A stretch of 64,000 bases of DNA from NCBI GenBank assembly GCA_001244265.2, contig CDLV01000011.1, positions 186,001 through 250,000 on the forward strand, written 5' to 3'. Below the pieces are notes generated by a model. It was given only the letters and a program-made list of their open reading frames with translations. It had not been told where the DNA came from and made no database searches. Shown here one piece after another: positions 1-64,000 of the stretch (its first letter is position 1; each line of letters begins with the position of its first letter). The DNA is from Microbotryum violaceum. Taxonomy: Eukaryota. The position numbers and the translations under genes are program-made.

Positions 1-818
1 TCTTGCGCTTCAACTCGACCAAGTCCGGAGAGGAGTTGACCTCGCTCAAGGACTACATCACGCGCATGCCCGAGCAGCAGAAGAACATCTACTACCTCAC
101 CGGCGAGTCCCTCTCGCAAGTCCGTGACTCGCCCTTCCTCGAAATTTTCAAGAAGAAGAACTTTGAGGTCTTGTTGATGGTCGACCCGATCGACGAGTAC
201 GCCACGACGCAGCTCAAGGAGTTCGAGGGCAAGAACCTCGTGTGCGTGTCCAAGGACGGCCTCGAGCTCGAAGAGACCGACGAGGAGAAGGCGCAACGCG
301 AGAAGGAGACCAAGGAGTTCGAGGACCTGACCAGGACGATCAAGGAGATCCTCGGCGACAAGGTCGAGAAGGTGTCGATCTCGAACCGCATCTCGGACTC
401 GCCGTGCGTGCTCGTCACCGGTGCCTTTGGGTGGTCGGCCAACATGGAGCGCATCATGAAGGCGCAGGCGCTGCGCGACGCCTCGATGTCGTCGTACATG
501 CAGTCCAAGAAGACGCTCGAGATCAACCCGCACAACGCGATCGTCAAGGAGCTGCGGTCCAAGGTCCAGGAGGACGCCGCGGACAAGACCGTGCGCGACT
601 TGGTCACGCTTTTGTACGAGACCGCTTTGCTCACTTCGGGCTTCACCTTGGATGCGCCTACGGACTTTGCCGCCCGCATTCACCGCATGATCTCGCTCGG
701 TCTCTCGATCGACGAGGACGAAGAGCCCGCTGCGGTGGAGGAGTCCAAGGTGGAGGAAGGTTCGGACGCACCCGCTCTTGAGCCCGCCGGAGTGAGCGCG
801 ATGGAGGAGGTCGACTAA
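1..818 (+). CDS. HSP90: Heat shock protein 90, C-terminal part (5' end outside window)
   Basis: Translation contains [24 protein letters not shown] and KKTLEINP, and ends in the cytosolic HSP90 motif MEEVD; stop TAA at 816-818. Confidence 0.98.
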
Positions 819-1191
819 ACGCGCAGAAGATTATCGATGAAGAAAGTAATAAAAGGTGGGGAGGACTTGGCTTCTTCCCCTTCCAGACGTTGTTTTTTGG
901 TTGGGTCCTTTTCCTCTCTCGTGGCTCTAGTTGTCCTTCTTCCTTTTACGCATCATCTCTTTTCTAGACTCGTTTGTTCTTTTGCCTCTTAAAAAGCAAT
1001 GTTTAAAAATGAATGAATGCACCACACACACACCTGGGCCCAAGAAAACCCAAGAGAGAAATCTGGCACCAGAGCTGGCATGGTCCAAGCTCAAATTTGG
1101 CTTTCGCAGGCGCGCGTGGGCGGGGCGCGGGAAGCTCCACCACTCGTTCGCTTGCCTTTCTGCTTTTACCCCTGTCCACATCCACAACACG

Positions 1192-3376
1192 ATGAGTGAA
1201 GCACCTACCGAACCTTCTGCCTCTGTCGCCGCGCCTGCTCTTGCCGTCGATGGCGGTGCTGCTGCTGCTGCTGTTTCCGCTGAGCCGGCTGCTGCTGCCG
1301 CTGGTGCTGCGAAGGACGGCCTGACTCGCGCCGTTGAAGAAGCCGTGGTTGCGCAAGGTTAGTACGAGCTGCAAGACGTCCTACGTGTTACCTGTGATCA
1401 TGTTCGTCTGAGCTGAGCCTGGAACACATCGTACCCTTGTCCGATGATGAACGTGCTCCCGATTCGTCGGTCCAACTTTCAACTTGCAAATTGCCCATCC
1501 CGCTCCTTACACACCCCCTATCTCCAATCCAACCTTCTCCCCTCTCGCCCCACAGTCGAGTTTTACCTCTCCGACTCGAACCTCCCCTTTGACAAGTACC
1601 TGTACGACGTGTGGTCTCGTTCGTTCCACCAACCGGCTTCGATCATCACCTCGACCGCCGACGACCCTTCCTCGAACCCTTCGACCTTGACCGCCCATCC
1701 CGAATCCAAGCACCCTCGTTTCCACCTCGGTTGGATCCCGCTCTCCCTACTCACCTCCTTCAAACGTATGACGCCTTACCTCTCCCCCGCTCCTACGGGA
1801 CTCGGTTCGATCGAAGCCGTCGCGAACGTCGTCAAGGACCATTCTTCCCTCGTCCAAGTCCGTCATTTCGGTTCCGACGATGCCGATGCCGCACAGGAAG
1901 GTCAAGGTTGGTACGTGCGTAAGAGCATCGAATTGAAGCGTCCGCAGGATACGCTCGAACGATCCGTTTACGTCAAGGGGTTCCCCGTCGAAGAAGTTTC
2001 GGTGGACGATTCGACGGAAAAGAAGAAGGCCGTCAAGGAGCACGAACTCGAGTTGCAGGTCAAGTTGGAACAATGGGCCAAGGCGTTGGGGGTAGGGAAG
2101 CTCGTTAGTTTGAGGATGAGGAGGGAGGACCGACCCGTTCCGGCTGGAAAGAACCCCGTCAAGGGGGGTGGAAAGTTCAAGGTCAGTTTTTTTCTCTTTT
2201 TCTTCGGTGGAAGGGCCACCATGGGTGTCGCGGCGGCGACCATTTGACCGTCAAAGCTGATTCTCGGCCCTTTTGATCTGTTTCTCCCAGGGCTCGGTCT
2301 TTATCGAATACGATTCGGCCGACGCCGTAGCCAAATTCCTTGCTCTCGACCCCAAGCCCACGTTCGAAGAAGGTAAAGAGTTGGAAATCAAGTCCAAGAC
2401 GGCCTACGTCGAAGAGAAGCGTCTGATCTACGCCCCCGATTCGAAACCGATCGAGAAACCGACCGTGCCCGCGAACCCTTACAAAAAATCAGCCAAACCC
2501 TATAATGCTTGGGCCGCGAAACTTATCTCCGAATCGGGGTGGCCGGCTTTGGATCCCAAGTCCACTGCGGCTAGGGAGGGAGGAGCGAATGCGGAGGAGA
2601 GGAAGAAGCGTAAGGCCGATGATGAGGGACCGGAGGAGAGACAAGTCTTGTTCGATGGAGTGCGTTATACCGCCCGTCGAGTGAACGGTCAAGTTGAGAT
2701 CGTCGATGAGGATAAGGTCGGAACGGGGGAGGGCGAATGGCCTTCGGGCAAGGTTTTGCGTTTCGTCATTTCCAAAAAGGATGGTTCGACCGAGGGCGAG
2801 AAGGAGACCGGTTCGAGGTTCAACCATCTTCAAATCAAGGAACAACTTTCCCCCTTGATCAAGGTCGGCTTCGTCGAATTAGTAGGTGCTGGAACGTCGT
2901 CGCGTGCAATCGTTAACCTCGCGCCGGGGAAGGACAATTCGATGAACGTCGATGCTCCCAAGCCTAGCGAGTTTTCGGAAAAGCTCTCCGCCCCTCCTAC
3001 GATCAAATCGTCCTCCGAGATCAAGAACACCGAAGCGTCTTCTTCTTCCTCATCCGGTGTGAACCCAGAGGAATACCCCGCTTATTGTCAAGCGACCTTT
3101 AGGGACCACGTCACGGATGAGATCTTGTCCAAGATTCAAGACCAAGTTTCTGAATACGAGGGAAGGAAGATTGAATGGCGTCGTGCTACCAAGGAGGAAG
3201 AGAGGGCCCATGTCATTGGGAGGGCTAGGTATCATGCTGGACAAGCTTTTGCTACCGATACGCGTCATGAAGGAGGCCGTGGCGGACGGGGTGGTGGAAG
3301 GGGTGGGAGGGGTGGAAGGGGTGGCCGTGGGGGTGGAGGACGAGGTGGGGGAAACAAACGACAACGTAGGGACTGA
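1192..3376 (+). CDS. La-motif/RRM RNA-binding protein (La/Lhp1-like) with C-terminal RGG tail
   Basis: Exons ~1192-1357, 1556-2181 and 2291-3376 with GT-AG introns. The spliced product gives La-motif QVEFYLSDSNLPFDKYL...GWIPLSLLTSFKRM, RRM elements RSVYVKGFP and KFKGSVFIEY, and an RGG-rich end. Confidence 0.88.
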
Positions 3377-3608
3377 GCGGTGGTAGATATGAAGAGTTTG
3401 GCTTGTTCTTTTCTGGTACGATTTGCTCTGCACGTTTCTTTCAATACTATCCTGCTAGTTTCTACACTGTGATCAAATGGCCTGCTTGAGGCGTATAGCT
3501 CGCTGAGAGAGGGAGAGAGAGATTGACAAGAATTGCTCAGATTGCACATGTGATGTCGTTCACTGGAAACAAAGTATGTACCAAACGACCTAATAACACG
3601 CTGCTTCT

Positions 3609-5034
3609 CTAATGATCATGATCATCCCCCTTTGACAACGCACTCATGTCGGTCCCATCGATCGAAGCCCCAATCAACTCGAGTCCATCCAACCTCGTCA
3701 CCTCCTCGTCCCCCTGATTCGACGCCACGAACACCGACAAAAGGGTCACATTCTGGAACCTAACGAAACGTAATTGAACGGCTTCTTCACCTTTGGCTTG
3801 CTTCTCGGTCAGTTCGATCTCTTGAGCGGGTTCGAGCGATTCCGCATCGTCGAAGGTTAGGGTCGAGCCGGCGTTGACGAAGAGACGGATCTTCTTGGGC
3901 GCTTGGGAAAGCTTGGAGGAGATGGTCTTGAAGCGAATGGCGCGGATTCGAAGAGCTCGGGTCTTTATGGGAGTCGCATCTCAGCTTCTAAAACGCATCT
4001 TTATGTAAAGCTAGCATTGAAGACACGTCCCCAGTCTCGGACGTACCGGTATCTGTAACAACAATTGCTCGTCGGCATCCGACTCCAAGTACTTGTCTCC
4101 TTCACCTCGAAGCAAGTGTCGGATAGTGTGGTCGGCGGACTCGTTGAGGCAATGCACCTGAGTCATATCGATCCCCGAATTCACGACGGTCTGTGAGCTT
4201 CGACACAGTGATCCGAGGAGGCGTCCAGTGTCGAGTGTACGATCAAGTCAGGACTGAACCGACAACACCTGGTGCCTACTCGAGCGATGACCAAGCCACT
4301 CACGAAGCCTTCAAGACCTTTCTCCGTCGGTGCTGCTGAAGAAGACGAAGAGGCTCGACCACCAGCCGAACTCGATGCCCCGGGTGCTAGTGCATACTTG
4401 GCCACGAGTTGTCTCAACCCGTTCGTATCGGCACCTTTCAACTGTTAAAGGTCGATCAGAAGCAAAGTTTCAGCGAGTCTCGTTCATACAAAGCCTCTGT
4501 ATCCTACATCATTGTTGGTACTCACCTCGTCTACCTTTCGGTTGCCGTTCAGAACGACAAAGGTGGGCATAGCTGAGATGGCGAATTGAGCTGCGACATC
4601 ATGCGCCTGGTCAACGTCCACTTTGAGGAACTGTGGTCAATCAAACAAGCCGACGGAGGGGTCTCAGTCCGGGGGCCCCCTTTCCTAGAGACTAAGGTTC
4701 GACCTTGGTACGACGCACCTGAATCCTACCCGCGTATTGCTGGGCCAAGGCTTGAAAGACAGGGGCGATTGCGTGGCATGGGCCGCACCACGTCTGATCG
4801 CGTTCGCGCAATGAGGAACGTGAAAAGACTCACGAGTCAGTCAGGAATTCATGTGCTTTTTCATACGTACGCTGTTCTCACAGCATGAAAGTCGATGATG
4901 CTGACGGTGCCCTCCCCGGTGATTTGGCTCAGTTGCGCGGCGTGGTTGATGACGGTAATGTTCTGTCACGACATAGGGCATAATACTCGCTTAGAAAACA
5001 TTCGTGGTGGCATGTCTTTGTAGCGACGTACCAT
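3609..5034 (-). CDS. TXNL1: Thioredoxin-like protein 1 (thioredoxin + PITH domain)
   Basis: Minus-strand exons give IIDFHA|TWCGPCHAIAPVF (WCGPC active site near 4775-4793) and FLKVDVD...AMPTF. PITH motifs follow (CLNES, LESDADEQLLL, LRFVRFQNV, TRLDGLELIG). ATG at 5034, stop at 3609-3611. Confidence 0.92.
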
Positions 5035-5397
5035 GGTATGCTAGCGTGTTGTGTGCGGTGTGTGCGACAAAGGAAAAAGCCGGGATCGCCACGCCAGCCG
5101 ACATGTGGGGGGACGTGATGATGTGATCCTAATTCGCCATTACACTATTACACTATTAGTTCCCTACCCGTTGAACAGAGTTGAACGACGTTAAAGCGCG
5201 GAGCGATCGATCTCCGAAGCGCGTACGGCCACGCTTTTGGCTCCTTGCCATCTACCCACTACGATCCCGTAAAGGAACAAACACCTTCTTTGAGCTCCAG
5301 GCTCCACCCACAACTCAACCAACCCAACAGCTCGCCCCCTTGGCCCGCTCATACGAAGCGCGAACGCGAGTACTAGTCTAGCGCGAAAATACCTGGG

Positions 5398-6479
5398 ATG
5401 TCGACCCGTCCCAAGCAGAACCAAGTGCTCTCCATCAAAGGCTCGACCAAGATATGTACAGAGTTTTTTGAGTATTCCGTCAACAAGTGTGTTTTTTTGG
5501 CAGTTCCGGCACGCAGGAACCGTTCACGCTTGACCCACCTTTACCTTGACCATAGCTGAACTGCCCTTCCTCTCCGCCCGCTCTCGAACAGCATCCTCTA
5601 CCAACGAGGCATCTACCCGCCCGACGACTTCAAGCTCGTCAAAAAGTACGGTCTGTCCTTATGGACCTGCGTCGACGAATCGTTGGAACGCTACATCCAG
5701 AACGTGATGAAGCAAGTCTCGACGTGGATGCTGGGAGGCCAGTTGGAAAGTTTGGCGTTGGTGATTATGGATCGCGAGACGAGAGAGGTCGTCGAGAGGT
5801 GGAGGTTCGATGTCGAGATTGAGGATATTGGAGCGGAAAAGGAGAAGGAGAATCAGTCAGTCCTTGGGGTGTCGAACGACCGAGAGCGCAGGGTTATTCC
5901 CTCGGTGCAGAGAATTTTTATGACTCAAATCCTCGGTCATCTTTTTCCTCCGTAGACCCTCCCCTTCATCCGAAACAATACCCGACTCCAACACCCCAGA
6001 GTCTAAATCGATCAAACGCAATACCAAAACGCCCGAAGACATCCAACGTGACATCCAACAAATCATGCGTCAAATCACTTCCTCCGTCACCTTCCTCCCC
6101 GCACTGCAGGACCAATGCAAGTTCCTTCACTGCTTCGTCTACGCACAGGGAGCTTTCTTCTTTTCTTCGGAAAGTGGGGTAACTGATTGAGGTTCCAATT
6201 GGATGTGCACATGCAGATACTTTCACGATCCTCAGTTATGCCAAGAAGAACGCGCCCGTACCGAAGGAATTCATCGATTCGGATCCGCATATGATCGTAG
6301 GTGAAGCCGAAAGCGTGAGTACTATCAAAGGACCCTGGTTCGTTCGGTCAAAAGGCATATCATTGTTGACTTTCACCCTCGGTGTCGAATGATCGCAGGT
6401 CAAATTGAGGTCCTTTAGTACGAACCGACACAAGATCAACGGTTTGGTAGCCTATCGATTAGGCAGCGATATGATCTGA
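5398..6479 (+). CDS. MAD2: Spindle assembly checkpoint HORMA-domain protein Mad2
   Basis: Multi-exon; LSIKGSTKICTEFFEYSVN, ILYQRGIYPPDDFKLVKKYG, VVERWRFDV, IMRQITSSVTFLP, VKLRSFST. Confidence 0.95.
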
Positions 6480-6639
6480 AGAAACCACAACGATGAAAAT
6501 GATCCACGCTCTTAGACGGCTCACGAGTCCTTCTACACATGTATTTATTTCGACGCCCCTCAACACCACGTTTTTTTTTAAATCTTGATCTATTACAACC
6601 ATCGTTCCTACGTTATGCCAACGGAAGCGAAACGCTCGT

Positions 6640-9600
6640 CTACGACCCTCCTTTTCGCTTGCTTTGTTGTCCACCTAGAACAGCGAAGAACGCCGAGGTT
6701 GGGATCGTTACTCGACCGCTGTCGGTGAAAGTGATGCTGAATCAGGATCAAGTGATGGGAATGGTAGAGTTTCAGAGGTAGAGAAGACGTACATGCTCCT
6801 CTCCTTTAGTTTCTTCTTGCCGTCCTTCTGCTTGGCCAAGAGCTTCATCTGTGCGCCGCAGAACAATGGAAAAGGAATGTTTTAGTGCCCACCGTCGAGG
6901 AGTTGCGTAATGCAAAGACCGAGAGTACTATTTACTTTGCGAGTCACGTCACCACCGTAAAGCTTTGCTGTGACGTCCTTTTTGAAAGGGGCGATTCTGT
7001 ACGGCGATGGACGGGGCGAGGTCAGTGACGAGTGTCCGTCGTGGACAAGGTCTTGAAAAGACATACCTTTCTCGAGAGAGGCTATGATCAAGTGAGCCAA
7101 AGAAACATCCTTGTAATCAGCAACGATCCCAAATCCTCCTCACCTCCATCCCTCCCCTCTCGCACAAGCTCACATATGATTCCCCACCGCAGCTTGAATA
7201 ACGACCTCATACTGCTGCCTCGGTACGACCTCCTTCAACCTCTTGGTCCATTCTCTCCCCTCCTTTTCCACCAAGCTCTTGTGCACGACCGAACACAAAG
7301 CGTCAACTTGGGTTCCATTAATCAGAATATTCAGTCGACAAAGAGATGACTCTTCATAAGGGGCTTCTTCGTAGTCGAAGGAAGCGAAGCCAGAAGTGAC
7401 GGATTTAAGACCGGCGTGAAAGTTGGTGACGATTGAGGATAGAGGGAGGGACCAAAGGAGGGTGATGCGACCTGTTGAAGAGGAGGGGTTCGAAGGTGTT
7501 GACGGGGTCGAAAGATAGGTGTGCGAAAGGGGTACTCCGCGGTGGGTCGTGCAGTGATTTATGATCGCTCCCGTGTATTCGTCCGGTGCGACGATCGTGG
7601 CTCGGATGAAAGGCTCGAGAACGGAGGTGACTTTGTTCATTTCCGCGGGGTCGGGGAAGTCCTCCGGATTGTCAATAATGGATTCCTTGCCATTCTTGTA
7701 GATGACTGTGAGAAGTGTCGACAACCCCGAGGAGTTAGGTATAAGTCCCCACCACTGGTGTTCCAACAAACAAACAAACTCACTCTTGACAGGCACCAAA
7801 GGTCTCGTGACAATCACCTCCTCACCATACTCATCCTCCAACCTCTGCCTAAATACATCCATATGCAAACTCCCATTGAAACCCAACCTGAAGCCCTGGC
7901 CCAGAAAAGTCGAACTCTCTCGATTCGACGTCACTGATCGATCGGTAAGGGTAAGACGACGGATCGCGTCTTCGAGTTTAGGAAACCCTCCGGGTTCGAC
8001 GGGGTACACGCCGGCAAATACCATGGATTTTAGAGGCTTGAAACTCTCGAGAGCAGGTTTGGGGTGTGAGGTGAGGTGGAAGGTGTCGCCGAGGAAAGCT
8101 AGAAGGAAAGGATGTTCCTGGCTAGATCAGCTCGAGTTACTTTTTGACCCATCAAGCGTGAACTCGTTGACCTACCATCTTGAACGTCCTTCATCGCGCA
8201 GACGATGTACCCGACCATCCCCTTTCTCAGGATCGTCGAAGCGGGGGATTTGTGTTCGGCGATACTAATCTCGCGAGGGGAGAGGATCCCGAGGTCCAAG
8301 ACAGGGTAAGCCTGTTTGGTCGTTGTCGAGGTGATCGAGTCACCTAAATATCGATACCAAGGTCAGTCTTTCTGAGCCATGGCAACGCCCTTCGAGCAGG
8401 TATTGGCACGTACCCTTCTTGACTTCCCCCTCCACCACCGCGACCAAACTAACGACCCCTCTGAACGGATCGAAATAACTATCGAACGCGAGCGCGCTCA
8501 ATTTGTCCCCTTTGTCCCCCTTTGAAGGCGCAGGGATGTTCTTTACGACGCCTTCCAAGACATCCTGTACACCCAATCCCGTTTTGGCTGAAACGCGCAA
8601 GATCTCGTCTTCTTCACACCCAAGTAAAGCGGCAAGTTCTTGAACGGCGGCCTCGCCTCGTCCGTCGTCTTTGACGAGGTCCCATTTGTTGACTGGGTGG
8701 AGGGAAGGACCTTGATGAGTGATCAAAAGTTCATTGGAATGGGTTCAGCATCGTGTTTGACGTACCTGCGCCAAGCACGGTCAAATTCCTCTTCCTCGCT
8801 TCATCCAAGACGCTCAGCGTTTGGGCTTGGATACCCTGCGATCCACGACAAAACAAAAGCCCCCTTTCATCAGCTCCAAAGAATTCTCGTCCCTCCTCTT
8901 CCTCCCTTCACTCACCTGCGCCGCATCAACCAACAACAGTGCCCCTTGACTAGGCAATAGGGACCTCAACAACTCGGAGGAGAAATCCGCATGGCCGGGT
9001 GTATCGAGTAAGTTTAAAAGGTATTGATGACCGTCTTGGGCGGTATAGAACATACTATCCCAAAACAAATTCAAAAGAGTTCGCATCAGCGTTTTTCCCA
9101 TCTCGGCTCGACTGCTCGGACGAAAAAAAAAAATTGGTGCCTCGCCACGAGCGATTCGACCTTCGGGTCGCGGGGATCAAAGTACTGACGAAGCTGACTG
9201 AGCCCTAACGGTGATACCCCTCTCTCGTTCGACCTTGAGGGTATCCAAGACTTGTTCGTTCTTTTGCGCTTCTTCGAGTCGGTCGTGTGATATTTGAGTC
9301 GGGGGTATCGTGCCCGTCATTTCGAGCATGCGGTCGGCGAGGGTACCTGGAGGTGGGGGGGGGGGTTCGGGTGGCGGTCAGTATCTTTCTCTGGGTGTTG
9401 TGAATGGCATTTTCGTACTTTTGCCATGATCTAGAGAAGGAAAAGAAGGCGAGTCAGAGAGCGCGAAAAGCCAGTTCAGAGAGACAAAGAAGAAAAAGTG
9501 TGGGGGGTGCGCCGTGAACTGACCGATGTGGGCAATGATGGCAAAGTTGCGGATCCGTTCGGGTGGGTAGTGCGAGAGATCAAAGTGGGAAGGGCTCTGT

Positions 9601-9970
9601 TGGAGCTAGAAGGGTGTCAGAGTTCGCATCATAGCTGGTCGTTAAAAGTTGAGTCCGAGGAGGAGCTGAGATGGGACGGAGGACTGACGGGTTTCAGTAT
9701 GGTCGAGGAGGTTGGCTGGGGTGCTGTTCGAGGTGCATGGGAAGAGAAAAATCTTGCACATGGCGGTGTGCACGTGGAAGCAAGGGTTTGAGTACGGTGC
9801 CGCGTTGGAGTCGATGTAGAATGCGATCGAACGACTGTCGAGGTCCAAGTCGAGGATGAAGGTCGCCAAAAGATGAGAGGCACGAACCGCCTACGACTGG
9901 AGGTATGCTTCCCCAATGAGTGGGTGAGAGCTGTCACCCGCCGGTGTAGCGTTGGTAGGTCGATCGACAT
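6640..9970 (-). CDS. GUF1: Mitochondrial translation factor GUF1 (LepA/EF4 GTPase)
   Basis: Spliced product gives [70 protein letters not shown] and [15 protein letters not shown]. The Arg/Ser-rich N-terminus from ATG 9970 resembles a transit peptide; the start is inferred. Confidence 0.95.
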
Positions 9971-10206
9971 GGTGGCCGATGATACAGCTGAACTGCGACT
10001 ACACCGCACGAGCGGGGGCAAGTTGATTACTAATGAAAGCTAGCACTGGGCTATTCCGCGGTAATCTTCGATTTGACAAGATTCGACAGTGCACACGCTG
10101 CTAATGAGGTCGCTTAGAGTGGCTTTAGACGCGCTTGATTCTCCTTCCCGATGGGCCACTTTTGGAATTACTCACTGCTGGCCAGCATCCACCGTCCACC
10201 GACACC

Positions 10207-13189
10207 ATGCCACGAGCGAGCACAAGTCGCCACACACTCGACGTCCCCGAACTTGTTGACCATGATCCTGTTCAACTACGACTCGAGCAACTGTTCCCGT
10301 CGGCTGATCCGGCCTACCTCGCTCAGGTGATCCAGCGCCATCGCCAGCAGCGTCGCACGGACCCTGCCGGCACTCTGGGCAGAGCCCGACGCCGACTCGG
10401 AGCAGGAGCCGGCAACAGCAGCATTAGCAGCAGCAGCAGCAACAACGCATCGCACGGTGACCGCGACGCAGGAGAAGATCAAGAGGACGAGCACAAGGCA
10501 CTCATCAACCAAGTGTACCACAAACTGGTCGAGATCAACCATCACGAGTACCCGCGCTGCGTCAGGCGGCCTTTGAACGATGACGACGTGCTTCCCCCTG
10601 CGTCGATCCTACGCCAAGACCAGGTTCAAAAGAGGTGGCGGCAGCAGGTCACGCTCAGTGGCGGTGACAATAGTAGTCGCAGTCGCAGTCGCAAACAGAA
10701 GCAGCTTCCTGTAGTACCACCTCACACATTGGCACTCGATCGCACGCTTATGATGAACCAGGCCATGTATGTGCGCACAGTGTGTACGTCCGTTCCTAGC
10801 GTCCCGCTCACCCCTTGCCTGTTCCCGCCCAACCCAGAATTCGCCTCCACACGCTGTTTCCGACCACCCCTGTTTCGGATTTGCGCGACGTCGTGGCCGT
10901 GCAACCTCACTCGCACCTCTTTCTCGCTACCGAAGAATTGCTCTTGCGTCAACGTTCTCCGACCAAGGCCAAGTCGACCATGCCCGCGATCAACTGGCAC
11001 ACCTTTTTCACATTCAGTCCCAACGAGAATCGCACTCGAGGAGCCAAAGCGGCTCCACCTGTACCTACTCTGACCCGAGACGACCTGCTCAGGTCCCCTC
11101 GCCACGTCTCACACCTTGTCGAACATCTTCAGCGCATGTATCCCAACGTACCCACCTCGAGCATCCGTTCCATCGTAGCCGAAGGCGGATCGTACTCGAC
11201 CATCCAAGAAGCTGTCTTGAACTGGCGCCAACGCCAATCCAAAGTCAAGGCCTTCTTCAATGACCTCTTCTCCGCCCCTCCTGCTCGTCCTCTCAGCTTC
11301 CATGCCTCTGCAGCACTCGTCACTGAGCCCCCTGAGCTCGTGGAAGAACTTGCGCAAGTGACCCGCAAAGAACGAACTCTCCTCGAGCGCCGGGACGAAG
11401 ACCTCGCGCGCCAACTCAATGCCGATTGGACGCCTCAAGTCGATCGCTTCGAATGCGAATGCTGTTTCTCCGACGATGTGACGTTCGAAGAAATCGTTCC
11501 TTGTTCGACGGGACGACACTTTGTCTGTCGCACCTGCCTCATCCGAATCGTGCAAGAGATGGTGTACGGTGGCACCGTTGCGAAGCCGACGATTCAGTGC
11601 ATGTCAATCGGCGACTGCAAAGAGATGATGGAACGCGATCGAGTGGACCTCGTCTTGCCACTGGCGGTCAAGAAGGCTTGGGATCATCGCCTGGCGCAGA
11701 ATGACATCGAAGCTTGGGCCGGAACGAGCGAAGGGGGTCGTCGCCCCGCCCTCGTGCGATGTCCCTTTTGTCCCTACGTCGAGGAGGTCGTCGAAGATCC
11801 ACTTTGGGGTCGCTTCTTTCCTCTCTTGGTTCGGGAGTTCCCGGCAAGCCCATGGACCGTGCTCTCGGACCTGGCCTTCACCCTGTTCAATCTGTGCCTT
11901 CTGCCCTTGCTTTACTTTTCCACGATCTACGTCATGTTGCTTAATCCGGATCCTTTCGCACCTTACTTCGCCAACGCCACCGCCACCGATTTCGACCCTC
12001 TGGCAGACAACGATCCCGCACCTCACGCGGTACGCCGTCATCCTCTTCCTCGTCCTAACCGATACCTTCGCACCGGGGCTCGCTTCCTTGCGGCCCAAGC
12101 TCGAACTCAACTTTTACGCTCTTCGCGCTCGAACTCAATGACCCTCTTCCGATGCCGCAATACTCCCAACTCGCTCCCCCTCCCTCCCTTCGGCCGCAAC
12201 GTCGAAGCCACTCGAACGCTCGCAGAACTACTGTCCCAACCCTGGTGGCCAGTCCATGCCCTCCACCCACCCACGAAAGCCAACTCCCTTGACCGAGACG
12301 ATCCAGAATGGTGTGGGAAGACGTCGTGTAGGTTGTGCCATCAGGTGGTGCCTTCGGAAGGTATGCATGCGTGTAATCAAGATCGGGAGGAAAGTTTGAG
12401 GTTGGCGATGGAGACGGCCATGTCCGAGGCTGTAAAGAGGGTGTGTACGAAATGCGGGGTCGCTTTTACCAAAGAGTCGGGGTGTAACAAGGTGAGTACT
12501 GAAAGCGCAGTTGGCATTTAAATGGGGTTCTGACTGATGTAAGATGTTTCGTTGACTCAGATGACGTGCCCTCGTTGCGGATCGAATAGCTGTTACGTCT
12601 GTCGTCAGACGATCGGGGACGAAAGCTACGCGCATTTCTGCCAGCATTTCAGGCCGCTTCGTAAGTTCAGCCCGTCTCGGCATAGTGAAAAGTAGCGAAA
12701 CTGAAACAAATGCTCTTGCTCCCCTTCTAGCCGGACGACCCTGTAACGAGTGTCGCAAATGTTCATTGTGGGACACGTCGAGCGACACCGACGTCGCTGC
12801 CAAAGCCGCCGAGGGAGGTTGGTTCTATGCTGTGAGCCGAATGGGGAAACCGCCACACCCGCTGACCCACCACTTTTTGTTCGTCTCTTGCTTTCCTCCA
12901 GCTCGGCAAGCATGGCTCAAAGACCAACCTTCTTACGAACACGCCTTACTCCGTCCAACCGTCGTCGGTCCCTCCGTGGAGCTGCAGGATCCTACACAAC
13001 GCGTGGTGGTGATTGGGCCGCCTAAGCAGAGATACGAGAAATGTGAGCTTCGGGGTTATCATCGCTTCTTTGAGAAGAGGAAAATGAACTGATGGGGTTG
13101 GTTTGATTGTTTTCGAACTGGCAGTTGAGTTGGTACCTTTCGATTTCTTGTGTGACATTTGCGAGACGGTCTTCGCGAAGGGGTTGTGA
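10207..13189 (+). CDS. RBR-type (RING-IBR-RING2) E3 ubiquitin ligase, RNF216/TRIAD3-like, with CUE-like N-terminal helices
   Basis: RING1 FECECCF..CSTGRHFVCRTC..C, IBR start LVRCPFC, and RING2 RVCTKCGVAFTKESGCNK|MTCPRCGSNSCYVCRQ. The last exons were reconstructed by eye to TGA at 13187-13189. Confidence 0.85.
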
Positions 13190-40736: not shown

Positions 40737-41068
40737 TTTGACGGGACCAGGCGGTGATCGGCGCGCACCGTCGAGCCTAAGGCGCCGCAGCATGGGAGTA
40801 GTAGTGAGAACTCGAGTCCCAGCCTGCGATCTGCCTTTCGAGGAGCGGGTTTCGCGCGCACGGTCCCCTCGTTCGAGGCGATAGGGGATCGAATGACCTC
40901 TGCAATCCAATTTCCTGTGCTCCCCCCATGGTACAGTTATCCGAGAAACGAGAGCAAGTTCGGGCTTCCTTGTCAAAGGCCTCACAGTGGGAGTCACTCG
41001 AGTTCTTCTGTCGCTTACACGCTCGGCATTCTCCGGGTCTCAGGTGCTCCCTCGATCGGCGCGCCGAA

Positions 41069-43977
41069 CAGTGTATGAGGAATGGAACGCTACCGGAGGT
41101 TCGGATGAATTGCATGGTGATCATGGCGTAAGACTAAGGATACAAGAGTGTTGAGGGCTGATTTTTAAGGCTACAAAACCCGCAGTGTGAACGTGCACAG
41201 GAGGGGGACCCAGGAGGACTCGGAAAGGCGCGAGAAGAAGGAAGAAGGAAGAGGGAAAAGACCACCGCACTAGAGTGGTGGATTTATGAGCAGGGCATTC
41301 CGTTGACCTGGCAGGACTGGTCATCGAGGGTGAGGTCGTAGCAGGCGTTGCCCTGTTCGGTCGGGACCGAGGCCTGGTTCGCGGCGCAGGTCTCAAGCAC
41401 GAACACGCTTGCGCCGTCGACGTCGGTGATCGAAGAGAGGATCGGGTCCGTCGCGTTGGCGGCGTAGCAGTTGCCCTCGACGGGGTCGAATGCACCCATC
41501 GTCAGGTTCGAGGCGTAGATGGCCTCAGCGCAGTCGTACTGATCTGCCGAGTCGGTGTTGAGCACGGAGAGCGAAGCGACCATCGAGTCGGGGTAGTACG
41601 ACCAGGCCGTGTCGACGGCCGAAGCGGGAGCGGAGGTGTCGACGACGCAGGCGTTGTCAGAGAGGACCCAGCCGTTGTTGCAGTCGCTGACGGTGCCGTT
41701 GGCGGCGCAGCTGGCGGCGTTGGGGTCAAAGGTCGAGCAGGACGAGCAAGTACCGTTGTTGAGGAAGTCACCGTCGATGCAGGTCGTCGCACCGTTGAAG
41801 AGGTCGCACGTAAGCGAGTCCTGGTAGGTCGAGGCGCAGTTTTGGCAGACTCCGTCTGAGGGGGCAGCAGCAGGTGGAAGTGAGGGTCAGTCAAGGGTGC
41901 GAGTTTTCAAAGGTGCTTCAACACAGATAGGGACTGACTGAGGTTTCGGAATTGCAATCCGGTGCAGCTGGTGAGGAGGGTCGAGCAAGCGGACTTGTCG
42001 GCGGTCAAGGTGCACGACGAGGCGGTGAGGGTCACATCGCGGCAGCGAGTCTTGGCACTGGGAACGAGCGCGTTGTTGGTCTTGCACGAGCCGAGGACCA
42101 TGACGGTCGAATCAGCGTCCCAGGTGAGCTTGGGCACAGCCGTGGTCGCGGACGACGAGGTGGAGAAGCACGTCAACGAGCTCGTGTCAAAGACGGCGAC
42201 CTGCGAGCCCTTGCTGACGGCGCCGCGACCGCAGATGATCGGAGTCTGGACGTTCGAGTCGTACGAGACATCGGGGATCGACGACGCAAGGTAGTAGGAC
42301 CAGGCCGAACCGAGCACGCAGGACTTCTTGTCGGCCGAGACGGTGTACGGCGCCGTGCAGGCGGTGACGACTGTGGCGCTGGTGCAAGTCGTGGCGAACG
42401 AGTTGACGGACGTGCAAGCAATGCAGTTATTCTGGCCCGAGTTGAGTTTCAGCTGTGGGTGAGTCAAGCGAAGAAGCAAAACAAAATGTCAGGACGCGAT
42501 CGTCGTAGCGCGGTATCAGAAGCGCGCCGCCAACCAGCCAGAACTCACGTAGGCTCCCGAATTGCAGGTCGCGATCTTGCCGGCGGTGCAGGTCGCGGCG
42601 AGGTTGTCGAATCGGTTGCAAGTGACGCAGGTGCGGGTGCTTGGAGCGTTGACGAATCCGGTGGGGCAGACGCTCGCGCACTTGCCGGCAGAGAGGAAAC
42701 CGGTGTTGCTGCGAAGGGGTAGCAAATCGGGCCGGGTCAGCCTCGGAGAGCGCGTCAGGGGATGCGCGCGCCCGCGAGGGCCGGGAGCGGTCTCGCCGGC
42801 CACCCGAGAACAGACTCACCATTTGGTAGCGGCGGAGAAAGAGCATGTTGCGGCTCCGGGGAATTTGGACGTGCAGGCCGCGCAGACATTGTTGTTGTTG
42901 AATGTACTTGCGGGGCAAGTTGTCACGCCTGAGAGAGAGAGATGAGTGGAAGGGTGCGAAGAGCGCGGAGCAAAAGTCAGCTCTCCGAGATATAGGGGGC
43001 CTGGTGCAACCACGCGGGCGACGCGCTGGAAGCCGAGTTTTCAACAAACGTACAAGCTCCGTTGGAGAGGGAACCAGTGGCGCTGCAATACAGAGAGAAG
43101 GGGGGGGGGAGGTGACTTAGTTAGTAAGCGGGAAAGGGAAAATTTGACAATGTCCAAGCTCCACCATCAGCTCTTCTGCCACCGCGGACTCACCATCGCA
43201 AGGCCGCAGTCGCCGTGCAGGTCGAGGCGCCGGGAAACTTCCATGAGCAAGGCTTGCAGGCCTTGTTCTGGGGCAAGGGGTATTGGCCGGTACCACGGCA
43301 AGTAGTGATCTTTTGACGGCGCTGGATGCTCCTGCCTTGGGGGCATGGATGGCGGCGGCGTCGGCGACCGAGGTCAAGGACACGACGGCGAGCACCGAGG
43401 CGACGGCGGAGGAGAGCATGAGCATGGTGGGTGGAAGCGAGGGGGCAAGGAGGCAAGGAGGAGCACGGGGACCGGGATCAAGGTGGGGAAAGAGGAGTGG
43501 AGCGGAGCTGTGAGTGGGAAGAGGGAGAGAGGTGAGGCCGACATGGCGGTCGCTTTAATACTTGCCCCCGACGAGGGGGGAGCGACGACGACGGGGAGGG
43601 TCAGGCGGCCCAACGAGTTGGGCCTACCGACCCTCGGTGTCGTTCCGACGTGAAGATCCGACGCGACTTGCCCGTTTCGATGCACCAAAATCCTCCCATC
43701 ACATCCAACTCAAATTTTAAATTCCAAAGCGGATGCCAAGTCGGGACACTGCACCATATTTGTCTTCGACCTCGACCCGGTTCAGCGTCGGGTCCAAGTC
43801 GGCGGCACCACGGATCGACGCGACAGGGATGGTCCTGCTTGTAAGCGGAAGGATTTCGACGACTTGGGACGAGCCACACTAGTCACTCTAGGCGCTAGGC
43901 GGAAGCGTGTGGCCTGCCGTCGGCCACGCGAGACGCACGCGCGCGCGCGCGGAAGACAGGTCGAAACCGCGTCCGGA
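41069..43977 (-). repeat. Left arm of 2,909-bp inverted segmental duplication
   Basis: Reverse complement of 48449-51357; the ORF track shows mirrored identical peptides. Only two 1-nt homopolymer differences were noticed. Confidence 0.97.
41284..43425 (-). pseudogene. Secreted CxxC-rich protein gene, copy A (frameshifted in exon 1 as assembled)
   Basis: Mirror of 49001-51142, but with a run of 5 G (43339-43343) where the intact copy has 6 C (49083-49088). This shifts the frame right after the signal peptide. Confidence 0.8.
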
Positions 43978-44513
43978 CTCCGGAGGCGGGCCTGCGCCCT
44001 TGCGCGCCTTGCGAACGAGGGCGGCCGCGACCGAACGAGGGCCAACCCAGTCCTTGGCAGGAAGAGCAAGGCCGCGCTTCGGCAGCTCCTCCGCCGGCCG
44101 CCGTGCGTCCTTTCGCGCACATTAGCGCCTGATATCACCCAACAAGCTTCGAGGTCCAAATCGCCGAGGCGCTTCGTTAGAACGCCCCGCCAGCGGTGCG
44201 CACCGACTAGGGTCCTTGTCGTACCCTTGCTACGCCGTCCGAGGTCCATCAACTACAACTCGGGCAGCAGGACACCTCGAAGTTGATCCCGGACACGGTC
44301 GTTCTCGGAGTTTCACCCGTTGCGACTCCCTCCCACTTGGACCTCGCCAACGCGAGGAACTGAGGGCGCTCTCGGCGATACTGCACCACCCAACACAGGG
44401 CATCACGGCTCCCCACCTCGAGTCTCTGACTGTTCATCGTCCATCATCACCGCAATTGGGACGCGCCGATACGACCTCTTCGTCGACGCCAATCCGCGTG
44501 TCCACGCTTCATC

Positions 44514-46596
44514 ATGCGGACTCCAGTGCGGTCTGTTAATACCGCCGCCGCCGCGGTGCTCCTCCTGCTTTCGTTCACCGTTGCTGTTGAAGCGGCTGCC
44601 ATTATGCCACAAAGAATGGCTGTAGTACCTCGGGCAACAGCAAGGGCGACAAATTGCCGTGGTACAGGTCAATACCCTCTACCGCAAAAAAACGTCTGCA
44701 AGCCTTGCTCGTGGAAGTTTCCCGGCGCTTCGGTCTGTTCGGCTACGGCCGCGCTGCGATGGTGAGTGGGTCGGCGCCAGGACTTTAAATACCGCGGTCG
44801 GAGCTACGGGGATGCCCAAAATCGTCCGTTGAAACGGCCTATAACGTATGCAGTGCGACTGGATATCTCTCGAACGGCCTTTGTGCGTATGCTGAATCCC
44901 ATGGCTGCCTCCTCACTTCGTATATGCGCAAGTGTGACTAATCAAACCTGCTCCTCCGGCCTGCTCAGGCGTGACGAGGTGCCCCGCCAGTACATTTATT
45001 GGCAACGGAGCATGTTCCCCGTGCTCAATCAAATTCCCTGGGGCCGCAACTTGTGATGCGAATGCAGCCACAAAGTGGTGAATATTATCGGGGACGTGTT
45101 CGGTCCCCCAAGAGGCTGAAGCTGACCTATACATGTGCCGGCACTTCTGCGCAGCACCATCGGATACCTTTCTGGAGGCAAATGCTCGAGTGTCTGCCCC
45201 GCCGGATTTGTCAACGCTCCCAGCACCCGCACCTGCGTCACTTGCAACCGATTCGACAACCTCGCCGCGACCTGCACCGCCGGCAAGATCGCGACCTGCA
45301 AGTCGGGGGCATATGTGAGTCGCAACCCATCAGGAACGCTCGGTGATCAACTGGCGCCTCGCGAAGATTTACACGAGCGATACCTGTCTTTGCAGCTCAA
45401 TTCCAAGCAAAATTCATGTGTGCCTTGCAACTCCGTCAACGACTTTGCTTCCACTTGCTCTAGCGCGACTGTGGTCACCGCATGCATTGCACCGTACATG
45501 GTGTTGTCCGACAAGAGATCCTGTGTCCTTGGGTCAACTTGGTCCTACTATCTCGCTGCGTCGATCCCCGACGTCCCTTATCAGTCTAACGTTCAGACAC
45601 CCACCATCTGCGGGCGAAACGCCGTCGGGGAAGGGTCGCAAGTTGCCGTGTTTGATACCAGTTCATTGACTTGCTTTGCCACTTCGACTTCTGGGGCCTC
45701 GCTACTTCCCAACTTGATCTGGGATGCCGACTCGACGGTTCTCGTCTACGGCACGTGCAAAACGAACAACCTCATCGCTCGCGCGGCGAGGGCGCGTTGT
45801 CGCGACGTCACTCTTACCCCAACGTCGTGCACCTTGGCGAACAGAGCTTCTTGCTCCTCTCTTTCGACTCCCTGCTTGGGGTCCCAGTTCCGCAACTTCA
45901 GTAAGTTTTTCGAGGAACCTGCTTGCATGCTCACACACATTCTCTAGAAAAAATCATAACCTGACGATCTCCTTTTGCGTATAAAGACGGGGTATGTCAA
46001 GAATGTGACACGGCTTACAGTGAATCCAGGACCTGCGATCTATTCGACGGTGCGACGTCCTGCATTGACGGCACATTCCTCGTCAACGGAACATGCAGCT
46101 CGTGCGCCGTTTTCGATCCGAACGCTTCCGAATGCTCGAGCAACGGAAACCTCGGAGGCTGCAACGCCGGATGGGTCCTATCGAACAATACCTGCGTCGT
46201 TGACACGACCTCATCTGGTCAGAATGCCGAGACAGTGTGGTCGTTCTACTTCAATTCGACTATCCAAGGCCTTCCGGTCGTGAGCCGCAACGCAAGCGAT
46301 CAGTTCGCTTGTGCTGACGATGTACTCGTGGCCAACTATACCTTGGGGGCTTACGACGCCTCAGGCAAGATTTGCTGGGCCAACAATGCCACCCGTACGC
46401 TCACCGGCTCGGAAACGGACTCGGTCGGGGCGAGCATCTACCTGATCACACACTGCGCTACCACCAACCGGACAGTGGGTGAGTTCCGGGAGTCCGCGCG
46501 ATCGCATTGAGACCAGACGCTCATTTCATCTTTATGCATTATTCCTCGGCTGCTTCAGAATCCAACTGCTACGAAATCGTTACTGATGATGGTTGA
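44514..46596 (+). CDS. Secreted CxxC-rich protein, diverged paralog B
   Basis: Signal peptide, then CRGTGQYPLPQKNVCKPCSWKFPGASVC. It has the same five intron positions as copies A and C, plus an extra 3' intron (~46479-46558); the 3' end is tentative. Confidence 0.85.
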
Positions 46597-46711
46597 TTTC
46601 GACTTACTGACGCTGTCTGCTTCCGACGTTCCCCTGATGGCGTTCTTCATTTCTCCAACCCTCTCATCTGCATTCTCCGTCAGCTCTCAGTCGCACCAAG
46701 CGATACTGTAG

Positions 46712-46821
46712 CAGTAGAAGTCAAGGCAGCGGCGCACCCAAGTCAGGCCGGTGGCGGTTCTCCATCCTGTTTGGAGAGCCACGGCGGGCGGACTGATGCG
46801 CGGCCACGTTGACTTCTACTG
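46712..46821. mobile_element. Putative 110-bp MITE
   Basis: CAGTAGAAGTCAA (46712-46724) and TTGACTTCTACTG (46809-46821) form a perfect 13-bp inverted repeat that extends imperfectly to ~25 bp; TAG lies on both flanks. Confidence 0.55.
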
Positions 46822-48170
46822 TAGCCCTTACGCAACCTGTAGCCTTACCCAACGTCTCTTTTAGCAGCATATTCTCCCGGAGTAATGGAACCCTCATCAA
46901 TTTTATAATCAACTGCTATTGCTCGTCAGATTCTAGGCTCGCTTCAAAGGGGCGACTTCTGATGACCTTACATCCTTACAAGGAGACCTGCCTTTCCAGA
47001 GGCTGTTGGCTAGCGAAGGGTATATAATCCAAATATGATTAGAGTTCTACTAAAGCTTGTCCAGTTCTTCGTCGCGATACACAACGTCCTACTATGAAAA
47101 CAACAACTTCGAGGCGCTGTGCGCAGCACAACGACCGGACCGTGAGAGCTGCCAGGCAATGTGAATCTGAGGCAGGTGCGATCCTCATAGCCTCATCTGG
47201 AGCGATACGGCTACATGACGTTTATCGAGCAGTTCAATCATCGTAAGAAGCTGCGTGGTGTCGCACTGAGCCTAGCCACCACTTTTGCTATGCGGCGGCA
47301 CGCCTTTCAAGCTACTTGATCGGCCGCGAACACGTATTGCCGGCTGCAAGGGGCGCGTTGGTATCTACCTGGGTTCTCGATACGCGGAATGTTCCCGAAC
47401 CTGATATAGCGCCACGGGTTCGTCATCGAGTAGTAGGTATCATCCGAAGAGGGGCGATGCCCACCTCCCCCACCTTTTCAGGCACTCGAGGAGGCCCCGT
47501 CGATCTCGGGACGTAGAGAGAAACCTTCTGCACGTTTCAGGCACTTTCAAATTCCTGGATTTTACCATACCGAGTCCGCCTGATTTTCGCTAAATCTGCC
47601 TGATTTCTGCTGATTCTGGGATCTCGAGTTCGATGTCGACGATGGTTGACGCGCGACCGGATCCGTCGGAACCTTTTCGGTAGGGGGTCAGGCAGTCAGG
47701 CTCCAGTCGGGGCCGGTCCGGATCGCCCGCTTCCGTGCGGGCGCAGGACAGTCAATTTATTCATCGTGATATGGTGGGTGATATACACGGGTAGCAATTG
47801 AGTTCGAACAATTTTGATCGCGAATTTTGACCGGTCCCTCTCGCGCTGCAGGAGTCAACGACGCGGTCAAAGCCATTGCTCAACGCATTTCTTGCAATAC
47901 TATGAGACCCTGAACACGAAAACACAAGCTGGCTTCCCGATTCCCCGTATGGCTGCGGACCAACTTGCCCCATGCAAGGAGGGTGGACGTTGCAACCTAG
48001 ATCAGGCGGGCCACGGTGGTCCGACTCTCCAGCAAAGCCCCTTTAGGGACGTTCCTAGTGGGAATGCACGATCCTTAGCAACGGGAGGGTGCGCCTGTAG
48101 GTCGGTACGCCCCCTGCCTACCTTACACTGTTTTTTGGATGGTCTCTGCACCGAGGTGGGGGGTGCATAG

Positions 48171-48448
48171 TCGTGATCGGCAGGTGCCTTGCGTGCCGTC
48201 CCCAGGCATCGACAACTCTATTTCCACCTCCCTGTGGCCCCCGTGGCCCAGTTTCGCGCGATCAGGCGGCGAACGACCCAAAGAGATGCCCGGATAACAT
48301 CAGGATTAAGGACTCGCCACTGGCCAATCGTGATCGGCAGGTGCCTTGCGTGCCGTCCCCAGACACCGACAACTCTATTTCCGCCTCCCTGTGGCCTCCG
48401 TGGCCTGGTTTCGCGGCCCGGGCGGACGGCTCAAAGAGATGCCCGGAT
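48171..48448. repeat. Two-copy direct repeat (~121-125 bp units, 157-bp period)
   Basis: TCGTGATCGGCAGGTGCCTTGCGTGCCGTCCCCAG...CAAAGAGATGCCCGGAT at 48171-48295 and 48328-48448. Confidence 0.9.
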
Positions 48449-51357
48449 TCCGGACGCGGTTTCGACCTGTCTTCCGCGCGCGCGCGCGTGCGTCTCGCGT
48501 GGCCGACGGCAGGCCACACGCTTCCGCCTAGCGCCTAGAGTGACTAGTGTGGCTCGTCCCAAGTCGTCGAAATCCTTCCGCTTACAAGCAGGACCATCCC
48601 TGTCGCGTCGATCCGTGGTGCCGCCGACTTGGACCCGACGCTGAACCGGGTCGAGGTCGAAGACAAATATGGTGCAGTGTCCCGACTTGGCATCCGCTTT
48701 GGAATTTAAAATTTGAGTTGGATGTGATGGGAGGATTTTGGTGCATCGAAACGGGCAAGTCGCGTCGGATCTTCACGTCGGAACGACACCGAGGGTCGGT
48801 AGGCCCAACTCGTTGGGCCGCCTGACCCTCCCCGTCGTCGTCGCTCCCCCCTCGTCGGGGGCAAGTATTAAAGCGACCGCCATGTCGGCCTCACCTCTCT
48901 CCCTCTTCCCACTCACAGCTCCGCTCCACTCCTCTTTCCCCACCTTGATCCCGGTCCCCGTGCTCCTCCTTGCCTCCTTGCCCCCTCGCTTCCACCCACC
49001 ATGCTCATGCTCTCCTCCGCCGTCGCCTCGGTGCTCGCCGTCGTGTCCTTGACCTCGGTCGCCGACGCCGCCGCCATCCATGCCCCCCAAGGCAGGAGCA
49101 TCCAGCGCCGTCAAAAGATCACTACTTGCCGTGGTACCGGCCAATACCCCTTGCCCCAGAACAAGGCCTGCAAGCCTTGCTCATGGAAGTTTCCCGGCGC
49201 CTCGACCTGCACGGCGACTGCGGCCTTGCGATGGTGAGTCCGCGGTGGCAGAAGAGCTGATGGTGGAGCTTGGACATTGTCAAATTTTCCCTTTCCCGCT
49301 TACTAACTAAGTCACCTCCCCCCCCCCTTCTCTCTGTATTGCAGCGCCACTGGTTCCCTCTCCAACGGAGCTTGTACGTTTGTTGAAAACTCGGCTTCCA
49401 GCGCGTCGCCCGCGTGGTTGCACCAGGCCCCCTATATCTCGGAGAGCTGACTTTTGCTCCGCGCTCTTCGCACCCTTCCACTCATCTCTCTCTCTCAGGC
49501 GTGACAACTTGCCCCGCAAGTACATTCAACAACAACAATGTCTGCGCGGCCTGCACGTCCAAATTCCCCGGAGCCGCAACATGCTCTTTCTCCGCCGCTA
49601 CCAAATGGTGAGTCTGTTCTCGGGTGGCCGGCGAGACCGCTCCCGGCCCTCGCGGGCGCGCGCATCCCCTGACGCGCTCTCCGAGGCTGACCCGGCCCGA
49701 TTTGCTACCCCTTCGCAGCAACACCGGTTTCCTCTCTGCCGGCAAGTGCGCGAGCGTCTGCCCCACCGGATTCGTCAACGCTCCAAGCACCCGCACCTGC
49801 GTCACTTGCAACCGATTCGACAACCTCGCCGCGACCTGCACCGCCGGCAAGATCGCGACCTGCAATTCGGGAGCCTACGTGAGTTCTGGCTGGTTGGCGG
49901 CGCGCTTCTGATACCGCGCTACGACGATCGCGTCCTGACATTTTGTTTTGCTTCTTCGCTTGACTCACCCACAGCTGAAACTCAACTCGGGCCAGAATAA
50001 CTGCATTGCTTGCACGTCCGTCAACTCGTTCGCCACGACTTGCACCAGCGCCACAGTCGTCACCGCCTGCACGGCGCCGTACACCGTCTCGGCCGACAAG
50101 AAGTCCTGCGTGCTCGGTTCGGCCTGGTCCTACTACCTTGCGTCGTCGATCCCCGATGTCTCGTACGACTCGAACGTCCAGACTCCGATCATCTGCGGTC
50201 GCGGCGCCGTCAGCAAGGGCTCGCAGGTCGCCGTCTTTGACACGAGCTCGTTGACGTGCTTCTCCACCTCGTCGTCCGCGACCACGGCTGTGCCCAAGCT
50301 CACCTGGGACGCTGATTCGACCGTCATGGTCCTCGGCTCGTGCAAGACCAACAACGCGCTCGTTCCCAGTGCCAAGACTCGCTGCCGCGATGTGACCCTC
50401 ACCGCCTCGTCGTGCACCTTGACCGCCGACAAGTCCGCTTGCTCGACCCTCCTCACCAGCTGCACCGGATTGCAATTCCGAAACCTCAGTCAGTCCCTAT
50501 CTGTGTTGAAGCACCTTTGAAAACTCGCACCCTTGACTGACCCTCACTTCCACCTGCTGCTGCCCCTCAGACGGAGTCTGCCAAAACTGCGCCTCGACCT
50601 ACCAGGACTCGCTTACGTGCGACCTCTTCAACGGTGCGACGACCTGCATCGACGGTGACTTCCTCAACAACGGTACTTGCTCGTCCTGCTCGACCTTTGA
50701 CCCCAACGCCGCCAGCTGCGCCGCCAACGGCACCGTCAGCGACTGCAACAACGGCTGGGTCCTCTCTGACAACGCCTGCGTCGTCGACACCTCCGCTCCC
50801 GCTTCGGCCGTCGACACGGCCTGGTCGTACTACCCCGACTCGATGGTCGCTTCGCTCTCCGTGCTCAACACCGACTCGGCAGATCAGTACGACTGCGCTG
50901 AGGCCATCTACGCCTCGAACCTGACGATGGGTGCATTCGACCCCGTCGAGGGCAACTGCTACGCCGCCAACGCGACGGACCCGATCCTCTCTTCGATCAC
51001 CGACGTCGACGGCGCAAGCGTGTTCGTGCTTGAGACCTGCGCCGCGAACCAGGCCTCGGTCCCGACCGAACAGGGCAACGCCTGCTACGACCTCACCCTC
51101 GATGACCAGTCCTGCCAGGTCAACGGAATGCCCTGCTCATAAATCCACCACTCTAGTGCGGTGGTCTTTTCCCTCTTCCTTCTTCCTTCTTCTCGCGCCT
51201 TTCCGAGTCCTCCTGGGTCCCCCTCCTGTGCACGTTCACACTGCGGGTTTTGTAGCCTTAAAAATCAGCCCTCAACACTCTTGTATCCTTAGTCTTACGC
51301 CATGATCACCATGCAATTCATCCGAACCTCCGGTAGCGTTCCATTCCTCATACACTG
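48449..51357 (+). repeat. Right arm of 2,909-bp inverted segmental duplication
   Basis: Reverse complement of 41069-43977; covers the promoter, all exons and introns, and the 3' flank. Confidence 0.97.
49001..51142 (+). CDS. Secreted CxxC-rich (furin-like/VSP-like repeats) protein, copy C, intact
   Basis: Six exons (~49001-49233, 49345-49373, 49499-49607, 49719-49878, 49975-50488, 50571-51142). Signal peptide MLMLSSAVASVLAVVSLTSVADA, a dibasic RR site, many CxxC repeats and two AWSYY-initiated modules; no TM or GPI tail. Confidence 0.88.
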
Positions 51358-51831
51358 CACCGATCGAGTGAGCGAGTTCGTCTCCGAAAGAATGTGTACA
51401 CTGGGTCCAAGCGCACTGCGCTGGGTTAGACAAACCTCGTCGAACAAGATGACGCGGCCTCTTGGTAACAACTGCCACCGGTTTCCTTTCCCCTATGCCA
51501 CATGGGAAGCCATTTTATATCATGCATCGCCATTTCCAACATTGTGCACTCCATCTCCCTCCGCAGGCAAACTCGACGTTTTGCGCTAGTTGCGGCGCCC
51601 CGGGCGCATGCTCGTCGGGTCCGGCCGGATCCGGTCGCTAATCGGCACTGACTGATTACCGAAGCTTGCGGCCTTCGGGCTCAAGGTTCCCTTCATCGTT
51701 CCAAGCTCCTCCTCAATTCCGACCACCGCACTCTTCCCGACGCTAGCCCCGAGACTGTTCTTCAAGAGTCAAGTCTAGTGCTATCAATCTAATCAAGGCT
51801 AGTGCCACCAATCCCACTAGCCCTCGCGAGT

Positions 51832-52856
51832 ATGAGCAGTTCCCCTCTGTTGGGCGTCGAGGCGCTGTTGTTCGACGTCTTTGGGACGGTCGTCGATTGG
51901 CAAGGATCGGTGCATCGACAGTTGCAAGAACGCGTCAAGCAGGACGAAATAGGTGGGTCGGTGTGAAGCTTCTTTTTCACAACGACCGGAGAGCGTCGGG
52001 ATCGCTCATGTGCTGCAGGAATGCCTGGGCAGAGCTCGGCTCGATCGACTTGCTGCAATTCACCAAGCAGTGGAGGGCTGGCTATATGCGCCGAACGTGA
52101 GCTTGCGGCGGCCCTCTCCTGACTATACACGGGAGACATATCATGATTACTGATAGTCTGTACCTCATCCGTCAGTCGGGAGATCGCCGGTGGGGCTCCG
52201 GGCCCTACGAATGTCGACCAACTGCACCGCGAGGTGAGCCCCACATTTCTTTGCCGACCGAAACGACGTCATCTGATGGTTCCCTCGGCTTACCTCTGAC
52301 TCCTATGCCACAGCTACTCGACGACCTCCTCAAGCAAGAGCAATACTCCCCTCTCCTCAAAGCATGGGACGAAGCCGCTTTAACCACCGTCAACCTCTTC
52401 TGGCACAACCTCGACGGATGGCGCGACTCGTCCCCCGGTCTCAGCTCCCTCGGATCTTTCGCCGACCGTCGAATCCTGAAAGGTACTCTCTCCAACGGTT
52501 CTGCCCGTCTCTTGATTGACGTCGCCAAACATGCTCAACTCGATTGGGATTTCATTTTCTCCGGCGACTTGTTGAATTCGTACAAGCCCAACCCGGCGAT
52601 GTATTTGGGGGCATGTAAAAAGTTGGACTTGGAGCCAGGGAAGGTGGCGATGGTCGCGGCGCATATTCAGGATTGTCGAGCGGCGAAGAGCTTTGGGTTG
52701 AGGACGATTTACGTACCGAGGGAAACGGAGGATAATCAGGCTATTGAGGACTTTGAGGCGGGTAAGGAAGGGGTTAAAGGGTGGAAGGAGGGGGGTGAGG
52801 TCGATGGAGTTGCAAAGGGGTTGGATGGGATTTGTGATTTGTTGAGAGGAGACTAG
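51832..52856 (+). CDS. Haloacid dehalogenase type II-like HAD hydrolase
   Basis: ALLFDVFGTVVDW, WHNLDGWRDS, TLSNG, YKPNPAMYLGA, MVAAHIQD, GLRTIYVPR. Confidence 0.92.
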
Positions 52857-53270
52857 GGATAAATGGTGTTGAATACGTGATTTGAATGAGAAATTACTTT
52901 TGGAGTGGTAGGCGATGTGCTTCGACGGAAAGAGCTTTTCCGAGGAAAGTGCTGGCCGGCTCCTCGAGCCTCTTTGAGCCTTCGGCCAAGGTCCCGTGAC
53001 CTGGCGCGTCGAGGCTGTGTCTCCGGCTTGGAATGCTCGTTCGACTCGAGCGATCGTCCTCGACTCGACGACGACGACCATCAAAGACCGTTATCCAACA
53101 ACATAGAAGCCCTTTTCGGATCTGGTCTACTCAAACAGGACATTCGTGCAGCTGTGCTCGAACGATTGCGACGATTTTGTGCTCCGAGTCGGGCCGGGGA
53201 TTGCGATCGCTCAACTCCCCAGTTCGAGCTCGCGTGGCTGTTTGACGACACACAGCCATAACACACGGCA

Positions 53271-55317
53271 ATGGGAGCCTTCAAAAACTTGTTCAAGACC
53301 AATCACTCGAAGCGTGATTCTCCAACCTCTACCTTGTCACCGTCACCCTCTTCGCCCTCCTCCTCGTCCTACTCCAACACCACCACGGGCCCGAACCCGA
53401 CGACAGCAACCTACTATGCGCCGCCTTCGTCACGTCCAGTCTGGGCACCCAACACCGAGTCCACATCCTTCCGACCTTACACCTCTGGTTTCGGCCCACG
53501 CAACCTCGGTGAATCCCGACCATGGTCCCACTACGCCTCAGCCTCGAGCAATAGCAGCCCTCCACAATTGCAGACTCGAGCGTACCCACCCGTCGTCGCT
53601 TCGGCAAGCACACCGGACCTCGCTGCGATCGGCAACATGATGTGTCATCAAATGAGCACCGTTCGACTCGATTCGGAAAGGGGAAGGGACATGTGTTGGT
53701 CGTGCCATACGCCACCGGCACTCGCCACACCTCCAAAAACGTCGAATAGGCCACCATTGCCGGGGCCTCCAAGCTCCTCGAGCAAGCCGGCAATCTCGGC
53801 TTCAACCTCGGGTTTGCCTCAACAGTCCGTGAGGGCTGTTCCAGGGAAGATTCACCCCTCATCTTGGAAAGATAATGTCCAAAATCCGGTCTCAGGAACC
53901 TATCTTCCCTCGAGGCCTTCTCAGCACTCGTACCATTCTTCTACCCCTACCGGACCTCCCCCGATACCACCGAGGAATTTGTATCCCCCGCCTTCATCCA
54001 CAGGCTCGGCACCTTCTCGACCGACTTTGAGACTGTACCCACAAGCGATTCCGCTCGATCCTAAAGCAACTTTGCCTTCCCCGCCTAGAGGCCTCGATCC
54101 ATTCCGTCAGACCGTGCCGCCCTCTCCTCAACTACCTGCTGGCCTTGCCGATCGAGGAGGAGCCGGAGCCGAGATCGGGCTGGGTCGACCTGGGTCGATG
54201 CAACTTTTCCATCCGAGTGGTCAATATCGCAGTAGAAATATCACACCTCAGCTTCCGGGTGCATTTCCTAAAAGTGCTGGGATCGAGGCTACGACTTTAC
54301 CTCCGGCTTCAGCGGGCATCAAACCCAAGCGACAGGCCAACAAGCCGATCGAGGCGCCGACCCAGAAGATTGTCTCGCCTACTTCGAATCCGGGAAGGGA
54401 GAATGTGACCCCTGCCAAGACATCTTCATCAGCTCAGCGGCGGTCGGGCACCTCCAAGGCTTACACTCCTACCTCTACTTCATCCAGCAAACCTCGTGTC
54501 CAATGCAGCGGCACAACGACCTCGAACAAGCGCTGCACGCGCATGGTTGAATCCACCTCGGGTGACCTCTCCTCCCCTGGTCCTTTACACAATCTCCATC
54601 TCGCTTCCTATTGCCACCAACATCTCAAAACGTCCCTTTCGGAACCGGGGTGTTTTGTTTTGTCGAAAACGAGGGGCGGGGAACATTGGGTCGAGTATGC
54701 GGATTGGATTTTAAGTGATTTGGACGAGAGAACGAAAGTGTTATTGAGGCGTGAGATGGCGAATGCGGTTTCGGGGATGGATTCGGAAGGGTACGTGGTA
54801 GATTTTAAATCATCGTAAGATCGTGCCCTTGCTAACAACTTTTGAGTTCCATTCCCTTTCGGAGCGAAACAGCTACCTCTACGTCCATGAATTTCCGCCC
54901 ATGTCCAGCACCACCTCCACGACCTACTTCAAGATCGGTCGCTCCGTCAAACCGCTCTCGCGTCTCTCGCAATGGAAGAACCAATGCCCTTCTCGAAGAC
55001 CGATCGTAAGGGACGTATTACCCCGAGCGAACTCTACATCGAGGCCCGTCGGAGCGACGATGCAGTTCGCCGAACGAGGGGCGCCGAACCATCATCGGTG
55101 GGAAAGGTTGGTGTTGATCGAAGTGGCGGGAAGAGCAAAGATGATGGCCTTGTGCTCGGATCAAGGCAAGAGGAAAGGAGACACGGGTTCTCCGCCATGT
55201 GGGGATTGTGGTCAAAGGCATATCGAGATGTTTGAACTCGGGAAGGGGGCGTATGATTTGTGGGTCAGGGATGTGCTCGAGAGGTGGGAGAGGTGGTGTA
55301 GTGATGTGATCGGGTGA
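53271..55317 (+). CDS. DUF1766/T5orf172 (MUG113-like, GIY-YIG-related) domain protein with Pro/Ser-rich N-terminus
   Basis: QCSGTTTSNKRCTR..YCHQH; intron 54791-54872; EGYLYVHE..FKIGRSVKPLSRLSQWKNQC, ERLVLIE, CGDCGQRHIEMF. Confidence 0.82.
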
Positions 55318-55655
55318 GAAGGTTTCTTATTGGGATTTTTGTTGTTGAATACTTTAGGAGATGCCCTTTAAAAGCGGATAGTCAGACGGGGAGCTCTGTC
55401 CGAGCGGGAGGCGCGCTTTTCCCCCTTTGTTTCATTGTCCAGGACCGGTCGAGCCCAACCCCACTTTGGTGCACTTTGGTGCACTTTGGTGCGCGTTTCT
55501 TTACGTTCTGCCGATTCCAAGACTTGCACATACCAGACACTTTTACTCCTCGACTCTTGAGTAGTACAGCAACACCATCCCTCAGCCCGTAACCGCTACT
55601 ACGTCCTCCACCAACACCGACCCCCACTTGTGCTTGTTGCTCGCGTACATCGACC

Positions 55656-57224
55656 ATGTCCTCGTCCTACGTCGCGTATGCCTCCCGACCAGGATGGGCA
55701 GACCTCGAACCAATCCCGCAGAAGGACGCTCCGAACGCTTTGGTGCCTATCGCGTATGCTGAGCCTTGTGAGTGAACAACAACACATCACACCCACCCGA
55801 ACCGCTCGTCAGCAGATGAGGTGTGCCTTGGCAGTCGTCCTGTGCAAGTGCAAGCTGAAGCTGAGACCCCGCGACGCTTCGTTTCGGTTCGTGTTGATGA
55901 TCAGACCGAGATGCGATGGACACCTTTCGTGCCTTGGTCCAGAAAGGGGAATTGAGTACCCGGGGCGTCGAATTGACCGAGGCGTTGATCAGGATGAACC
56001 CGGGCCATTATTCGATTTGGTTAGTCTGCCGAGTATCCGAGTCGAGCGAGGGTACGGCCCAGGTGGTAGTTGGCGTTACTGATGGAGAGGAGGGTCGTTT
56101 GGGTTCTGTGTGAACAGGGCTTATCGAGCTCAGACTTTATTGGCGATCAAGGCCGATCTGACCAAGGAACTCGATCTGATGGACGAGTTGATCAAGGAGC
56201 ACCTCAAGTCGTACCAAGTGTGGTCAGTGCCTCCCACACGCACAGTCCATAATGGGGGAACTTAGCTTCTTGGCTGTGTAGGCAACACCGTCGCACGATC
56301 GTCACCGCTTTGCAATCATCCTCACGCGAGATCCCGTTCACGACCCGTGCGCTGGCCTTTGACGCCAAGAACTACCATACCTGGGCCTATCGACAATGGG
56401 CGCTATTACACTTTTTCACACCTTCCAGCACCTCCCACATAGAAAACGATGTCGCTTCCACAAGTACTGCACATCAAGATCAGGATTTTTCAGCGCAGGT
56501 CTGGCAGGACGAGTTGAAATATACGGAGGAGCTTTTGGAGAAGGATGTGAGGAACAACTCGGCTTGGAATCATCGATTTTGGGTCGCATTTGAAAGTGGG
56601 ATGGGTGGGCGGCAGGATGGGGTACTGGGGAGGGAATTGAGGTGCGTTTTTTCTCCATTTGGTCAAGAAGTTCCCCGAGTCGAGATTTGCTCACATTTCG
56701 GGGTGAGCAGATATGTGAAGGACAAGTTGGCTTTGTCACCCAACAACCCTTCGGCTTGGAATTATCTCAGAGGGTCAGTTCCCGTTCCCTCCCTATACTC
56801 CGAGACCCGTACAATTAACGAACTGTCACCCCTACCCACCACCAGCATCCTCAAACAAACCTCAACCCCCCTCTCCGACCTGCGGACTTTCGTCCAACCC
56901 CTCGCACTAGGACAACGAGAAACATCGACTTCTTCAGACGAGCCTGAAATATCACAAGACGCCGAATTACCAAGTTGGTTGGCGATCGAGTTCCTGGCTG
57001 ATATCGCCGCTCAGGAGGCGAAGGGGAACCAGGACAAGGAGAAGGCGGGGGAGAGCGCGGCGGTGAGTTTTAGCTTTTGGCAATGATGTGGGATTGTGAA
57101 GACTGAATGGTGTTTTGATTCTGCTGTTTCGAACGAATAGCTCTTTCGCTCGTTGATCCAATTCGACCCGATTCGAACGAACTATTGGTTGTACAGGGCT
57201 GAACAGGTGGAGAGTGTCGCTTGA
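55656..57224 (+). CDS. RAM2: Protein farnesyltransferase/geranylgeranyltransferase-I alpha subunit
   Basis: PPTA repeats NPGHYSIW, KSYQVW, DAKNYHTWAYRQW, DVRNNSAWNHR and PNNPSAWNYLRG; terminal DPIRTNYW. Confidence 0.93.
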
Positions 57225-57401
57225 ATGGGCTAGGGTTGGTGGATTTCCGTTCGTTCTTGTCGCATCGCAAGTTTGTCATTTGTAATTGAAGGCTTTCATG
57301 TTCGTAAAGAAGCCGTAGCGCTTTTGAGAACGACAAGTCGGAGCTCTCCGTTGTATATTGCGATGTAGGATGATCGTTACAACTACCCACTTCATCCGCG
57401 C

Positions 57402-58248
57402 TTAAGCCTGCGCCGCTTTCTCCTTCTGTTCCAGTTCGATCCTCTCCGCCTCCTTGGTCAATCTCTCAATCTCCTCCTCGTTCCCCTCTGCACTCTCAGC
57501 CTCGATCACCTCCTCCCCCTCTACTGCCCGACCGCTCTCACCCTCTCCCACCTTCCCAACCCCCAACCCCATCTTCTCCAACAAATAGCCAACAACTTTT
57601 TCCCTCCTGACCCTCTCCTTCCCCCTGGGTGTATCCTGATCCTTCTCCTCCACGACGAAACTCTCGCACGCTTCTTCGGCTTCTTGAACGGCGGTCTTTC
57701 CTTTCAGGTTCTTGAGATCGTACGCGGATCGCGGGAGATGGGGGCAGAGTAGGTGCAATGTTGAGAGGTGGTAGTTGAGCGAGATCCAGTGCAGCGGGGT
57801 CGAGAGAGCTTCGTTCGAGGCGGTCAGGGATGTAGGGGATAGGTGGGGTAGTAGGTAGGAGATGATTCCTGCCCATGATGAAGAGGGATCAGCTACATGA
57901 GGTCAACTTTGCTCTAGGATGGTCGTGGGTGTGCTCAAGCCATGGCTGAGACCTCGCCGAGCCGAGAGCGTCCACCAGAGCTGCAGTGTAGCACACTTTT
58001 CCATCCCACCCACTACCCAAATTCACACGACGCAAAAAGAAAGACATACGATTATGCCCATTCGCGCCACTCAAATGCAAACACGTATTCCCCCTTTCGT
58101 CCTTGGCGTCTGCGAGCCATTCAGCTCCGTACTTGTCCACGAACGCTCGCATCTCTTCCAGGTCCTCTTCGTCGCCGTAGCGGGCGCACAGCAGCAGTTC
58201 GGAGATCTCTTCGGAGGTCGGCTGGGGTTTTGTTGTTGGTGTGGACAT
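57402..58248 (-). CDS. Small ankyrin-repeat protein (Yar1-like)
   Basis: LLLCARYGD..DERGNTCLHLSGANGH, then a second exon with N..RSTPLHWISLNYHL..DLKNLKGKTAVQEAE and an acidic tail. Confidence 0.8.
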
Positions 58249-59189
58249 GGTGGTGGCGGTTGCAGTTGCGGATGCGGTTGCGGATGCGCTCAGTTCGATG
58301 TGGGTTTAATCGCAGTTCAGAGGTTGCGGAGGGGCGGCAAAAGCGCTCGGCTGGCCTGAGCGCGCGCTCGGACCAGGTCATTTATCTTGGAAAGCTCCAG
58401 CATGGCTGACTTGAGCGTTGACGTCATGGGTGGGTCACCACACAGACGCTTTACGCACGCGCTATCTCTGTTTTTCTTTCCAGCTGACCTGTCCCAAACC
58501 ATTCTTGACGTACTTGTTTCCGGTTCATCCTTTCAAGACGTTGGAGTTTCAAATCGCCGGTCCGACAAAATTGGACCCTCCCCCCCCCAGCCGCGCGCGC
58601 TGATCGAATTCGACCCCGCCGATTCGGCGGAGTGTCGCGATTGACCTCAAGACAGGGGTGATCTCTCTGACAGATTGATGCACCATCTCGTCATACTCGG
58701 AGGTCATCTGGAACAAACTTAACTTGTCTTCCTTCGACCTGGTTCATGAGGTACAGGCCCGAAAGGGTCCAAACGCTGAAATGGCACCCCTCTTTCTGTC
58801 GCCCTCTGACCACGCGACGACCTCGGCTTGCATTCCACCGGTTCGGCAAATGACTCAGGCCCTACCATGACTCATGTGGCACCATGTGGAACGAGAGGTC
58901 AAGAGCACCGAAGGACGACGTGCTGTCGTCACGAGGCTCGGTCAAACCTGCGCTTCCACTCCTTCGACCGGTTCGACATATATCTCCACCAGTGGGATCC
59001 CGTTAGATTAAAGGACGGATAATATCCAAATCGCATGAGAATCGAAGAACAGTCTACATGATTTCAGCAGAGGTAAACAAAAACAAACAAAAGACGCAAA
59101 TATTTTCCATTCATCCGAGTCGCCGAAACAGCCTGCCCATTGAAACATTCGTGCAATGAGATCTGGACGGTGGCATGCTTTGTCGTTCG

Positions 59190-59370
59190 GCCACAGCCTT
59201 CGACCTTGTCCAAGACGAATTTCAACGGGTGCAATACCGTGGGTCATTCGGATACGTTGTACACAGCGCACGAATTTTATTTGTGTGTGAAGGGTCGCAT
59301 CATCAGAAAGGTACTCGACTACGTCTATGGTCTGGGATCGGCGTGGATTGAAGCAAGTGTGCTTGCAACT
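59190..59370 (+). pseudogene. Degenerate pectin methylesterase (CE8) fragment
   Basis: FNGCNTVGHSDTLY..GRIIRKVLDYVYGLGSAWIEASVLA aligns by eye with LYGCTIAAFQDTFF..GCIIRGKVDYLYGWGVLWVESSVLA of the downstream PME; the QD motif has become SD. Confidence 0.7.
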
Positions 59371-60945
59371 TTTAAGGCTTCGGATAAGTCGCGGCGTTGA
59401 AGTGGCTCTTATCAAACAGATTCTAGTGCAGTGTGAATCGAGAGCACTTGATACACATGACTGCGGAGCTTCGTGTTCTGACTCTCAGCCTCTGAGGCCA
59501 ACTGTTTTGACGTGCCGCCATACCCCGTTTTGCTCAGTTTCATCTCAAATCTCCACATTGTTACTGTGAGCACTTCAGTTCATCGAAGGAGGGCAGAGGC
59601 GTCGCTTCGGATTCAGCGTAAGTCTCCTACACCGGCTGAGGCCGTCCCTGCTGACGGCTTTCCCGACTGTGGCCTTCACTTGGAGTTGCCTCTTCAGATT
59701 TCCGGGAGGACCTTGAATGCCGATGACTTGCCTTAAGTTTTACATGAACGACTATCATCCACAGAAGTATCCTCGACCAATTATGACCATGGACTAACTC
59801 AAAGCGCGTTCCTCGAACCGGCTTCCATCGACCCGGGAGAATTTTCTGGCAGGCCAGTGATCTGCACCTCTCGAGCTCAACCTCTATAGCGGAATCCCAA
59901 TCCTCGGGACCGAGTTTCATCGCCAACAAGAAAATAAAACGTCATCGACCCGCATGTTATCAATGCCAATCACTTATCGTATACCCTGGACGAGCAGACT
60001 GCGAGCCAGTGAAAGCCGGACACCCTGTTCGCAGAGGCGGGAATGACTTGGATCGAATATATGTACCAGCGGACGGCATTTTATTGATACGGAATCTGTT
60101 GTTAATGTGTGCTCGAACTCTTTCTCGACTTCTTGCTTGCGCTGGCGGCTTGTCCACCTGCCCAATTGGGATTTCAGGGGCTTGCCCCTGGACTGCGGTG
60201 CGGAATTGCAATACATACGTTCAGACCAGATTTCATACCCTAGATTCTCTCCCTTCTTCTATTGCGGAAGAGCGTTGTTGTCGGCACTGGCGCAATTGCC
60301 CGATGAATCCGAGACCCTCCCAGCTGCAGATTGAGCCGCGTCGGTATGCCAAGCGCAGCATGCACGGAGGGGATCGCCTGATGCCGACCGAACGCACGCC
60401 GGTGTCCAGCGGCCGTCTGCGGATCTGCGTTGTCTTACCTGCTTTCTTCCGAGGCGAATGCATCACTATGCAGCACCAGTTTCAGCGATCGTTCCTCGAT
60501 CCTTCAGACTACGTCACGATTGATTAGAAATGCACTCGGATCCTTCGTCGGATCGGCTATGCAAGCTGGAGCTCTGAGGAAGGCCGTGAAACGCCGGGAT
60601 CCCGTGTCGGCGCCGGCGACAAGCTGAAACCGAACCTCGACCTCAATGGCGTGAGTCATGAAGCGGCCACTTACGTGCTCCCCAGCGGCGGACACTCGGC
60701 ATGATGAAGCCTACAGAAGAGTGGAATAACCTGGCAGATTGATTGCCGGATCGGGCAATACGAAAGTTTTTCTCCTTCTCTTCCCCTGGCAAAACCCAAC
60801 GGCAAACCTTGGCAGACAAAACGGCTCCTTTTCTCGAATGTCTGTACTCTAGAGCTACGCGCACGGTCGTTTACAGGCGTGACGTCATTATTTGGCCCAG
60901 GAAGTTAAGATATGCACCTTCCTTTTTTGTGCTCTTTGATCGCAG

Positions 60946-62844
60946 CCACTATGTAGGAGCAGAGAACAGGATCAGGAGGCTCTCGGTACGAACCGACGAT
61001 GCGAGGCTGAAACAAGCATTAGGCGCAAAGGAGCTCAGGCTCTGGTGGCACTCGGACCTGTCCTGTCCTCAAGCGAAAGGCGGGGGTTGAGTCACAGACC
61101 CAGCCGGTGTCATCTCATCCGAGTATTGGCCTCTTTCGGCATCATTTCCCCAACGGCCGCTTCAGCTCACTTCCGCACGATCCAGAAGGCTTTTGATTAC
61201 ATCGCCAAAAGTGAGCTTAACGCAACGGTCACGGTGTTGATCGGGAAGGGTCTTTACAAGACGGGTGTTCTTGTCGACCGTGAGCCTCCCACCTCAAGAC
61301 GTTGGCACCGCTTTTGACAGGGGCCACTCTGCTGACGGACGAGGGGTTGACTGTCTCCTTTCTTTCATGTGCAGATCCCGCACCAGTCACAGTCCTCGTA
61401 TGTCCGCGCACCCGGTATTGGATGCTGACTTTGAATTATGTTGGCTGACGTTTGTCCATGCACCGCTGTAAAGGGTCAAATCACAACCCCGGCTTCGGAT
61501 CCGGGGAAGTTGAACAACTCGGTGCGAATCGCGCGCAAACGAGCACTGCTTCAGAGCGATGGCTACCACAACGACGCGACCGCCACCTTCAAGATTAGCA
61601 ACAGCCCCGATTTCAAGATCTACAATATCGACATAGAACAGTTGCAGACGACAAAGATTGCATTGGCTTTCGCAGCCTTCTCGTCCAACGTAGGCCTCTA
61701 CGGCTGCACCATCGCAGCATTCCAGGACACGTTCTTTGTCGGTCCTCACGCGAATGTGTATATCCACGGGTGCATCATCAGGGGCAAAGTCGATTATCTG
61801 TACGGCTGGGGAGTGCTCTGGGTGGAAAGCAGCGTACTTGCCAGTCGAGCGCTCGGTGCCATCGTGGCGTGGAACGGCGACCTGTCCAAGACGAGTGGGG
61901 CGTGAGTTTCGTCCAATAAGTTCCTTGTTTCCGACCAGTACGACTGATTTTGATGGAGCGTTTTGCCGGTCCAGCTACATTTCTAACTCGCGGATCGAAA
62001 GCGTCAGTTCTCCGGTTCATCCGAGTCTGCCACCTCTCTTCCCACAATACACTTCAATCAAGCTGATCGAAGTCTTTTTCTCATGATTACTGCTCCCGTA
62101 GTCTATCGACGCCAAAAAAGGCTCACTCACACCAGTCGGTCAAGTGTTCGTCTCGTAGCGTCCTATTCGCCCGCGCTTGCTTGAGGAGCTGACACCACCG
62201 CCGTGAGTTTTTTTTTTTGCGCACAGAGCGCTGGGACGCCCGTGGACCAAAACCGCTCGCACAGCGTTCCTATCATGCGAGTTATCTAAGGGTGAGTCAT
62301 AAAGAAGTGCTCCTCCCATCCGGTAGCAAGCTAGCGAGATGGATGCCCGATCAATCCTGTACTTACAGGGAATTGACACTGCCGTTTCGCCGTTACAGTG
62401 ATCATTCCGACCGGTTTCAGCGTATGGTGGAACAGCGATCCACGACTAAGCAGTGAAACCTCCTTAGCCGAGTACAACTCTAAAGGCCCCGGTGGAACTA
62501 CGAGCGGTCGCAAAGTGGTACAACGTCAAGGCGAGGTCGATTCCAACCATCTCTCGTACATCTTGGACGAAGAGCGTGCCAAGCAGTTCAACATCAATAC
62601 GGTCTTCGCCCCGACTGGAGGCACGGGTTTCATCGACTTTGACTACAAGTACACAGCTGCTCAGGCCCAAGAAGTTCCGGATATGTCCCCAATCGCTAAA
62701 TCGACTTCCGGAACTCAGACACAACGTCACGACGCGGGCGGCCATGTCTTGCCGAAGGGAAGAAGTGGACTGCGGCGTGGAAGCTCCCGTTCGCATGGTA
62801 GAAGGAAGACCCACCACCGGAGCCACCCCCCTTCCAAGCACTGA
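60946..62844 (+). CDS. Pectin methylesterase (CE8); 5' end unresolved
   Basis: FRTIQKAF..VLIGKGLY, FQDTFF, VDYLYGWG, LGRPW and AEYNSKGPG across several exons; basic His/Arg tail. Confidence 0.88.
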
Positions 62845-63278
62845 AGTAATGATGAAGAGTTGTAGACTGTGAGAACGATCCATGAAGACGGCTCTGGCTT
62901 TATCGGTGTAGGACACGATCTCGCACCGACGGCTTCAAGTTCTGGCTCCCTGTTTCTCCTGTCTCCCTTTAGTGTCATTCATGACATATCTATCTAGACC
63001 CTCAGAGTAATCCTTCCGTCCACGTTGTTTTAAGTATTCTAAGTCATAAAATGCAGAGCGCTGTGCGCCGACGCTCCCCTTTTTTCTCCACTCCTATCTC
63101 CTCCTGGCCTGCATTTTGATCACCAGCGAGAATTACAAATACAGAGCCACTGATCTCGAGACGAGAGATCACGCCATCGTTCTGAAACAGTATGTTGAGT
63201 TTGAGGAGGTCGCGGAGGTACAAGTGCATGGAGCGTCTCCGATCTCGCGCTAATTTCGGGTGTTGAAGCGGTTACATA

Positions 63279-63438
63279 GTGTAAAATATGCGCCGTTGCT
63301 GTGCATAATCACTCTGTCGTTTTTGACCACCAGACAAAAATCAAGTCGAAACTACAATTCCCCAATCTAAGTTCCTCTGAGGCTGCTTATAAAACCGTCC
63401 TGCAAGGCGTCCCTTGCAGCTACTAGGACTTGCTTTTA
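63279..63438. repeat. Third, more degenerate copy of the fold-back repeat family
   Basis: GTGTAAAATATGCGCC..GTGCATAA..TCTGTCGTTTTTGACCACCAGACAAAAATCAAGTCG..CTCTGAGGCT..GACTTGCTTTTA resembles 13816-13958. Confidence 0.75.
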
Positions 63439-63706
63439 TTCCCGCCGATCGACGACGAACCGGCGATACCGGATGGCCGCCTCCAAAGTCCGTGTCCATC
63501 TTCGATTCATGAGTGGAAGCTACACTCGTACCGTTGCAAGATCACCGCGTGCGTGTTGGCCAATGCGCAGATGAAACCGATCTGGGCGGCATGCACCGCC
63601 CACTCAGGAAAGGAGCGCCGGACGGGTCCTTCCAGGGTGAAACACCAACTGACTGAGGTGCCCAGTCCCTCCCAATCCTCGCCGGGATGTTACCGGTATC
63701 GTGAAT

Positions 63707-63792
63707 CTCACCGGTCTCCCATCTTTTACTCTCATCGCTCTCCCATCTTTTACTCTCATCGCTCTCCCATCTTTTACTCTCATCGCTCTCCC
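63707..63792. repeat. 24-bp tandem minisatellite (~3.6 copies)
   Basis: Unit CTCATCGCTCTCCCATCTTTTACT, ending 36 nt before ATG 63829. Confidence 0.9.
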
Positions 63793-63828
63793 GCTATCTT
63801 CTCCACTTTATTTATCGTGTCCATCACG

Positions 63829-64000
63829 ATGGTGCAGGTCCACCACCGTCCCACAGGCATCAAGCGGCTCTTCTGTTGGGTCCTCGTTTTGCAACTAGCG
63901 TCGCTTTCGGCCTTCGCCGCGCTCGACACCGCTAAGCGCGAGGCGTGTCAGGTGTTCACCAACTCGCCAGATCTCTCGAAATGTCCCGTTGATACTATCT
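63829..64000 (+). CDS. N-terminus of a secreted protein, probably another pectin methylesterase (runs off window)
   Basis: MVQVHHRPTGIKRLFCWVLVLQLASLSAFAALDTAKREACQVFTNSPDLSKCPVDTI: a signal peptide plus an R..CQ...CP..TI motif that I recall from basidiomycete CE8 N-termini. Confidence 0.6.
   Translation, partial: MVQVHHRPTGIKRLFCWVLVLQLASLSAFAALDTAKREACQVFTNSPDLSKCPVDTI

Follow-up and report, generated by a model that had tools for sequence, protein, structure and literature searches.

Architecture of the Palindromic Locus

The analyzed window, that is, the whole stretch of 64,000 nucleotides from Microbotryum violaceum (contig CDLV01000011.1), contains a gene palindrome with a left arm at 41069-43977 (minus strand) and a right arm at 48449-51357 (plus strand). 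Both arms were delimited by self-comparison of the window, in which they form the single long inverted match, and by global alignment. Each arm is 2,909 bp long, and no substitutions were found between them. The arm-to-arm differences are two 1-bp indels, both in G runs, located near 41860 (intron) and near 43339 (exon 1). Similarity between the arms ends sharply at both ends, except for a 14-bp remnant just beyond the outer ends, the score of which was reached by 0 of 300 shuffles for a 100-bp search window and by 38 of 300 for a 500-bp one.

Each arm carries 552 bp upstream of the ATG, a gene for a secreted Cys-rich protein with five introns, and the 3′ end of this gene. The right copy (49001..51142, plus strand) has six exons (49001-49233, 49345-49373, 49499-49607, 49719-49878, 49975-50488, and 50571-51142) and a TATA-like word upstream, at about 48866. 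Its product, a protein of 538 aa, is identical to MVLG_02676 of Microbotryum lychnidis-dioicae. The left copy (41284..43425, minus strand) is interrupted, as assembled, by a 1-bp frameshift in the exon-1 G run.

The arms enclose a unique spacer of 4,471 bp (43978..48448), defined by self-comparison and by contigs of public sequencing runs. The spacer holds a middle paralog (44514..46596, plus strand) with seven exons (44514-44761, 44854-44882, 44969-45077, 45155-45314, 45396-45900, 45987-46478, and 46559-46596); its product of 526 aa is identical to MVLG_02675. The middle and arm proteins have 62% identity. The initial annotation described a palindromic cassette with inverted copies of the arm gene around a diverged paralog, and its coordinates proved to be exact. 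It also described this paralog as sharing intron positions with the arm gene; five positions are indeed common, but the middle gene has an additional sixth, last intron. This intron was precisely lost from the arm gene and is kept in the middle gene and in both distant paralogs. One of the latter is located in contig 8 and the other in the contig of the cassette, about 57 kb downstream, which brings the family to at least five loci. No inverted duplication was found around either of them within the stretches examined. Neither an eroded extension of the arms inside the spacer nor promoter or 3′ homology between the arm and middle genes was found (for the latter, 156-219 of 300 shuffles reach the scores).

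Two further repeats are located in the spacer. A dispersed-repeat remnant of about 110 bp with 13-bp inverted ends (46713..46822) accounts for 41 of the 57 matches between the cassette and the genome. An imperfect tandem duplication of about 125 bp with 88% identity, detected by self-comparison (48171..48448, plus strand), adjoins the inner end of the right arm.

The left neighbor, MVLG_02674, is a Tht1/KAR5-like nuclear-fusion gene (37800..41064, minus strand, an approximate range mapped from published coordinates; likely ATG at 40736), and its 5′ end adjoins the left arm. The right neighbor, MVLG_02677, encodes a HAD-family hydrolase (51832..52856, plus strand), as assigned by a profile and a published table. 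This table (PMC4469406 supplement) lists the cassette region as autosomal, with a Tht1-like nuclear-fusion gene to the left and a HAD hydrolase to the right. The earlier placement of the cassette between conserved housekeeping genes thus does not suit the left neighbor.

Layout in Public Sequencing Runs

Four public runs from four studies (X3, X13, X15, and X17, 4 of the 24 listed) were compared with the window over 40000-48448, that is, over one arm and the spacer. All four runs have a loose end at 41069 that reads into the right outer flank, and a strand-changing joint from 43977 to 48448. Both flank sequences are present at both arm ends in the run contigs; several of the junction contigs enter the arm by 30 letters or fewer, under the 31-letter bar for a bridge, and none spans the cassette. 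In all four runs the arm collapses to contigs at about twice the flank depth, less clearly in the low-depth X17: 27.9 versus 12.6-14 in X3, 98.5 versus 45-46 in X13, 46 versus 21-22 in X15, and 7.3 versus 4-5 in X17. Read depth over the arms, a check proposed together with the initial annotation, therefore agrees with two arm copies.

An extra G behind 43338 was found at full depth in all four runs, so an assembly slip most likely accounts for the frameshift of the left copy. At the other indel, near 41860, no run contig has the right-arm form. These two homopolymer slips are evidence of local imperfection of the assembly and could be taken to favor a palindrome made by fold-back or polishing, an outcome that the initial annotation had itself named as fatal. 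Such an artefact can be given almost no credence: the flanks on the two sides are unique, both of them occur at both arm ends, the depth is doubled in independent runs, and annotations of other species show the same layout.

Arm Protein and Its Expression

The arm protein contains 44 Cys residues, six CxxC motifs, 24% Ser and Thr, and a predicted signal peptide. Neither a hydrophobic C-terminus nor a CRGKA motif was found, and the last 30 residues are polar. The structure model is confident at residues ~39-225, and residues ~52-174 match the Fu1-Fu2 repeats of RSPO2 (Foldseek E 5e-3; Z 7.8, rmsd 4.1, 99 aligned residues); no Foldseek match was found at E 0.001 or better. Residues ~436-504, a low-confidence region of the model with pLDDT of about 70 at best, match PAN/apple/WSC folds with Z 5-6.5 in two fold searches, under the bar of 8, and with an Atlas TM of 0.60. 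The best 17 rows of the fold search have Z 4.4-6.5, and their titles are what we take to be PAN/apple/WSC-type folds. An internal repeat (E 6e-13) implies a second PAN-type domain at ~226-325. The modeled protein can thus be described as furin-like Cys repeats together with two probable PAN/apple folds. For the five family proteins, no Pfam family was found above the cut-off and no PAN family matched at E up to 10; an Atlas search with exon 5 gave no usable match. The relatives found over most of its length comprise Microbotryum records together with three other proteins, two of them partial, and matches to the Cys repeats only extend to Rhodosporidiobolus and Leucosporidium.

All expression data were taken from published tables. 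MVLG_02676 has FPKM values of 482 on water agar, 2.1 in rich medium, and 8.1 in late infection. In a second study (PMC5919739 supplement), mated cells gave 49 and 125, buds at stages 8-10 gave 0-4.6, and late samples gave 21-49; the middle gene behaves alike. The arm gene is high in starved and mated cells and nearly off in young infected buds, so the data appear to fit a protein in the surface or matrix of starved, mating-competent cells better than an effector of biotrophic growth. The initial label of effector sits poorly with the near silence of the gene in buds at stages 8-10. A connection with Microbotryum fimbriae was considered and dropped; the word is absent from the available text of PMC4469406.

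Distribution in Microbotryum Genomes

The arm-middle-arm order was found in five species, including M. intermedium. The corresponding records are g08907, g08909, and g08911 in M. saponariae, g10390, g10392, and g10394 in M. silenes-dioicae, and 5076, 5077, and 5078 in M. intermedium. A published table (PMC6831777 supplement) extends this order to M. violaceum var. paradoxa and, for three species, again lists a HAD gene and a KAR5-orthogroup gene as the flanks. In annotations with separate head and body models for the arm gene, the resulting order is body-head-middle-head-body, as expected of inverted arms. Such mirror order was read in three species; for M. intermedium and M. v. paradoxa the inverted orientation of the arms is assumed. 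All of this cross-species evidence consists of protein records and table rows. According to a preprint (10.1101/2021.07.20.453045), M. intermedium split off about 20 My ago and M. silenes-dioicae 0.42 My ago. A simple recent duplication absent from close relatives, the other outcome named against the initial annotation, is contradicted by the presence of the order in five species.

Probable Concerted Evolution of the Arms

Arm proteins of one species differ at 0 of 248 columns. Over the same 248 shared columns, the M. lychnidis-dioicae arm differs from those of M. silenes-dioicae, M. saponariae, and M. intermedium at 1, 9, and 28 positions, respectively; the middle gene shows 0, 8, and 24 differences in the same comparisons. 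Thus, between species, the arms and the single-copy middle gene diverge at about equal rates. One protein record covers both arm loci in M. silenes-dioicae, and likewise in M. intermedium. In M. saponariae the arm pair differs at 1 of 450 residues, and the two head models, both extending into intron 1, have one and the same sequence. The claim that palindromic arms homogenise and that the locus is recombinationally active is borne out by these counts of 0 differences within species versus 1-28 between species.

In a tree built on the 248 shared columns, from which 13 columns mis-annotated in one row and two partial proteins were excluded, the arm and middle genes of four species form separate groups; the M. 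intermedium arm joins the contig-8 group with only 47% support, and arm monophyly across all four species is at most tentative. A grouping of the M. saponariae and M. silenes-dioicae arms in an earlier tree was rejected as due to a shared mis-annotated N-terminus.

Comparison among strains points in the same direction. Relative to the window, 10 arm sites and 22 spacer sites are changed in the run X15, and 3 and 14, respectively, in X13; both have the same junctions as the window. Without exchange, the arms of the window would be expected to differ from each other at about 14 sites (X15) or about 9 sites (X13), and the observed number is 0. With spacer divergence as the clock and selection on coding sites ignored, the probability of zero arm difference is 6e-7 (X15) or 1e-4 (X13). 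Arm-specific variants of X13 and X15 may be hidden, since the arms are collapsed and bubbles dropped in the run contigs; the argument uses the window's own arms, in which polishing can make near-identical sequences look identical. Variation among strains is lower in the arms than in the spacer, but the difference is not significant (P 0.37 and 0.08).

Within-species identity could also be produced by repeated recent duplication, i.e., by birth and death, with one arm lost and regenerated from the other in each lineage and no steady conversion. This is very unlikely, since the same junction sequences were found in 4 of 4 runs despite divergent arm alleles, the arm-to-middle distances agree within 1-2 bp between two species, and the flanking genes are the same in three. 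Much more likely, the locus is an autosomal gene palindrome of old age that evolves in concert through gene conversion between its arms.

The proportion of G and C at the third positions of codons (GC3) is 0.84 in the arm gene versus 0.65 in the middle gene and 0.56-0.72 in eight other long ORFs of the window, the arm value being the highest of the genes compared. Intron GC is 0.59 in the arm and 0.52 in the middle gene. At each of the three arm sites where X13 and X15 share a change relative to the window, the window has A or T, which does not speak in favor of GC-biased conversion. Optimal codons are reported to be GC-rich, and codon selection in a highly expressed gene explains the high arm GC3 as well as biased conversion does. 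RIP-like mutation of repeats has been reported in this species; no depletion of CpG or TCG was found in the arms, the observed/expected ratio of CpG being 1.16 there and 1.02-1.12 in the flanks.

Probable Exchange With the Middle Paralog

The middle gene and the arms have 80 identical bp in exon 4, at 45222..45301 (plus strand) in the middle gene and at 49786-49865 in the right arm; the next longest exact match is 17 bp. Within the tract, the middle gene differs from the arm at 0 of 80 positions, and the contig-8 paralog differs from both at 13 of 80. Where the arm and middle genes encode the same residue, 165 of 314 codons are identical, with a longest identical run of 27, a length reached in 0 of 100,000 permutations. 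In X3 and X15, the tract is also assembled as a separate contig with 3-4x depth. By these sequence comparisons, it is probably a gene-conversion patch. The GC3 of the middle gene rises to arm-like values within the tract, so the transfer probably went from arm to middle.

The proposed sequence exchange with the middle paralog is thus represented by this one case, a single event and not a mosaic. Such a patch would also be expected of a diversifying cassette of the Giardia VSP type, in which the middle paralog acts as a donor that patches variation into the expressed arms. This explanation is highly improbable: beyond the tract the longest match is very short, the arm and middle genes group separately in four species, few arm differences were found among strains, and the middle gene is intact and expressed, its orthogroup having a dN/dS of 0.41 and no positive selection in a published table. 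The initial description of the locus as diversifying is not supported; the process removes differences.

Orientation of the Spacer

Distances to the nearest transposon in a published table were used as a ruler for orientation. The orientation of the window predicts 2,641 bp from head to middle and 3,171 bp from middle to far head, and the flipped form predicts 1,325 and 4,487 bp. The observed distances are 2,641 and 3,171 bp in M. lychnidis-dioicae and 2,640 and 3,171 bp in M. silenes-dioicae. In an older M. lychnidis-dioicae scaffold the gap is 1,794 bp versus at most 1,089 bp allowed by a flipped spacer. The window's orientation was thus found in 3 of 3 readable records, from two close species 0.42 My apart, with the two M. 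lychnidis-dioicae records possibly non-independent of each other or of the window. In M. v. paradoxa the spacer is at least 4.4 kb longer and its orientation is unreadable, and for two species the records carry no coordinates. No second orientation being found in the readable records, the term flip-flop spacer is not upheld by them.

A functional switch, in which the spacer inverts, perhaps on starvation, and alters expression of the middle gene or of a neighbor such as KAR5, has some appeal. In length (2.9 kb) and identity the arms resemble the 2-kb inverted repeat of Ogataea polymorpha, for which no recombinase is known to be required (PMC5720833). In addition, starvation induces the arm gene, and one neighbor is a nuclear-fusion gene. 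Such a switch is nevertheless very unlikely in view of the single orientation in two species. Moreover, a flipped spacer places the middle gene beside an identical 2.9-kb arm with its local promoter context unchanged, so a flip could act only through long-range effects. No centromere-like repeat block was seen beside the cassette, which has gene-dense flanks on both sides, and inversions are rare relative to conversions in human palindrome P6 (PMC3723533). No recombinase or transposase family was found among 42 scanned ORF stretches, mostly from the 72 long ORFs of the window.

Neutral orientation polymorphism, in which occasional crossovers flip the spacer without effect, is compatible with a conversion-maintained palindrome. 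Flipping is established behavior of long inverted repeats, rare inversions are known in P6 (PMC3723533), and the longer spacer of M. v. paradoxa shows that spacers do change; a flipped record was found in neither of the two closely related readable species. On balance, such polymorphism is a real possibility, somewhat short of an even chance.

The boldest reading treats the cassette as a maintained recombination device. Starvation-driven transcription of the head-to-head arms would cause breaks, the repair of which would flip the spacer and exchange patches with the middle paralog in mating-competent cells, and would tune a new furin-repeat/PAN-type surface adhesin or the adjacent KAR5. We consider this very doubtful. 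If true, the cassette would represent a flip/flop system located outside MAT loci; we know of no other such system in basidiomycetes.

Proposed Maintenance of the Gene Pair

Under concerted evolution by gene conversion, the favored reading, the locus would preserve a gene pair and would neither switch nor diversify. A break in one arm would be repaired from the other arm 4.5 kb away, mostly with resolution without crossover, and new arm mutations would be either erased or copied into both arms. Rarely, the repair template would pair with the middle paralog and leave a short patch, such as the 80 bp in exon 4. Owing to the inverted layout, a crossover within one chromatid would only flip the spacer and cause no deletion, so that the pair persists; spacer inversion, if it occurs, would be a neutral by-product. 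More tentatively, two copies may be kept by selection for dosage: starved, mating-competent cells would produce large amounts of a cell-surface or matrix protein composed of a furin-like Cys stalk and two PAN/apple-type binding folds. In M. intermedium, both arm records end at residue 410; if this stop is real and shared, dosage of the full protein does not keep the pair in that species.

No paper on this locus was found among those listed, and no mention of MVLG_02675, MVLG_02676, or MVLG_06512 was found in main texts, subscription papers and bioRxiv supplements being outside the range of the search. The string "palindrom" is absent from the available text of PMC4469406 and PMC5967549. The cassette thus appears to be a new fungal case of a conversion-maintained gene palindrome. 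Known examples of such long-lived palindromes come chiefly from the sex chromosomes of animals, along with a few loci in Drosophila. The present one is small and autosomal, and the selfing fungal genus in which it is located has population data and many long-read genomes. Conversion rate, GC bias, the crossover-to-conversion ratio, and escape from RIP-like mutation could be measured here over about 20 My with short PCRs. The locus also exposes a strongly starvation-induced secreted family, which is split into two gene models by several annotations and appears as one copy in short-read assembly.

Comparison With Known Systems

Giardia VSPs have a C-terminal membrane anchor with a CRGKA tail and form a large, varied family of which one member is expressed at a time. 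The arm protein is like them in its secretory signal and its CxxC-bearing Cys-rich repeats. Unlike VSPs, it has neither the anchor nor the tail and only six CxxC motifs, five genes were found in the family, and the copies are homogenised. The arm and middle genes are both expressed in bulk RNA, unlike the one-at-a-time expression of VSPs. The comparison with VSPs made in the initial annotation was given up on account of the missing anchor and tail and the five family members. A terminal-inverted-repeat transposon was also considered and rejected: the genome search gave no further copy of the arm ends, no transposase was found in the 42 ORF stretches, and there is no obvious duplication at the outer ends.

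Palindromes of the Y chromosome are much larger than this cassette. Human Y palindrome P6 is like it in having arm identity above 99.9% by conversion; P6 is further characterized by conversion tracts of about 2 kb, a GC-rich trend, and rare inversions (3 versus 56 conversions), and it lies on a non-recombining chromosome, whereas the cassette has 2.9-kb arms in an autosome-labelled region (PMC3723533).

Among fungi, the MAT locus of O. polymorpha resembles the cassette in its identical 2-3 kb inverted repeats around a gene-bearing segment and its link to starvation. There, a centromere silences one position, so that orientation matters; in the cassette neither such an asymmetry nor a second orientation is visible (PMC5720833). 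The pheromone genes of Cryptococcus are likewise inverted basidiomycete duplicates, for which conversion was proposed as in Y palindromes. They are small and located in the MAT locus, and conversion is a proposal there, whereas the arms of the cassette contain whole genes on an autosome (PMC12510652).

The closest similarity was found with the Drosophila pairs Hsp70Aa/Ab, Hsp70Ba/Bb, and Amy-p/Amy-d (PMC3924832). Like the cassette, these are autosomal, tightly linked mirror-image duplicates older than a species split, and they are more alike within than between species via ectopic gene conversion. Homogenisation of Amy is confined to the coding sequence, whereas that of the cassette covers introns, promoter, and 3′ end (PMC3924832). 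Unlike in the Hsp70 and Amy pairs, the spacer of the cassette holds a diverged paralog that probably received a patch, and the host is a selfing fungus. Lacking the tested features of VSPs and of transposons, the cassette shares the tested defining features of palindromic pairs of the Hsp70/Amy type.

Structure of the Arm Gene and the Arm Boundaries

The arm gene, MVLG_02676, differs from the diverged middle paralog of the spacer, MVLG_02675, in the precise absence of the last intron (uninterrupted exon at window 50571-51142 in the arm gene vs intron at 46479-46558 in the middle gene). This intron is common to the middle paralog, the paralog on contig 8, and the paralog downstream of the cassette. 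In M. intermedium, both arm protein records (P0011; 5076 and 5078) stop at residue 410, immediately ahead of a conserved Trp, which reflects either a stop codon copied into both arms or an annotation that is too short.

At both inner junctions (window 43970-43985 and 48440-48455), the word TCCGGA is followed by a near-copy of itself. Directly beyond the outer arm ends, a 14-bp remnant is common to both sides. MVLG_02674, the Tht1/KAR5-like gene, has an annotated 5' end that maps within ~50 bp of the left arm's outer edge (window 41030-41069), so the left arm may contain the promoter of this gene. Published expression tables show a ~170-fold increase of KAR5 expression in late infection relative to culture.

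Repeats, Mobile-Element-Like Features, and a Nearby Gene

The spacer contains an element of ~110 bp with 13-bp inverted ends (window 46713-46822). This element corresponds to part of a 305-bp unit, present as near-identical tandem copies on several contigs (genome stretches L015, L016, and L017). Directly past the end of the window, a repeat of ~1 kb (L006:2427-3491) was found, having 99% identity to an LTR-like repeat in L015. Additionally, the contig that holds the cassette carries a near-perfect hairpin of 373 bp (L010:6867-7239), located downstream of the fourth paralog at a distance of ~1.2 kb.

A T5orf172/MUG113-domain gene (window 53262-55317) lies two genes away from the right arm; this domain is nuclease-like. 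Inside the window, a low-GC intergenic stretch contains a 200-bp hairpin (13816-14018) and a partial second copy of it (14401-14491), both of which are MITE-like.
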